The notes beneath the pieces were generated by a model, which saw only the letters and a list, made by a program, of their open reading frames with translations, made no database searches and was not told where the DNA came from. A DNA stretch of 64,000 bases from Bacteroidales bacterium. Lineage in GTDB: Bacteria > Bacteroidota > Bacteroidia > Bacteroidales > VadinHA17. Positions 1 through 64,000 of this stretch are shown here, in pieces; position 1 is the stretch's first letter, and each line of letters starts with the position of its first letter. The stretch spans positions 731 to 64,730 of the forward strand of contig JALVJE010000153.1 of assembly GCA_027028505.1 (NCBI GenBank), read 5' to 3'. The translations under genes were made by a program, and so were the position numbers.

Positions 1-8
1 CACTTTTC

Positions 9-64
9 GACCTTCGCCATTCGCCATTCGCCGTTCATCCTTCCTTTTGCCTTCTGCCTTTCTT
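9..64. repeat. Heptanucleotide tandem array (8 in-phase units)
   Basis: GACCTTC GCCATTC GCCATTC GCCGTTC ATCCTTC CTTTTGC CTTCTGC CTTTCTT. Confidence 0.9.
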
Positions 65-66
65 CG

Positions 67-102
67 TCCGCCGAAGTCCCGGTACACCGGCACGAAGGCG
101 GA
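67..102. repeat. Conserved hairpin with symmetric GAA/GAA internal loop (copy 1)
   Basis: TCCGCC-GAA-GT.CCGG-taca-CCGG.AC-GAA-GGCGGA. A second copy lies at 3801-3832. Confidence 0.8.
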
Positions 103-103
103 T

Positions 104-152
104 GCCTTTTGCCTTTTTACTTTTGCCTTTTGCCTTATTACTTCTGCCTTCT
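104..152. repeat. Heptanucleotide tandem array (7 units, GCCTTTT type) running into the GRE stop codon
   Basis: GCC-initiated units are in phase at 104, 111, 118, 125, 132, 139 and 146. The last unit overlaps the stop at 151-153. Confidence 0.85.
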
Positions 153-2514
153 AAATACTCTCATGCTCCGTCCTTCTGATGATCTCGTTCTGCAGATCGG
201 TGCCCAGATCGTTGAAGTAATCACTGTACCCTGCCACGCGCACGATCAGGTCCTGGTATTTCTCGGGATGTTTCTGCGCATCGCGGAGGGTCTCGGCCCG
301 CACCACATTGAACTGGATATGATGCCCGTCCATCCTGAAATAGGACCGTATCAGAGCTGTCAGTTTCTTTTTGGCATCCCTGTCTTTGAAGAAATCCGGG
401 GAGAATTTCTGGTTCAGCAGGGTTCCTCCCGTCCGCAGGTGATCGATCTTGGCCACGGAGTTGATGACCGCCGTGGGCCCTTTCCTGTCGGCGCCCTGCA
501 CAGGTGAGATCCCTTCGGAGAGAGGCTCGCCGGCCTTACGTCCGTCAGGCATGGCGCCGATCACCGAGCCGAAATAGACATGGCTGGTAGTAGGCAGCAG
601 GTTGATGCGGAAGGTACCGCCGCGGCTGGTGGGTTTGCCGTCCACGGCCTCAAAGAACATCTCAAACACTTCCTGCGCCAGCACATCGGCATAGTCATCG
701 TCATTGCCGAATTTGTGGGTAAGATAGATCAGCTTGTGACGCAGCTCATCATAACCTTCAAAATTCTTCTCCAGGGCCTTCAGCATGCCGTCCATGGTAA
801 CATCTTTCTGCTCAAAGACATGCTCTTTCAGGGAAGCCAGGTTGTCGGTAATGCTGCCCAGCCCTACGCCCTGGATGTAGCTGGTATTATATCGGGCGCC
901 GCCGGCGTTGTAGTCGCGGCCGTTGGCGATGCAGTCGTCGATGAACAGCGACAGGAAGGGCGCTGGCAGGTACTGCGCATTGATGCGCTCGATGATGTTG
1001 TTGCCCCGTATCTTGATGTCCAGGAAATAGTTTAGCTGTTTGCGGTAGGCTCCCATCAGATCGTCAAACGAGCGGAACGTCCGCGGGTCGCCTGTGGCCA
1101 GACCTATCTTCCTGCCCGTGCGGGGATCGGTGCCGTTACGGAGGGTCACCTCCAACACCTTGTTGAGATTAAAATAGCCTGTCAGGATATAGGCTTCGGT
1201 GCCAAAAGCGCCTGACTCAACACATCCGCTGGCACCGCCTTTCCGTGCATCCACGATGTCCTTGCCCTGGCGCACCAGCTCGGCGATGATGGCATCGGTG
1301 TTGAAGACCGACGGCTGCCCGAAGCCGGTCTTGATGATATCCAGGGTGCGGAGGATAAAACGGTCGGGGTTCTTGCGGCTCACCTGGATCATCGACGAAG
1401 GCTGCAGGATGCGCATCTCTTCGATGACGTCCAGGATCAGGTAAGTCAGTTCGTTGACGGCATCCTTGCCGTCGGGGGTCACGCCCCCCAGGTTGATCAG
1501 GGCAAAGTCGGTGTAGGTATTGCTCTCCTGTGCCGTCACGCCGATCTTGGGCGGCGAGGGGTGGTTATTGAACTTCACCCAGAAAGCCTGCAGCAGCTCG
1601 CGGGCCCGCTCTTCGGTGAGGGTCCCCTCCTCCAGTCCCTGACGGAAGAAAGGCAGCAGCTGCTGGTCGAGACGGCCGGGGTTAAAGGAGTCCCAGGGGT
1701 TGAGCTCCGACACCACACCCAGGTGCACGAACCAATAGTACTGCAGCGCTTCGTGGAAGGTACGCGGAGCGCGGGCCGGCACCCACCGGCAGACGGCCTC
1801 CATCTCCTGCAACTCGCGGCGCCGCCGGGGATCTTTCTCTTTTTTCGCCTCTACATGCAACAGGTCGGCATAGCGGGCGGCAAAGCGCATCACCGCGCCG
1901 GCGGCGAGGCTCATGGCCGTCAGCTCCTCGCGTTTATCGTAGGCCTCCGGATCGTTGGCAAAGTCAAGCGCCCGGATGTGGCGGCGTATCTCGCGCTGCA
2001 GGTCAAGCAGACCCAGGCGGTAGATCTTGTCCCCCAGAACGGTGTGGCCGGGGGCGCGCTGCTCCTGGAACTCGGTGAAGACGCCGGCGCGGTATGCCTC
2101 CAGCCAGGGCTTCTCCATCGCCGCCATGATGCGGTCGCGGTTGGTGCGGCCTTTCCAGTACGGGATGATCTCCTCGCGGTATACACGCCGCACCTCATCA
2201 TCCACTTTGAAAGAGACCTTGGGACGGGTATCCAGGATCTCCAGGTCCTTCAGCGAGTGCAGGGTGATCTCGGGATAGGTGGGCGTGGCCTTGGGTGCCG
2301 GCCCGCGCTCCCCGACGATCAGCTCTCCCTCGCCCAGCCAGAGATGCTTATGACGCAGGAAATGATCCAGCGCCAAAGCCCGCTGCACCGGGACCGACCT
2401 GCCCCGGGCCCGGGGACTCTTGTAAAACTCCGTGATGAGCACCGCCCGCTCGGCCGAAATGCGGTTGACCGCCTGCAGGCTCTGCTCTCTCAGTTTTTCT
2501 ATTCTTTCAGTCAT
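151..2514 (-). CDS. Glycyl radical enzyme, PFL2/glycerol-dehydratase (1,2-eliminase) class; possibly trans-4-hydroxy-L-proline dehydratase-like
   Basis: 787-aa ORF. C-terminal glycyl-radical fingerprint RVAGYSDYF. Active-site loop GGASGCVESG has a single Cys plus Glu, not the PFL Cys-Cys pair. An activase gene lies directly upstream on the same strand. Confidence 0.93.
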   Translation of the reverse strand: MTERIEKLREQSLQAVNRISAERAVLITEFYKSPRARGRSVPVQRALALDHFLRHKHLWLGEGELIVGERGPAPKATPTYPEITLHSLKDLEILDTRPKVSFKVDDEVRRVYREEIIPYWKGRTNRDRIMAAMEKPWLEAYRAGVFTEFQEQRAPGHTVLGDKIYRLGLLDLQREIRRHIRALDFANDPEAYDKREELTAMSLAAGAVMRFAARYADLLHVEAKKEKDPRRRRELQEMEAVCRWVPARAPRTFHEALQYYWFVHLGVVSELNPWDSFNPGRLDQQLLPFFRQGLEEGTLTEERARELLQAFWVKFNNHPSPPKIGVTAQESNTYTDFALINLGGVTPDGKDAVNELTYLILDVIEEMRILQPSSMIQVSRKNPDRFILRTLDIIKTGFGQPSVFNTDAIIAELVRQGKDIVDARKGGASGCVESGAFGTEAYILTGYFNLNKVLEVTLRNGTDPRTGRKIGLATGDPRTFRSFDDLMGAYRKQLNYFLDIKIRGNNIIERINAQYLPAPFLSLFIDDCIANGRDYNAGGARYNTSYIQGVGLGSITDNLASLKEHVFEQKDVTMDGMLKALEKNFEGYDELRHKLIYLTHKFGNDDDYADVLAQEVFEMFFEAVDGKPTSRGGTFRINLLPTTSHVYFGSVIGAMPDGRKAGEPLSEGISPVQGADRKGPTAVINSVAKIDHLRTGGTLLNQKFSPDFFKDRDAKKKLTALIRSYFRMDGHHIQFNVVRAETLRDAQKHPEKYQDLIVRVAGYSDYFNDLGTDLQNEIIRRTEHESI

Positions 2515-2593
2515 GTCAGTTTCGAGTTTCGAGTTTTGAGTATCGAGTTAATAGTATCGAGTTATCCGTTCATCTTTCATCGTTCGTCGTTCC
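2515..2593. repeat. Heptanucleotide tandem array filling the whole activase-GRE intergenic spacer
   Basis: GTTTCGA GTTTCGA GTTTTGA GTATCGA GTTAATA GTATCGA GTTATCC GTTCATC TTTCATC GTTCGTC GTTCC. Confidence 0.9.
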
Positions 2594-3391
2594 TTATCCT
2601 CCAATCTTAACCCTGAATCCGGCTTTCTCATACCTTACCTTCAGTTTTTCCATCTCCTTCTCTCCCGGCTCGGGCACACCGGCCATGCGGTATTCCATCC
2701 CGAATTTCTCATACTTGTGAGCTGCCAGAGCATGGTAAGGCAGCAGATCGACCTCTTTCACGGCCCCGTTCAGCCCTTTTAGGAAACGCAGCGTTTTCTC
2801 CGTATTTTCCTCCCCGTCGTTGATGCCGGGGATCACGGGGATACGGATATACAGGTCTTTCCCCTCTGCCGCCAGGAAGGTTAGGTTCTCCAGGATCTGC
2901 CGGTTGGAGACACCGGTGTATTTCAGATGCTCCGCCTCGTCCATGTGTTTCACGTCATACAGGAAGAGGTCCGTCAGCTCCAGGATCTTCCGCAGGTTCT
3001 TCCTGGAGGTGTGCCCGGTAGTATCCACCGCCGTGTGGTAGCCTTCGCGCTTGCATGCCAGCAGCAGGTCTTCCAGAAAATCCCCCTGCCAGAGGGGTTC
3101 GCCTCCGGAGAGTGTTACCCCGCCGTCCGACTCCTCCATGAAAACACGCTCCCGGTTGATCTCCCGCATCAGCTCTCCGACGGTCATCCACCGGCCTACC
3201 GTTTCGCGGACGGGAAAGTCTTTCCCCTCCATCTTCTGCACCGTGATCACCTCTTCCGGCTCCTTCCGGATCCCCTCGGGGTTGTGGCACCACCAGCAGG
3301 AGAGCGGACAGCCTTTAAAAAAGACCGTCGTCCGGATGCCCGGACCGTCATGCACCGCATATCGCTTAATATCGAAGATTAAACCTTTCAT
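2594..3391 (-). CDS. Glycyl-radical enzyme activating protein (radical SAM)
   Basis: Radical-SAM motif CPLSCWWCHNPE (CX3CX2C) near the N-terminus. N-terminal MKGLIFDIKRYAVHDGPGIRT is typical of GRE activases. I moved the start to the internal Met at 3391 (265 aa); the track ORF extends to 3598 through low-complexity sequence. Confidence 0.88.
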   Translation of the reverse strand: MKGLIFDIKRYAVHDGPGIRTTVFFKGCPLSCWWCHNPEGIRKEPEEVITVQKMEGKDFPVRETVGRWMTVGELMREINRERVFMEESDGGVTLSGGEPLWQGDFLEDLLLACKREGYHTAVDTTGHTSRKNLRKILELTDLFLYDVKHMDEAEHLKYTGVSNRQILENLTFLAAEGKDLYIRIPVIPGINDGEENTEKTLRFLKGLNGAVKEVDLLPYHALAAHKYEKFGMEYRMAGVPEPGEKEMEKLKVRYEKAGFRVKIGG

Positions 3392-3666
3392 CGAAAAAGG
3401 AAATGGAAAAAAACAAAAAAAATGTGGAGAAAAGAGGGACAGGCACACCGGCCGGACAGGAGGGATCCCTAGTAGATCCAGCACTCGAAGAGATGGTGCA
3501 CGAACAGTTTCTTGTATTTTTTGATCGCAGGCATAGAAACTCCTTTGTTGCTGCAAGTTAGGAAAAAGCCCGGAAAAAACAAAAAGAAAGATCACCAAGT
3601 GGATATGTGCAGATATCAGGAATTATGCTCAGACATATTTACACATGGGATAAAAGAAATCAGATA

Positions 3667-3866
3667 GAAATTAGCTCACTGCATTGCCCGCCGAAGGCTT
3701 GCCGGAGGCTGGACGTTCGCGAAATTAGCCCCGACTGCGTCGGGTCGAAATTTAGTAGAAATTAGTTCGCTAACGCGAACGAAATTTACTCGCTGCCTTG
3801 TCCGCCGAAGTTCCCATAAGGACGAAGGCGGAACGCTCGTGAAATTAGCGCCTGCGGCGCGTCATT
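3667..3866. repeat. Array of six GAAATT(A/T)(G/A) units, each followed by a different GC-rich hairpin
   Basis: Units start at 3667, 3721, 3747, 3758, 3781 and 3841. Hairpins include CCCGAC-tgc-GTCGGG, GTTCGC-taa-GCGAAC and GCGCC-tgc-GGCGC. The two long units (3667, 3781) are ~55-60 nt and homologous. Confidence 0.85.
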
Positions 3867-3920
3867 CAAAGATCATCAACTTATCGGTGGTTTCTGAATA
3901 GCCGAAAGCGTATCAAAGGA

Positions 3921-4021
3921 CTCATCGCTCATAGCTCATCGCTAACTTTTCCCACTCTTCAGACTTTTTAGACTTTTTGACTTTTTGACTTTTGACCTTC
4001 GAGCATCGACATTCGACCTTC
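3921..4021. repeat. Short-period (7-9 nt) tandem arrays ending on the Omp85-like stop codon
   Basis: CTCATCG CTCATAG CTCATCG at 3921-3941. Then GACTTTTTA GACTTTTT GACTTTTT GACTTTT GACCTTC GAGCATC GACATTC GACCTTC at 3962-4021. Confidence 0.88.
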
Positions 4022-5210
4022 AGAACGCTTCCCCGAACCCCAGGAACACCGTATGTCCTCCTTTGGAGAAGCCTATGTCCATGCGCAGCACCGAGCTGGT
4101 AGCCTTGTCCATCAGGATCCGCAGGCCGCCGCCCCCGGCATAATGAAAGCCGTTGCCTTTAAAGTCCGGCAGGTGGGGTTGCACCTGCCCCATTCCTCCG
4201 AATACAGCCCCCCCCACAATCCAGAAAATCGGGAACCGCATCTCCAGCTGCGCCAGAGCCAGGGATTTGTCACGGAAACGCCCCCGGTAGATCCCCCGCA
4301 TCCGGGACTTCCCCCCGACCTGCGCCAGCGACTGCACCGGCACCTCTCCCATCCGTATCTCGGAATAGAGCTGACCGGCAAAGGTCAATTGTTTGAACAG
4401 GGTAAAATATTTTCGCAGATCAACGGTAATATTTCCATAATCGAATTTACTCCCGAAGATATGACTGTACAGATCATAAGAGAGATAAATGTACGATCCC
4501 TTTGTCGCCTGCAGGCGGTTGTTGCGGCCTTCGCGGAAATATTTGATCCCAAACCCCGACTGGATCCCCTCATTCCCCTCCAGGTCAAGATCGGGGAATG
4601 TATCCTTCTGCTCGACATGCATAAAATTGTTAAACGTATAGCGAAATCCTATATAATTGACCGTAACGATATTGTAATTAAAGCCGGGTTTGAGGAGCAG
4701 GTTTTTAAAATCTGTGAGCACGGCATTGGTTTCCGGCGTATTATTTCCCACCCCGTAATAGAGCATGGGAAAATCCCGGAAAGTAAACTCAAAGACCGTA
4801 TTGAAACGGTTGGGACCGAACATCAGGTCCCCTTTCAGTTTGATCTCATATTGCTTGTTGAGGGTATAAAAACCGTAAAGAGAAACACTGGAGAGTTGCA
4901 TCAGGGAATCCGGCAGATGCTTGTTATGGAACTTGAAAGCATTGTATTTGATAATACCGAAAGTGAGATTTGTCTCGGTGGAATATCCCAGATATGGGAC
5001 CGGCATGTATTTGAACAGTTTGCCGAACAGGCTCTCGGCCTCTTTGGCATACACCTCTTCCGGCAGTGTATCATGCCTCATCAGAGAGTCTGCAGAACTA
5101 CCTGTGGGACCATACAGGAACGAGGTGTCAGGATTTTCATAAAATGACGCAGCCCTTAGCCCCTGAACACAAAAGACCAGTATAAGTATAAGAATCCCCC
5201 GCTTGATCAT
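4020..5210 (-). CDS. Omp85/BamA-family outer-membrane beta-barrel protein (bacterial surface antigen domain only)
   Basis: Signal peptide MIKRGILILILVFCVQGLRA. Alternating beta-strand pattern, an RGY/RGI motif, and a C-terminal aromatic residue (GFGEAF). Confidence 0.78.
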   Translation of the reverse strand: MIKRGILILILVFCVQGLRAASFYENPDTSFLYGPTGSSADSLMRHDTLPEEVYAKEAESLFGKLFKYMPVPYLGYSTETNLTFGIIKYNAFKFHNKHLPDSLMQLSSVSLYGFYTLNKQYEIKLKGDLMFGPNRFNTVFEFTFRDFPMLYYGVGNNTPETNAVLTDFKNLLLKPGFNYNIVTVNYIGFRYTFNNFMHVEQKDTFPDLDLEGNEGIQSGFGIKYFREGRNNRLQATKGSYIYLSYDLYSHIFGSKFDYGNITVDLRKYFTLFKQLTFAGQLYSEIRMGEVPVQSLAQVGGKSRMRGIYRGRFRDKSLALAQLEMRFPIFWIVGGAVFGGMGQVQPHLPDFKGNGFHYAGGGGLRILMDKATSSVLRMDIGFSKGGHTVFLGFGEAF

Positions 5211-5222
5211 GCTCCGCTAAAT

Positions 5223-7577
5223 TTATTTTCCGAACTGATACTCTTTTGGGGGCTCGGTATCAAGCAGGTATCGCACGAAGTAGTCCCATTTCCTCCGCAT
5301 CATATATCTTGAATCGGATCCGTAACCATGGGACCGGTTCGGGAAGAGGATCAGGTCGAAATCCTTGTTGGCTGCGATCAGGGCTTCAACCAGCACCAGG
5401 GTATTGTTCACCGGCACATTGCCATCCATGGTGCCATGGGCCAGCAGGAGGTGTCCTTTGAGGTTCTTCGCCAGGAGCTGGTTGGCCTGGTTGTCATAAT
5501 TGCTGGTGCCGTCCGGATTCACTTTCAGCAGTCCCTGCCATTTCTCGCCCCAGTCATCTTCATAGATCCTGTTGTCGTGGTTGCCCGATTCGCTGACGGC
5601 CACTTTGAAAAAATCAGGATAACGCAGGATGGCGTCGGCTGCGGCATAACCTCCCCCCGAATGGCCGTAGATCCCCACCCGGGTGGTGTCTATCCACGGA
5701 TATCGCTCTGCCAGTTGCCGCATCCCTGCGATCTGGTCGGGCAGCCCGTTATCGCCCATATCCCCGTAGTACGCTGCATGGAACGATCTGGAGCGCATAG
5801 GTGTGCCCATGGCATCCAGCGAAACGACGATAAATCCCAACTCAGCCAGGGCCTGTTTATCTCCCCGTGCAGGCAGGAAACTCCTCCCCCGCACACTACC
5901 GGTCTGGGGCCCCGGGTAAATGGCATTGATGATGGGATATTTCCGGGAGGGATCCAAATGAGTAGGCTTGAACATCAGCCCGTACAGATCGGTTTTCCCG
6001 TCACGTGCTTTCACCACGAATGGCACAGGAGGCTGCCAGCCCATGGCCAGCAACTCCGAGATATCCGCCTTCGCCAGGGTGAGCAGCTTTTTACCCTTAC
6101 TGTTCCTCAGAACTGTGACCTGCGGCTGTACCGGCGTTGAATATGTATCGGTAAACCAGGTACCTTCAGGAGATAAAGAGACCGAATGATCGGCACTGTC
6201 CGGCGTCAGCAGTCGCAGATCCCGGCCATCCATACGCACACTGTAAAAGTATTTGAAATAGGGATCTCCCGGCTCTCTTCCGGCACCCATAAAATAGATC
6301 TTCCGCTCCTTTTTATCCAGTCGCAGGATATCCAACACATTCCACGAACCCGAAGTGATCCTGTTCTTCAGCTTTCCGGTCGTCAGATCGTACAGGTACA
6401 GATGTCCCCAGTTATCCCGCTCGGAAAACCAGATCACCTCATTGCTCTCCGGCAGGAAACGCCAGTTGAACGCATTGTACCCCGACTCAAAAAAAGTGGG
6501 GGTCTCCTCTTCCAGAACATCTCTGACCTCACCTGTGGCAGCATCGGCGACACGCAGAACGACCCTGTGGTGATCCCTGGAGACAGACACAAAGGCCAGC
6601 CGGCTGGCATCCGGGCTCCACGCCACATCCAGGAATTTTCCACCCCGCCCCACAATATCGTCCGTCACAGTGGAGCGGTGTTGGTCCGGTTTCATTTTCA
6701 GTTCCACCACCTTCGGGCCATCGAGGGAGATGATCACCCGGTGCAGGCGGAAAATGACCGAATCTTCGGGTAAAGGATATCTCCAGGCCTTCAGATCCGG
6801 ATGCCCCACCTTGGTGGAGACCATGTACATCATACCTACCCCACGCTCATCCAACCGGAAAGTAGCGATCTTTCTGGAATCGGGAGACCAGAGCAATACC
6901 GGCCGTGAACTGCGCCTCCATCCTGCATTGTCAGTGGCATATCCGAAATCTTTCACACCCTCAGTGGTCAGCTGCGTCTCTTTGCCGCTTTCCAGATCAC
7001 GCACCCACAGGTTATAGTCACGGATGAAAGCTCCATATCTCCCGTCCGGGGATTTCACATAGTTGCTCCTCATGTAGGAAGCATTCCATCCCCTTGCGAC
7101 CGCTTCTTTCTTTCCCTGCTCCTGAGCCCCGGCATCCTTTTTCACGGACAAACGGTTCGTCTGCCGGTTCCACACATATTCTCCGGATCTGACACGAAAA
7201 GTGATCTCATGCCGGTCATCTGAGAAGGTGATCCTGTAAAACGGCAGCTTCAACGGATCGTATTCCTTTCCCAGCGTGTCTGAGAGAGCTGCAGCAAGTT
7301 TCTCATGGTCAAAAGCCCGCTCAACAGATCTTTTGCGGGCATTTCCCAGGAGAAACTCCGTCCCTCCCTCCACATCATGCCTGTACCAGAAAAGATCCTT
7401 ATCGATCCAGACCGGCCGGATGCTCATATTGCGCACCAGAGAAAAAGTATTTCCCGAAAGGAATTTTGCGGCACGGGCATAGTCGTCACTTGTAACAGCT
7501 ATATTGTCCAGTGGCTGTGCCTGCGCTTCCGTAACAAGAAATACGGACAAAATAAAAGAACCAACAAATCTTCTCAT
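5223..7577 (-). CDS. S9-family serine peptidase, dipeptidyl-peptidase IV-like
   Basis: 784 aa with a signal peptide and an N-terminal beta-propeller-like region. C-terminal alpha/beta hydrolase domain carries the nucleophile motif GHSGGGY. Confidence 0.9.
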   Translation of the reverse strand: MRRFVGSFILSVFLVTEAQAQPLDNIAVTSDDYARAAKFLSGNTFSLVRNMSIRPVWIDKDLFWYRHDVEGGTEFLLGNARKRSVERAFDHEKLAAALSDTLGKEYDPLKLPFYRITFSDDRHEITFRVRSGEYVWNRQTNRLSVKKDAGAQEQGKKEAVARGWNASYMRSNYVKSPDGRYGAFIRDYNLWVRDLESGKETQLTTEGVKDFGYATDNAGWRRSSRPVLLWSPDSRKIATFRLDERGVGMMYMVSTKVGHPDLKAWRYPLPEDSVIFRLHRVIISLDGPKVVELKMKPDQHRSTVTDDIVGRGGKFLDVAWSPDASRLAFVSVSRDHHRVVLRVADAATGEVRDVLEEETPTFFESGYNAFNWRFLPESNEVIWFSERDNWGHLYLYDLTTGKLKNRITSGSWNVLDILRLDKKERKIYFMGAGREPGDPYFKYFYSVRMDGRDLRLLTPDSADHSVSLSPEGTWFTDTYSTPVQPQVTVLRNSKGKKLLTLAKADISELLAMGWQPPVPFVVKARDGKTDLYGLMFKPTHLDPSRKYPIINAIYPGPQTGSVRGRSFLPARGDKQALAELGFIVVSLDAMGTPMRSRSFHAAYYGDMGDNGLPDQIAGMRQLAERYPWIDTTRVGIYGHSGGGYAAADAILRYPDFFKVAVSESGNHDNRIYEDDWGEKWQGLLKVNPDGTSNYDNQANQLLAKNLKGHLLLAHGTMDGNVPVNNTLVLVEALIAANKDFDLILFPNRSHGYGSDSRYMMRRKWDYFVRYLLDTEPPKEYQFGK

Positions 7578-7629
7578 AATACCCGGATAAAACGAATAAT
7601 ACGCCGGTTTTCAACTAACCAACAAAAAC

Positions 7630-7657
7630 TTGAAACATGGAACATGGAACCTGAAAC
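7630..7657. repeat. Heptanucleotide tandem array (4 units) abutting the pepD stop codon
   Basis: TTGAAAC ATGGAAC ATGGAAC CTGAAAC, followed directly by the stop (7658-7660). Confidence 0.85.
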
Positions 7658-9121
7658 CTATTCTTTTACAGGCACATGTTTCAGCGTTTCCACCAGGAAG
7701 TCCCAAAATTTTTGCACCGAAGCAATGTTCACTTTTTCGTCGGGCGAGTGGGGATAGCGGATCGTAGGACCGAAAGAGATCATGTCCAGTCCGGGATATA
7801 CCCCTCCCAGCAGTCCGCACTCCAGACCGGCATGGATGGCCTTGATCTCGGGGATCTTTCCGAACCGGTTGTTGTAGATCTCACGCATCTCTTTCAGGAT
7901 GGGTGAAGCCATATTGGGTTTCCAGCCGGGATATTCTCCGTCGAAGGTCACCTCGCCACCAGCCAGGGAGGCAATGCTGCTGAACACATTTTTCAGGTCT
8001 TCCCGTGCCGTATCCACCGAGCTGCGCAACAGGCACAGCTCCTCGAATGTCCCATTGGACATACGTATCACGGCCACATTGTTGGAGGTCTCTACCAGCC
8101 CCTCCATGTCGGTACTCATACGGATCACCCCATGCGGGCTGGCATACAATGCATCCAGGATCTTTTCCTGCGATTCCGTATCCATGACCTTGGCAGGTGT
8201 CTCGCTACGTTCAGCCGTCACGGTGACCCAGGGATCTGCTGAGCTCAGCTCATCTTTGAGCACCTGCTCCATTTCGGCTATGTATTTCACAAATGCCTCC
8301 GAATTATCTTCCGGAACGGTCACCACGGCATAAGCCTCCCGCGGGATGGCATTGCGCAGATCCCCTCCTTTCATATCCGCTATGCGTATCCTATAAGCCC
8401 GCGCAGCAGTCCACAGGACACGGTTCAGCAATTTATTGGCATTGCCCCGTTCGAGAGCAATATCCACCCCTGAATGTCCCCCTTTCAGGCCGGTGAGGGA
8501 TATTTTGTATCCCACGTGCCCGGCAGGCACTGCCTCTTCCTTATATTTATAAAAGAGATTGGCATTGGTACCACCGGCACAACCCACATACAATTCCCCT
8601 TCATCTTCAGAGTCCAGATTGATCAGGATCTCTCCCTGAAGGATACCGGGCTTCAACCCGAAAGCGCCCGTCATCCCGGTCTCTTCATCAATGGTAAAAA
8701 GCGCCTCAATGGGACCGTGCTGCAAATCTTTGGACTCAAGGACAGCCATGGTGGCAGCCACCCCGATCCCGTTATCGGCCCCCAGCGTAGTGCCCTTGGC
8801 AGTGACCCACTCCCCATCAACATAGGCATCTATGGGATCCTTCTCAAAATCATGATCCACATCATTGTTCTTCTGCGGCACCATATCCAGATGCCCCTGC
8901 AGGATCACCCCCTTGCGGTTCTCCATCCCCGGCGTGGCCGGTTTGCGGATGATCACGTTCCCCACCTCATCCACGATGGTTTCCAGTCCCAAACGTTCAC
9001 CGAACTCTTTCATGAACGCAATGACTTTCTCCTCTTTTTTGGACGGACGGGGTATTTGTGTTAACTCATAAAAATGTTTCCAAACCTCTTTGGGTTCCAG
9101 ATTTAAGATCTCTTTGCTCAT
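7658..9121 (-). CDS. pepD: Aminoacyl-histidine (Xaa-His) dipeptidase, M20 family
   Basis: 487 aa. N-terminal LEPKEVWKHFYELTQIPRPS and metal-site motif GHLDMVPQKN are typical of PepD. Confidence 0.9.
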   Translation of the reverse strand: MSKEILNLEPKEVWKHFYELTQIPRPSKKEEKVIAFMKEFGERLGLETIVDEVGNVIIRKPATPGMENRKGVILQGHLDMVPQKNNDVDHDFEKDPIDAYVDGEWVTAKGTTLGADNGIGVAATMAVLESKDLQHGPIEALFTIDEETGMTGAFGLKPGILQGEILINLDSEDEGELYVGCAGGTNANLFYKYKEEAVPAGHVGYKISLTGLKGGHSGVDIALERGNANKLLNRVLWTAARAYRIRIADMKGGDLRNAIPREAYAVVTVPEDNSEAFVKYIAEMEQVLKDELSSADPWVTVTAERSETPAKVMDTESQEKILDALYASPHGVIRMSTDMEGLVETSNNVAVIRMSNGTFEELCLLRSSVDTAREDLKNVFSSIASLAGGEVTFDGEYPGWKPNMASPILKEMREIYNNRFGKIPEIKAIHAGLECGLLGGVYPGLDMISFGPTIRYPHSPDEKVNIASVQKFWDFLVETLKHVPVKE

Positions 9122-9346
9122 AATGTGCCTCCTGTTTAGTTTTTATTTTATACTGCCGGAATTCCGTTCTTTTTGTTCCGGTAATCCAAATTTTTGTAAA
9201 AGTAAAAAATTTCCTCCGATGGTATGATATTTGCAAACTTTTTATTTTGAACAAATCCAAATAACTAAATATTTATATCTTTGCAATCCAAATGTGAAAA
9301 CACATTTTGAGAGAAAGTTAAAAGTATAATTGATAACAGAGTTAAG

Positions 9347-9877
9347 ATGAAAAGAGCGTTTGTTACATTCGGGATCCTTCTTGTTTTTCTGGGATACGGT
9401 ATGGCACAGGAGGACGGTGTGAAATGGCTGACGATCCAGCAGGCCCAGGAGCTGAACAAAAAAGAGCCCCGCAAATTTTTTATTGATGTATATACCGACT
9501 GGTGCGGCTGGTGTAAGAAAATGGACCAGACCACTTACAAAAATCCGGTCATTGCCAAGATCCTGAATACCAAGTTCTATCCGGTCAAGTTCAATGCCGA
9601 GTCCAAAGAGCCCGTGGAATTTGCCGGACATAAATTTGTCAGTGAGACCAATGGAGGAAGAAGCACACACCAGCTGGCCGTAGCGCTGTTGCAGGGTAAG
9701 CTGGCATTTCCGTCGGTAGCCTACCTGGACGAAAAGTTACAGTTGCTTACGGTAGTCCCGGGATATTTCACTGCCGATGGTCTGGAACCCATCCTCCAGT
9801 ATTTTGCCACCAATGCATACAAAACCACCTCCTGGCAGGATTACCAGAAGAATTTTGTGAGCGAGATCAAAAAGTAG
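9347..9877 (+). CDS. Secreted thioredoxin-fold protein
   Basis: Signal peptide. WCGWCKKM CXXC motif in a thioredoxin-like context. Confidence 0.8.
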   Translation: MKRAFVTFGILLVFLGYGMAQEDGVKWLTIQQAQELNKKEPRKFFIDVYTDWCGWCKKMDQTTYKNPVIAKILNTKFYPVKFNAESKEPVEFAGHKFVSETNGGRSTHQLAVALLQGKLAFPSVAYLDEKLQLLTVVPGYFTADGLEPILQYFATNAYKTTSWQDYQKNFVSEIKK

Positions 9878-10976
9878 ATCGTTTTTTCTCCGGCAGGATC
9901 ACCCGTGCCGGCAATCCGACCTCAGGTCCGAACTGGCAAATGGGTATATGTTTTTCTGCCAGCACCCGGTCACTGTAAACCACACGCACATGGGTCAGGG
10001 CCGGGATACGGTACACCAGCGTATCATGCAGGACACCCCCCTCTGCAGATAACTTCTCTGATACCGTACTTTCCGGAACACTATACTGCAAATAGACCGG
10101 GATCCCCTCACAACCTGTCGTATTGCATATCCCCGTTTCAGGCGAAAACTTGAAAAGTACCGGTTGTTTGGAAGCATCCTCCGGCGTAATGATAAAACGG
10201 TAATACCATTTCTGGGAAACTTTTTTCCCTGTGAACAGGGCAAGATATTCATTCTCCAGACGGGTCATCTCTTTCACGGCAAATTCCAGTGCCTCATCTT
10301 TCGGATACACATCATACTGACCGGCCATCAGCTTGAACCGCCGTTTACGGATCTTGATGATGAAATTGGCCGCTTCTTCCGCTTTCTGGTCCAGGGTCTT
10401 TTTCTCATAGGTCTTCCGCACAACAGGAACACGCACAAAACCGGTATCCTGCATCATGGTACGGTAAACGGTATCTGCCTTTTCATAAAAATTCCTTTTC
10501 ACGGAGAGATCGGTAAAATAGGGTTTACCGTCTGGTTCATCATGGGTCACCTGATAAGCCGGCTCGTCCTGAGGCGGACAGGCTGCCGGATCCAGGATCA
10601 GACCGTTCTTTGTCATCGTCAGGGCATTCTCCGCCAGTATCCCGCTGGTGGTGATAACGAAATATTTTTCAGGATCGGGTTCCCTGAAAGAAGATAGTTC
10701 TGCTTGCTCCAGTGTCCACCGGGTACGTGCTTGGGTCACATAAGGCTTGATACCGAGATATTTCTCGGAATAGGCCCGGAACGGGCCGGGCACATAGATG
10801 TTCTTTACGGCCGTCACGCGCACCACCAGGGAGGTCCTGGGCAACGCATACAGGATCTTTCCGGCCGTCCCGGCACCTGCCTTATAAGGAGCCACCGTGG
10901 TCTGCACTTCCTGTGGCGCATGACAGGAAGAAAGGAATAAAGCGATAAAAAATATACTTAGGATGCTGGTCTTCAT
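9867..10976 (-). CDS. Lipoprotein of unknown function
   Basis: Lipobox FLSSC after a hydrophobic signal sequence. 369-aa ORF with normal composition. I recognise no catalytic motif. Confidence 0.7.
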   Translation of the reverse strand: MKTSILSIFFIALFLSSCHAPQEVQTTVAPYKAGAGTAGKILYALPRTSLVVRVTAVKNIYVPGPFRAYSEKYLGIKPYVTQARTRWTLEQAELSSFREPDPEKYFVITTSGILAENALTMTKNGLILDPAACPPQDEPAYQVTHDEPDGKPYFTDLSVKRNFYEKADTVYRTMMQDTGFVRVPVVRKTYEKKTLDQKAEEAANFIIKIRKRRFKLMAGQYDVYPKDEALEFAVKEMTRLENEYLALFTGKKVSQKWYYRFIITPEDASKQPVLFKFSPETGICNTTGCEGIPVYLQYSVPESTVSEKLSAEGGVLHDTLVYRIPALTHVRVVYSDRVLAEKHIPICQFGPEVGLPARVILPEKKRSTF

Positions 10977-10989
10977 AGGGTGGTTTTTA

Positions 10990-11112
10990 GTTCAGAGTTC
11001 AGAGTTCACAGTTCAAAGTTCACAGTTCAAAGTTCACAGTTCAAAGTTCACAGTTCAGAGTTCAAAGTTTAGAGTTCAAAGTTTAGAGTTCAAAGTTTAG
11101 AGTTCAAAGTTT
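10990..11112. repeat. Heptanucleotide tandem array (~17.5 units, GTTCANA / GTTTAGA)
   Basis: GTTCAGA x2, then (GTTCACA GTTCAAA) x3, GTTCACA, GTTCAGA, then (GTTCAAA GTTTAGA) x3, then GTTCAAA. It fills most of the nnr-lipoprotein spacer. Confidence 0.95.
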
Positions 11113-11126
11113 ATTGGTTTGATGGG

Positions 11127-12653
11127 TCAAAGTGTATGGCTGGAATTTTTTACCCGGAGGAAAGCCTTGCCGAGGTGATCTATGATATCGGAAGCGATCA
11201 GGGCTTCTTCTCCTTTTTCATCGCGGGCCAGGTCGCCGGCCAGACCATGAAGAAAAACCCCGGCCATAGCGGCTTTCGTCGGCGGATACCTTTGTGCCAG
11301 CAGGGAAAGGATAATACCTGTCAGCACATCTCCGCTGCCGGCCGTAGCCATCCCCGGGTTACCGGTCATATTGAACCATATCTCACCTTCCGGTGTGGCA
11401 ATGGCAGTGTGAGCACCTTTGAGCACCACGATCACTTTGTATTTCACTGCAAAATCCATGGCTTTATGGACCCGTTCATAGCCATTGACGGCAGGACCGG
11501 CGAGCCGTTCAAACTCTTTGGGATGGGGTGTGAGCACCGTACCTTCCGGCAACTCTTCATACCATTCCGGATGCAGGGCCAGCATATTGATGGCATCGGC
11601 GTCCAGTACCAGCGGCACCCGGGCACCGGTGATCAGACCGTGTAAAGCTTTTTGGGGGTTGGAACGGGTGCCCAGCGCCGGGCCGGCGCCTACAGCCGAA
11701 TAACCCGTAAGATCAGGCACATCACTGAAAAGGATATCCGAGGGATCATCATCCAGCATCGCTTCCGGTACCGCCGTTTGCATGATGTCATTACCCAGAC
11801 GCGGCACATGAACCGTCAACAGGCCCACGCCGCTGCGCAGGCAGGCCCGTGAAGCCAGTACGGCTGCTCCCATCCGGCCGTATGATCCGGAGATAAGCAT
11901 GGCGTGCCCGTAAGTCCCCTTGTGACTGAACTTACGACGGGGTCGTATCATCCTGCCAACCTCCTCTTCCGTCAGATAATAATAGGGTGTGGGGGTGGAA
12001 GCAATAATATCCGGATGCAGACCGATGTCCAGCACCACCCATTCACCGGCAAAGTCCTCATTCTCCGGAAAAAAGAAAGCCAGCTTGGGAAACTGAAAAG
12101 TAAGGGTGTAACGGGCTTTCAGGATCTTCGTGGGATCGTTGTCCCTATTGTCTTCTCCGAAAAGGCCCGACGGCACATCAATGGCAATGACCACAGCGCC
12201 GGAAGCATTGATACGCGCCACGGCTGTCTCAGGCAGGCCTCTCAGAGGACGGCTCAGTCCCGAGCCGAAGATCCCATCGATCACCAGCACCTCCTCAGGG
12301 ATCTCCGGCAGTTCCTTTTCACGCGTCACCATCGTCACCGGCACCTTGCCCGTTTTCTGAAGACGTTCCAGGTTGGTACGGCAGCTTTTGGAAATATTAT
12401 CGCTAAAACGCAAAAAATAATCGGCTACCTCATAGCCCTCCTGTGCCAGCATACGTGCCAGCGCCAGGCTGTCCCCACCGTTGTTGCCGGGCCCTGTGAA
12501 GACCATCACCCTGTAGTGCCGGTCAAAATGTGCCCTGATCCATTCAAACAGTTTTCCGGCGGCACGCTCCATGAGATCGATGTCGGCAATGGGCTCATGC
12601 TCGATCGTATAAGCGTCGATCCCGTGTACCTCGGATGTCCTGAACAGTTTCAT
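11127..12653 (-). CDS. nnr: Bifunctional NAD(P)H-hydrate repair enzyme (epimerase/ADP-dependent dehydratase)
   Basis: 508 aa. YjeF N-terminal domain (GPGNNGGD) fused to a carbohydrate-kinase-like C-terminal domain (GSGDVLTG). Confidence 0.9.
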   Translation of the reverse strand: MKLFRTSEVHGIDAYTIEHEPIADIDLMERAAGKLFEWIRAHFDRHYRVMVFTGPGNNGGDSLALARMLAQEGYEVADYFLRFSDNISKSCRTNLERLQKTGKVPVTMVTREKELPEIPEEVLVIDGIFGSGLSRPLRGLPETAVARINASGAVVIAIDVPSGLFGEDNRDNDPTKILKARYTLTFQFPKLAFFFPENEDFAGEWVVLDIGLHPDIIASTPTPYYYLTEEEVGRMIRPRRKFSHKGTYGHAMLISGSYGRMGAAVLASRACLRSGVGLLTVHVPRLGNDIMQTAVPEAMLDDDPSDILFSDVPDLTGYSAVGAGPALGTRSNPQKALHGLITGARVPLVLDADAINMLALHPEWYEELPEGTVLTPHPKEFERLAGPAVNGYERVHKAMDFAVKYKVIVVLKGAHTAIATPEGEIWFNMTGNPGMATAGSGDVLTGIILSLLAQRYPPTKAAMAGVFLHGLAGDLARDEKGEEALIASDIIDHLGKAFLRVKNSSHTL

Positions 12654-12812
12654 GGCTGATCCTTTTGTTCTCCCGCAAAGTTAATAAAGAAGAACGTCAT
12701 TCCCATGAGAAAAAAGAAAGATCAACGGATACAGGATTTGTCATTAAAAAAAGATAATTATTTTTGTCAGGTACAGGAACTTTTCATTCTTAACCCTTAA
12801 AACCGGCAGATC

Positions 12813-14465
12813 ATGTTCAAAGGACACCCCAAAGGATTGTATGTTGCTTTTTTTGCCAATATGGGAGAACGTTTCGGCTTCTACACCATGATGGCCATTC
12901 TTGTTCTCTTCCTGCAGGCAAAATACGGACTCTCAGCCGAGAAAGCCGGATCTGTTTACAGCACATTCTATTTTGCCATCTACGGCCTGGCCCTGCTGGG
13001 CGGGATCCTGGCCGATGTCACAGGCAAACTGATGCGTACCATCCTTTCGGGACTGGTCATCATGTTCCTGGGGTATGTGCTGATGTCCATTCCCGGTTTC
13101 GGGCTGGGGGTTTCCCTGACAGCCCTGGGGATCATCGCCTTTGGTAACGGTCTTTTCAAGGGCAACCTGCAGGCGCTGGTAGGTAATCTTTATGAAGATC
13201 CCAAATACTCCCATCTGCGCGACCGGGCCTTCACCATCTTTTACATGGGCATAAACATCGGTGCTTTCTTTGCGCCCAGCGCTGCCACAGGCGTGCGTAA
13301 CTGGTGGCTGAAGACGCACGGCCTCGGTTACAATGCCAACCTACCGCAGCTGGCACACGGTTATCTCAACGGCGAACAGATCGACCTGACCTCTTTTCAG
13401 TCCCTGGCCAACCAGGTCTCCTCTGCCCCCGTCACCGACCTGAAAGCATTCGCTTCCCATTACATCGACGTTTTCAGCCAGGGATATCACCTGGCCTTCG
13501 GCATCGCTGCCATTTCGATGGTCATCTCCCTGATCATTTACCTCGTCCTGAACAAGTACCTCCGGTACGGGGACATTGCCAACAAGAAAAAAGATGAGCT
13601 CCCGCCTTCCATGCAGGAGATCTCCCCCCAGGAGACCCGCCAACGTCTCACCGCCCTGGGCCTGGTATTCATCACGGTCATCTTCTTCTGGATGGCTTTC
13701 CACCAGAACGGCCTGACCCTGACCCTCTTTGCCCGCGACTATATCCGCGAGCATGTCTCCCGCTGGTCTTACATCTTTTTCGACCTGCGTTCATTCCTGC
13801 CCCTGATCTTTGCCATCATCGGACTGATCTATGTGCTGAACAAAAAACTGGATACCCGGTCACGTGTCATCGGCCTGGTGGTCATGGTATCCTCTCTGAT
13901 CCTCTTGTTCTATGTTGTTCAGGGATTCAATAACCAGATGCCCATAGAGCCTGAAAAATTCCAGCATTTCAATCCCATCTTTATCGTATTCCTGACCCCG
14001 GTGGTCGTCTGGTTCTTCGGATGGCTGGATAAGAAAGGCAAGGAGCCTTCCACCCCCCGGAAGATTGCCATCGGGATGTTCCTGGCGGCTGTGGCCTATA
14101 TGTTGCTGGTGATACCCTCCTTCCATCTTCCGGCGCCGAAGGTCATCGGTGATGCCGGATCGCCGGAGAGGATCTCCGAGCAATGGCTCATCTCCACATA
14201 CTTTATTCTCACCATTGCGGAACTCTTCCTGAGCCCCATGGGGATCTCCTTCTTCTCAAAAGTAGCTCCTCCCAAAATGAAAGGATCCATGCAGGGTGTA
14301 TGGCTGGGCGCTACGGCGGTGGGTAACCTGCTGTTGCAGGTAGGCACTTTTTTCTGGGTGCGTCTCGAGCTGTGGCAGGTATGGTCCATTTTCATTGCGG
14401 TCACTTTGCTCTCAGGCCTCTTTATCGTATCCATCATGAAAAAACTTGAAAAAGTTGCGAAATAA
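12813..14465 (+). CDS. Proton-dependent oligopeptide transporter (POT/PTR2 family, MFS)
   Basis: 550 aa and polytopic. N-terminal GERFGFYTMMAILVLFL (ExxERFxYY-type POT signature). Confidence 0.9.
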   Translation: MFKGHPKGLYVAFFANMGERFGFYTMMAILVLFLQAKYGLSAEKAGSVYSTFYFAIYGLALLGGILADVTGKLMRTILSGLVIMFLGYVLMSIPGFGLGVSLTALGIIAFGNGLFKGNLQALVGNLYEDPKYSHLRDRAFTIFYMGINIGAFFAPSAATGVRNWWLKTHGLGYNANLPQLAHGYLNGEQIDLTSFQSLANQVSSAPVTDLKAFASHYIDVFSQGYHLAFGIAAISMVISLIIYLVLNKYLRYGDIANKKKDELPPSMQEISPQETRQRLTALGLVFITVIFFWMAFHQNGLTLTLFARDYIREHVSRWSYIFFDLRSFLPLIFAIIGLIYVLNKKLDTRSRVIGLVVMVSSLILLFYVVQGFNNQMPIEPEKFQHFNPIFIVFLTPVVVWFFGWLDKKGKEPSTPRKIAIGMFLAAVAYMLLVIPSFHLPAPKVIGDAGSPERISEQWLISTYFILTIAELFLSPMGISFFSKVAPPKMKGSMQGVWLGATAVGNLLLQVGTFFWVRLELWQVWSIFIAVTLLSGLFIVSIMKKLEKVAK

Positions 14466-14480
14466 TCAAATCCACAGATC

Positions 14481-15968
14481 ATGAAAAACTTTTTTGTCTC
14501 TCTTCGTCCCGGAGGTCATGCTCTTTTGTTCGCTCTGATCTTGGTGATCCTTTTACCGGGCACCTCCTGTAAAAAGGAACCCGACCGTTCCCGTCCCAAT
14601 GTGGTCATTATTTTCATTGATGATCAGGGCTACGGGGACATAGGCCCCAACGGCGCCATTGATTACATCACCCCCAACATTGACAAGCTGGCAGCCGAGG
14701 GGATGCGTTTCACCAATTTCTATGCGGCACAGGCTGTTTGCAGCGCCTCCCGCGCCGGTCTGCTCACCGGATGTTACCCGAACAGGATCGGTATCAGCGG
14801 CGCCCTGATGCCCTGGGCAAAGATCGGCATCAGCGATCAGGAGATGACCATCGCCCAGCTGCTGAAACAGAAAGGTTATGCCACCGGCATGGTCGGCAAG
14901 TGGCACCTGGGCGACAAGAAACCTTTCCTGCCCCTGCAGCACGGCTTTGACGATTATCTGGGCCTGCCTTACTCCAATGACATGTGGCCGGTGGATTTTG
15001 ACGGAAAACCTATTCCAAAGGATTCCAAGTCCTGGAAAGCGAAATACCCGCCCCTGCCTATTATCGACGGCAACGAAAAAGTGGGCGAGATACGTACCCT
15101 CGACGACCAGGGCAAGCTCACTACCATGTACACCGAACGGGCACTAAAATTCATTGATGAACACCACAACGAGCCTTTCTTTTTATATATGGCCCATTCG
15201 ATGGTACATGTACCCCTTGGCGTTTCTGACAAGTTCAAGGGAAAAAGCAAGCAGGGCATGTTCGGGGATGTGATGATGGAAGTGGACTGGTCAGTTGGAG
15301 AGGTAATGAAAGCCCTCGACAAATACGGTCTGACGGACAACACCCTGGTCATCTACACCAGCGACAATGGTCCGTGGCTCAATTTTGGTAACTGGGCCGG
15401 CTCCACCGGAGGCCTGCGCGAAGGTAAAGGCACCAGCTGGGAAGGGGGTCAGCGCGAACCCTGCATTATGCGGTGGCCGGGAGTCATCCCCGAAGGGACC
15501 ATCTGCAACAAGCTCTCCTCTACCATTGACATCCTGCCCACACTGGCTGAGATCACCGGCGCCAAACTGCCGGACCACATCATCGACGGGGTCAACATCC
15601 TGCCACTGATGAAAGGCGAGGAAAATGCCAATCCCAGAAATGTGTTTTATTACTATTATCAGCGCAACAGTCTCGAAGCTGTACGAAAAGGCCACTGGAA
15701 ACTGGTGCTCCCGCACAAATACCGCAGCTACGAAGGGGTGCCCCCCGGCCACGACGGCTTCCCGGGGCCATATGCCCATGATTCCACAGACCTGGCCCTT
15801 TACAACCTGCGCAGGGACCCGGGCGAGAGATATAACGTGATCGATCAGCACCCTGATGTGGTCAAGGACATTATGATAGAAGTGCAAAAAGCCAGGGAAG
15901 ACTTGGGCGATGATCTCACCGGCAACCCCGGAAAAAACAGACGCCCCCCGGGAAAACTGGAGGAATAG
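14481..15968 (+). CDS. Sulfatase (arylsulfatase A family)
   Basis: Signal peptide. Motif DDQGYGD plus the formylglycine site CSASRAGLLTG. Confidence 0.9.
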   Translation: MKNFFVSLRPGGHALLFALILVILLPGTSCKKEPDRSRPNVVIIFIDDQGYGDIGPNGAIDYITPNIDKLAAEGMRFTNFYAAQAVCSASRAGLLTGCYPNRIGISGALMPWAKIGISDQEMTIAQLLKQKGYATGMVGKWHLGDKKPFLPLQHGFDDYLGLPYSNDMWPVDFDGKPIPKDSKSWKAKYPPLPIIDGNEKVGEIRTLDDQGKLTTMYTERALKFIDEHHNEPFFLYMAHSMVHVPLGVSDKFKGKSKQGMFGDVMMEVDWSVGEVMKALDKYGLTDNTLVIYTSDNGPWLNFGNWAGSTGGLREGKGTSWEGGQREPCIMRWPGVIPEGTICNKLSSTIDILPTLAEITGAKLPDHIIDGVNILPLMKGEENANPRNVFYYYYQRNSLEAVRKGHWKLVLPHKYRSYEGVPPGHDGFPGPYAHDSTDLALYNLRRDPGERYNVIDQHPDVVKDIMIEVQKAREDLGDDLTGNPGKNRRPPGKLEE

Positions 15969-16046
15969 CGATAAAACTGATCGTTTTGAAGCCTTTTTGA
16001 TTATTTTTAGTAATTTAGTTCCGCTATTCTGTTAAACCAATACGGT

Positions 16047-16427
16047 ATGGAACCCATCAACATAGAGGAAACCGTAAAGACCCCGCTGATACGTTATCTC
16101 CCGGAGCTCAACAAGATCGAGATCCATGGAAAATCCATCCCCGAAGACCCGCGGGAGTTCTTTAACCCTATCCTCAAATGGTTCGAAGAGTTTTCCGCTG
16201 CCCCGCCGGAAAATACTACCGTGGAGGTCAAACTGGAGTATTTCAATACCAGCTCCTCCAAAACATTTCTCCAGATCTTTAAAAAACTGGAGAATATCGT
16301 CAGGAAAAAGAAAAACGTGAAGATCAACTGGTATTATGAAGTGGATGACTACGACATGAAAGAGTGCGGAGAAGATTACCGGAGCATGCTGAAAGTCCCC
16401 TTCAAAATGATCGAAGTCCTGGAATGA
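16047..16427 (+). CDS. DUF1987 / SiaC-like small regulatory protein
   Basis: 126 aa. The pattern IHGKSIPEDPREFFNPILKWFEEF ... LEYFNTSSSK matches my recollection of the DUF1987 (SiaC) family. Confidence 0.65.
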   Translation: MEPINIEETVKTPLIRYLPELNKIEIHGKSIPEDPREFFNPILKWFEEFSAAPPENTTVEVKLEYFNTSSSKTFLQIFKKLENIVRKKKNVKINWYYEVDDYDMKECGEDYRSMLKVPFKMIEVLE

Positions 16428-16461
16428 GAAGAAATACGATGACCGAAATGTGCTGCGCCTT

Positions 16462-16521
16462 GAACAAGGAACTGTGAACTACGAACTATGAACTATGAAC
16501 TATGAACTATGAACTATGAAC
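16462..16521. repeat. Heptanucleotide tandem array (8.5 units, GAACTAT; reverse complement of the GTTCA type)
   Basis: GAACAAG GAACTGT GAACTAC, then GAACTAT x5, then GAAC. It is followed immediately by the terminator. Confidence 0.95.
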
Positions 16522-16552
16522 AAAAAAAGGAGGTCCCCGACCTCCTTTTTTT
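16522..16552. terminator. Bidirectional intrinsic terminator
   Basis: An A7 run, then stem GGAGGTC / GACCTCC, then a T7 run. It sits between the convergent SiaC-like gene (+) and the tRNA (-). Confidence 0.8.
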
Positions 16553-16553
16553 G

Positions 16554-16627
16554 TAGCGAGAGAGGGACTTGAACCCTCGACCTCAGGATTATGAATCCTG
16601 CGCTCTAACCAGCTGAGCTACCTCGCC
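16554..16627 (-). tRNA. tRNA with CAT anticodon (elongator tRNA-Met, or tRNA-Ile2 if lysidine-modified)
   Basis: Reverse complement folds as a cloverleaf: GGCGAGG TA GCTC AGCTGGTT AGAGC G CAGGA TTCATAA TCCTG AGGTC GAGGG TTCAAGT CCCTC TCTCGCT A. No encoded CCA. The anticodon stem lacks the initiator GGG/CCC feature. Confidence 0.82.
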
Positions 16628-16857
16628 CTGAAATAAGCGGTGCAAATATACAATTTCCTGCCAAAATGCAATCCTAAAAAACACTTTTCCCCTAAAAATA
16701 CATCTGCACGATCAGGGTATAATATGATCTTTTAAGTTCCTCCCCTTCACCATCGTGTAGCCCGGATTTTTATCCCTTTAAAAAAAACAGGAAAAATTTT
16801 TTTTCTTTATATTTTTCCTATATTGCAGACAAACAGATATTCTTTTTAATCAAGCCG

Positions 16858-17235
16858 ATGAAAACAAAATACGAACTGGAATATACGATCAATACCTCCC
16901 CCAATGTCCTTTTTAACAGGCTGAGCACAGCCGGTGGTCTTTGTGAATGGTTTGCCGACGATGTATATGTGGACGGGGATATCTTCACTTTCATCTGGGA
17001 AGGAACAGAACAGAAAGCCCGCATGACCGGGCTGAAAGAGAATAAATATGTCCGTTTCCACTGGCAGGATGACGATGACCCGAGGTCCTACTTCGAGTTC
17101 CGTATCAATATCGATGAACTTACCAAAGATGTTGCCCTGATGGTAACTGATTTTGCCGAAGATGATGAAAAAGACGATGCTGTCGACCTCTGGAATACCC
17201 AGATCGCCGAACTCAAAAGGAACCTGGGCCTTTGA
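16858..17235 (+). CDS. SRPBCC/START-like (AHSA1-type) domain protein
   Basis: 125 aa. The pattern and size resemble small START-like domain proteins of Bacteroidota. The long antisense ORF 16846..18096 is rejected. Confidence 0.65.
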   Translation: MKTKYELEYTINTSPNVLFNRLSTAGGLCEWFADDVYVDGDIFTFIWEGTEQKARMTGLKENKYVRFHWQDDDDPRSYFEFRINIDELTKDVALMVTDFAEDDEKDDAVDLWNTQIAELKRNLGL

Positions 17236-17304
17236 CCCTTTTCCCCCTGCCTGAAATATCTTACTTTTGTTCACGTTCCTTAAACGTAATCCATTGCCCC
17301 CGGC

Positions 17305-18807
17305 ATGAAACGACTGCACCGTTATATACTTCGTTCTTTCGTCGGACCGCTGGTGCTGACCTTCTTCATCGTCATGTTCCTGATGATCATGCAGTTTCTT
17401 TGGAAATACATCGACGATCTCGTCGGGAAAGGACTGCAGGCACATATCCTGGCCGAGTTGCTTTTTTATCTGGCCGCCAGTTTTGTGCCCATGGCCCTGC
17501 CGCTGGCCATATTGCTGGCAGCACTCATGACTTTCGGCAATTTCGGAGAGCGTTTCGAGCTCACGGCCATGAAATCCTCGGGCATACCGCTGCAGAAGAT
17601 CATGCTCCCCGTTTTCTACCTGATGATCTTTCTCACCGCTTTCGCCTTTTATTTTGCCAACAACATCCTGCCGGTAGCCAACCTGAAATCCAGGGCCCTG
17701 ATCTGGGACATCCAGCAGCAAAGACCCGAGCTGAACATCAAAGCAGGAGAGTTCTACAACGGGATCGAAGGATACAGCATCAAGATCGGAAAGAAGAATT
17801 TCAAGACCAACATGCTGTACAATATCCTGATCTACGATCATACCGAAAAAAGAGGGGCGGTATCCGTCACCTATGCCGATTCGGGCAAAATGATCATCAC
17901 CCCCGATAAAAAAGACCTGGTCTTCAACCTGTACCACGGACGCTCCTACTACGAAATCCCTCCCGGGAAGAAACACCCGTACAAAAGGACCAAGACATTT
18001 CCTTTCCGGCAGGATCATTTTCAGGAGCAGACCATCATCATCAAACTTACGGGTTTCGGCCTGAAAAGGACCGACGAGAACCTTTTCAAGAACCACTACT
18101 CAATGCTGAACCTAAAGCAGCTTACTCATTTCACCGATTCCCTCAACCAACAGCTTGAAAAACGGCAACAGGCTGCCCGGAAGACCCTCCGGGCCCAACT
18201 GTTCGGCGAATCCCGGTACTTCAAAAAAATGCATGAAAAGGACACCCTCCAGGACACCCTGGCCATAGCCCCCGTCCCCTTTGACCTGCAAAAGACCTGG
18301 GACACCCTGGCGCCTTCCCTGAAACAAACCATCGCAGAGGATGCCCTCACTTCGGCACAAAGCACCCGTGATTACGTGCGGAACATGGGGAAGATCATTG
18401 AATCCCATATCAAGTACATCCGGAGGTATCAGATCGAATGGCACCGTAAATTCACACTGTCGCTGGCCTGTATCATCTTCTTTTTCATAGGGGCCCCGCT
18501 GGGCGCGATCATCCGGAAAGGCGGCCTGGGCATGCCTGTGGTCATCTCCGTGCTCTTTTTTGTTTTTTATTACATCATCTCCATGTCGGGCGAAAAATTC
18601 GTCAGGGAAGATGTCTGGTCGCCCTTTACCGGTATGTGGATCGCCACTTTCATCCTGCTACCCATTGGCATCTACCTCACCTACAAATCCACCAACGACG
18701 CAGCTATCATGAGTTCGGAAGCCTACAGCCAGTTTTTCGGTCAGCTGTGGAAAAATATACGCCGGTTCTTCCCCCACCGGAAACATAAACCGGAAGAAAA
18801 AACATGA
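17305..18807 (+). CDS. LptF/LptG-family permease (YjgP/YjgQ)
   Basis: 500 aa. Three N-terminal and three C-terminal TM helices flank a periplasmic domain. N-terminal MKRLHRYILRSFVGP is typical of the family. Confidence 0.85.
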   Translation: MKRLHRYILRSFVGPLVLTFFIVMFLMIMQFLWKYIDDLVGKGLQAHILAELLFYLAASFVPMALPLAILLAALMTFGNFGERFELTAMKSSGIPLQKIMLPVFYLMIFLTAFAFYFANNILPVANLKSRALIWDIQQQRPELNIKAGEFYNGIEGYSIKIGKKNFKTNMLYNILIYDHTEKRGAVSVTYADSGKMIITPDKKDLVFNLYHGRSYYEIPPGKKHPYKRTKTFPFRQDHFQEQTIIIKLTGFGLKRTDENLFKNHYSMLNLKQLTHFTDSLNQQLEKRQQAARKTLRAQLFGESRYFKKMHEKDTLQDTLAIAPVPFDLQKTWDTLAPSLKQTIAEDALTSAQSTRDYVRNMGKIIESHIKYIRRYQIEWHRKFTLSLACIIFFFIGAPLGAIIRKGGLGMPVVISVLFFVFYYIISMSGEKFVREDVWSPFTGMWIATFILLPIGIYLTYKSTNDAAIMSSEAYSQFFGQLWKNIRRFFPHRKHKPEEKT

Positions 18808-20006
18808 AGATACTGATCCTTACGCCCAAGCCTCCTTTCCCTGCCAGAGACGGCAGCTCACTGGCCACGGCTCAGGTGATCGAAGGCCTGGCCGCCCAAG
18901 GACACCAGGTAACGGTCTTCTTCCTGAACACCTCCAAACATGCCAGTAATCCCCGTGACCTGCCCGAAATAGAAGGGGTCTCTTTTTTCTCCGCTTTCTG
19001 CAACACTTCCGTAAAACCCTGGCCGGCGCTGACTTCACTCCTGGCCGGCCAACAACCCTATACGGTATCCCGGTTCATCACCGCAGAAACTGAAAAAAAA
19101 CTGAGAGATATCCTGTCAGGGAATTCCTTCGATATCATCCAGGTGGAAACCCTGATGATGACCCCTTATCTTGAGGTGATCAGGGAATCCTCCGAGGCCC
19201 GCATCATTTTCAGACCCCATAATGCAGAATATCTCATCTGGTCCCATCTGGCGGAGAATGAAAAAAACTTCCTGAAAAAGGGATATTTCAATATGCTGGC
19301 ACGGCAGATCAGTAAATATGAACGGACTGTTTCGCGGCAATTCAGCCACATTCTGCCGATCAGCGACAACGACGCTGAGATCTTCTGTTCCTGGAACCCT
19401 GAAGCCCGGATGATGACGCTGCCTTACGGCATAGAGATCAGGACCGGCCCACAAAGAACCGGGCGGCGCCCTCCGGCCGTTCTTTTCCTGGGAGCCCTTG
19501 ACTGGCGGCCCAACGTGCAGGGAATAGAATGGTTCCTGAAAAATATCTGGCCTTCCCTGGCACAGAACATCCCTTCGGTCCGGCTCTACGTTGCCGGCCG
19601 CAACCCCGGTGCCCGCATCCGGGAGACCATCCGGAGCCATTCCACAGGAGGGAAGATCACTTTCCTGGGGGAAGTCGAGGATCCGGAAGATCTTTATTCG
19701 AAGGGAACTATTTTCATCGTGCCCCTTTTTGCCGGCAGCGGGATCCGGATAAAGATCCTGGAGGCCATGGCCCACGGGCTGGCCGTCATCTCCACCTCCA
19801 CCGGCGCAGCCGGCCTGCCTGTCAGGGATAAGGAAGATATACTCCTCGCCGATACTCCGGAAGATTTCAGGGGAAGCATTGAAAAACTGATGCAGGATGA
19901 GGCTTTTTACACCAGGATCACTGAGAATGCCTTACATTTGCTACGGGAAAAGTTTGACCGGCAAAGCCTTCTGAACGATCTTGAAAAATTTTACCTTCAA
20001 GCATGA
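18804..20006 (+). CDS. Glycosyltransferase family 4 (GT-B)
   Basis: 400 aa. C-terminal EGFGLP-like region (SGIRIKILEAMAHGLAVIST). ATGA start/stop overlap with the upstream gene. Confidence 0.85.
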   Translation: MKILILTPKPPFPARDGSSLATAQVIEGLAAQGHQVTVFFLNTSKHASNPRDLPEIEGVSFFSAFCNTSVKPWPALTSLLAGQQPYTVSRFITAETEKKLRDILSGNSFDIIQVETLMMTPYLEVIRESSEARIIFRPHNAEYLIWSHLAENEKNFLKKGYFNMLARQISKYERTVSRQFSHILPISDNDAEIFCSWNPEARMMTLPYGIEIRTGPQRTGRRPPAVLFLGALDWRPNVQGIEWFLKNIWPSLAQNIPSVRLYVAGRNPGARIRETIRSHSTGGKITFLGEVEDPEDLYSKGTIFIVPLFAGSGIRIKILEAMAHGLAVISTSTGAAGLPVRDKEDILLADTPEDFRGSIEKLMQDEAFYTRITENALHLLREKFDRQSLLNDLEKFYLQA

Positions 20007-21184
20007 TCCTTCTGCTCCACATACTCTTCTGGATCCCTGTGGTCCTTCTCTTTCACTCCTATATCCTCTTTCCGCTGTGGCTGGAGATCAGGTTCTCGTT
20101 ATCAGGAAAAAAAACACATCCTGCACGAAAAGACCACAGACCACCCGTAAGTGTGATCATCCCCGCCTATAATGAAGAAAGCATCATTGAGGAAAAGATC
20201 AGGAGCATCTATGCCGGGGATTATCCCATGGACAGAACCGAAGTCCTTGTCATGTCCGATGCCTCCACCGATCGTACCGACAGTATCGTCCGGAAGTTGA
20301 CGGAAGAGTTTCCCACCCTTCATTTTTACCGCACCGAACGGCGCACAGGCAAGCCCGGCATCCTCAACCAGCTGGTCCCCAAGGCCACCGGTGAGCTGCT
20401 TCTGCTCACCGATGCCAATGTACTGCTGGACCGCAATACGATCTCACTCCTCGCTGCCCACTTTGCCGATCCGGAACTGGGCCTGGCCGACACCCAGCTG
20501 GTAGGACTGGGTCAGGAACGAGGCATAGCGCTCCAGGAAAAAAAATATGCCGGCAGGGAGGTGAAGATCAAATTCCTGGAAGGCTGCCTCTGGGGAATCA
20601 TCATGGGACCCTCCGGCGCCTGCTACGCCCTGCGTAAAGACCTATACACCCCCATTCCGGACAATTTCCTCGTCGACGATTTTTACCTCAACATGAAAGT
20701 TCTGGAGAAAGGAAAAAAAGCGATCGTCGAGCCGGAGGCCCGCGTATATGAAGATGTCACCCAGTCATTCAAAGAAGCATTTCGGCGGAAAACCCGCATA
20801 GCCACAGGCAATTTTCAGAATCTCCGGGCTTTCCGGCACCTCTACCGCAATATTTTCCGGCCCACGGGATTCTGCTTCTGGTCCCACAAAGGCATCCGCT
20901 GGCTGGGCCCCTGGCTCATCCTAACCAATCTTCTGGCAGCTATACTTCTGGCACCTTACCATCTGATCTACCTCCTGGCCCTCGGTCTGCATCTGTTGAT
21001 CTTCCTTTTGATCGCACTGGATAATCTTTTAGGGTTTTTCGGAAAACAAATTGTAATTTTGCGGTTTGTAACACATTTTTATTCGATGAACCTGGCCCTG
21101 GCCTCGGGATTCATAAATGCTTTGAAAGGAGTGAGATCAAATGTCTGGGAACCAACAAAAAGAAACCCACAAAGAAAACAATAG
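20003..21184 (+). CDS. Membrane glycosyltransferase family 2
   Basis: N-terminal TM helix, [16 protein letters not shown] and LTDAN motifs, and C-terminal TM helices. Confidence 0.85.
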
Positions 21185-22445
21185 AACGCAGGAGGTCGTC
21201 CTCGACTCCATCCCTTCCGCCATAGAAGATATAAAGAAAGGCAAACCGGTCATTGTGGTGGACGATGAAGACCGGGAAAATGAAGGGGATTTCATCGTTG
21301 CCGCCGAGCTGATCACCCCGGAGATGGTCAACTTCATGGCAGCCGAAGCCCGGGGGCTTATCTGTGTGGCCCTGACCGAGGAACGTTGTGAGGAGCTGGA
21401 CCTCAACCTCATGGTGGGAAAGAATACAGCCTTTCACGACACCCAGTTTACGGTCTCGGTAGACTACCTGGGAGAGAACACCTCGACAGGTATTTCTGCA
21501 TACGACCGCGCTACCACCATCAGGGCCCTGGTTGACCCACATACCAAACCGGAGGACCTGGGCCGCCCCGGTCATATCTTCCCCCTCAAAGCTAAGTCGA
21601 ACGGAGTGTTGCGCCGGGCAGGCCACACCGAGGCCGCTGTCGATCTGACACGGCTGGCAGGTCTGCGCCCCGGAGGAGCCCTCGTAGAGATCCTCAACCG
21701 CGACGGCACCATGGCCCGTTTGCCCGAACTCTACCGCCTGGCAAAAAAATTAGATGTAAGGATCATTACTATCAAGGACCTGATCGCCTATCGCATAAAA
21801 CATGAAAGCCTCATAGAACGGGGTGTGGAAGTGAAGCTGCCTACTGTTTACGGTAAGTTCCGGCTCATCCCTTTCCGTCAGAAATCCAATAACCTGGAGC
21901 ATGTCGCCCTGCTGAAAGGCCACTGGACACCCGATGAGCCGATCCTCGTGCGTATGCACTCCTCCTGTGTCACCGGCGACATCTTCGGATCGATGCGGTG
22001 CGACTGTGGCGACCAGCTTCACAAGTCCATGGAGATGATCGACAAAGAAGGCAAAGGGGTGGTCGTCTACCTCAACCAGGAAGGACGGGGCATAGGCCTT
22101 TTCAATAAGATCAAAGCCTACAAGCTGCAGGAGGAAGGAAAAGACACCATTCAGGCCAACATCGAACTGGGCTTCCAGGCCGACGAAAGGGATTACGGCA
22201 TCGGAGCTTCCATCCTGCATGAGCTGGGCGTGGGCAAGATCCGCCTGCTCACCAACAACCCTGTAAAACGTGCAGGGCTTGAAGGATATGGCCTGGAGAT
22301 CGTCGAGGTGGTGCCCATAGAAGTGAAACCGAACAAATACAACGCCTACTATCTGCAGACCAAGAAGGTGAAAATGGGCCATTTCCTCGAACTGGTCAAT
22401 CCCGATGATATAGAGAAATTCCCCCACGACGACGATGACGACTGA
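21141..22445 (+). CDS. ribBA: Bifunctional 3,4-dihydroxy-2-butanone-4-phosphate synthase / GTP cyclohydrolase II
   Basis: [11 protein letters not shown] (RibB motif), [15 protein letters not shown] (RibA zinc site), and an acidic DDDDD tail. Overlaps the GT2 gene by 44 nt, so the true start is uncertain. Confidence 0.92.
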
Positions 22446-22453
22446 TCCCTGCC

Positions 22454-23419
22454 ATGATGACCGACGCCCCCTCCATCGTTTTTTTCGGCACCCCTGAGTT
22501 TGCGGCAGGCATCCTGGATCATATCCTGGCTTCCGGGATCCCCGTGCGAGGCGTCGTCACCGCTCCCGACAAACCGGCCGGCCGAGGCCGCCAGCCCCGG
22601 CCGTCGCCGGTGAAAGCCTATGCCCTCGAGAAACAGATCCCCCTCCTGCAACCTGAGAAACTGAAAGACCCGGAGTTCCTGGAAGCGCTCCGTGCCTGGC
22701 AGCCGGACCTGCAGGTTGTGGTAGCTTTCCGCATGCTGCCCGAGGCCGTATGGGCCCCACCTCCCCTGGGGACCTTCAACCTGCATGCCTCCCTCCTGCC
22801 CCAATACCGCGGCGCAGCCCCGATACAGCATGTGCTCATGAACGGCGAGAAAGAAACGGGCGTCACTACCTTTTTTATCGACCACAAAATAGATACCGGC
22901 AGGATCATCATGCAGGAGAAGGTTCCCGTCAGTTTCGATGACAATGCCGGCACCCTCTCCGAAAAGCTTATGCGTGCAGGAGCAGAACTGGTGGTGAGAA
23001 CGATCCGGGCCATCCTGGCAGGAGAGGTGCAACCTGTCGAACAGCAACATATTCAGGAAAGCCCGCTGAAGACAGCTCCGAAGATCACCAAAGAAGATCT
23101 CATGATCAACTGGCAACGAACCCCGGAAGAGATCTATAACCACATACGTGCCCTGAGCCCGTTGCCGGGAGCACGTACCCGGCTCAGGGATAAGGACGGA
23201 AAAGAGATGCTGCTCAAGATCTTCGCAGCACGGCCGGTTACCAGGGAACATGAACTTCCCGTACCCTCTTTTGTGACAGACGGTAAAACGCACCTGGACG
23301 TAGCCGTTCCGGGAGGGTTCCTTTCACTCAAAGAGTTACAGCTGGAAGGAAGAAAAAAAATGGAAGTACAGGATTTCCTCCGGGGCATCCGCCCCGGTGA
23401 GCTCACTTTCTCAGTTTAA
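22454..23419 (+). CDS. fmt: Methionyl-tRNA formyltransferase
   Basis: VFFGTPEFAA ... PDKPAGRGRQ ... NLHASLLPQYRGAAPIQ motifs. Confidence 0.93.
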   Translation: MMTDAPSIVFFGTPEFAAGILDHILASGIPVRGVVTAPDKPAGRGRQPRPSPVKAYALEKQIPLLQPEKLKDPEFLEALRAWQPDLQVVVAFRMLPEAVWAPPPLGTFNLHASLLPQYRGAAPIQHVLMNGEKETGVTTFFIDHKIDTGRIIMQEKVPVSFDDNAGTLSEKLMRAGAELVVRTIRAILAGEVQPVEQQHIQESPLKTAPKITKEDLMINWQRTPEEIYNHIRALSPLPGARTRLRDKDGKEMLLKIFAARPVTREHELPVPSFVTDGKTHLDVAVPGGFLSLKELQLEGRKKMEVQDFLRGIRPGELTFSV

Positions 23420-24485
23420 GCTTTTGACCCGGCCGGGGCTCCTCTCCCGGCTTCATGCCGTTCATCTCATACAGATATTTCAGACGGATGGCATACTGCT
23501 GCGATATGGAATACATCGTCTCCCCCTCTTTTACAATATGCTCCTTTTTCCCCAACTCCGCCTGCTTTCGCTTGGGCTGCAAATACAGGATCTCACCCTC
23601 TTTCAGGGTAGCATGCTTGTCCAGCTCATTGTATTTGGGCAGCTCTCCCGGTACCAGTCCCAGCTCTTTGGTCAGCGACTCAAAAGTATCCCCTTTCCGC
23701 ACAATGATATAGTTCACCCGGTTGTTCATCATCACCTGTCGCCGGCCGGCGGGAGCCACCGTAAATTCTTCTGACATCTCCGGCGGAGAAGCTGTCTCTG
23801 ACATCTCCGGCGGAGAGGCTGTTGACGACATTTCCATACTGTTGGCCGTAGTGTCCCTGACACCGGACGGATTCGGTGTTCCTTCGGCTACAGCAGTGGA
23901 AGATGCCGCCGGGGGATTGTATTTCCTGCTGTCCAACTCATACAAGCGGTTGTCTTCAATGATCCCGATCAATAACTGTGCATAGTGCGGATTGGTGGCA
24001 TAACCGGCCTTTTTCAGACCCTTTGCCCAGGCTTTGTAATCGTCAGGAGGCAGTTTGAAAAGGAAAGCATACCGGTTCTTGTTCATCAAAAAATCCGAAT
24101 GGTCCCGGTAAGATTCTTCCACATTATTGTATTTCCTGAAACATTCATGCTTGGAGTCATCGTCATAGTAGATCTTTTTCCCTGTCCAGTCACGGTGGCA
24201 TTTGATCCCGAAATGGTTCTTGCCATATATGGCCAGGTAGCTGTTCCCGTCGTTCGACTCGAGCAGGGCCTGGGCCATGGTGATACTGGCCGGAATACCG
24301 GTGCGGTGCATCTCTTCAATGGCCAGGGGCGCGTATTTCTCAATGTACTGGGCACGCTCGAGTTTCACCGCCGGAGAGACCGATGCCACTTTCCGGGAAC
24401 TGCCGCATCCCGAAAAAAGGAACAACACTGCCAGCATGATCCCTGCTGTCACATAGTAGCGGTATCCGGTAATACATTTATACAT
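23403..24485 (-). CDS. Lipoprotein with N-acetylglucosaminidase (FlgJ-like) domain and two C-terminal LysM domains
   Basis: Start moved to the internal Met (MYKCITG..., lipobox FSGC) at 24485. The upstream ORF extension would overlap cdd on the opposite strand. Glucosaminidase motif ITMAQALLESNDG; LysM repeats YIIVRKGDTFESL and HIVKEGETMYSIS. Confidence 0.85.
   Translation of the reverse strand: MYKCITGYRYYVTAGIMLAVLFLFSGCGSSRKVASVSPAVKLERAQYIEKYAPLAIEEMHRTGIPASITMAQALLESNDGNSYLAIYGKNHFGIKCHRDWTGKKIYYDDDSKHECFRKYNNVEESYRDHSDFLMNKNRYAFLFKLPPDDYKAWAKGLKKAGYATNPHYAQLLIGIIEDNRLYELDSRKYNPPAASSTAVAEGTPNPSGVRDTTANSMEMSSTASPPEMSETASPPEMSEEFTVAPAGRRQVMMNNRVNYIIVRKGDTFESLTKELGLVPGELPKYNELDKHATLKEGEILYLQPKRKQAELGKKEHIVKEGETMYSISQQYAIRLKYLYEMNGMKPGEEPRPGQKLKLRK
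23771..23824. repeat. 27-bp in-frame tandem duplication inside the LysM protein gene
   Basis: CTGACATCTCCGGCGGAGA(A/G)GCTGT appears twice, encoding (T/S)ASPPEMSE twice. Confidence 0.85.
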
Positions 24486-24533
24486 TTTCAGGTACTTCAC
24501 AGCCCAAAAATATAATATTAATGGCAAAAATTG

Positions 24534-24541
24534 TACATTTG
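24534..24541 (+). promoter_or_regulatory. Candidate Bacteroidota -7 promoter box (TAnnTTTG) for cdd
   Basis: TACATTTG lies 26 nt upstream of the cdd ATG. Confidence 0.4.
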
Positions 24542-24566
24542 TTAAGATCCCTTTGCAAAAAACAAG

Positions 24567-25061
24567 ATGAAAGAGAAGAAGATCACGATCCGGATCAGGC
24601 AATACACCCGTGAGGAGCTGGATGAAGAGAGCAGGCATCTGCTCGGGGAAGCTGACAAGGCTGCGAAAAGCGCGTATGCCCCCTATTCGGCTTTCCGGGT
24701 GGGGGCGGCCCTGCTGCTCGAGAACGGTAAGATCATTACCGGGAACAACCAGGAAAATGCCGCCTACCCGTCGGGGTTGTGTGCCGAGCGCGTGGCGGTC
24801 TTCTATGCCGGAGCACAATACCCTGACGTAGCCATCACAGCCCTGGCGCTTACCGCCCGCACCCCGGCCGGCATCACAGGAGAGCCCGCCTACCCCTGCG
24901 GAGCCTGCCGGCAGGTATTGCTCGAATCCGAGAGCCGCAGCGGGAAACCTATTCGCATCATCATGGCAGGGAAGGATACCGTGGACGTGGTAGACTCGGT
25001 AAAAGACCTGCTACCCAAGAATTTTGATAAACGCTTCCTGGAAGGATCATCCCGCCAGTGA
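24567..25061 (+). CDS. cdd: Cytidine deaminase
   Basis: Zinc-site motifs CAERVA and PCGACRQ. Confidence 0.9.
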   Translation: MKEKKITIRIRQYTREELDEESRHLLGEADKAAKSAYAPYSAFRVGAALLLENGKIITGNNQENAAYPSGLCAERVAVFYAGAQYPDVAITALALTARTPAGITGEPAYPCGACRQVLLESESRSGKPIRIIMAGKDTVDVVDSVKDLLPKNFDKRFLEGSSRQ

Positions 25062-25733
25062 AAGAAATACCTCCCACAACACATCTGCCGGAGGATCAGC
25101 GACCAGGCGTACTTCCTCTTTTTTTACAGGATGGGTAAAGACCAGTTCCCGGGCATGCAGATGGATTCCTCCGTCCGGATCGGAACGGGGATAACCGTAT
25201 TTCAGATCCCCCCGGATGGGACAACCCAAGGCCGCCAGCTGGGCACGTATCTGATGATGCCTCCCCGTGAGAAGAGTGATCTCCAGGAACCAGTAATTAT
25301 GTGAACGGCCTACCGTCCTGTATAGCAGCTCGGCCTTCTTTGAATCCTTCACCTCTTTTGTATAAGCAAAGGACTTGTTCATCTTGTGGTTGCGCACCAG
25401 GTAATGGACCAGATGGCCCTCCTCCTCCGGCGGCTGCTCCCGCACCACAGCCCAGTATTTTTTCACCGTCCGGCGGTCCCTGAACTGATCATTCATGCGG
25501 GCCAGCGCCTTACCCGTACGTGCAAAAAGGACCACCCCGCTCACCGGCCTGTCCAGACGATGGATCACCCCCAGAAAAACATTCCCGGGCTTGTGATACT
25601 TTTCTTTGATATAGGACCTGACAAGATGGTCCAGGGAAAGATCGCCGGTACTGTCCCCCTGCACAAGATCAGAGACCCTTTTGTTCACAGCGATCAGATG
25701 ATTATCCTCATACAGTATTTCCGGATACTCCAT
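25047..25733 (-). CDS. RluA-family pseudouridine synthase
   Basis: Catalytic motif HRLDRPVSGVVLFA. Confidence 0.9.
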   Translation of the reverse strand: MEYPEILYEDNHLIAVNKRVSDLVQGDSTGDLSLDHLVRSYIKEKYHKPGNVFLGVIHRLDRPVSGVVLFARTGKALARMNDQFRDRRTVKKYWAVVREQPPEEEGHLVHYLVRNHKMNKSFAYTKEVKDSKKAELLYRTVGRSHNYWFLEITLLTGRHHQIRAQLAALGCPIRGDLKYGYPRSDPDGGIHLHARELVFTHPVKKEEVRLVADPPADVLWEVFLSLAG

Positions 25734-25741
25734 CGCAGGGG

Positions 25742-26557
25742 TCAGTATTGTTCCTTCTCATTCGGAAAGTCTACCATCCTCACATCATTGATATAGGCTT
25801 TTACGGCTCCACTGATCTCCTCGTACAGATTGTGGTATCTCCGCAGGAAACGGGGTGAGAACTCCTGGGTAATCCCCAGCATATCATGTAAAACCAGCAC
25901 CTGTCCGTCCACCTGGGCACCGGCGCCGATGCCGATGACCGGGATCTTCAGATCACCTGCCACCTTGGCCCCCAGCTTCGCAGGCACCTTCTCCAGAACA
26001 ATGGCAAAACAACCTGTTTTCTCCAGAAGATAGGCATCTTCGATCAGTTTCTGTGCCTCCGCCTCATCGCGGGCCCTCACCACATAGGTACCGAACTTAT
26101 GGATCGACTGGGGAGTCAGGCCCAGGTGCCCCATCACAGGAATACCCGCAGACAGGATCCGCTCCACCGACTCGATGATCTCGCGCCCCCCTTCCATCTT
26201 GACCGCATGGGCCCCTGTCTCTTTCATGATCCGTATGGCGGACGACAGAGCCTCCTTGGAATTTCCCTGATAGGTGCCGAACGGCATGTCCACCACCACC
26301 AGCGCCCTCTTCACGGCCCGCACCACGGAAGCTGCATGGTAGATCATATTGTCAAGCGTGATGGGCAGGGTCGTCTCATAACCCGCCATAACATTCGAGG
26401 CCGAGTCCCCTACCAGGATGACATCGATCTCCGCCTCATCAATGATCCGCGCCAGTGAATAATCATAAGCCGTCAGCATGGCGATCTTCTCCCCCCGTAG
26501 CTTCATCTCATGCAACACATGTGTGGTCACACGCTTTACCTGTTTATAAAAAGACAT
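25742..26557 (-). CDS. panB: 3-methyl-2-oxobutanoate hydroxymethyltransferase
   Basis: 271 aa. MLTAYDY ... VGDSASNV ... VKMEGG motifs. Confidence 0.95.
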
Positions 26558-27005
26558 GACAAACCGTTTTTGTTATCATACAAATCTACAAAGTTTTACA
26601 GATAAAGTAAGATTTTTTTCTTCCTCTCCCTTTCCACAGAGATCAGGAGGGCCTATTTCCACCGGCCAACTGTCTTTTTGTCACGAAACCAACAAAACTT
26701 TTCCACCTTCCGGCCCGGGAAGCCGTTTTTTCTTATGACAGCGGCCTCTTGCTGAGCAAACAACGAGAAACAAGGATATCATGAATCGCATCGATCTATC
26801 TCACTGCCACTTACAATACATACAGGTATTCTTTTCCCTACTCCAGTCCTCCTGCATCAGACATAGCTCCGGTCCATTTTTTCTGCCAGATTATCAGGAA
26901 AAGACAAAAAATCCCACTGTGGCATAATGATTGAGTAAGAAGGGCGAAACATGGAAAACATTGAAAAAAAAGAAACTGAATTTTTAACATAAAAAACTGA
27001 ATTGT

Positions 27006-28925
27006 ATGAGCAAGATAATAGGAATAGACTTAGGGACGACGAACTCGTGCGTCGCAGTAATGGAGGGCAATGAGCCCGTCGTCATCCCCAACAGCGAGGG
27101 TAAACGTACGACTCCGTCGGTCGTAGCATTCGTGGATAATGGTGAGCGTAAAGTGGGAGATCCGGCAAAACGCCAGGCCATCACCAATGCAAAAAGGACC
27201 GTTTACTCCATCAAGAGGTTGATGGGGGAGACATATGACCAGGTGCAGGATGAGATCAAACGGCTCTCCTACGAAGTGGTCAAAGGGGAGAACAATACGC
27301 CGAGGGTGAAGATCGATGACCGTTTGTACTCACCCCAGGAGATCTCGGCCATGATCCTTCAGAAAATGAAGAAAACGGCCGAGGATTATCTGGGACAGGA
27401 AGTGAGTGAGGCCGTGATCACCGTACCGGCATACTTCAACGACTCGCAGCGCCAGGCTACCAAAGAAGCTGGTGAGATCGCCGGCCTGAAAGTGCGCAGG
27501 ATCATCAACGAACCTACCGCCGCTGCCTTGGCCTATGGCCTCGACAAAAAAGGCCGCGATATGAAGGTGGCCGTGTTCGACCTGGGAGGAGGTACCTTCG
27601 ATATCTCCATCCTGGAACTCGGGGAAGGTGTCTTTGAAGTAAAATCCACCAACGGGGATACCCACCTGGGAGGAGATGATTTCGACCAGGCCATTATCAA
27701 CTGGCTGGCTGATGAGTTCAAGAAAGAGAACAACATCGATCTGCGGAAAGACCCCATGGCCCTGCAGCGGCTGAAAGAAGCTGCCGAAAAGGCCAAGATC
27801 GAACTCTCCAGTTCTACGAGCACAGAGATCAACCTGCCATATATCATGCCGGTAGACGGTATACCCAAACACTTGGTCAAAACGCTGACAAGGGCACAGT
27901 TCGAGAAACTGATTGATCCTTATGTGGCCAAATTCATTGAACCCTGCAAGCAGGCGCTGAAAGACGCCAGCCTCAGCACCTCGGATATCGACGAAGTGTT
28001 GCTGGTAGGTGGATCGACACGTATACCCCTCGTGCAGCAGAAGGTGGAAGAGTTCTTCGGGAAAGCTCCCTCCAAAGGGGTCAACCCCGACGAGGTGGTG
28101 GCCATCGGTGCCGCTATCCAGGGAGGCGTGCTGACAGGAGAGGTGAAGGATGTGCTGCTCCTCGACGTCACCCCGCTCTCGCTCGGTATTGAGACCCTGG
28201 GCGGTGTGATGACCAAACTGATCGAGGCCAACACCACCATCCCGACAAAGAAAACCGAGACCTTCACCACAGCCGCCGATAACCAGCCGTCGGTAGAGAT
28301 CCATGTGCTCCAGGGCGAAAGGCCCATGGCCAAGGACAACAAAACGATAGGGAGGTTCCATCTCGACGGCATACCGCCGGCACCCAGAGGAGTGCCTCAG
28401 ATCGAGGTGACCTTCGACATCGACGCCAACGGCATCCTGAACGTCTCGGCCAAGGATAAAGGCACCGGCAAAGAGCAGAAAATACGTATCGAAGCTTCTT
28501 CCGGCCTCACCGAGGAAGAGATCAAAAAGATGCGCGAAGAGGCCAAAGCCAATGAAGAGGCTGACAGAAAAGCCAAAGAACGTATCGAAAAGCTCAATGC
28601 CGCTGACAGCCTGATCTTCCAGTCGGAAAAACAGCTGAAAGAGTTCGGAGATAAATTGCCTGCCGATAAGAAAGGTAACATTGAGAAAGCTCTGGAAGCG
28701 CTGAAACAGGCCCATAAAAGCGAAGATCTCGCAGCCATAGACAGCGCTACAGCCGAACTGAACGCAGCCTGGCAGGCCGCAAGCCAGGAGATGTACAACG
28801 CAGGTCAGACCGGTGGCCAGGCAGGCGGTCCTTCGGCAGGAGCAGGTGCAGGTGCAGGCACTCAGGAAGAACCCAAAAGCGGTGATGACGAAGTGACGGA
28901 TGTCGACTTTGAAGAGGTCAAATAA
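27006..28925 (+). CDS. dnaK: Molecular chaperone DnaK (Hsp70)
   Basis: [22 protein letters not shown] and [11 protein letters not shown] signatures. 639 aa. Confidence 0.98.
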
Positions 28926-28945
28926 CGTGCTCACCAGAGATGTAT

Positions 28946-28982
28946 AAAAAAAGCTGTCCTGAACAGGGGCAGCTTTTTTTTT
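28946..28982 (+). terminator. Intrinsic terminator of dnaK
   Basis: Hairpin AGCTGTCCTG-AA-CAGGGGCAGCT followed by a T9 run. Confidence 0.8.
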
Positions 28983-29029
28983 ATGTAAATTTACAACCGT
29001 TAAGAACTACTATGCGTTCATAGGGTAAA

Positions 29030-29845
29030 ATGTTTGATATGAAGATCCGCGCATTTCTGTTTTTCCTGCTGACTGTGCCACTCCTCTCCCTGCAGGCACA
29101 GAACATAGCACCTGCCGATACCGTCAACCGCACCGACGCCAACGGTTTAAAGCAGGGATACTGGGAAAAACACAATTCCCGGGGCGTACTTGTGTACCGG
29201 GGCTATTTCGTGAACGGGCAGCCGGTAGGCGAATTCAAAAGATATTTTGATAACGGAAAGATCAAATCCATCCAGTTTTTTCATCCCCACAGCGATACGG
29301 TGGATGTTACTTTCTTTTATATGAACGGTAAACTGGCCGCTACCGGACAATATGTGAACAAAAAAAAGAACGGGGAATGGAAGTATTATTCCTATTACCA
29401 CGACAGCCTCACCTATATTGAAAATTACAGGGATGACATCAAGGACGGCCCCAGTATAACTTTTTATCCCGAAGGGGATACGGCAGAGATCGTTCACTAC
29501 AGGGCCGGGAAAAAAGAGGGTCGCTGGACCCAGTACTATCCGGGAGGACGGCTGAAACTGACAGCTCATTACTCCGCAGATAAGCTGGAAGGGAAATTCT
29601 CCATGTACCAGCCGGATGGCAAGAACCTCCTGGAAGGTACCTACCGGCATGATGTACGGAACGGCAAATGGTACCTTTTCGACAAAAAAGGGGATCTCAT
29701 CCAGACGATCACTTACACCGATGGCATTCCCAACAACCTGGAAGAACTGACACGCCAGCAGAGTGCCCTCCTGGACTCCCTGGAAAAAAACAAAGGAAAA
29801 TTTCTTGATCCTGAAAAATACGGGATCCGGGGCTTTAAAAAATGA
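29030..29845 (+). CDS. MORN-repeat (YwqK-like) protein, secreted
   Basis: Signal peptide. Repeated G.W..Y...G......Y..G...G motifs. Confidence 0.75.
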   Translation: MFDMKIRAFLFFLLTVPLLSLQAQNIAPADTVNRTDANGLKQGYWEKHNSRGVLVYRGYFVNGQPVGEFKRYFDNGKIKSIQFFHPHSDTVDVTFFYMNGKLAATGQYVNKKKNGEWKYYSYYHDSLTYIENYRDDIKDGPSITFYPEGDTAEIVHYRAGKKEGRWTQYYPGGRLKLTAHYSADKLEGKFSMYQPDGKNLLEGTYRHDVRNGKWYLFDKKGDLIQTITYTDGIPNNLEELTRQQSALLDSLEKNKGKFLDPEKYGIRGFKK

Positions 29846-29866
29846 TCCTCTATTCCTGCCATCCGT

Positions 29867-31492
29867 ATGAAACTGATCCTCTCAAGTATCATCTTTCTTC
29901 TGACGATCCCCTTCGGGCTGCCGGGTGGCGCCCAGTCCGGCGGTATTTATACCTTTCACCTGAAAGATAAAAAAGGCTCTCCCTTTACGGTAGAGCGTCC
30001 CGGAGAATTCATCTCTCCCAGGGCCCTGGCACGACGGGAACGTGAACATATACAGGTGACCGGGGAAGACCTCCCCGTTTCACCGGCCTACCTGGACACC
30101 CTGAGATCCCTGGGGCTGGAGATCCATTGCTGCTCCCGATGGTTCAATACCGTCACAGGTCACGTCAGCAATCCCGCCCTGCTGGATATCCTCGGGAAAC
30201 TGAACTTCATTGACAGCATACGACTGGTCAAACCCGATCTCACAAAGAAAAGTATCCGTGACAAATGGCATGAGAAACTCTGGCAGGAAGAGACCCCTGA
30301 TTACTTGCAACAACTGGCCATGTTGAACGGTCCGGCGTTGCATGAAAAAGGATACCGCGGCCAGGGTGTTCTCATAGCTGTGCTGGATGCAGGGTTTTAC
30401 CGCGTGAACGAGCTCCCTGCTTTCGACTCCCTGCGTGCTGCCGGCAGGATCCTCGGCACACGCGACATGGTCGCCCGCAATGCAGATGTGTGGGATGACC
30501 ACACCCATGGCATGAATGTCCTGAGCATCCTGGCCGGGATCATCCCCGGCAGTCTGATGGGCGGCGCCCCCGACGCCTCTTACTGGCTGATACGCACCGA
30601 GGACGTTTTCAGCGAATACCCTGTCGAAGAAGAGTACTGGCTGGCCGGGGCTGAGCTGGCAGACAGTGCCGGCGCAGACATCATCACCTCCTCGCTGGGT
30701 TATTACACCTTCGACGACCCCCGCTTTGATCACACCTACGCCGATATGAACGGCCGCACCACGGTAGCTGCCCGGGCTGCCGTGATGGCTGCCCGCCGGG
30801 GGATCATCGTAGTGAACAGTGCCGGTAACGAAGGCAACAAACCCTGGCATTACATCATCACCCCTTCCGATGCCGACAGCATCCTCGCCGCCGGAGCTGT
30901 AGACATCAACCTGCAACCTTCTTCGTTCACTTCCTACGGCCCCTCCTCCGACGGACGGATCAAACCCGATGTGGCAGCCCTGGGCGTGGGCGTGTACGTA
31001 CAACTGCCCGACGGCACCGTAGGTCGGGGCAGCGGCACCTCTTTCTCAGCACCCCTTATATCAGGGATGACCGCCTGCCTGCGCCAGGCCTTCCCCAACA
31101 TATCAGCCCAGGAGATCATACGAACCGTTCGGGCCTCCTCCAGCCGGTTCACGCACCCCGATGACCTGTTGGGTTACGGGATCCCTGACATGAAAAAAGC
31201 ATGGGACTTACTGTACCTGACAGGAAAACTGAAAGAAGAGAACAAACCGCTTGTATTCCCCACCCCCTGCACCGACAGGCTTTCCATCGCCCTTAAAACC
31301 GAAAAAGAAGAAGAGATATCCGTCACCATCTTTGACCCGACGGGTGCCAGGATACTGGCCATGAAAACCCATGCCTCCCCGGGGATCAACCTGCTGCATA
31401 CCGACCTCTCCTCCCTGTCGGCAGGCACCTATATCGTGGAGGTCATTTATAACGGGAGATCGGTCACACAACCGGTCATCAAGATCAAATAG
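29867..31492 (+). CDS. S8 (subtilisin-family) serine peptidase with C-terminal T9SS-type sorting domain
   Basis: Catalytic triad contexts VLDAGF, HGMNV and GTSFSAP. The last ~80 aa (…LSAGTYIVEVIYNGRSVTQPVIKIK) resemble a Por/T9SS C-terminal domain. Confidence 0.9.
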   Translation: MKLILSSIIFLLTIPFGLPGGAQSGGIYTFHLKDKKGSPFTVERPGEFISPRALARREREHIQVTGEDLPVSPAYLDTLRSLGLEIHCCSRWFNTVTGHVSNPALLDILGKLNFIDSIRLVKPDLTKKSIRDKWHEKLWQEETPDYLQQLAMLNGPALHEKGYRGQGVLIAVLDAGFYRVNELPAFDSLRAAGRILGTRDMVARNADVWDDHTHGMNVLSILAGIIPGSLMGGAPDASYWLIRTEDVFSEYPVEEEYWLAGAELADSAGADIITSSLGYYTFDDPRFDHTYADMNGRTTVAARAAVMAARRGIIVVNSAGNEGNKPWHYIITPSDADSILAAGAVDINLQPSSFTSYGPSSDGRIKPDVAALGVGVYVQLPDGTVGRGSGTSFSAPLISGMTACLRQAFPNISAQEIIRTVRASSSRFTHPDDLLGYGIPDMKKAWDLLYLTGKLKEENKPLVFPTPCTDRLSIALKTEKEEEISVTIFDPTGARILAMKTHASPGINLLHTDLSSLSAGTYIVEVIYNGRSVTQPVIKIK

Positions 31493-31495
31493 GCT

Positions 31496-32866
31496 ATGGA
31501 AAAGAAAACGATCTCTCTGCTTGAGCTCAACCAAAAGATCCGGAATGTCATGGAGACGAACTTCCCCGACACTTACCGGGTAGTGGCAGAGATAAGTGAG
31601 ATCAAAGTAAATGCCCGGGGCCACTGTTATCTGGAACTGATAGAAAAGGCTCCCGACAGTGACCAGCCGGCAGCCAGGGCCCGTGCCATGATATGGGCCT
31701 ATACCTTCCGCATCCTGAAACCCTACTTCGAAACCACCACAGGACAAACCCTCACCGCCGGCATAAAAGTGCTGGTGGAAGCGGAGGTCACCTTTCATGA
31801 AGTATACGGACTGTCGCTGAACATAAAAGATATAGACCCCGCATATACTTTGGGAGAGATGGCAGTAAAAAGAAAAGAGATCATTGAACAACTGCGCAGG
31901 GAAGGTATCCTGGAGATGAACAAACAGCTCCCCTTCCCTCTGGTACCCCAGCGTATTGCCATCATCTCTTCCGAAACCGCCGCCGGATACCAGGACTTCG
32001 TTCATCAGCTGCTGAACCATCCGGGCCGTTATCATTTTGATCTGGAGCTCTTCCCTGCCATGATGCAGGGGAAAGAAGCAGGCGACACCATCATCGCCGC
32101 ACTGGAAACGATCTATAAAAGAGAAAAAAAATTTGATGTGGTGGCGATCATCCGGGGCGGAGGATCCCAGGCCGACCTGAGCAGCTTCGACAACTACAGG
32201 CTGGCTCAACATATTGCCCAGTTCCCCCTGCCGGTGATCACCGGTATCGGCCATGAAAAAGATGAGACCGTAGCTGATCTGGTGGCTTTTGCCGGACTGA
32301 AAACCCCTACAGCTGTGGCTGAATTCATTCTTGACAGGATCAGCAACTTTGAAGAAAAACTGCTTTCTCTGGCTGCAGGGATCAGCTACCGCACCAAAGA
32401 GACACTTACAGCCTATCATCAGGCACTGAAAGATCACGGCTGGAAACTGAAAGAAACCGTACAATCCCACCTGGTAACACAACACCGCAAAATGGACGGC
32501 ATCCTCCGCAAAACGGTTTATTTGTCAAAAAGCCTCCTGGAAAAAGAAAAAAACAAACTGCAACAAAGGAAACTGATCCTGAAAAAAAACGGGGAAATGT
32601 TCATCTCCCTGCATCTGCAGGATCTGATAAATGCCAGGCAGTCTATGGGCAATCTGTACAACAATAATATCACCCGTTTCAACCACCAACTGGAACTGTT
32701 CCGGCAAAGTATCACCCATCTGGATCCAGCCCGTATCCTTGAACGGGGGTACTCCATCACACACTTTCAGGGAAAAGCATTGAAGAACGGGGAAAAAGTA
32801 AAAAACGGAGATATCCTCCACACCCGGTTATATAAAGGCTCAATAACCAGCAAAGTGGTCAAATAA
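31496..32866 (+). CDS. xseA: Exodeoxyribonuclease VII large subunit
   Basis: 456 aa. N-terminal OB-fold region (VVAEISEIKVNARGHCYLELIEK) and central IISSETAAGYQDF ... IRGGGS motif. Confidence 0.93.
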   Translation: MEKKTISLLELNQKIRNVMETNFPDTYRVVAEISEIKVNARGHCYLELIEKAPDSDQPAARARAMIWAYTFRILKPYFETTTGQTLTAGIKVLVEAEVTFHEVYGLSLNIKDIDPAYTLGEMAVKRKEIIEQLRREGILEMNKQLPFPLVPQRIAIISSETAAGYQDFVHQLLNHPGRYHFDLELFPAMMQGKEAGDTIIAALETIYKREKKFDVVAIIRGGGSQADLSSFDNYRLAQHIAQFPLPVITGIGHEKDETVADLVAFAGLKTPTAVAEFILDRISNFEEKLLSLAAGISYRTKETLTAYHQALKDHGWKLKETVQSHLVTQHRKMDGILRKTVYLSKSLLEKEKNKLQQRKLILKKNGEMFISLHLQDLINARQSMGNLYNNNITRFNHQLELFRQSITHLDPARILERGYSITHFQGKALKNGEKVKNGDILHTRLYKGSITSKVVK

Positions 32867-32893
32867 AAAACCTGCTAAACATAACACCTGCAG

Positions 32894-32901
32894 TATTTTT
32901 G
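32894..32901 (+). promoter_or_regulatory. Candidate -7 promoter box (TAnnTTTG) for the kinase-kinase-xseB unit
   Basis: TATTTTTG lies 40 nt upstream of the ATG at 32941. Confidence 0.35.
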
Positions 32902-32940
32902 CGTATATAGAAAGAAATTGTTCTCTTTGCCCTCTGGCAT

Positions 32941-34902
32941 ATGATAAAAAGGAAGGACATACTTATTTCTATTCTCTTGTTTCTGGCAGGAACAATGACC
33001 GTTTCAGCACAGGCTTTCTATCTGGACAGCCTGAACACCCGGCTCCGGACAGCGAATGATTCTGAGAAAGTTTATATTCTGTCTGATCTCTCCCGGTACT
33101 ACATGCGTTACTCTTTGCTTACCAGCATGAAACTGGCACTCGAAGCAAAGAACATCGCCGACAGTCTGGGCAGTGACCGGCTCCGTGCTGAAGCCATCAA
33201 CAGGATCGGCTCCGTACATTATCTGTTCCATAACAATGAAAAGGCTACTGCTTACATCCTCCAGGCCCTGCGTATGAGGGAAAAGCTGCATGATTCCGCC
33301 GGGATCGCTTACTCCTATACCAACCTGGCACTGATCTATGCAGCCAACAACGACTTTGATAAAGCCATTGAATACAACAACAAATCCATCGAGCTGAAGA
33401 AAAAACTGGGCCTGGAAAGCAAGATAGGGGCCAACTACAATAACATGATCAATTTCTATTCGATGAAAGGCGATCTCTCCGAGGCACTTACCTGGGGGTA
33501 CAAAACACTGGACTTCTGCAAAGAACACAACCAGATACGCAGCATCGGAGACTCCTACCTGAACATCGGCAGCGTCTACCACTGGATGGAAAACTATAAA
33601 AAAGCGGAGGAGAACTACCTTGTGTCGCTCCATATAGCCGATTCCATGAACGACACCTCGGCTATCATACAGAACCTGATCAATCTTTCTGCTGTATATC
33701 TGGATCTGAATTCACCGGCCAACTGTTACAAAATGCTCAAACGAGCAAAACCCCTGGTTTTAAAGTATGGCGACCCGATAAACATCAGGGATTTCTATGC
33801 TAATCTGTATCATTACTATCAGAAAAAGGGAGAGGTGGAAAAAGCATGGGAGAACATGAAAAAATATTCGGCCTACGAGGACTCCATCAACTCCGGTATC
33901 TCCCTTGAGAAGATCACCAACATGCAGATCGAGAACAAAGCCCAGGAATTGGAATTTCAGATCCAGACTTTAAAAAGAGACCGCATCATCAAAGAAATGA
34001 CCCTGAAAAAAGAAAGAAGAAGGATCCTTTCTTTTCTCATATTCTTCTTCCTGCTGATCTTCCTGAGTATATACATACTCCTGAGCATCCGTAAACTGCG
34101 CACCCTGAAAAAGGACCTTTCCGACAAGAACCGGAACCTGGAGGAGGCAAATAACAAACTGATGGAGTCGGAGAAAAAACTCGATTCGATGATACGCACA
34201 AAGGATAAGTTCTTCTCCATCATTGCCCATGACCTGATCAACCCTTTCCAGCCGTTGCTGGGTCTCTCCGAACTGCTGGTAACAGATATTGACAAACTGG
34301 GAGACGATGAAATAAAAAAATATGCAGGTCTGATCAAGGAATCGGCGATACGCTCCTACAACCTCCTGAGCAACCTCCTTAAATGGACACAGTCGCAGAC
34401 CGGAAGACTCTCCTACAATCCGGACGACATCTATCTTTCTGAGGTCATTGAAGAAATACTCTCGTTCTATAAAGAGAATGCCCGCATCAAGAATATCCAT
34501 CTTCTTAACCACGTGGACAGAGATCTCATTGTCTATGCAGACAGGGATCTGCTCAGCTCTGTCATCCGTAATCTGATAAGCAATGCCATTAAGTTCACCG
34601 GCCGTAACGGCTATGTAAAGATCGAAGCCAAACGTACGAACGGGTTTATAAGGGTCTCTGTCGAAGACAATGGCATAGGGATAAGCGAAGACAAGCTGGA
34701 TAAATTATTTGAACTTGCCTCTGCCACCTCCACAAAAGGTACGGAAAATGAGGAAGGCAGCGGGCTGGGTCTGATCCTCTGCCGGGAGTTCATTGAAAAA
34801 AGTGGCGGAGAGATCTGGGTACAAAGCAAACCTGGAAAAGGTACTACCTTCTTTTTCACCATACCTTGCCCGGGTAAAAAAAACAAAAAAGATCAAAAAT
34901 GA
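32941..34902 (+). CDS. TPR-repeat sensor histidine kinase
   Basis: Signal/TM segment, TPR-like repeats, coiled coil, TM helix, HisKA H-box FFSIIAHDLINPF, and HATPase N/G boxes (NAIKFT, GSGLGL). Confidence 0.87.
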   Translation: MIKRKDILISILLFLAGTMTVSAQAFYLDSLNTRLRTANDSEKVYILSDLSRYYMRYSLLTSMKLALEAKNIADSLGSDRLRAEAINRIGSVHYLFHNNEKATAYILQALRMREKLHDSAGIAYSYTNLALIYAANNDFDKAIEYNNKSIELKKKLGLESKIGANYNNMINFYSMKGDLSEALTWGYKTLDFCKEHNQIRSIGDSYLNIGSVYHWMENYKKAEENYLVSLHIADSMNDTSAIIQNLINLSAVYLDLNSPANCYKMLKRAKPLVLKYGDPINIRDFYANLYHYYQKKGEVEKAWENMKKYSAYEDSINSGISLEKITNMQIENKAQELEFQIQTLKRDRIIKEMTLKKERRRILSFLIFFFLLIFLSIYILLSIRKLRTLKKDLSDKNRNLEEANNKLMESEKKLDSMIRTKDKFFSIIAHDLINPFQPLLGLSELLVTDIDKLGDDEIKKYAGLIKESAIRSYNLLSNLLKWTQSQTGRLSYNPDDIYLSEVIEEILSFYKENARIKNIHLLNHVDRDLIVYADRDLLSSVIRNLISNAIKFTGRNGYVKIEAKRTNGFIRVSVEDNGIGISEDKLDKLFELASATSTKGTENEEGSGLGLILCREFIEKSGGEIWVQSKPGKGTTFFFTIPCPGKKNKKDQK

Positions 34903-36836
34903 CAGGAAAGATCCTCACCGGCATATTCCTTATTTGCCTGAGCCTTCCCCTGAGGGCACAGACAAATGAGGTGGACAGTCTGAAAGAGATCCTGTCAAAG
35001 AAAGTCTCTGATACCGTGGAAGTACGGGTTGGGCTTAAACTGGCCCAGGAATATCTGTTCACCAACCGGGAGGAAAGCCTCCGTTATGCATATATCGCCT
35101 ATGAGGCAGCACTCAAAACCGGGAATATCAAGGCCATCAACCAGGCCCTGCTGGATATAGGGAATGTTTACTCCGTGGAAAATGCCTATAACACAGCCAT
35201 GGAGTATTACATGAGCATCCTTAAAAATGTCGGAAAATGTAATTGCAAGGATCTCATATCAAAAGCATATATGCAACTGGGCCAGACTTTTATTGAACTC
35301 AAGCAATACGATTCCGCACAGGTGTACCTGACCCGGGCAGCTGAGCTGATGCGCAACCATAACCAGCGGCTGATGCATACAAATCTCCTTTTTATCAGTG
35401 ACGCTGAGCTGAATACCGGACAATACGATTCCGCCTATAAACATATACAGGAATCCCTGGACTGGTTCACCCGGAATAAGGATATCCGGGGGCAGGTCAT
35501 TGCTATGCAATATCTGGCCGGATATTATGACAGACTGGGCGATTACAATGAGGAAGAGAATGTACTCCTGGAGATGATCCCTCTCAGCAGAAAAGCTGGA
35601 TACAATGCTTTCCTTTGCCGGCTTTACAGCATGCTCGCAGCCACTTGCCTGAAAAAGAAAGAGCCATCCAAAGCACATACTTACCTGAACAAAAGTACTG
35701 CATGCATGAAAAAACATGACCTCCCGAAAGTCAGGCTAAAGAACATGAAGCTCTTCTCGGAATATTATGCCACCACAGGCAACTATGACAAAGCAATAGA
35801 ATACACCAATAATTATCTGGATCTCAACGACTCCCTGCGGACAGTCCAACTGAACAACGTAAAAAAACTTTTTGACATCCGCTACGATATGGAGACCAAG
35901 ATCAAATCCCTTGCTCTCCTTAAAAAAGACAACCATATCCGTGAGCTGACCTACAAAAAGAACCTGTTCTTCAAGAATATCACCCGGATATTGCTTATTT
36001 TCTTTGTTGTGATCTTCCTCATCCTCTTCTATGTTTATCTTGAGCAGAAAAGATCACATAAGAAACTGCTGGAAGCCAACCGCAAACTGGAGACTGTACA
36101 TAAAGAACTGGAAAAGAAGAAACTTCAACAAGAACAGGAGAACCAGATCCGCAATAAACTTTTCATGATCCTGGCCCATGATCTGATCAATCCTTTCAAT
36201 GCCCTTCTGGGATTTGCAGAGCTTCTTTCAGAGGAGATCCATAACTTCGAAAGGAAAGATATCAAGAGACACAGCGAATTTATCTTCCAGGCAGCCAAGC
36301 AGCTCCACTTCCTCCTCGAGAACCTTCTGCACTGGGCCCGCATCCAGACCAACCGGATACAATTCCAGCCCACTTATTTCGAGATGAACAAAGCCATGCG
36401 GAATGTCGCGGAAATGTACAGATATATGGCAGAGAAAAAACAGATCAATCTGATGCTACAGTATACAGATGATCTGATCGTATATGGGGATGAGAATATG
36501 ATCACAGTGGTGCTTCGCAACCTCCTCCACAATGCTATAAAATATACGGATAAACTCGGAGTGGTTACCATGGAGGCAACCCGTCAGGATGGCCAGGTGA
36601 CAGTGTCGGTAACAGATACAGGTTGTGGCCTCACTGAGGAAGATAAAAAGAAACTCTTCAATCTGGAATATCATTTCACAAGAAAAGGAACGTCAGGCGA
36701 AGAAGGAACAGGTCTGGGACTGATCATCATCAAAGAGTTCCTCTCTTACCATTCCTCCTCCCTGAAGATCGAAAGCTCGCCCGGTGAGGGCAGCCGGTTC
36801 TCCTTTTCTCTTGCTGTCACCAATAAAACCCAATAA
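34899..36836 (+). CDS. TPR-repeat sensor histidine kinase (paralog of the preceding gene)
   Basis: Same architecture as the upstream gene. H-box LFMILAHDLINPF, NAIKYT, GTGLGL. 4-nt ATGA overlap with the upstream kinase. Confidence 0.87.
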   Translation: MTGKILTGIFLICLSLPLRAQTNEVDSLKEILSKKVSDTVEVRVGLKLAQEYLFTNREESLRYAYIAYEAALKTGNIKAINQALLDIGNVYSVENAYNTAMEYYMSILKNVGKCNCKDLISKAYMQLGQTFIELKQYDSAQVYLTRAAELMRNHNQRLMHTNLLFISDAELNTGQYDSAYKHIQESLDWFTRNKDIRGQVIAMQYLAGYYDRLGDYNEEENVLLEMIPLSRKAGYNAFLCRLYSMLAATCLKKKEPSKAHTYLNKSTACMKKHDLPKVRLKNMKLFSEYYATTGNYDKAIEYTNNYLDLNDSLRTVQLNNVKKLFDIRYDMETKIKSLALLKKDNHIRELTYKKNLFFKNITRILLIFFVVIFLILFYVYLEQKRSHKKLLEANRKLETVHKELEKKKLQQEQENQIRNKLFMILAHDLINPFNALLGFAELLSEEIHNFERKDIKRHSEFIFQAAKQLHFLLENLLHWARIQTNRIQFQPTYFEMNKAMRNVAEMYRYMAEKKQINLMLQYTDDLIVYGDENMITVVLRNLLHNAIKYTDKLGVVTMEATRQDGQVTVSVTDTGCGLTEEDKKKLFNLEYHFTRKGTSGEEGTGLGLIIIKEFLSYHSSSLKIESSPGEGSRFSFSLAVTNKTQ

Positions 36837-36838
36837 CC

Positions 36839-37063
36839 ATGGCAAAGAAACAACTTACCTATGCCGAAGCTATTGCTGAGCTTGAAGAGATCCTTGCCGG
36901 AATAGAAAAAGGGGAACCCGATGTCGACGATCTGACACGCCATGTTAAAAGAGCTGCTTATCTCCTACGCTACTGCCAGTCAAAACTGCACAAAGCCTCC
37001 TCCGAAGTGGAAGATATCCTGAAAAGCCTGGAAGAAGATACGGAAACAGCAGAGGAAAGCTAA
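36839..37063 (+). CDS. xseB: Exodeoxyribonuclease VII small subunit
   Basis: 74 aa. LTYAEAIAELEEILAGIEKGEPDVDDL is typical of XseB. Starts 2 nt after the kinase stop. Confidence 0.85.
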   Translation: MAKKQLTYAEAIAELEEILAGIEKGEPDVDDLTRHVKRAAYLLRYCQSKLHKASSEVEDILKSLEEDTETAEES

Positions 37064-37066
37064 CAC

Positions 37067-37116
37067 GCTGCACGGAAACACCCTGCAACCTGCACCTAGC
37101 ACCCAGCACCCTCCCC
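37067..37116. repeat. Heptanucleotide tandem array (about 7 units, CNNGCAC type) between convergent xseB and aspA-fusion genes
   Basis: GCTGCAC GGAAACA CCCTGCAA CCTGCAC CTAGCAC CCAGCAC CCTCCCC. The run is not perfectly in phase, because CCCTGCAA has 8 nt. Confidence 0.8.
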
Positions 37117-37122
37117 CTTCTC

Positions 37123-38985
37123 TTACTCCTTCTTCTTCATCTTATGCGGCTGGAGCATATGCTCGGGGGAGAGCAATTTATCCAGTTCCTTCTTCGAAAG
37201 GAGTTTCTTCTCCAGTACCAGATCATAAACGCTTCTCCCTGTAGCGCCGGCCTCTTTGGCCAGCATGGAGGAGGTCTCGTACCCCAGCACCGGATTCAGG
37301 GCCGTCACAATGCCTATACTATGCTGCACCATCTCACGGGTCCTCTCAGCATTGGCCGTGATCCCCTCGATGCAGCGGCGTCGCAGGGTTTTCATACCAT
37401 TTTTCAGCATCTCCAGCGACTCAAAAAGGCTCTGTACGATCACCGGCTCCATAACATTCAGCTCCAGTTGTCCCGCCTCACCGGCCAGGCTCACCGTCAG
37501 GTCATTGCCGATCACCTTGAAGGCAACCTGGTTGACCACCTCGGGGATCACGGGATTCACTTTGCCCGGCATGATGGACGAGCCGGGCTGTACGGCCGGA
37601 AGATTAATCTCGTTCAGACCGGCCCGGGGGCCACTGGAAAGGAGACGCAGGTCGTTGGAGATCTTGGAAAGTTTTAAGGCCAGACGCTTAAGAGCAGAAG
37701 AATACATCACAAAAGCCCCGGTATCCTGGGTAGCCTCCACCAGATTTTTGGCCGTCTTCACCTCCAGGCCTGTGATCTGACGGAGGTATTTGACTACCAA
37801 CCGAGAATAGTCGGGATCTGCATTGATGCCCGTACCGATAGCAGTCCCCCCCATATTAATCTCTAAAAAAAGATCCACATTCTCGTTCAGCCGCTGTATC
37901 TCCTCGTTCAGCGTTACAGCATACGCCTCAAATTCCTGCCCCAGAGTCATAGGTACAGCATCCTGAAGCTGGGTCCTGCCCATCTTCAGCACATTGGCAA
38001 ACTCCTCCGACTTCTTCCTGAAAGCATTGGCCAGCTCCTCCAGAATAATGATCAGGCTCTGGTTGCTGAAGATCAATGCCAGTTTGACCGCCGTGGGATA
38101 AGCATCGTTGGTCGATTGGGAAAGGTTTACATGGTTATTGGGGTGACAATACTGGTATTCCCCTTTTTTATGTCCCATGATCTCCAGCGCCCTGTTAGCG
38201 ATCACCTCATTGGCATTCATGTTCGTAGAGGTACCTGCTCCTCCCTGGATCATGTCCACCACAAAATGCTGGTGGTACTTACCCTTGATGATCTCATCAC
38301 AGGCCTGTACAATAGCCTTGTACACAGCATCCTCCAGTAATCCCAGTTCATGATTGGCCTCGGCCGCCGCCTTCTTCACCATGGCCAGCGACTCAATAAG
38401 CACGGGATAGAAACTGAGATTCACACCGGTGATGTTGAAATTCTCCATGGCTCGCAGTGTCTGTATACCGTAATACGCCTCCGCCGGGACTTCCCTGTAT
38501 CCCAACAGATCGTGTTCCTTTCTGGTATTACCCGACTCATACTGTGCTGCCGCATGCAGGATCATCGCATTTGAATATTTCATCCTGCGTGAGATCACCC
38601 GGATAACGTTAGAAAAGATCCTGACAGCTGTTTTGCCATGCTTAAAGAAATAGTCCCTGTCAAGGATGAGTACCTGCGAATCCTCCACAGCCCTGGCGGA
38701 AGTAGAATGAACATCGCCGGCAATGGCACCTTCCCCCAGAAAATCCCCCTCGTGGAAAGTGACCAGCTTCTTCTCCGCCCCGGTAGGCAATACCTTGATC
38801 AGCTCCACCTCTCCCTTGTATATGATGAACACCTCCTCGCGGGGATCATGTTCGCGGAACAGGAACTCCCCACTCCTGTATCTTCTTTCCTCCAACTCAG
38901 TCGCCAGTAATTGCAACTCATCCTCTTTCAGACCCTTGAACAACTCTATGGCCTTGATGAACGGTAAGATCTCTTTTTTATCCAT
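37123..38985 (-). CDS. aspA: Cyclic-nucleotide-binding-like domain fused to aspartate ammonia-lyase (class II fumarase/aspartase family)
   Basis: The N-terminal ~140 aa have a CAP/cNMP effector-domain pattern (FKGLKEDEL...GDFLGEGA...ARAVEDSQVLIL). The remainder aligns by eye with E. coli AspA (DLLGYREVPAEAYYG, QGGAGTSTNMN, signature GSSIMPGKVNPV). Confidence 0.9.
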   Translation of the reverse strand: MDKKEILPFIKAIELFKGLKEDELQLLATELEERRYRSGEFLFREHDPREEVFIIYKGEVELIKVLPTGAEKKLVTFHEGDFLGEGAIAGDVHSTSARAVEDSQVLILDRDYFFKHGKTAVRIFSNVIRVISRRMKYSNAMILHAAAQYESGNTRKEHDLLGYREVPAEAYYGIQTLRAMENFNITGVNLSFYPVLIESLAMVKKAAAEANHELGLLEDAVYKAIVQACDEIIKGKYHQHFVVDMIQGGAGTSTNMNANEVIANRALEIMGHKKGEYQYCHPNNHVNLSQSTNDAYPTAVKLALIFSNQSLIIILEELANAFRKKSEEFANVLKMGRTQLQDAVPMTLGQEFEAYAVTLNEEIQRLNENVDLFLEINMGGTAIGTGINADPDYSRLVVKYLRQITGLEVKTAKNLVEATQDTGAFVMYSSALKRLALKLSKISNDLRLLSSGPRAGLNEINLPAVQPGSSIMPGKVNPVIPEVVNQVAFKVIGNDLTVSLAGEAGQLELNVMEPVIVQSLFESLEMLKNGMKTLRRRCIEGITANAERTREMVQHSIGIVTALNPVLGYETSSMLAKEAGATGRSVYDLVLEKKLLSKKELDKLLSPEHMLQPHKMKKKE

Positions 38986-39021
38986 GATCGTTTTTTATTT
39001 TTTTTACAAGATAAAGATTTT

Positions 39022-39879
39022 TTACTGAACGGGCAGATCCAGATGTACAGAAACCAGATCTTCCAGAGGATACCTGATGATGCGGGTCAGAAGGATATCG
39101 TGCTCCCGGGCGGTCTTCTCCAGGATCTCCCGGAAATGCCAGGCCACCGAGCCGGTTGCTCTCACCTCTTTCTTCCCGGCTTTTCTGCAAAGAGGCTCCA
39201 GGTCGACCCGGAACAGTCTCCGGAACTCATCCTCCACGATCCCCCGGATAGCCCTGACGCCGATATGTTCAAGAAGGAACGGTGCAAATGACGCAAGAAA
39301 ATAATTGGGTTTCTCCTCCAGGTAAACTTTCTCCTTGATCTTCTGACGGGACAGACCTGTTTTTTCCCGGAAAGCCGAGACCACCTCTTGCGGCAACATA
39401 TTATCGAACCAGGCTTTTACAAATCGCAATCCCAGCACAGCCCCGCTTCCATGATCTCCCAGGAGATATCCCACGGTCATGCTTTTTGCCGTGATCTGTG
39501 TACCGTCCCAGATCCCTGCATTGGTACCGGTACCCAGGATCAGTGCGACACCCTTTTCTTTTCCGTAAAGAGCCTTTGCAGCACCGGTAAGATCATCCTC
39601 CACCGTGACCACAGCCCGCGGGAAGAGCTCCTGCAAGGCCTCTTCTGCCTTCCGTTTAGCCGCCTCCCGGTCACACCCCGCTCCGTAATAATGTACACGC
39701 TTGACGTTCCCGGCATCAAACCGGTTCTCCCTGATCCAGGAGGCCAACTCCTCTTTCCAGGGGATCTCTGTACTGAAATAAGGATTATACCCTGCGGTCC
39801 TTACATACCTGACATCTCCGGGACCTTCTGCCAGGGCCCACTCTGTTTTGGTTGAACCGCTGTCGGCGATCACGATCAT
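39022..39879 (-). CDS. BadF/BadG/BcrA/BcrD-type ATPase, N-acetylglucosamine kinase-like
   Basis: N-terminal IADSGSTKTEW phosphate-1 motif; LGTGTNAG; 285 aa. Confidence 0.8.
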   Translation of the reverse strand: MIVIADSGSTKTEWALAEGPGDVRYVRTAGYNPYFSTEIPWKEELASWIRENRFDAGNVKRVHYYGAGCDREAAKRKAEEALQELFPRAVVTVEDDLTGAAKALYGKEKGVALILGTGTNAGIWDGTQITAKSMTVGYLLGDHGSGAVLGLRFVKAWFDNMLPQEVVSAFREKTGLSRQKIKEKVYLEEKPNYFLASFAPFLLEHIGVRAIRGIVEDEFRRLFRVDLEPLCRKAGKKEVRATGSVAWHFREILEKTAREHDILLTRIIRYPLEDLVSVHLDLPVQ

Positions 39880-39940
39880 GGTTCCGTCACTTTGGTTGAA
39901 TCGCCGTCAAGATAAGAAGTTTCACGGAACAGAACACACC

Positions 39941-42900
39941 TCAGGTACTACTCTCTTCCTCTTTTATCAGAAACTTTTCGATAAGCGACAGCATCTTCCG
40001 CGGTTGGATGGGTTTTGCAATGTATTCATCGCAGCCCGCCTGGATGATCCGTTCGCGGTCTTCCGACATGGCATACGCTGTCTGGGCAATGATCGGAAGA
40101 TCCGGCCTGAACTTCTTGATCAGCCTGGTAGCCTCATAACCATTGAGCACAGGCATCTGGATATCCATCAGTACCAGGTCAACATCTTCATGCTCCCTAA
40201 GCAGGTCGAGCGCCTCTTTTCCGTCGTACGCCCGCACCAGCACTGCTTTTTTAACACTCAGTACAGCCTTGAGGAACTCGTAATTCGAGTCGTTGTCCTC
40301 GGCGATCAGGATCTTCTTGTCTCTCCAGTCGGTAACCGTCTTTTTTTCTTCCTTGATCTCCTGCCGTCCTTCCGGGATCTCCACGTCCTTATCCAGCGGG
40401 AGCTCCACAAAAAAAGTAGAGCCCCTTCCCGGGTCAGACTCTACCTGGATAGACCCACCCATCAGCTCCACCAGATTGCGCGACACCCAAAGACCCAATC
40501 CCGTACCCCCGTATTTCCGGGTGGAAGAATCATCGGCCTGACGGAACCGTTCAAAAATAACCTTTTGCTGGTCTTTGGGTATACCGATGCCCGTATCCCT
40601 GACAAAGAAACGGATCATCGTATCATTGGCTGTCAGACGGTAACCAAATTCGATCTCCCCCTTCTCTGTGAATTTTACCGAATTGTTCAGGATGTTCTGT
40701 AAGATCTGTTTCAGTCTGAAAGAATCCACATTGATCATAAATTCCCCGTCAAAAGGCACAGTAAGGGACAGTTCTACCTCTTTGCCATTGACCAGGAGGT
40801 CCCGTTTTATGCTCGTGTACAGTTCTTTCAGCAGACTGGTGATGTCGATCTTATGAGGGATGATGCGAATATGACCGGCCTCGATCTTGGCCACGTCGAT
40901 GATATCATCGATCAGATTGAGCAGGGCCTGGCTGCTCTGATTGATAATGGCAAAATATTCCTCCCGGAGCTGGGGCTCCAGCGTGTCGGAATGCAACATC
41001 CCCGTAAAACCGATAATGGCATTCAGGGGCGTCCTGATCTCATGGGACATATTGGCCAGAAAAGCCGTTTTGAGCCGGTCCGATTCTTCCGCTTTTTCCT
41101 TCGCCCTGATCAGCTCCAGCTCGGTCTTTTTTCTCTCAGTTATATCTTCCTTGATCGCCACATAATAAGCGATCTCTCCTTTTTTATTCCGTATCCCGGT
41201 GATCGAGGCATGTTCCCAGAAGATCTCACCGTTCTTTTTCTTGTTCTCAAATTCACCCTGCCAAACCTCCCCTTTTGTAATGGTCTCCCACAGGTTCTTG
41301 TAAAACGATTCCGGCAGGTTACCTGATTTCAGGATGCGTGGATTCTGCCCTATGGCCTCTTCTGCCGTATAACCCGTGACCTCGGTAAACTTGGGATTGA
41401 CATATTCAATGGTTCCATCAGGTGTGGTAATGACCACCGACACGGGAGAATTAAAGATAGCCCCTGACAACACCTGCAGCCGCTCTTCATACTGCAGCCG
41501 CTCGCTCAGGTCTGAGATAGCTACCAGCACCATGTCCCATGAGAGCTCATGCCCCGGCACCAGTACCCATTTGATGATCACTTTTTTCTTCTTGCCATAT
41601 TTGGTCGTGGAAGTGATCTCCGCCTCGTATACGTTCTCCCCTTTCAGGAAAGTGCTCAGCAACTCTATGAACGTTTCCACAAACTCTTCCGAAAGTTCTT
41701 CCTTTCTGTATGTGTCCGCCAGATCGTCCAGAGAATCCACCTCAAAGAATTCCAGCGACTTCTGGCTGGCCTCTAAAGGCACTACCATCCGGATCATCTT
41801 CTTCACCTCCTCAGGATGCGCTAAAAGATAAGCAGGGACGTTCTCCACTCCCAGATCCCCCAGCTGCCAGAGATATTCCCTGATAGCAGAATAATCCTCG
41901 CTCATCAGGGGCAGAGGGGAGTATTCGAGAATGGTACGGTATTTCAGTTCCCGCTCCAGGATCTCCCGTTCACTCCCTTTTTCCTGGGTAATGTCCCGTA
42001 TGAAAAGCCAGATGTTTTTAGCCCCGTTATCAGCACCTTTCCACTCCAAAGCATGTACTTCCGTGATAACCATGCCGCCGTCAGCCTGCATGAACTCCTT
42101 CTCATACTTTCTCTCTGCACCATCCTCAAGCAGTTCGCTGAAGATCTTTTTTTCCAGCGGTTGCCAGAAAGAAGGGGTCACATCCCAGTACCTCTTCTTC
42201 CCGATGCTATCCTCTTCATACCCCAAAAGTTTTCTCACAGAATGATTGCTCTCCAGGATATTCCCTTCAGTATCAATAACCAGAATCCCTTCGTGCATAT
42301 TCTCCAGGAGATCCCGGTACCTGTGTTCCGAACGCCGCAGGCCCTCCATGATACGGTTTTTCTCGGTCACCTCTGTGAACCAGAGGATCACATTGCCCTC
42401 AACAGAAGAATAATAACTGTTCACCAGACAATCCCGTATGACCCCGTCAAGACAATGCAACGTCACCTCAGCGACAGTATTGTTCTCATCACCAGTCAAT
42501 ATCTTGTTTAGTGACAGTTTACCGGATATATCCGCATCCCGGAATACAGGAACGTCCCGGATACTTTTCCTCCTGAGCTGATCAGGATCAAGCCCGATCT
42601 TCTCCGACAAGGACCTGTTGATCTGTATTAACTTCATCTCCTGGTCCAGCACAGCGATACCGAGGGGTGAGAACTCCAGGACCTCCCACATGAAAGCCTC
42701 CATGTCCCGGATCTTCTTCTCCGCTTCCAGTTTTTCATCAATAAGCGTAATGAAATTGAGGGTGGCCGGTTTCCCCTGCCAGTCGATGCGGTATCCGGTG
42801 ATCCTCAGCCAGCGCTCTTTTTTACCCGGCAATACCATACGGAAAACATAAGGGACATTTTCCAACTCACCGGCCAGGCGCTTCTCACGCTTCTCCCTTA

Positions 42901-43474
42901 TGAGATCCCGGTCATCAGGATGAATATATTCCCAGAATGAATGTTCACGAAGGTATTTTGCTCCCTTTCCGAAAAGTTCCGTAACCCTGTCATTGAAAAA
43001 TACAAGATGATCCCCCTGTGTCACGATAATGATTTCTTCAGCCGAACGAAAGATCCTCTCCAACAACCCGTAATCCGGAAGATCTGTTTTCTGCTCTCTT
43101 TTTTGTTTTCTTTCCAGTAAAGAAAGCATGAACAGGAATTGCTCCTCATCCTCCGGTTCCAGATAGCTCACCCGCATACCCCGGGAGAGTTGTCCTTCAG
43201 GAAGACGGGGATGCCCCACCAGAACCAGCGGAGGAAAATTATCTTCCGCCCCCTCAAAGGAAGGGATCTCCACCTCCGGAAAGATCACCAGCAGGGATGC
43301 ACTTTCTTCCCTGATCATCTTTTGCAATGCTCCTCCGTCGGTTATACTCCTTATCTCAACAGCAATCCCCTGCTCCCGCACCAAAGATCTCCAGCGCCCG
43401 GAAAGAGCTGAAGCCCCCTTATTCTCTAAAAATATAACAACAGATACCTCATTCATAGTCCGGGGATTGATCAA
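39941..43474 (-). CDS. Multi-PAS hybrid sensor histidine kinase / response regulator
   Basis: 1177 aa. Several PAS-like blocks. H-box FLANMSHEIRTPLN. HATPase (GTGLGL). C-terminal receiver (ILIAEDNDSN ... LMDIQMPVLNG). Confidence 0.9.
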   Translation of the reverse strand: MINPRTMNEVSVVIFLENKGASALSGRWRSLVREQGIAVEIRSITDGGALQKMIREESASLLVIFPEVEIPSFEGAEDNFPPLVLVGHPRLPEGQLSRGMRVSYLEPEDEEQFLFMLSLLERKQKREQKTDLPDYGLLERIFRSAEEIIIVTQGDHLVFFNDRVTELFGKGAKYLREHSFWEYIHPDDRDLIREKREKRLAGELENVPYVFRMVLPGKKERWLRITGYRIDWQGKPATLNFITLIDEKLEAEKKIRDMEAFMWEVLEFSPLGIAVLDQEMKLIQINRSLSEKIGLDPDQLRRKSIRDVPVFRDADISGKLSLNKILTGDENNTVAEVTLHCLDGVIRDCLVNSYYSSVEGNVILWFTEVTEKNRIMEGLRRSEHRYRDLLENMHEGILVIDTEGNILESNHSVRKLLGYEEDSIGKKRYWDVTPSFWQPLEKKIFSELLEDGAERKYEKEFMQADGGMVITEVHALEWKGADNGAKNIWLFIRDITQEKGSEREILERELKYRTILEYSPLPLMSEDYSAIREYLWQLGDLGVENVPAYLLAHPEEVKKMIRMVVPLEASQKSLEFFEVDSLDDLADTYRKEELSEEFVETFIELLSTFLKGENVYEAEITSTTKYGKKKKVIIKWVLVPGHELSWDMVLVAISDLSERLQYEERLQVLSGAIFNSPVSVVITTPDGTIEYVNPKFTEVTGYTAEEAIGQNPRILKSGNLPESFYKNLWETITKGEVWQGEFENKKKNGEIFWEHASITGIRNKKGEIAYYVAIKEDITERKKTELELIRAKEKAEESDRLKTAFLANMSHEIRTPLNAIIGFTGMLHSDTLEPQLREEYFAIINQSSQALLNLIDDIIDVAKIEAGHIRIIPHKIDITSLLKELYTSIKRDLLVNGKEVELSLTVPFDGEFMINVDSFRLKQILQNILNNSVKFTEKGEIEFGYRLTANDTMIRFFVRDTGIGIPKDQQKVIFERFRQADDSSTRKYGGTGLGLWVSRNLVELMGGSIQVESDPGRGSTFFVELPLDKDVEIPEGRQEIKEEKKTVTDWRDKKILIAEDNDSNYEFLKAVLSVKKAVLVRAYDGKEALDLLREHEDVDLVLMDIQMPVLNGYEATRLIKKFRPDLPIIAQTAYAMSEDRERIIQAGCDEYIAKPIQPRKMLSLIEKFLIKEEESST

Positions 43475-43518
43475 CAGGATGACCGGTTTAATTCCTGCTT
43501 CAATTTTTTTACATTAAC

Positions 43519-43686
43519 CCAAAATCAGCAATAGAAAATCGCAAGCGCTTTCTATTGGTGATCGATTAAGGACTTCATCGGTTTTGGCTATTCACCAAAA
43601 CCGTGAAATCCTAGATCGGGGTTAATCCCAGCTAACGCATTAGTTCAGCTAATTCTTAGCTTCCTAATGCGTAATCTGGGATTAAC
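43519..43686. repeat. Three consecutive perfect hairpins / dispersed intergenic repeat modules (left flank of the TonB-receptor cassette)
   Basis: H1 is CAATAGAAA/TTTCTATTG (43529-43557). H2 is CGGTTTTG/CAAAACCG (43579-43603). H3 is a 66-nt hairpin with three stem segments, GTTAATCCCAG, ACGCATTAG and AGCTAA (43621-43686). Confidence 0.85.
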
Positions 43687-43816
43687 TTACTTTTTTCTTA
43701 CACAAACCTACTCTTTTTTGTTGTAAAGATACAAAGGAAGCATGAAAAAACCCAAAAAGCATTCTTCTCAATAGCCAGTCTGGCTTTTTTCAGGTCAGAT
43801 AGGTCAAGACCTTTCT

Positions 43817-43846
43817 AAAAAAAAGGGAGCCGGGCTTCCGGCTCCC
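43817..43846 (-). terminator. Intrinsic terminator downstream of the TonB-dependent receptor
   Basis: On the minus strand, stem GGGAGCCGG / CCGGCTCCC (9 bp, 4-nt loop) followed by a T8 run. Confidence 0.8.
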
Positions 43847-44102
43847 TCCTCAGCATCATGTGTCATTCTTTAACTTAAACCTAAAATTTAACTTACCAAA
43901 CTTTGGCTCTACGAAGAATAGTGTTCTTAATGTTACCTCAATAAAAATAACGATTTTCTTTATAAAATGTTACAAGTATGAAAAAAAATTTAAAAAAAAT
44001 ATTCCTCTTATACATACAGCATTTAAATACAATGCCTTACAAAAGACATAATTCTTCTGTTCCTGCCGTATATACATACAGGATCCGTATAAAATGCAAA
44101 GA

Positions 44103-46508
44103 TCAAAATTCCAGGTTGATCCCTGCCATAAAATGGATCCCTGCCTGGGGGAAATAACCATCCATCACTTTGTGCTGATCGTTTTCATAATACTGATAAA
44201 CCCAGGCGTTGGTTTCGTATTTCACATTGAAGAGGTTTTGTATGGTTCCTCTGATCTCCAGTTTTTTGAAGATACCGGTCCTGATATGCAGGGAGAGGTT
44301 GAGATCATTGAGAAAATAGGGATCCAGCCTCCTTTCTTCACTGGAAGTATTGTCAATATACTGCTTCCCTACGTAACGGGCCAGCCAGTTCACATCCAGC
44401 ATTCCAAAGAACCGGTATGTAAAAGTATTGTTCGCGATCACCCCGGGGGAAAAAGAGATGTCCGTAGTGCCCAGATAAAAGGAGCGTTGTGACCAGGTAT
44501 CCCAGTCGTCCACATATTCGGTAAAATTCAGGATCTTGTTACGGCTCAGGGTAATATTGGCATTCCATGAAAAATTTTGTGTTATTTGTGCCATACCGGT
44601 GATCTCAAGGCCCAGACGGTAGCTTTTCGGCACATTGGTCATGATGGGGATACCCACATCGTTGATCTTGCCGGTCATCACCAGTTGGTCTTTGTAATTC
44701 ATGTAATACAGGTTCGCATGAAAAGTAGCTACTCCTGCCTTCAGGGCCATTCCCGCCTCCAGGTCACGTAACACCTCGGGTCTGGGCTCTGGCCCCTCTG
44801 CAGGAGCTTCCTTGAAATCATACCGTGTCGGTTCCCTGTGTGCCACGGCAAAAGAGGCATACAACGACGACCGGGAGGAAAGATCCCAGGTGATCCCCGC
44901 CTTGGGGTTGAAAAAAAGATAATGGTGGGTCTGCGTAAGATCCCGCTGATCGTCGTCGGGACCCTCCATCCTGTAAGCGATCCCTCGTAACTGAAGATCG
45001 GCATAAAGATACATGCCGGAGATCAGTTCATAATCCGCTTTGGAGTATATGTTGTATTCCTGCTTTAACCCTTTGTTGTCATACCACTGGTGACCTTTTT
45101 CCCCGTTGCTGAAATACCGGGCCCAGATGACCGTGCCGTAATGAGCACCATCATAATAATTCCACCCTCCTCCCGTATTAAGAGAAAGACGGGACCTGTT
45201 CCATTTCAGATTGCCGGTAAGTCCATACATATCATTGTTAAGCCATTTGCGCCGTATCAGATCGGTAGTGGTAATGGTATCTCCCGCCGGCAGGATCACA
45301 TCATCCAGAAGATAATAGGACAGATCCTGGTCCTCCTTGTATTGCTCGTAATATCCCTTCCCCTTGATATAGAACACCGCCAGATTCAGCCAGAGCGGCC
45401 GGGCAAACTCTTTGGAATAAAAAAGCTGCAGATGGTTCTGCAGGTAGTTGTCGGTTTCATTGTCATAATAGCGGACATTCCCCTCCTCATCAGTATATTC
45501 GCCAATTCCATTGTAGCGGCGGTTGGTCTTCAGCATATACCCCGGCACACCATCCCATGCCTGATAGGTCTTTTCCTTGCCGGCCATCACCACCAGCCGG
45601 ACAATATCCTTTTTTTTGCTGTACCAGGCCCCCGTAAAAGCCAGGGAGCCCAGATCAGAGGAAGCCCGGTCGATATACCCGTCAGAGACGATCTTCGAAA
45701 GACGTGTATCAAAGGAAAATCCTTTTTTCAGCAAACCGGATCCCAAAAACAGGGTGTTCCTGAAAGTATTAAATGAACCGCCAAAGGAGGAGATCGCGGC
45801 ATAAGGATCCTTCTTCAGCGAAAAGGTGTGGATGTTAACACTGGCCCCGAAGGCTCCGGCACCATTTGTAGAAGTGCCCACGCCACGCTGTACCTGAATG
45901 TCCGACACAGAAGAAGCCAGGTCGGGCATATCCACCCACCACACCCCGTGACTCTCCGGGTCGTTCTGGGGAATACCGTTGATGGTCACATTGATACGGG
46001 ACAGGTCGGTGCCCCTTATCCGGAAAGCCGTATAACCCACACCCGCACCGGCATCAGAGGTCACCACAACAGAAGGAAGCGACTTGAGGATATACGGCAT
46101 GTCCTGCCCGTTATTCTTCTCTTTCACCTCCCTCTCCGTTACATTGACATAGGGCACCGGCACCTTGTCACCGGCACGGACACCCGACACCACCACCTCG
46201 TCGGTGAGGATGTCGGAAACAGACAGGCTTATATCCACCACGAGATCTCTATCGGCCGTGATCTTTTTTTCATACGACTCATAACCAACATAGCTGACAC
46301 GTAATGCATAATCACCCTCCGGCACACGCTCGATCTTAAATTCGCCGTTATCGCCGGTGACCGTTCCCAGATATGTGCCTGCCAGCATTACATTCGCTCC
46401 GGGCAGGGGTTCCCCCCCTTCGTCGGTCACCCGCCCGCTGATGCGGACCTGAGAGAAAAGCATGATCCCCCAGAACAGGAACATCCCAACAGAAATCAAC
46501 TTCTTCAT
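44103..46508 (-). CDS. TonB-dependent outer-membrane receptor with N-terminal carboxypeptidase-regulatory-like domain; probably thiamine-related cargo
   Basis: Signal peptide, CarbopepD_reg-like GRVTDEGGEPLPGANV, plug and 22-strand barrel pattern, C-terminal ...AGINLEF. A TPP riboswitch lies directly upstream. Confidence 0.9.
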   Translation of the reverse strand: MKKLISVGMFLFWGIMLFSQVRISGRVTDEGGEPLPGANVMLAGTYLGTVTGDNGEFKIERVPEGDYALRVSYVGYESYEKKITADRDLVVDISLSVSDILTDEVVVSGVRAGDKVPVPYVNVTEREVKEKNNGQDMPYILKSLPSVVVTSDAGAGVGYTAFRIRGTDLSRINVTINGIPQNDPESHGVWWVDMPDLASSVSDIQVQRGVGTSTNGAGAFGASVNIHTFSLKKDPYAAISSFGGSFNTFRNTLFLGSGLLKKGFSFDTRLSKIVSDGYIDRASSDLGSLAFTGAWYSKKKDIVRLVVMAGKEKTYQAWDGVPGYMLKTNRRYNGIGEYTDEEGNVRYYDNETDNYLQNHLQLFYSKEFARPLWLNLAVFYIKGKGYYEQYKEDQDLSYYLLDDVILPAGDTITTTDLIRRKWLNNDMYGLTGNLKWNRSRLSLNTGGGWNYYDGAHYGTVIWARYFSNGEKGHQWYDNKGLKQEYNIYSKADYELISGMYLYADLQLRGIAYRMEGPDDDQRDLTQTHHYLFFNPKAGITWDLSSRSSLYASFAVAHREPTRYDFKEAPAEGPEPRPEVLRDLEAGMALKAGVATFHANLYYMNYKDQLVMTGKINDVGIPIMTNVPKSYRLGLEITGMAQITQNFSWNANITLSRNKILNFTEYVDDWDTWSQRSFYLGTTDISFSPGVIANNTFTYRFFGMLDVNWLARYVGKQYIDNTSSEERRLDPYFLNDLNLSLHIRTGIFKKLEIRGTIQNLFNVKYETNAWVYQYYENDQHKVMDGYFPQAGIHFMAGINLEF

Positions 46509-46533
46509 GATCCGAAGTTTAAGGTCTCAAAAA

Positions 46534-46622
46534 TGGAGGGGACAGGTCAAACTCCCTGCGCCGGCATTACCCGGTTCAGGTTCAAAGGGTTTGATCTCAG
46601 CCTGAAAGTAAGGCACCCCTGT
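46534..46622 (-). promoter_or_regulatory. TPP (thiamine pyrophosphate, THI-box) riboswitch
   Basis: The minus strand reads CAGGGGTGCC..GGCTGAGATCAAACCCTTTGAACCTGAACCGGGTAATGCCGGCGCAGGGAG..CCCCTCC. This matches the conserved GGGGUGC / CUGAGA / ACCCUUUGAACCUGAUCUGGAUAAUGCCAGCGUAGGGA core. It ends ~25 nt before the receptor ATG. Confidence 0.88.
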
Positions 46623-46706
46623 AATAACTCATACAAAAATAAGAAGATTTTACAAATAAACCTACAAAATTGATCCCGGATTATGTTTTAAGAAGGTAAA
46701 AAAAAC

Positions 46707-46784
46707 AGCTGAACCAATGCGATAGCCGGAGGGTAACCCGGTCAGCTATGAGAAGCACATGCGACCAGCTATTGCTGATTTTGG
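46707..46784. repeat. Inverted copy of modules from 43519-43650 (right flank of the cassette)
   Basis: The reverse complement of 46769-46784 equals 43519-43534 exactly (CCAAAATCAGCAATAG). The reverse complement of 46707-46722 matches 43635-43650 at 14 of 16 positions. Confidence 0.8.
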
Positions 46785-46913
46785 TATTATTTTAAAAGTA
46801 CCTTACACACATCCATAAAAATGCTTAGTTCGTATTTCGTAAAAATACGAACTATCCAGTATCCACCTGCATTTTGTAATATAAAATGCAATATTACACC
46901 AGCGTTCAAAGCA

Positions 46914-46940
46914 AATAAAAAAAGGGGAACCACTCCCCTT
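46914..46940 (-). terminator. Intrinsic terminator of the thioredoxin gene
   Basis: On the minus strand, AAGGGGA-gtggt-TCCCCTT followed by a T run, 30 nt after the stop. Confidence 0.75.
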
Positions 46941-46968
46941 CTAAGATCCCTGTTATATGAATAAGAAC

Positions 46969-47331
46969 TCAGTCTTTTTCCACCTTCAGCACTTCCTGGA
47001 TGGCCTTGTAAAAGGTCTCTTTCGGGATAGCACCTACAGCCATCTGCGGAGGCTCATCCTTGGGACAGAATAGCAGCGAAGGAATGCTCCGGATGCCGAA
47101 AACGGCAGCCAGCTCCTGCTGATCTTCTGTATCCACCTTGTAAAAATTCACCTTGCCGTCATATTCCTCCGTCAACTCGTCAATGATAGGAGCTATGATC
47201 TTACAAGGCTGACACCAGTCAGCATAAAAATCAATGATGCAGGGCTTGTCCCCTTCAAATTTCCATTCCTGGTTCTTCGTGTAATCAAACACCTTCTGCT
47301 TGAAGGTATCCACAGTTAAAAATTCTGCCAT
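46969..47331 (-). CDS. Thioredoxin
   Basis: 120 aa. WCQPCK active site in a canonical thioredoxin context. Confidence 0.9.
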   Translation of the reverse strand: MAEFLTVDTFKQKVFDYTKNQEWKFEGDKPCIIDFYADWCQPCKIIAPIIDELTEEYDGKVNFYKVDTEDQQELAAVFGIRSIPSLLFCPKDEPPQMAVGAIPKETFYKAIQEVLKVEKD

Positions 47332-47441
47332 TTCTCTAAATTTTCTGTTGTTTTTTTATTTTTATTTGGACACAATCAAAATACAATTCCGAATTGCGTG
47401 CAAAGATAACTCTTTTCTTCATAGAAACGATAGGATTATTG

Positions 47442-47449
47442 TAATTTTG
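47442..47449 (+). promoter_or_regulatory. Candidate -7 promoter box (TAnnTTTG)
   Basis: TAATTTTG lies 40 nt upstream of the ATG at 47489. Confidence 0.35.
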
Positions 47450-47488
47450 TGACAAATTTATTCCATCTTCGTACCCTCTACAGGAAAA

Positions 47489-48952
47489 ATGAAAGATAAA
47501 CCGGATAAGAAAATACTGGAAAAATGCATTGCCCATCCGCTGTTCAGGGTGATCTCGGGAGTGAGCAGCGACCTGTCGGTGCCTGCTTATGTCGTGGGAG
47601 GGTATGTACGGGATTGCCTGCTCGGCAGGGACAATCCCTCGCAGGATATAGACATAGTTGTACTGGGCAAAGGTATTGAAGCGGCCCGCGAAACGGCCCG
47701 CAGGCTAAAGCCCTCTCCGCGGGTCAGTGTTTTTAAGAACTTTGGCACTGCCATGTTCCGCTACAAGGATATAGAGGTCGATTTTGTCGGGGCACGCCGG
47801 GAATCCTACCGTCAGGATTCCCGGAAACCGGTGGTTGAGGACGGCACCCTGGAGGATGATCAGAAAAGACGCGATTTTACCATCAATGCGCTGGCCATCG
47901 CATTGCATCCCGACGAACACGGAACTTTTATCGACCCTTTTGATGGGTTGGAGGATCTGCGGAAAAAGATCATACGCACCCCGCTCGATCCGAAGGTCAC
48001 TTTTTCCGATGATCCGCTGCGTATGCTCCGCGCCATCCGTTTTGCCACCCAGCTGGATTTCCGTATCGAGGAGGAGACCTTCCGGGCCATATACCGGAAC
48101 CGCCGGCGTATACGTATTGTCAGTATGGAGAGGATCACCACCGAGCTCAACAAGATCATGCTGGCCCCCCGCCCTTCCACCGGCTTCCTGCTCCTCGACC
48201 GGTCGGGACTGCTGGAAGAAATTCTCCCCGAGATCCATGCTCTCAAAGGAATCGAGAAACGCAAAGGAATGGCACACAAGGATGTCTTCCTGCACACCAT
48301 CCAGGTGTTGGATAACGTAGCAAAGAAAAGCGACAACCTCTGGCTGAGATGGGCAGCTCTTCTGCATGACATCGCCAAGCCCGCCACCAAAAAATTTGTG
48401 GAAGGCCAGGGCTGGACCTTCCATGGCCATGACTTCCTCGGTTCAAAAATGGTACCTCGTATTTTCCGCCGCCTCAAACTGCCGATGAACGAAAAGATGA
48501 AGTACGTCCAGAAACTGGTGGCCCTGCACCTGCGTCCCATCGCACTCACCACCAACGAAGTGTCCGATTCGGCCGTACGGCGGCTCCTCTTCGAGGCCGG
48601 AGATGATATCGAAGACCTCATGCTCCTGTGCGAGGCCGACATCACCTCCAAAAACGAGAAAAAGGTCAAAAAACATCTGGAGAATTTCAGGGTTGTCAGG
48701 GAAAAACTGAAAACGATCGAAGAGAAAGATGCCGTCCGTAACTTCCAGCCTCCCGTCACCGGCGAAGACATCATGCAGACCTTTGACATACCTCCCTCAC
48801 GGACCATCGGCATTCTCAAAGAGGCCATCAAAGAAGCCATCCTCGAAGGCACCATCCATAACGACCGGCAGGAAGCCTACCAATACATGATCGAACAGGC
48901 GAAAAAGCTGGGTCTGGAGGTGAAAAAGAACCTTATCAAAGAAGAGGGCTGA
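47489..48952 (+). CDS. tRNA nucleotidyltransferase (CCA-adding)/poly(A) polymerase family protein with HD domain
   Basis: GGYVRD ... DIDIVV nucleotidyltransferase head, RDFTINA, and an HD region (LHDIAKP). Confidence 0.85.
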   Translation: MKDKPDKKILEKCIAHPLFRVISGVSSDLSVPAYVVGGYVRDCLLGRDNPSQDIDIVVLGKGIEAARETARRLKPSPRVSVFKNFGTAMFRYKDIEVDFVGARRESYRQDSRKPVVEDGTLEDDQKRRDFTINALAIALHPDEHGTFIDPFDGLEDLRKKIIRTPLDPKVTFSDDPLRMLRAIRFATQLDFRIEEETFRAIYRNRRRIRIVSMERITTELNKIMLAPRPSTGFLLLDRSGLLEEILPEIHALKGIEKRKGMAHKDVFLHTIQVLDNVAKKSDNLWLRWAALLHDIAKPATKKFVEGQGWTFHGHDFLGSKMVPRIFRRLKLPMNEKMKYVQKLVALHLRPIALTTNEVSDSAVRRLLFEAGDDIEDLMLLCEADITSKNEKKVKKHLENFRVVREKLKTIEEKDAVRNFQPPVTGEDIMQTFDIPPSRTIGILKEAIKEAILEGTIHNDRQEAYQYMIEQAKKLGLEVKKNLIKEEG

Positions 48953-48955
48953 CCG

Positions 48956-49996
48956 TTAGTCATGCTCCGGGTTTATTTGCAGGGTCAGCGCCACCGGCAG
49001 GTGGTCGCTGAAACCTCCCAGATACTGCGGCCCGGCATAGGTGCGACGCGGTATATCTACCTGCTTATGCTCAAGCAAAAAAGGGAATTTAAGGATCTCT
49101 GCCCGGCATCTCCCGGCCAGTTGACCACTAACCAGGAACTGATCGAACAGCCACCAGCGGCCGTCATAAAAAAGCGTGCCTCCTCCTTTTTTCAGCAGTG
49201 GCTCCATCAGGTTCACCAAATACCAGTCCCTGTTGCCCCGGCCGGTCAGGAAAGATACGGCCGGGTCGGCAGGCTCGTCATTGAGATCGCCTGTCACTAC
49301 CACCCTGCCCCTGCCGGTGCTCTCCCGGAGGGTGTCGAGGGATGCTGCCAGCACCTGCGCTGCCACCCGGCGGTGCTGCTCCGAAGCCTGATACCCCCCG
49401 TAACGCGAGGGCCAGTGGTTGATGAACAAGGCAAGAGTGTCCCGGCCATCCACCCGCACCAGCACATACAGGATATCACGCTTCACAGACAGGGTGTCCT
49501 CCGGAAACCGCACCGGCAGGGGCCGCGACGACAACACCTCCACCCGTTTCCTGTCGTAGAGCAACGCCACATCAATGCCCCGCCGGTCGGGTGACTCATA
49601 ATGTACCCGTCCATAATCGAATTTCTGAAAAGGCGTCTCCTGCAACAGGTAATGCAGCACATAACCGTTCTCCACCTCAGCCAGAGCGATCATCGCAGGA
49701 GGATCCCAACCATTAAGGTGCTCACCGGCAGCCATGAACAATTTATACAGTAAGTTTGCTTTCTGCCTGAAACGCTCAAAGGTCCAGTGTTTCTCACCGG
49801 CAGGCGTGAACTCGTCATCCAGCGTGAGGGAGTCGTCGAAAGGATCAAAAAAGTTTTCCGTATTATAAAAAAGGAGAGATATACTCCCCTGACTATGCAC
49901 TGTCCGGGCAGGTACCCATAGGATCAGCATAAGAACACAAAAGAACAGTATGCCCTGTCCTCCATTTTTCATCGCACGCTGGTTGTGTCTACCCAT
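48956..49996 (-). CDS. Endonuclease/exonuclease/phosphatase (EEP) family protein, secreted
   Basis: Signal peptide. The NHWPSR...GDLND...SDHLPV motif order is typical of the EEP fold. The alternative start MKNGG (49972) would give an ATGA overlap with the upstream gene. Confidence 0.8.
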   Translation of the reverse strand: MGRHNQRAMKNGGQGILFFCVLMLILWVPARTVHSQGSISLLFYNTENFFDPFDDSLTLDDEFTPAGEKHWTFERFRQKANLLYKLFMAAGEHLNGWDPPAMIALAEVENGYVLHYLLQETPFQKFDYGRVHYESPDRRGIDVALLYDRKRVEVLSSRPLPVRFPEDTLSVKRDILYVLVRVDGRDTLALFINHWPSRYGGYQASEQHRRVAAQVLAASLDTLRESTGRGRVVVTGDLNDEPADPAVSFLTGRGNRDWYLVNLMEPLLKKGGGTLFYDGRWWLFDQFLVSGQLAGRCRAEILKFPFLLEHKQVDIPRRTYAGPQYLGGFSDHLPVALTLQINPEHD

Positions 49997-51414
49997 TCAT
50001 AGGCCCCGGGATCGGGTTTTCCGTCAGCCATCCGGTCGTGACCCTCCAGGTCGTAAGGCACCATCTGCCCGAACACGGGAGCACCGCGGTCACGGGCAAA
50101 TGACAACGAATCGAGGTGGAAGTCATAATCCCATACCGACACAAACCCTGGATCATGATTGAGCCAGACAGAATGATAATGCATGGTATCCAGCGGTTCC
50201 TCCCCCTCTTTTTTCCTGAGCAATACATGGTCGAGCAGGAAATTGAGGGTATCCCCCTTCTGCCAGGGAGCGACTACGAACTCATCCTCCTTGTCGCCAT
50301 AAAGGATGGTGTTCAGGAACTCAGCCCTCCTCAGCTCCCCCCTGAACACAGCCGTGTCATTGAGGATATAGTAATCACTGACCACCACCGAGGGGGTGGT
50401 GCGGTTCGACCAGTTCCAGTAATTACCCACCGTGCAGTGGATGAACCGGTAATCCCCTCCGCTGGTAAGCGTAAGGGCATAATAACCACAATCGGCAATG
50501 ACACAGTTCTCCGCCTCGATGGCAGCGCCCACGCTGGAAATACCCGCCCAGTTCATATGCTCAATGACCGTATTGGAGATATGCAGGTCGGGCGGAGGAT
50601 CCGTGGTATAAAAATTACCCAGATGAACACCGTATATCCCATTTTTGATGATCACATGCTCCAGCCGGTTGCCACTGCTTCCGTTGAGGAAGTAGATACC
50701 GCTCCACTGCCCCGGAATATCATCATACATCCCTTCCAGCCGGTCACCACAAAAAACGACCGGTTCTTCCACCGTGCCCTCCACCACCAGCCGGCCCGCC
50801 ACATATATGGTCGAGTTGAAATGACTGTATACCAGCACGCCCTTTTCGACCGTCAGTACGGCATTGGTGTCCACCATCATGGAGTGCACCACCAGATAAG
50901 GCTTGTCGGCCGGCCACGTCTGTGTGCCGACGATCTCCCCGTCGATCAGATGCACATCCTGCCCCCAGGCCACCAGATCGATGTCCTGCACCGAACTGTT
51001 GGTGAGGAAGAGAACAGAATCATGCACCAGGAGGGGCATGTTGTTGCCCAGCGGATCGATGGTCACCTCCACAAAAATATACAGGCTGTCATGCGGCAGG
51101 ATCTCCACATCCCTGACCACCGGCCCCTGCACTCCGTCCACATTGATACGGTAGGGAGAGGACGCTCCGCCAGCCAACCTTACCTCCCCCACCTTCACGG
51201 TACGGTCATAAGGATTGTACACAGTGAACGACCGGGTGGTTGAACCAACTGTGGTAAAGATCGTATCAAAATACAGGGTGTCGAGGGAAAACTGCAAAGA
51301 GACATCCGGCCCGGTGACATAACGCTCCTTGTTACAGGATGACAGGAAGATGATCCCTGACAAAAACAGTAATAAGATATAATACAGACTGTTATGTAGT
51401 TTTGTCGTACTCAT
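49969..51414 (-). CDS. Lipoprotein with parallel beta-helix-like repeats, function unknown
   Basis: Start moved to the Met at 51414 (MSTTK...FLSSC lipobox). Repeated short hydrophobic/Gly/Asn rungs (IKNGIYGVHLGN, ISNTVIEHMNWAGISS, AENCVIADCGYYALTL). Confidence 0.7.
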   Translation of the reverse strand: MSTTKLHNSLYYILLLFLSGIIFLSSCNKERYVTGPDVSLQFSLDTLYFDTIFTTVGSTTRSFTVYNPYDRTVKVGEVRLAGGASSPYRINVDGVQGPVVRDVEILPHDSLYIFVEVTIDPLGNNMPLLVHDSVLFLTNSSVQDIDLVAWGQDVHLIDGEIVGTQTWPADKPYLVVHSMMVDTNAVLTVEKGVLVYSHFNSTIYVAGRLVVEGTVEEPVVFCGDRLEGMYDDIPGQWSGIYFLNGSSGNRLEHVIIKNGIYGVHLGNFYTTDPPPDLHISNTVIEHMNWAGISSVGAAIEAENCVIADCGYYALTLTSGGDYRFIHCTVGNYWNWSNRTTPSVVVSDYYILNDTAVFRGELRRAEFLNTILYGDKEDEFVVAPWQKGDTLNFLLDHVLLRKKEGEEPLDTMHYHSVWLNHDPGFVSVWDYDFHLDSLSFARDRGAPVFGQMVPYDLEGHDRMADGKPDPGAYEWVDTTSVR

Positions 51415-51610
51415 GCAGATCCGGAAGACGGGATAGCCCCGGGCGTGTAAAAATAACACAGAAAGCTTCATCATATTGCCTTGCAGCATATTTTTACCGG
51501 AAACATTGCCTTTACCCGGATCAAAAAGATCATTACTTTCTTACTACTTTTAGCAAAGTAATATCTTTTTACCTCTATTATATACTGTATTATTGATCAT
51601 TATACGATCT

Positions 51611-51646
51611 TAACTACGTAGCTAACTACGTAGTTATCTACGTAGT
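51611..51646. repeat. 3 x 12-bp tandem repeat, each unit containing the palindrome CTACGTAG
   Basis: TAACTACGTAGC TAACTACGTAGT TATCTACGTAGT. The third unit overlaps the GT2 stop codon (51638-51640). Confidence 0.9.
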
Positions 51647-52687
51647 TGTATTTTTCTGTAACAAGACTTCTATCTCTTTGAGCTCAGAAAATTTCTTCTC
51701 GCCGTGGAGAAAGAAACGGCTTATGAGCATATGGGGGTAGATCCCTGCAGGGGTGGCTCCGGTATCCGGCGGTATCGCTGCTCTTTTCATTTTCAGCTCC
51801 GGCAGGGACCGCCAGAAAGAGATATGGGCTTTCCATACCGCCACAAAGTGTCCCCATTCCAGGCCGGCCAGGAACTTAAGAGCAGCCACACCGTCGAGGA
51901 GCAGCCGCACGGCCAGGGTCCTGAACAAACGCCCGGAAGGCAGGTTCTTGTACATAAGGAAAAGGTTGTTCCTGAAATTCAGATAGGTCTTGCGGGGATC
52001 CGCCTCGTCAAGTGTGGCCCCACCCTGATGCCATACCCGTGATCCCGGCACAACATAGATCCCCGAGCCGGCTCTCTGGATCCTCCAGCACAGGTCGATC
52101 TCCTCCATGTGGGCAAAGAAAGCGGGATCCAGCCCCCCCGTCTCCCGCCATACCGAAGCCCGCACCATCATACAGGCCCCGCTGGCCCAGAACACCGGCA
52201 TCACAGAATCATACTGCCCCCGGTCCTCCTCCATGACATTGAAGATGCGGCCCCGGCAGAACGTATAGCCATACCGGTCGATGAACCCGCCTGCAGCACC
52301 GGCATACTCAAAACGGTCCCGTTCCTTCAGCGACAGGATCTTCGGCATGCAGGCCCCGGCCCGGGGATGATCTTCCATGAACTGCACCAGCGGCTCCAGC
52401 CACCCTTCCCCCACCTCAACATCCGAGTTGAGGAGAACAAAATGTTCGGCCTCCACCTGTTGCAGAGCCCGGTTGTACCCCTCCGCAAAACCATAGTTGC
52501 GGTCCAGCGCGATCACCCGCACCTGCGGATAATGCTTCGCCAGCCAGGCCACCGAATCATCCTGAGAACCGTTGTCAGCTACGATCAGTTCAGCCTCTTT
52601 GCAAGTCCTCTCAACCAACAGAGGCACAAAACGTTCCAGCAATTCCCGGCCGTTCCAGTTCAGTATCACCACCGCAACTTTTGCCAT
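51638..52687 (-). CDS. Glycosyltransferase family 2
   Basis: VAVVILNWNG ... ADNGSQDDS ... LNSDVEV DXD-type motifs. 349 aa. Confidence 0.87.
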   Translation of the reverse strand: MAKVAVVILNWNGRELLERFVPLLVERTCKEAELIVADNGSQDDSVAWLAKHYPQVRVIALDRNYGFAEGYNRALQQVEAEHFVLLNSDVEVGEGWLEPLVQFMEDHPRAGACMPKILSLKERDRFEYAGAAGGFIDRYGYTFCRGRIFNVMEEDRGQYDSVMPVFWASGACMMVRASVWRETGGLDPAFFAHMEEIDLCWRIQRAGSGIYVVPGSRVWHQGGATLDEADPRKTYLNFRNNLFLMYKNLPSGRLFRTLAVRLLLDGVAALKFLAGLEWGHFVAVWKAHISFWRSLPELKMKRAAIPPDTGATPAGIYPHMLISRFFLHGEKKFSELKEIEVLLQKNTTT

Positions 52688-52764
52688 CTTGTTATTTACT
52701 ATTTTTCATATGTTTAAATATACTTTCATATTTCTAACACCTTTCCCTATTTACGCTCTGTGAA

Positions 52765-52967
52765 GTTCTCGGTTCACGGTTCATAGTTCACAGTTCATAG
52801 TTCATAGTTCACAGTTCATAGTTCACGGTTCATAGTTCACGGTTCATAGTTCACGGTTCATAGTTCACGGTTCATAGTTCACGGTTCATAGTTCACAGTT
52901 CACAGTTCATAGTTCACAGTTCATAGTTCACAGTTCATAGTTCACGGTTCATAGTTCACGGTTCATC
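52765..52967. repeat. Heptanucleotide tandem array, 29 phase-perfect units (GTTCATA / GTTCAC[AG])
   Basis: 203 nt with every unit starting GTTC. There is a 14-nt higher-order alternation. It ends 5 nt from the acyltransferase stop, and the periodicity continues as GATCATC ATTCATC into the coding end. Confidence 0.97.
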
Positions 52968-52972
52968 GATCA

Positions 52973-53896
52973 TCATTCATCATTAGTTGTTCCATACACT
53001 ACATTCTTCTTCTCCCGCACCTGCCGGATGTATTTCCAGCGCCGGTGACTCCAGAGCCAGTACTCGGGAGCCTCCCGGATAAAACCCTCCAGCATCCTCA
53101 CGTGTTTCTCCGTGATCGCATACGGTTTTTCTGCACCGGGATCGGGACAGCAATCATGTATCTCCAGACGGTAGTATCCCCTTTTCTTTTTCTTCATCAC
53201 CAGAAAGAACACCGGATCGCCGAATTTTTTCGCCACTTTTTCGATCCCCAGGTACACGGCGGTTTCCTGGTTCAGAAAACGGGTCACATATTCCGTTTCA
53301 AATGGCAGGGGGGTCTGATCGGTGATAAAGTAATACATCGTGGGAATATTCTCCCGATGATATCGAAGGATCGCCCGGTAGACATGATGCAAGGGGACCA
53401 CTTCATCGAGCCAGCGCAGACGTGCTTTGGAGACCAGCCCTTCGATCACCTTATCCTTCAATGGTTTATATATGGCCATCACGTTATATGAAGTCTGCGC
53501 CACAAAAGCGTTGGCCCACTCCCAGTTGCCATAATGTCCCGCCCCAATGACCGTATGTACACCTTTCTTCCGCATTTCCTCGAACCGTTCCAGGTCACCT
53601 TCCCTGATCTCCACCCTTCTCACCAACTCTTTGGTGGGAATATGGATCATTCGGATCTCCTCAACGATCAGGTCACAGAGATGGCGGTAAAACTTCCGCA
53701 TGATCTCTTTCCGCCGCGTCTCTGCTTCATCGGGGAAAGCATTCCGGAGGTTTTCTTCCACCACTTTCTTTCTGTACCCAACAAGGCGGTACAGCACCAC
53801 GTAGATAAAGTCGGAAAGCCCATACAGCAAGGGAGTAGGTATCCATGCAATGGACCAGAGAAAGGCATATGTCAGGTATGATGGGATCTTTTTCAT
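52973..53896 (-). CDS. Lysophospholipid / lipid A late acyltransferase (LpxL/HtrB family)
   Basis: N-terminal TM helix. GAGHYGNWEW (the HX4D/E-type motif of this family). 307 aa. Confidence 0.83.
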   Translation of the reverse strand: MKKIPSYLTYAFLWSIAWIPTPLLYGLSDFIYVVLYRLVGYRKKVVEENLRNAFPDEAETRRKEIMRKFYRHLCDLIVEEIRMIHIPTKELVRRVEIREGDLERFEEMRKKGVHTVIGAGHYGNWEWANAFVAQTSYNVMAIYKPLKDKVIEGLVSKARLRWLDEVVPLHHVYRAILRYHRENIPTMYYFITDQTPLPFETEYVTRFLNQETAVYLGIEKVAKKFGDPVFFLVMKKKKRGYYRLEIHDCCPDPGAEKPYAITEKHVRMLEGFIREAPEYWLWSHRRWKYIRQVREKKNVVYGTTNDE

Positions 53897-53902
53897 GTGA
53901 TA

Positions 53903-54691
53903 TCAGAGGTATTCTCCGATGATCCTGGCGATCTCCCCGTAAACACCGGGTGCCGCTGCCACCATCTCCCGTCCGAAGAGATAATCCTTCCCACCCCGGA
54001 AATCAGCCGCCACGCCTCCGGCCTTTTCCACCAGGAAGGCTCCTGCAGCCACATCCCACGGATGAAGGTTATATTCGTAGAAACCATCATAACGTCCGCA
54101 GGCCACCCACGCCAGATCAGTGGCTGCGGAGCCGAGGCGCCGCACACCCTGTGTCTCGGCCATAAAACGTTTCAATACTGCCATATAAGGATCCAGCCGT
54201 TCAAAATTGACAAAGGGAAAGCCGGTAGCCAGTAACACCTCCTGCAGGGAAGAGGCATGACTTACCCGGATCTCTTCGCCGTTGAGGCGGGCAGGGTCCT
54301 CCTCCGATGCAGAGAACATCTCATCCATCGTGATCTCATAAACCACCCCCGCCACCGTATGCCCGTTATGCTGCAGGGCAATGCTCACAGCATAGGGCGG
54401 TGAGCCGTGGATAAAATTGGTGGTACCGTCGAGGGGGTCAATGATCCAGGTATATTCGGCTTCCACCTGCTCCGTGGTCTCCTCCTCCGTGAGAAAGCCA
54501 CTCCCCGGCAGCAGACCGGAGAGACGCTTCACCAGCCGCTGCTCTGACTCTCTATCCACACGCGTTACATAGTCGTGGATCCCTTTCGAGCGGATATCCC
54601 TGCCGGTCAGCGACAAACGCTGCTCTCTGATAAAAGAACCCGTCTCCCGGGCGATCTCTTCCGTAGCCGCCAGTATTTCCGATATTTTCAT
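53903..54691 (-). CDS. Inositol monophosphatase family protein
   Basis: WIIDPLDGTTNF and WDVAAG motifs. Confidence 0.9.
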   Translation of the reverse strand: MKISEILAATEEIARETGSFIREQRLSLTGRDIRSKGIHDYVTRVDRESEQRLVKRLSGLLPGSGFLTEEETTEQVEAEYTWIIDPLDGTTNFIHGSPPYAVSIALQHNGHTVAGVVYEITMDEMFSASEEDPARLNGEEIRVSHASSLQEVLLATGFPFVNFERLDPYMAVLKRFMAETQGVRRLGSAATDLAWVACGRYDGFYEYNLHPWDVAAGAFLVEKAGGVAADFRGGKDYLFGREMVAAAPGVYGEIARIIGEYL

Positions 54692-54693
54692 AT

Positions 54694-56790
54694 TTATTCC
54701 TTTCTCTTTTCTTTTTTATTTACCTTCTCTTCTTTTTTCTCGTTTTTCTGCAAGAGCCGGTACATTTCTATCTGCGCATCGGTCCGTTTTCTCCGGTGAT
54801 CTCTCACATAACGGTTGTCCAGTTCTTTTGTTATGATCCTTTTCTTGGTATTATCCCGCAACTCAAGATCTAGGATATCTTTCAACTCCTGTTTCAGTTC
54901 CGGGTCACAGACCGGCGAGAAGATCTCCACACGGTGGTCCAGGTTCCGCGTCATCCAGTCGGCCGACCCGATATAATACTCTACTTGCTTATTGTTGCAG
55001 AAAACCATGATCCTGGAATGTTCCAGATAACGTCCTACGAGACTGTACGCCACGATATTCTCGCTGTAACCTTTTTCTCCCGGGATGAGGGAACAGATCC
55101 CTCTCACCAGCAGGGTGATCTTCACGCCTGCCTGACTCGCTTTGTAGAGGCGCATGATCATGTCCTGATCCACAAGATTGTTCAGCTTGAGGAGGATCCA
55201 GGCCTCTTTTCCCGCCAGGGCATGACGCGTCTCCCGGTCGACGAGAGCATACAATTTCCTGCGCATGTAAATGGGAGAGGTCAGCAGATGGCGATATTGC
55301 ACAGGCAGATAAGGGCTCTCAAAAAAACGGAACAGGTCCTTAACATCCAGAGCCAGATCCCTGCGGGCGGACAGCATGACGATGTCCACATATACCTGGG
55401 CCGTCTCCTCGTTGAAATTCCCGGTGCTGATGCCGACAATATGCGAGGTCTCTTTCCCTTTTTTTCGGGTGATCAGCAACAGTTTGGCATGCACCTTCAG
55501 TCCCTGGATGCCAAAGATCACCATAGCCCCGGCTTCCTGGAGTTTCTTCGACCAGTAAATATTGGAAGCCTCATTGAAACGGGCCTGCAGCTCAATGATC
55601 ACCGTAACTTTTTTGCCATTGAGACAGGCATTGATCAGGGTGTTCATCACCCGGGAGTCGTATGCTACCCGGTATGCGGTCATACGGATCTCTGTCACTG
55701 CAGGGTCTATGGCCGCCTCCCGCAATACATCCAGAAAATGGGTAAATGGATGATATGGAAAATGAAGGAAGATGTCTTTCTTTTCAATGGTCTCCAGCAG
55801 ACTGGTATGACGTTTCATGTCCGGATGATGCAGTACCGGCATTTTCTTGTACTCCAATCGTTTGGGCCCTACATTGGGGAACTTCTTAAAGTCCCTGAAG
55901 TTGTGATACTTCCCTCCCGGGATGACATTGTCCAGCACATCCAGCTCCAACTTTTCACGGATGAACGCGAACAGGTCGCGGGGCATCGACTGGTCATAGA
56001 CCAGCCGCACCGGCTGCCCTTTTTTCCGCTGGCTGATCCCTTTGGCGATCTTCTCCAGAAAGCCCTTGGAGACATCATTGTCGATATCCAGTTCTGCATC
56101 GCGTGTGATCTTGATCGTATAGGCCTCAAAATCCGAAAAGTTGAATATCGAGAACAGGTCCGGCAACCCCAGACGGATCATATCATCCAGCAGGATGATG
56201 AATTTTTTGCGCCCGATCCCCGGCAGAATGATAAACCTCCCCAACTCTTCGGCCGGCACCTCTATCAGAGCATATTTTTTGACCGGCGCCGGATATTTTC
56301 CTGTAAGTTTTACCGCCAGATAGATCGACTTGTCTTTCAGGGGCGGGAAAGGCTTGTCTTTCTCCAGCATGATGGGCGTCAGCACGGGAAGCACCTTATC
56401 ATGGAACAGGTTTTTGGCATACTCCAGCCTCTCTTCGGGGATGCGTTGCTCATCCGTCAGGTAGATATTCTCCCGTTTCAGTTCATCGATGATCCTGAAA
56501 TAGATCGTCTCGAACTCTTTCTGTTGCTCCAGGACGATCTGCTGGATCTGCCGGAGCAGTTTTTGCGGACTTCCGCCGGTCAGTTTTTTGGCTTTGATAT
56601 CCAGTTGCACCATCCTGCGGATGGAGGCCACTCTAACTTTGAAGAACTCATCCAGGTTGTCGGAAAAGATCCCCAGGAACCGCAGCCGTTCGATGAGCGG
56701 CACGGTGGGATCGGCAGCCTCCTGCAACACCCTGTGGTTGAAGGCCAGCCAGCTGATCTCTCTGTTGACGATCCATTTCTCCTTAGCCAT
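54694..56790 (-). CDS. ppk1: Polyphosphate kinase 1
   Basis: 698 aa. NREISWLAFNHRVLQEA N-terminus, the FFKVRV region, and two PLD-like HKD-type domains (VHAKLLLI). Confidence 0.95.
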   Translation of the reverse strand: MAKEKWIVNREISWLAFNHRVLQEAADPTVPLIERLRFLGIFSDNLDEFFKVRVASIRRMVQLDIKAKKLTGGSPQKLLRQIQQIVLEQQKEFETIYFRIIDELKRENIYLTDEQRIPEERLEYAKNLFHDKVLPVLTPIMLEKDKPFPPLKDKSIYLAVKLTGKYPAPVKKYALIEVPAEELGRFIILPGIGRKKFIILLDDMIRLGLPDLFSIFNFSDFEAYTIKITRDAELDIDNDVSKGFLEKIAKGISQRKKGQPVRLVYDQSMPRDLFAFIREKLELDVLDNVIPGGKYHNFRDFKKFPNVGPKRLEYKKMPVLHHPDMKRHTSLLETIEKKDIFLHFPYHPFTHFLDVLREAAIDPAVTEIRMTAYRVAYDSRVMNTLINACLNGKKVTVIIELQARFNEASNIYWSKKLQEAGAMVIFGIQGLKVHAKLLLITRKKGKETSHIVGISTGNFNEETAQVYVDIVMLSARRDLALDVKDLFRFFESPYLPVQYRHLLTSPIYMRRKLYALVDRETRHALAGKEAWILLKLNNLVDQDMIMRLYKASQAGVKITLLVRGICSLIPGEKGYSENIVAYSLVGRYLEHSRIMVFCNNKQVEYYIGSADWMTRNLDHRVEIFSPVCDPELKQELKDILDLELRDNTKKRIITKELDNRYVRDHRRKRTDAQIEMYRLLQKNEKKEEKVNKKEKRKE

Positions 56791-56797
56791 GATAAGT

Positions 56798-57301
56798 CTA
56801 TTCGGTCAGCAGTTCCCTGGGATAATGAAAATCATGTTTTATCATATTGTCAGTTTTCACCTCCTCCCACGTCCGTGCCTCAAAAGCCATATAAACAAAT
56901 CCCGACGTGGGGATGTTGTGGATCGACTCCTCCAGGAAGAAATTGGCCAGGTCGGTGATGCCGGGGTTGTGGGCCACCACCGCCAGTATGTCCACGCCGG
57001 CAGGGGCCTTACGTATCTGGTTGTGCATCTCGTTGTAGGAGGCAAGGTAAAGGTTCTCCCTGACCGCGAGGGTCTCACAGGACAGGTCCATGCTCCGGCA
57101 ATAAAGTACGGCTGTGTGGAAAGCCCGGCAGGCAGGACTGGTAAAGATCAGCGCAGGTTTCCGTTCATAATGCCGGGCGATATAATTCCCCATCATCATG
57201 GCATCCCGCACCCCCCGTCCTTTGAGGGGCCGGTCGATATCCTTGACATCCATTTTGTCCCAGTCTGACTTGGCATGCCTTATCAGAAATAGTTCTTTCA
57301 T
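56798..57301 (-). CDS. Histidine phosphatase family protein (SixA-like)
   Basis: LIRHAKSDW (RHG-type motif) and AHNPG. 167 aa. Confidence 0.8.
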   Translation of the reverse strand: MKELFLIRHAKSDWDKMDVKDIDRPLKGRGVRDAMMMGNYIARHYERKPALIFTSPACRAFHTAVLYCRSMDLSCETLAVRENLYLASYNEMHNQIRKAPAGVDILAVVAHNPGITDLANFFLEESIHNIPTSGFVYMAFEARTWEEVKTDNMIKHDFHYPRELLTE

Positions 57302-57317
57302 GGTAGCGGTATTATTT

Positions 57318-58646
57318 TTACAATATCTGGCTGGCCAACTCGGCCAGGTAACTGCGTTCCCCTTTCACCAGATTCACATGGGCAAAGATATCCTGTCCGC
57401 GCATACGGTCGGTCAGGTAGGTCAGCCCGTTGGAGCCGGTGTCCAGATAAGGGGAATCGATCTGTTCGATGTCGCCGGTGAAGATCAGCTTGGTCCCCTC
57501 GCCGGCACGCGTAATGATGGTCTTTACCTCGTGGGGTGTCAGGTTCTGGGCCTCATCGACAATGAAGAAGATGTTGGACAGACTGCGTCCCCGGATATAG
57601 GCCAGGGGGGTGATCACCAACTTCTCATCCTGCAACATCCTGTCGATACGCTGGTAATCCTTGCTCTGCGTAGAGAATTTGTTCTTGATCACCGAGAGAT
57701 TATCGAACAGAGGCTGCATGTAAGGTTCTATTTTTTCGCTCACGTCGCCCGGCAGGAAGCCCATATCCCTGTTGGCCAGCGGCACGATGGGGCGCGCCAG
57801 GAAGATCTGCTTGTACTCGCGGCGCTGATGCAGAGCAGCCGCCAGGGCCAGGAGGGTCTTGCCCGTACCCGCCTTGCCGGTCAGGGCCACAAGCTGTATC
57901 TCCTTGCGCAGCAAAGCATCCAGCGAGAAAGTCTGCTCCGCATTGCGCGGCTCTATGCCGTAAGCCGTAACCTTCTCCACCCGTTCCACCCTGTGGTTGA
58001 AAGGATCATAATGGGCCAGCACACTGGATTTTTCATTGCGGATAATAAAGTATTGATGCGCAAAGGGTTTTTCTTTGAGACCTGCTTTATCTACAGGAAC
58101 ACACTGCTGATCTGAATAGAGCGAGGAGATAACCTCCGGATCAGCATCTTCGAGGACACGCACCTCGTTGAAAAGATCATCAATGTTGAACACCTTGTCT
58201 GTGCGGTAGTCCTGTGCCAGGATATTGAGCGATTTTGCCTTCAGCCGCAGGTTGATATCCTTGGATACCAGGATCACCTTGCGGCCGGGATGTTCAAGGG
58301 TAATGTGTTCGGCAATGGCCAGAATGCGATGATCAGGCGTATCCTCCGGAAAAGAGGAACGCATCCGTTCCGAGAAAGGCTTGCCCGTCTCGATGAAGAG
58401 CTTGCCGCGGCCTTTTCCCAACGACACCCCCGCCGTGAACAATTTATCACCGGCCAGCTTGTCCAGCTGACGCGTCAGTTCACGGGCATGGAAGTTGATG
58501 ATATCGTTGCCCTTCTTGAACTTATCCAGCTCTTCCAGGACCACAATGGGAATAATGATGTCATGTTCCTGAAAATTGAAGATGCTCTGATAATCATGGA
58601 GCAACACATTGGTATCAAGAATAAAATATTTCTTTTTTCCGGGCAT
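57318..58646 (-). CDS. PIN-domain / PhoH-like ATPase
   Basis: Start moved to MPGKKKYFILDTNVLLHD (PIN N-terminus) at 58646. Walker A GKAGTGKT. The ORF extension to 59081 overlaps the nitroreductase gene on the other strand. Confidence 0.9.
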   Translation of the reverse strand: MPGKKKYFILDTNVLLHDYQSIFNFQEHDIIIPIVVLEELDKFKKGNDIINFHARELTRQLDKLAGDKLFTAGVSLGKGRGKLFIETGKPFSERMRSSFPEDTPDHRILAIAEHITLEHPGRKVILVSKDINLRLKAKSLNILAQDYRTDKVFNIDDLFNEVRVLEDADPEVISSLYSDQQCVPVDKAGLKEKPFAHQYFIIRNEKSSVLAHYDPFNHRVERVEKVTAYGIEPRNAEQTFSLDALLRKEIQLVALTGKAGTGKTLLALAAALHQRREYKQIFLARPIVPLANRDMGFLPGDVSEKIEPYMQPLFDNLSVIKNKFSTQSKDYQRIDRMLQDEKLVITPLAYIRGRSLSNIFFIVDEAQNLTPHEVKTIITRAGEGTKLIFTGDIEQIDSPYLDTGSNGLTYLTDRMRGQDIFAHVNLVKGERSYLAELASQIL

Positions 58647-58694
58647 ATAAATGTAATTTAACAGGTAAATATAATTGATTATTTTCAGGAATAT

Positions 58695-58702
58695 TAAATT
58701 TG
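58695..58702 (+). promoter_or_regulatory. Candidate -7 promoter box (TAnnTTTG)
   Basis: TAAATTTG lies 23 nt upstream of the ATG at 58725. Confidence 0.4.
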
Positions 58703-58724
58703 CCTGAAAATTGATCAAAAACAG

Positions 58725-59237
58725 ATGGACCTTATTGAAGGTATACTTACACGCAGGAGCATCCGAAGTTTTACAGGTGAAAAGGTAAGCCGTGATCAGC
58801 TGGAGTCCGTTCTGAAAGCAGCCATGCATGCTCCTTCCGCACGCAACTGTCAGCCCTGGCATTTTGTGGTGACACGAGAAAGGAGCATATTCGAAAAGAT
58901 CATGAAAGTCCATCCATATGCTTCGATGCTTTCCGGCGCCGGGGCTGCTGTCCTGGTGTGCGGGGATCTTGAAAAACAACATGGCGAAGGCTACTGGGTG
59001 GTGGATTGTTCGGCAGCCACAGAAAACCTGCTCCTGGCCATCCACGGTATGGGCCTGGGGGGTGTATGGCTGGGCATCCATCCGCGGGAAGACCGCAAGA
59101 TAGCTATGAAAGAGATCTTCCGTCTGCCGTCACACATCGAACCTTTGTCGCTGGTGGCCTTAGGAGTTCCTGCAGAGCAGCCTCTGCAACCTGCCGACCG
59201 TTTTAAGCCGGACCGTATTCACTGGGACCAATGGTAG
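58725..59237 (+). CDS. Nitroreductase family protein
   Basis: 170 aa. RRSIRSF ... APSARNCQPW motifs. Confidence 0.87.
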   Translation: MDLIEGILTRRSIRSFTGEKVSRDQLESVLKAAMHAPSARNCQPWHFVVTRERSIFEKIMKVHPYASMLSGAGAAVLVCGDLEKQHGEGYWVVDCSAATENLLLAIHGMGLGGVWLGIHPREDRKIAMKEIFRLPSHIEPLSLVALGVPAEQPLQPADRFKPDRIHWDQW

Positions 59238-60538
59238 CGGGGATCGACTACAACGACTACCGGAAGGTAACGGAATACCTTTTCTCCCGTCTGCCGGTAT
59301 ACCAGCGCACCGGCCCCGCCGCCTACAAGGTGGATCTGGGAAATGCCCACCTGCTGGATGACTATTTTGGCCATCCGCACAGGGCATACCCCACCATCCA
59401 TATTGCCGGCACCAACGGCAAAGGATCGGTATCCCACATGCTGGCCTCCGTATTGCAGGAGGCCGGATACCGCACCGGACTCTACACTTCTCCCCACCTG
59501 AAAGACTTCCGCGAACGGATCCGCATCAACGGAAAACCTGTCAGTGAAGATTATGTCAAAAACTTCGTCAGGGAACACGATCATCTTTTCGGGGAGATCG
59601 AACCTTCTTTTTTTGAGATCACCGTGGCCATGGCCTTCCGGTATTTTGCAGATGAAAAAGTGGACGTGGCCGTCATTGAGACCGGCCTGGGAGGACGTCT
59701 CGACTCTACCAATATCATCCTGCCTCTCTGTTCAGTGATCACAAATATCGGCATGGACCATACCCGGTTCCTGGGAAACACCCTGCAGAGCATCGCCCGC
59801 GAGAAAGCCGGGATCTTCAAGAAGGCGATTCCCGCAGTGATCGGTAGATACCAAAAGGAAACAGCCCCGGTCTTCAGGGAAACTGCTGCACAGACAGGAT
59901 CGGAAATATATTTCGCCGGTGAGAACCTCTCGATCGATTATTCCATGATCTCCATGACAGGAAAACAAATATTCAATGTCAAAGAAAGAGACCGGATCTT
60001 TCTGAAAGACCTGCAAACCGATCTTTTGGGGGATTATCAGCGTGAAAACACAATTACAGCATTACAAACGCTCAGGGTCCTGGAAAAAGATCTTCCCTGG
60101 AGAGAAAAAAACCTGCGGGATGGTTTTGCAAATGTTTCCGGGAACACAGGTCTCCTCGGGCGGTGGCAGGTGCTGCGGCAGCACCCCCTGGTCATCTGCG
60201 ATACCGGCCACAACCGGGACGCTTTCCTGCAACTGGTCCGGCAGATAGAGAACACGCCCCGCAAAGATCTTTATATGATCCTGGGATTTGTAAATGACAA
60301 AGATCCCGATGAGATTCTGGAACTCCTTCCGAAAGATGCTTTTTATCTGTTCACCCGGGCAGCTATCCCCCGGGCCATGGAAGCGGAAAAACTGCAGCAG
60401 CAGGCAGTAAAACATGGGCTAAGAGGAGCGGCTATGCCTTCCGTAGAAAAAGCGATGGAAAAGGCGTTGTCAAAAGCCGGAAAGAACGATATGGTCTTTA
60501 TCGGTGGCAGCACCTTTGTCGTGGCGGAAGCCTTGTAA
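59231..60538 (+). CDS. folC: Bifunctional folylpolyglutamate synthase / dihydrofolate synthase
   Basis: P-loop HIAGTNGKGS and a Mur-ligase-like middle domain (ETGLGGRLDSTN). Confidence 0.9.
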   Translation: MVAGIDYNDYRKVTEYLFSRLPVYQRTGPAAYKVDLGNAHLLDDYFGHPHRAYPTIHIAGTNGKGSVSHMLASVLQEAGYRTGLYTSPHLKDFRERIRINGKPVSEDYVKNFVREHDHLFGEIEPSFFEITVAMAFRYFADEKVDVAVIETGLGGRLDSTNIILPLCSVITNIGMDHTRFLGNTLQSIAREKAGIFKKAIPAVIGRYQKETAPVFRETAAQTGSEIYFAGENLSIDYSMISMTGKQIFNVKERDRIFLKDLQTDLLGDYQRENTITALQTLRVLEKDLPWREKNLRDGFANVSGNTGLLGRWQVLRQHPLVICDTGHNRDAFLQLVRQIENTPRKDLYMILGFVNDKDPDEILELLPKDAFYLFTRAAIPRAMEAEKLQQQAVKHGLRGAAMPSVEKAMEKALSKAGKNDMVFIGGSTFVVAEAL

Positions 60539-60644
60539 AAGCAGACAAATAGATAGATCTACTCGTCTTCCACAGTTTTGCAGTTGTGTGGAGGGGGAAA
60601 CCGGATTACTTGCGTGATCCAGAACCCCGGGCCCTTGTACCCAT

Positions 60645-60762
60645 CCCCAAAGCCTTTGCTCGCTGCGCTCACATCGGGCTGTTTTGTTTCCTCCCACTGT
60701 GTAAACAAGTTTACACGTGTCCGGAAACAAAACAGCCCTGCACTACGTGCAAGGCTTTGGGG
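60645..60762. repeat. 118-nt triple-nested imperfect palindrome adjacent to the tRNA-Val 3' end
   Basis: Outer arms CCCCAAAGCCTT(T)GC / GCAAGGCTTTGGGG. Middle arms GGGCTGTTTTGTTTCC / GGAAACAAAACAGCCC (16 bp, perfect). Inner arms GTGTAAAC-AA-GTTTACAC. Confidence 0.88.
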
Positions 60763-60765
60763 TTG

Positions 60766-60840
60766 TGGGCGATACTGGATTCGAACCAGTGACCTCCTGC
60801 TTGTAAGGCAGGCGCTCTGAACCAACTGAGCTAATCGCCC
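60766..60840 (-). tRNA. tRNA-Val (TAC anticodon)
   Basis: Reverse complement GGGCGAT TA GCTC AGTTGGTTC AGAGC G CCTGC CTTACAA GCAGG AGGTC ACTGG TTCGAAT CCAGT ATCGCCC A. The acceptor stem is perfect. Confidence 0.95.
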
Positions 60841-61025
60841 GTTTTGGGGTGTGCAAAGATAGGCACTACCGGAAATATTCCAAAATATCAATGATAAAAA
60901 TATTATCCGGTCTTTGATCCACCATCTTTTCTCTCCTTTTCCCGGGGTCATACGGATCATTGAATGCCTGTCTTTACAAGCATTCCCTTTGTTATCCCCA
61001 TCTTGCCACACCAACATTAACTCAA

Positions 61026-61117
61026 ATTACACATTAAGAAGCTAAGTATTAGCGGAACTAATCCATTAACGGGGGTTAACTTAGCGTAGCGATCTCATGA
61101 GCGCAGCGAATAACCCC
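61026..61117. repeat. Degenerate inverted copy of hairpin module H3, plus an adjacent GGGGTTA/TAACCCC hairpin
   Basis: The reverse complement of 61026-61070 aligns with 43632-43678 at roughly 80% identity by eye (AATGGATTAGTTCCGCTAATACTTAGCTTCTTAATGTGTAAT versus AACGCATTAGTTCAGCTAATTCTTAGCTTCCTAATGCGTAAT). Confidence 0.7.
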
Positions 61118-61303
61118 AGGTTTAATATTTATATCAAAAATGTCAGGTCGTTTATCAAAATTGCACAACCCTGCTGAATAATTTGAGTATAACAAAATAA
61201 ATTTGCTAATTTGCATATTGTCAATGCAACCTAATAGCTCTTTCGAATGTCAAGATAAAAAGATTTTTTCCTTGTAACCCGGATAATTTCATCCACATTA
61301 ATA

Positions 61304-64000
61304 ATGATAATGGGTAGAAAGAATTCAACAAGACTGCATTTTTCACTCTTCTCGTTTTTTTTATTTTCGATCCTCTCCCTGTCCCTCCATGCCCAGACCT
61401 ACCGCATGGATACGCTAAACGGACAGACAGTTAACACGTGTGCCGGTTATTTCTATGACAGTGGAGGCCCCACTGATGGGACTACCAACAGTTATTACAG
61501 TAACAACGAGGATTACACCGTCACTTTTTGTTCCGATGACGGTAATCACATCTCCTTTGACTTCACCTCATTTGATGTCCGTACGGACGATACCCTTTAC
61601 GTGTATGACGGCACGGACACAGGGGCTCCCCTCCTGGGAAAATATTCGGGTACAGGGCTTACATTTACGCTTACCTCTTCAGGCACCTGCCTGACTTTTC
61701 GTTTTATCTCCGATGCCAGTTACACCCGTGAGGGATGGGAAGCGAGTATATCCTGTATAACCTGTCCCCCCGTCAGCACCTCACCCATCATACCCAGTGA
61801 TGCATACGTCTGTCCCGGTTCCACCATTACCTATTCGGTGGACCAGCACAGTGGATCCACCTATCACTGGACTGTCTCCAACGGTTCTCCTTCCGATTTT
61901 ACCGGAGGGGATTCACTGGATGTCACCTGGGTAGCCACCGGCGGTGTTTCAGGCTACATCAAAGTAGTGGAAACCAGCAGTTGTGGGTCCAAAGACTCCA
62001 GTGATCTGATCGTGGACATCTATGATGTGCCCCCTGTCACGTTCTCCGGACTGGATCCTGAATACTGTGTTCTTTCTCCGGATGATACCCTGCACGGATC
62101 GCCGGCAGGAGGCATCTTCTCAGGACCGGCCATGACCGACAGCATTTTCAGTCCTTCCGTGGCGGGTCAGGGCACCCACACCATCACCTACACCTATACG
62201 GATGGTTCTACAGGGTGTACCACCTCTGACAGCCAGACCACCACGGTCAACGACGAACCCACGGTCACCATTTCCGGACTGGATTCTGTTTATGATATTC
62301 ATGATGCTCCCGTAACCCTCAGCGGTACGCCCGCCGGCGGCACTTTCTCCGGCCCCGGTATTTCAGGGAACACCTTTGACCCAGCCGCTGCCGGGACAGG
62401 CACCCATGAGATCATTTATACTTACACCGACGGTTCCGGTTGCAGTGGCGCCGATACGGCTTATACCACCGTGTTGGATTACGATGACAGGGCCGGTGCG
62501 ATCATTCTCACCGATCTGGATAACTGGTGTTCATACGATGCCCAGTACAGCACAGCAGGAGCCACCGCCGACGGCCCGCGGGGCAGCTGCTGGCCCAACG
62601 GACCCAACTATAACCGCTGGTTCCGTTTCCAGGCCACCGGCAGCATGATCAAAGTATCTGTCAAGACGGGAGGAGATGAGGGCACACTGCGCTACATGTT
62701 CGCAGCTCTCTGGACCGAGGGAGGCACCCAGCTGGCATGTGCCCGCTATGCCGGCACTTACTCTGACCTGGTCTTACAATCCGCCAGCCTCACACCGGGA
62801 GAATGGTACTACATCGAGGTGGACAATTACGTCGGCACGGGCTACCAGGGGACCTTCACCCTCTGTATCGATGATACGGTAGACTACGATTACAAGGAAG
62901 GCGCCATTACCCTGACAGACTTTAATAACTGGTGCTCCCCCAATGCCGCTTATACTACCGTTAATGCCACACCTGACGGCACCCGCGGCAGTTGCTGGAA
63001 CAACGGCCCCAACTACAACCGCTGGTTCCGTTTCCAGGCCACTACCGACAATATCAACATTACCCTGAAAACAGGCGGGGAAGAAGGTACGCTCAGAAAT
63101 CCCTTCCTGGCCCTCTGGGATTCGACCGGCAATGAGCTGGCCTGTCGTCGTTATACATCGGCCTACAGTGACCTCAACCTTTCCGCCATCAACCTGGTGC
63201 CGGGACAATGGTATTATATCTCCGTTGACAATTATGCAGGAGCAGGATACCGGGGTACTTTTACCTTATGCATTGATAATACGCTCAACTATGACTTCAG
63301 GGAAGGAGCGCTGGAAGTACCCGACACCGGCGTATGGTGCTCAGGAGATGCTGCCTACTCAACCATAAATGCCTCGGGTGACGGTGCCAGAGGAAGCTGT
63401 TGGTATAACGGCCCCAACTACAACCGTTGGTTCAAATTCCAGGCCTCCACCCCCAATGTGCTCGTACAACTGAAAACCGGTGGAGATGAAGGGAGTCTGC
63501 GCTATCCCTTTATCATGCTGCAGGATTCAACTGGCAACGAGATCTCCTGTGCCCGTTATTATGCCCAGTACAGCGATCTTTCTGTCGGCGCCACGGGTCT
63601 GACCCCCGGCGACTGGTATTACATCACAGTGGATAACTACAATAATCAATATTACCGGGGCAGCTTCACGCTGTGTGTCAGCGATACCATTGATTATGAT
63701 TTCAAGGCCGGTGCGATCGAGATAGCCGACATCGACCAGTGGTGCTCGGCCAATGCCGAATATACCACAATGAACGCCACCGGTGATGAACTGAAAGGAT
63801 CCTGCTGGTACAATGGCCCCAACTTTAACCGGTGGTTCAAATTCCGGGCTACCAGTAACATGGCTAAAATACAGGTTAAGACAGGTGGGGAAGAAGGAAC
63901 GATGCGATATCCCTTCGTGGCCCTCTGGAATGAAAACAACACGGAGGTAGCCTGTGGAAGATATACCGGAGCTTACAGTGATGTCACCATAGGCTCGGAC
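61304..64000 (+). CDS. Large secreted repeat protein (3' partial): signal peptide, CUB-like domain, Ig/PKD-like domains, then tandem 135-aa Cys-containing PPC-like domains
   Basis: Not in the supplied ORF track because it has no stop inside the window. I translated frame 2 from the ATG at 61304 (alternative 61310) by hand through 64000 (899 codons) and found no stop. Signal sequence FSLFSFFLFSILSLSLHAQ. CUB-like YFYDSGGP...LYVYDGTD...TFRFISD. Confidence 0.85.
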   Translation, partial: MIMGRKNSTRLHFSLFSFFLFSILSLSLHAQTYRMDTLNGQTVNTCAGYFYDSGGPTDGTTNSYYSNNEDYTVTFCSDDGNHISFDFTSFDVRTDDTLYVYDGTDTGAPLLGKYSGTGLTFTLTSSGTCLTFRFISDASYTREGWEASISCITCPPVSTSPIIPSDAYVCPGSTITYSVDQHSGSTYHWTVSNGSPSDFTGGDSLDVTWVATGGVSGYIKVVETSSCGSKDSSDLIVDIYDVPPVTFSGLDPEYCVLSPDDTLHGSPAGGIFSGPAMTDSIFSPSVAGQGTHTITYTYTDGSTGCTTSDSQTTTVNDEPTVTISGLDSVYDIHDAPVTLSGTPAGGTFSGPGISGNTFDPAAAGTGTHEIIYTYTDGSGCSGADTAYTTVLDYDDRAGAIILTDLDNWCSYDAQYSTAGATADGPRGSCWPNGPNYNRWFRFQATGSMIKVSVKTGGDEGTLRYMFAALWTEGGTQLACARYAGTYSDLVLQSASLTPGEWYYIEVDNYVGTGYQGTFTLCIDDTVDYDYKEGAITLTDFNNWCSPNAAYTTVNATPDGTRGSCWNNGPNYNRWFRFQATTDNINITLKTGGEEGTLRNPFLALWDSTGNELACRRYTSAYSDLNLSAINLVPGQWYYISVDNYAGAGYRGTFTLCIDNTLNYDFREGALEVPDTGVWCSGDAAYSTINASGDGARGSCWYNGPNYNRWFKFQASTPNVLVQLKTGGDEGSLRYPFIMLQDSTGNEISCARYYAQYSDLSVGATGLTPGDWYYITVDNYNNQYYRGSFTLCVSDTIDYDFKAGAIEIADIDQWCSANAEYTTMNATGDELKGSCWYNGPNFNRWFKFRATSNMAKIQVKTGGEEGTMRYPFVALWNENNTEVACGRYTGAYSDVTIGSD
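62477..64000 (+). repeat. Tandem 405-bp (135-codon) coding repeats, 3 complete plus 1 partial
   Basis: Units start at 62477, 62882, 63287 and 63692, exactly 405 bp apart. The conserved core is GSCW.NGPN(Y/F)NRWF(R/K)F.A......(I/V).(V/L/T).(L/V)KTGG(D/E)EG(T/S)(L/M)R ... (W/Y)YI.VDNY...Y.G.FTLC. Confidence 0.92.

Follow-up and report, generated by a model that had tools for sequence, protein, structure and literature searches.

The short tandemly repeated repetitive (STRR) elements of heterocystous cyanobacteria are built from the heptanucleotide units CCCCAGT, TTGGTCA and CAACAGT. An excess of heptanucleotide repeats in certain bacterial genomes has been known since these elements and a 2007 survey of prokaryotes by Mrazek and co-workers, as it is cited by PMC4692102 and PMC4679880, and an accepted explanation for the number 7 or for a function is absent. 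Rehm et al. (2015, PMC4692102) described over-represented intergenic heptamers in Xanthomonas (GGGAATC) and Nostoc (GGGGAYT), mentioned three tandem heptanucleotides in Calothrix PCC 7601, and dealt with the general class of prokaryotic 'long SSRs' with 5-11-nt units. The Xanthomonas heptamers occur at the same genes with extensive length and sequence variation among close relatives, and polymerase slippage was proposed as their origin (PMC4692102); the only hypothesis offered in the literature for the number 7 is that it corresponds to the length of DNA that the polymerase grips. Direct repeats of TAACTGA are found in marine Beggiatoaceae, Cyanobacteria and five Bacteroidetes (MacGregor 2015, PMC4679880), and heptamer arrays in Bacteroidetes reach 43 copies and show indels in 7-nt increments between strains (PMC4679880). 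The hmw1A gene of Haemophilus influenzae has a phase-variable (ATCTTTC)n repeat in its 5' UTR, which acts via a long hairpin with a G-rich partner, which is cut by RNase III (PMC12721329).

Here we analysed heptanucleotide arrays in the window, that is, the whole stretch of 64,000 nucleotides, for which MAGs of Bacteroidales or Bacteroidota are the best matches among genomes and which carries Bacteroidota-type genes, e.g. DUF4831. The main array and its two flanking genes are arranged as follows.

52765..52984, minus strand: main heptanucleotide array, 29 perfect-phase units plus 3 degenerate units
52973..53896, minus strand: lipid A biosynthesis acyltransferase family gene (PF03279), upstream
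52688..52764, minus strand: 77-nt non-repetitive A/T-rich leader, separating the array from the start codon of GT2
51638..52687, minus strand: family 2 glycosyltransferase (GT2, PF00535) gene, downstream

A preliminary description had reported 29 consecutive GTTC units without phase slip, filling most of the spacer between two co-directional genes, with the 7-nt rhythm entering the last codons of the upstream gene, and each of these points was borne out. Checked unit by unit, positions 52765-52967 comprise 203 nt, exactly 29 heptamers, all 29 of which start with GTTC and stay in phase with 0 slips (GTTCATA x13, GTTCACG x8, GTTCACA x6, GTTCTCG x1 and GTTCATC x1). Beyond 52967, 3 degenerate units run on to 52984, crossing the acyltransferase TGA (52973-52975) and the final codons of that gene, and these last codons (...N D E stop = AATGATGAATGA) share their register with the array. 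About 72% of the 285-nt spacer between the acyltransferase and GT2 genes (52688-52972) is array, which reads (TGAACYR)n on the sense strand; the 77-nt leader may hold a weak promoter of GT2's own. Tandem Repeats Finder gave the array a period of 7 (28.9 copies, 79% matches) and a second period of 14 (15.0 copies, 88% matches). The form of the repeat named for a pull-down probe is (UGAACCGUGAACUA)n.

Tandem Repeats Finder and inspection confirmed that all the further period-7 loci listed in the preliminary description are present; they and the elements beside them are as follows.

6..64, minus strand: more period-7 units, sense GGCGAAT and AAGGCAG types
103..150, minus strand: array starting at the pyruvate formate-lyase stop codon, sense (AAGGCAA)n
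2518..2592, minus strand: two arrays side by side, on the sense strand first (GAACGAY/GATGAAM)n and then (AACTCGA/TACTCRA)n
3921..4021, minus strand: composite repeat tract from the stop (4020) of an Omp85-family gene, period-7 units plus a period-8 tract
7626..7659, minus strand: array of 4.6 units over an M20 peptidase stop codon, sense GTTYCAK, the exception in orientation
10989..11111, minus strand: array of 17.6 units, sense (TGAACTN)n, in blocks of two different 14-mers
16461..16521, plus strand: array in the 3' UTR of a SiaC-family gene, 8.7 units, sense (TGAACTA)n
16521..16552, no strand assigned: canonical intrinsic-terminator hairpin, A7-GGAGGTC-loop-GACCTCC-T7, directly after the 16461 array
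37067..37116, no strand assigned: weak period-7 tract in a convergent spacer, CACCCWG with 4.7 copies and 80% matches

The 2518-2592 arrays take up the whole 79-nt spacer between the genes for the pyruvate formate-lyase activating enzyme and pyruvate formate-lyase, and the 10989-11111 array fills most of the 150-nt YjeF-to-DUF4831 spacer. The terminator at 16521..16552 sits between the SiaC-family gene and a convergent tRNA-Met and comes directly after the 16461 array, which therefore lies within the transcript. A GC-rich hairpin-like element at ~64-102 separates the 6-64 units from the 103-150 array. Some of the listed loci had to be redrawn: an array given as '16462-21' is real, its coordinates meaning 16462-16521; the tract at 3921-4021 has period 7 in part ((CTCATCG)x3.3 at 3921-3943), whereas 3962-3993 is a period-8 tract, GACTTTTT; and the repeat at 37067-37116 exists, with 37079-37111 being weak (4.7 copies, 80% matches). 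The window holds at least eight different units. The GTTCA/TGAAC core, earlier counted in three arrays, occurs in four (2567-2592, 10989, 16461 and 52765), and the observation that GAAC stands on the sense strand in four of five GTT/AAC-type arrays is correct, though alone not significant.

In the intergenic segments of the window (4,571 nt), we found 10 period-7 arrays, whereas 200 dinucleotide shuffles averaged 0.065 and never gave more than 1, so the possibility that such arrays are no commoner than in shuffled intergenic DNA did not materialise; each of the other periods from 4 to 12 gave 0-1 arrays in these segments. Under a strict score, the whole window contained 7 period-7 arrays versus 0 in 30 dinucleotide shuffles, with 0-1 arrays for each of the other periods from 4 to 13. 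Heptamer arrays account for about 10% of the intergenic DNA of the window. Their coding fraction is at most 0.06, the overlap being limited to the last codons of ORFs, and by spacer type they cover 0 of 1,786 nt between divergent genes, 499 of 2,619 nt between co-directional genes and 111 of 316 nt between convergent genes (a small sample). The arrays start at stop codons or within a few nt of them, in line with the earlier remark that several touch or overlap stop codons (e.g. 7626-7659, 103-150, 3921-4021 and 52765). Several stop 4-13 nt short of the next start codon, but every array is anchored at a stop codon, and some lie behind terminal genes.

The period-7 arrays are real and not an artefact of assembly. 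Scaffolds 401 and 3673 of ENA ERZ23491094 and contigs of Logan SRR13622961 contain the edges of the 52765 array in identical form, with as much as 118 nt of the repeat, and scaffold_401 (ENA ERZ23491094) reproduces the 123-nt array at 10989-11111 with 100% identity. The count of 29 units rests on one assembly, because the ERZ23491094 and SRR13622961 assemblies break inside the array. Overall, the arrays form a real family that is defined by period, not by sequence, and that reflects a spacer-generating process. This part of the preliminary description stands, while its term lineage-specific does not, as such repeats have been published in other groups.

The identity of the 52765 array with itself was 0.79 at lag 7, 0.94 at lag 14, 0.81 at lag 21 and 0.89 at lag 28, and across the arrays it was 0.94-0.95 at lag 14 versus 0.79-0.82 at lag 7. 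Distinct 14-mers are arranged in blocks along the arrays, and the amplified unit of the 52765 array is effectively 14 nt long (TGAACCG TGAACTA or TGAACTG TGAACTA). The alternation of units reflects amplification of this 14-nt unit. A comparison of unit counts between strains, proposed earlier as a check, revealed a whole-unit change at the 16461-16521 site, with 9 GAAC units here versus 5 in a strain whose SiaC-family protein is identical, a difference of exactly 28 nt.

The same spacers were also compared among relatives at 57-93% protein identity. The acyltransferase-to-GT2 spacer carries (TGAACYR)29 here, (TAAYGAA)6 in a relative at 93% identity, (GAYGAAC)12 plus (AATGTAG)4 in one at 85%, and no array in one at 74%. 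The YjeF-to-DUF4831 spacer has 17 units here, 4 in one relative and 4 x ACTCGAT in another, and the spacer before pyruvate formate-lyase varies among relatives as well. In one relative (L094), the last 43 nt of the acyltransferase ORF are array and add 8 residues (RRTMNDER), and close homologues differ in their C-terminal tails. On the sense strand of the upstream gene, most arrays of this clade are purine-rich with a YGAA core. Among the fetched relatives, the more distant ones have the same spacers without arrays or with one weak array; in three distant Bacteroidales (L021, L037 and L058), heptamer arrays again come directly after the same acyltransferase gene. No acyltransferase homologue closer than 45% identity was found in the genome contig collection. 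Slippage or unequal exchange is indicated by the 14-nt unit, the whole-unit strain change and the turnover of unit and length in relatives. The opposite argument, that imperfect and alternating units speak against slippage, is contradicted by the lag-14 identities, the 14-mer blocks, the 4-unit strain difference and this turnover.

The preliminary description knew of no described element with such properties, but intergenic heptameric repeats have been published (PMC4692102, PMC4679880), and (TGAACYR)n alone has at least 120 metagenome matches, on contigs of 34-69% GC. Some of these contigs carry bacterial housekeeping genes, and an NCBIfam search of them returned housekeeping functions only; two of the loci are eukaryotic subtelomeres with AAACCCT repeats. 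The contigs hold 50 further heptamer arrays without a GAAC/GTTC core, and STRR-like units are present in some of them, which suggests that the same genomes host both STRR-like and TGAACYR heptamers. Period 7 was also the commonest in 1.27 Mb of other Bacteroidota loci, with 11 arrays versus 0-4 for other periods. Within 50 nt of a start codon lay 12 of 25 TGAAC-sense arrays in metagenomes versus 1 of 27 in the opposite orientation, by crude ORF calls and with a possible bias from ATG/GTG within forward-oriented units. As a general rule, GAAC on the sense strand was rejected: it holds for 4/5 arrays here, but the co-directional metagenome cases are 12:17 or 8:16.

Like the Xanthomonas and Nostoc heptamers, the arrays of the window are tandem 7-nt units that are intergenic and far commoner than other periods. 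They differ in that their units are not G-rich and cannot form G-quadruplexes, that the host is an uncultured Bacteroidales-like lineage, that at least eight units occur in 64 kb, and that most arrays start at a stop codon. They show the features of long SSRs, namely head-to-tail copies of a unit of 1-11 nt (29 in the main array, plus 9 further period-7 arrays), an abundance beyond that predicted from composition (10 vs 0.065 in the intergenic segments, 7 vs 0 in the whole window), units of a length not divisible by three that are confined to non-coding DNA (coding fraction at most 0.06), and both the whole-unit change between strains (9 vs 5) and turnover in orthologous spacers. With the TAACTGA repeats, they share intergenic heptamers that have stop codons in the forward orientation, so that both overlap ORF ends only briefly, and for which RNA structure is not predicted; as in Bacteroidetes, long arrays are mixed with other heptamers in the same spacers. 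An AACT core is found in many units here (AACTATG, AACTTTG, AACTCGA), compared with AACTGAT in the TAACTGA repeat. The BOGUAY TAACTGA repeats, however, have 2-6 copies of one sequence mostly just upstream of start codons, whereas the units here are diverse, reach 29 copies and are anchored at stop codons. A search of the window for TAACTGA dimers with up to 2 mismatches gave nothing beyond one chance-level match, which rules out membership in that family. The cyanobacterial STRR elements are similar in that several tandem heptanucleotide families are scattered through the non-coding DNA of one genome, but the phylum and the unit sequences (here TGAACYR, AAGGCAA, AACTCGA and others) differ; membership is ruled out by these units, the Bacteroidota-type genes (DUF4831) and the matches to Bacteroidales/Bacteroidota MAGs. 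Finally, the hmw1A repeat resembles the arrays here in being heptameric, transcribed, upstream of a surface-related gene and copy-variable (PMC12721329). Unlike hmw1A, hairpin pairing is not predicted here (z = 0.23), and apart from the 52765 array, 77 nt upstream of the GT2 start, the arrays lie mostly beside housekeeping genes.

Structured RNA or terminators were considered and ruled out as an identity of the arrays by fold z-scores, near-empty centroids and an Rfam scan. Array-only stretches gave centroid structures that were nearly empty and z-scores of -0.8 to +2.6. Two z-scores were clearly negative, and these trace to the terminator and the small GC-rich hairpin beside arrays. The whole acyltransferase-to-GT2 spacer folded with z = 0.23 and a centroid almost empty within the array. 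In a gathering-score scan of the window with Rfam 15, the arrays were unmatched, the only matches being two tRNAs and a TPP riboswitch. The intrinsic-terminator test (G+C-rich hairpin plus U tract) found no hairpin inside arrays, a promoter/terminator scan gave only repeat-induced pseudo-promoter matches, and an inverted-repeat search with a seed of 9 found no REP-like hairpins adjoining arrays. The CCGCCGAAG motif has 3 exact copies, intergenic in all 3.

We consider it probable that the arrays are slippage-driven heptanucleotide simple-sequence repeats, i.e. VNTR-like 'long SSRs'; that slippage generates them, that they are nearly neutral and why the period should be 7 are what we infer. Strand slippage or unequal exchange at replication would make the arrays and keep remodelling them, with a register of 7 nt that may become 14 nt too once two variant units alternate. 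The arrays would originate where the genome is constrained least, in the transcribed DNA that follows a stop codon (3' UTRs and spacers between cistrons), and their growth would be halted on one side by the stop codon or dispensable C-terminal codons and on the other by a terminator or by the next gene's leader or promoter. Concerted evolution would homogenise the units within an array while units drift between species, which would explain why position is conserved while the sequence and number of the units change. What defines the arrays would then be the period, arising from a mutational process, and not a recognised motif, and an array may pass from seeding at a stop codon through 14-nt amplification, encroachment on the ORF end and homogenisation to loss. 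Several observations stand against slippage with near-neutrality: arrays persist in the same spacers across 74-93% protein identity and recur after the acyltransferase gene in L021, L037 and L058, which could mean selection for the presence of an array; most arrays of the clade have the purine-rich YGAA sense reading; and proximity to start codons is confined to the TGAAC-sense orientation (12/25 vs 1/27, crude ORF calls).

A rather unlikely alternative, though likelier than the other rivals, is that the arrays are functional spacers at the RNA level, either transcribed, unstructured A/purine-rich tracts or multivalent platforms for single-strand RNA binding. Candidate binders would be ribosomal protein S1 or cold-shock or RRM-type proteins, and the effect in Bacteroidota would be to modulate the stability of the mRNA or the initiation of translation at the following cistron. 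Translation starts in Bacteroidota are reportedly independent of Shine-Dalgarno pairing. Such a role is consistent with the transcribed positions (one array between stop codon and terminator, several 4-13 nt before a start), the nearly empty centroid structures of array-only stretches, the purine-rich YGAA sense reading in most arrays of the clade, a position kept across species despite sequence turnover, and the approach to start codons by the TGAAC-sense orientation only. It was also proposed for the TAACTGA repeats (PMC4679880) and speculated for Nostoc heptamers (bioRxiv 10.1101/2022.06.06.494920). However, the many unrelated units within the genome and at orthologous sites do not suit any single sequence-specific binder; arrays have between 3 and 29 copies, with differences between strains; arrays also follow terminal genes without a downstream cistron (the SiaC-family gene and pyruvate formate-lyase); and fold z-scores are not clearly above same-composition shuffles. 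Furthermore, co-directional pairs have no orientation preference in the broad sample (12 vs 17; 8 vs 16), and in the more distant of the fetched relatives the same spacers hold no array or one weak array. A bolder form, in which the heptamer arrays are a selected class of stop-codon-anchored, orientation-dependent RNA spacers whose unit is free to drift, appears unlikely. We likewise find it doubtful that YGAAC-type tandem heptamers are selected to give stops in three frames every 21 nt, or, with a similarly small chance of being right, that the arrays supply a protein-binding or ribosome-loading tract between cistrons.

A contingency locus, in which the 29-unit array would often change in length and so switch or grade GT2, a surface-polysaccharide or LPS gene, much like the hmw1A repeat, is quite improbable. 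The 52765 array does lie between two envelope-biosynthesis genes, heptamer copy number differs between strains of this species at the 16461 site, and for hmw1A it has been established experimentally that expression is inversely proportional to heptamer repeat length (PMC12721329). Against phase variation, the neighbours of the other arrays are housekeeping genes (pyruvate formate-lyase, YjeF, peptidases) and, for one array, a tRNA, and a long hmw-type hairpin with a complementary region is not predicted (z = 0.23). The 52765 array lies outside any ORF, and with a 77-nt unique leader before the GT2 start it is unlikely to lie between promoter hexamers.

An architectural or protein-binding array at the DNA level, with phased sites of 3 units = 21 bp for a regulator, a nucleoid protein or bending, is very unlikely. 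The arrays are regular and phase-perfect, and some regulators, e.g. those of the SARP-LAL type (PMC5930380), bind direct heptamer repeats. However, units vary between arrays and between orthologous sites, length varies freely, and divergent promoter regions, the usual sites of regulators, are avoided. The 21-nt spacing, put forward earlier as two helical turns, has no counterpart in the array, where lag-21 identity (0.81) is below that at lags 14 (0.94) and 28 (0.89) and a 21-nt organisation is absent. Of the protein- or RNA-binding array offered in the preliminary description, a single sequence-specific one seems unlikely because at least eight units occur in 64 kb and orthologous sites differ. 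Least credible of all is short-read mis-assembly as the source of the array or its length: although the ERZ23491094 and SRR13622961 assemblies end inside the 52765 array, both of its edges (up to 118 nt) are identical in independent contigs, which also reproduce the 123-nt array exactly, and relatives from other samples carry arrays at the same site.

The arrays of the window, probably slippage-driven, are a further example of a described kind of bacterial repeat and no new kind of element. Should the arrays nevertheless be selected spacers, the excess of heptamers in bacteria, long without explanation, would acquire a function. The window shows such repeats at very high density in an uncultured lineage that is Bacteroidales-like, in which relatives at 57-93% protein identity allow the same spacers to be compared and make the life cycle of the arrays visible, and such arrays break short-read assemblies and change annotated C-termini.

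The main array occupies positions 52765-52967 and reads (TGAACYR)n on its sense strand (Y, C/T; R, A/G). It spans 203 nt and consists of exactly 29 heptamers, all starting with GTTC, as a preliminary description made from the sequence had stated; the units are GTTCATA (13 copies), GTTCACG (8), GTTCACA (6), GTTCTCG (1), and GTTCATC (1). Three degenerate units extend it to 52984, across the TGA stop codon (52973-52975) as well as the final codons of the upstream gene, and the array takes up about 72% of the 285-nt spacer between the two genes below, in agreement with the earlier statements that the 7-nt rhythm enters the upstream gene and that the array makes up most of the spacer.

51638-52687, minus strand: family-2 glycosyltransferase gene (GT2), PF00535
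52973-53896, minus strand: upstream lipid A acyltransferase-family gene, PF03279

On the sense strand of the main array, a TGA recurs every 7 nt, and open stretches reach at most 7 codons in any frame. At 51610-51647, a 12-nt unit, TTAACTACGTAG, itself palindromic, is present in 3.2 copies, overlaps the GT2 stop codon and has a terminator-like hairpin score.

A self-match scan of the window (periods 4-14) found seven strong arrays at period 7, four at period 14 in the same tracts, and 0-1 at all other periods, while 30 dinucleotide-preserving shuffles of the window contained no strong period-7 array. When intergenic segments only (4,571 nt) were considered, 10 period-7 arrays were found, with 0-1 at the other periods from 4 to 12, and shuffled intergenic segments (n = 200) gave a mean of 0.065 and a maximum of 1, so that the idea of a family of arrays exceeding chance held. 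In an ORF-based gene map, the arrays make up 603 (~10%) of the 5,717 nt classed as non-coding. Every array listed in the preliminary description is present, but 3962-3993 has period 8 and 37079-37111 is weak; the entry "16462-21" corresponds to 16462-16521, and the GTTCA core is shared by four arrays rather than three. A 27-nt tandem repeat at 23770-23835 (2.0-2.3 copies, in frame) is unrelated to the heptamer arrays and is probably coding, because it lies in the overlap of two long opposite-strand ORFs.

We next examined placement. A stop codon precedes every array in the window, and in five the first bases of the array are the stop codon itself, as the reported contact with stop codons implied. 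Arrays account for 499 of 2,619 nt in co-directional spacers, 111 of 316 nt in convergent spacers, and 0 of 1,786 nt in the seven divergent, promoter-only spacers, a contrast that is not significant when counted by spacers, which are few. The array at 16461-16521 is part of a 3′ UTR and not itself a terminator, because the stop codon of a SiaC-family gene lies on one side of it and a canonical terminator hairpin (16521-16552; fold z = -3.8), common to this gene and a convergent tRNA-Met, on the other. The loop of this hairpin is inverted between strains (GGAGGTC-CCCG-ACCTCC in the window, GGAGGTC-GGGG-ACCTCC in contig L220 at ~1072-1103), which looks like the hairpin-loop flip expected from template switching. 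An RNA-level role, with the arrays serving as unstructured or protein-binding intercistronic spacers, is the leading alternative to a slippage origin but an unlikely one. As RNA, array-only stretches have nearly empty predicted centroid structures (z-scores -0.8 to +2.6), scores are clearly negative only where a terminator or small, GC-rich hairpin is included in the stretch, and an Rfam search of the window gave no match within arrays. The search did identify a TPP riboswitch (RF00059, 71 bits) at 46536-46630, minus strand, just upstream of an 801-aa ORF (44103-46508, minus strand). The orthologous gene of relatives has Plug/TonB_dep_Rec Pfam matches and encodes a TonB-dependent receptor, suggesting putative thiamine-regulated uptake.

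The window host (DUF4831, pyruvate formate-lyase, ~51% GC) is an uncultured Bacteroidales-like Bacteroidota; its best match among 185,579 species genomes was a Bacteroidota MAG at 45% identity, with Bacteroidales MAGs next. A contig from the sister sample SAMN10217873 encodes an identical 126-aa SiaC-family protein followed by 5 GAAC units; the window has 9, exactly 28 nt more, which supplies the strain comparison of unit counts proposed earlier. Gene order is preserved in the relatives (57-93% identity) that were located via their DUF4831 and acyltransferase proteins, and their acyltransferase-GT2 spacers compare as follows.

Acyltransferase-GT2 spacer in the window and its relatives
Window: (TGAACYR)29
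93%-identity relative, four assemblies: (TAAYGAA)6, stop codon within the array
85%-identity relative: (GAYGAAC)12, a small hairpin, (AATGTAG)4
74%-identity relative: 42 nt, without a clear array

The YjeF-DUF4831 spacer holds 17 units in the window; one relative shares the TGAACT type but has 4 units, and another has 4 units of ACTCGAT. In one relative, (GAATATC)3(GAATAAT)4 occupies the whole spacer preceding pyruvate formate-lyase. Array density drops with distance, from 10 arrays in the window to 0-3 in near relatives and none or one weak array in the most distant. Comparison of orthologous spacers thus indicates a conserved array position combined with turnover of unit and length, as in concerted evolution of a satellite-like tract. 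In the 85%-identity relative, the acyltransferase ORF enters the array by 43 nt and gains 8 residues (...TMNDERRTMNDER). Across the window (52976-52990) and homologous proteins P0121-P0126 and P0244-P0246 (78-100% identity), the tails after the conserved ...KKNVV(Y/F)G are TTNDE, RMNNE, TTNDDR, MTNDE, TMNDERRTMNDER, and TMLNETGISGTRVN; these annotated C-termini are repeat-encoded, because the ORF end falls within the heptamer array.

Three assemblies of the 93%-identity relative (L090, L091, and L093, last 160 nt) end at exactly the same base, 191 nt past the acyltransferase stop, in sequence that is first C-rich and then G-rich; the shared end probably marks the border of a further repeat or mobile element replacing the GT2 junction there. 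Short GC-rich elements with CCGCCGAAG ... CGAAGGCGG-type motifs (window 64-102 and 3680-3830; contig L086 11550-11650 and 10200-10420) lie within or beside heptamer arrays and vary in presence at orthologous sites of relatives; CCGCCGAAG has three exact copies, all intergenic, and the elements may make up a small family of REP- or MITE-like type whose members insert into arrays.

Period 7 was also the commonest in 1.27 Mb of loci drawn from 80 other Bacteroidota genomes (11 arrays versus 0-4 at other periods), at a density ~12 times below that of the window. Three of these 11 directly follow the orthologous acyltransferase stop, as short A-rich arrays in distant Bacteroidales, namely one MAG and two Butyricimonas species.

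L021, 10850-10876: AATTAAG
L037, 10864-10887: AATTTAG
L058, 10895-10919: AAATCTA

When metagenome contigs were scanned with (TGAACYR)4.7 as an exact pattern, at least 120 stretches matched, and 8 of 10 large ORFs tested from these contigs encode ordinary bacterial housekeeping proteins (PNPase, IF-2, Mfd, ArgH, etc.). The 80 stretches examined as loci (447 kb; GC 34-69%) held 152 period-7 arrays versus 0-9 at other periods, the 14-nt harmonic aside; 50 of the 152 lack a GAAC/GTTC core, and some are STRR-like. Two matched contigs, L140 and L175, carry long AAACCCT telomere-type arrays and a ~1-kb tract of AATGGTT units and look like eukaryotic subtelomeric DNA; TGAACYR-type arrays therefore seem not to be restricted to bacteria. 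In this metagenome sample, arrays adjoin stop codons in both orientations, and co-directional pairs showed no sense/antisense preference (12:17; 8:16 with stricter ORFs). Arrays less than 50 nt from a start codon numbered 12 of 25 in the TGAAC-sense orientation versus 1 of 27 in the other, an asymmetry that may be real, although ATG/GTG in forward units can bias ORF calls.

The preliminary description knew of no comparable element, yet the kind has been described. TAACTGA direct repeats in Beggiatoaceae, Cyanobacteria, and five Bacteroidetes reach 43 copies mixed with other heptamers, have ORF overlap limited by forward-orientation stop codons, show no predicted RNA structure, and differ between strains by indels in 7-nt steps (MacGregor 2015, PMC4679880); the window arrays differ in unit, and TAACTGA is absent from the window. 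As cited there, a 2007 survey by Mrazek and co-workers found heptanucleotides most abundant among long SSRs of 5-11 nt and proposed polymerase slippage. Rehm et al. (PMC4692102) reported repeats that recur at the same gene junctions of related species and vary extensively in length and sequence, and a Nostoc preprint speculated on regulatory roles (10.1101/2022.06.06.494920). An experimentally established functional heptamer SSR is (ATCTTTC)n of Haemophilus influenzae hmw1A, acting via a 5′-UTR hairpin and RNase III (PMC12721329). For the main array, phase variation of GT2 is an improbable reading.

Unit structure bears on origin. Tandem Repeats Finder fitted period 7 to the main array with 28.9 copies and 79% matches, and period 14 better, with 15.0 copies and 88% matches; self-identity was 0.79, 0.94, 0.81, and 0.89 at lags of 7, 14, 21, and 28 nt. 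The 10989 array (0.82 at lag 7, 0.95 at lag 14) consists of two successive blocks, (AACTTTG AACTCTA) and then (AACTTTG AACTGTG), and array centres are homogeneous while edge units are degenerate. The alternation, once taken to argue against slippage, is thus a higher-order repeat, the pattern of a diverged unit pair amplified in a 14-nt register. There was no sign of the suggested 21-nt, two-helical-turn organization (lag 21, 0.81 versus lag 14, 0.94), and a DNA-binding or architectural array is very unlikely. Least probable is an assembly artefact: in ENA ERZ23491094, one scaffold stops ~4.5 units into the main array from the acyltransferase side and another 118 nt in from the GT2 side, and the Logan assembly of SRR13622961 breaks similarly, but all overlapping ENA and Logan sequence is identical to the window and an ENA scaffold spans the 123-nt array 10989-11111 at 100% identity, so single-assembly support applies only to the count of 29.

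Overall, the arrays are probably heptanucleotide VNTR-like simple-sequence repeats, most likely generated by slippage, that follow stop codons and are bounded by coding and expression signals. Slippage would work in 7- and 14-nt registers, arrays would arise in the least constrained transcribed DNA, 3′ of stop codons, and coding and expression signals would set their limits. The original observation was correct and careful, but this kind of array was already known; its new aspects are host lineage, units, density, and comparative series.
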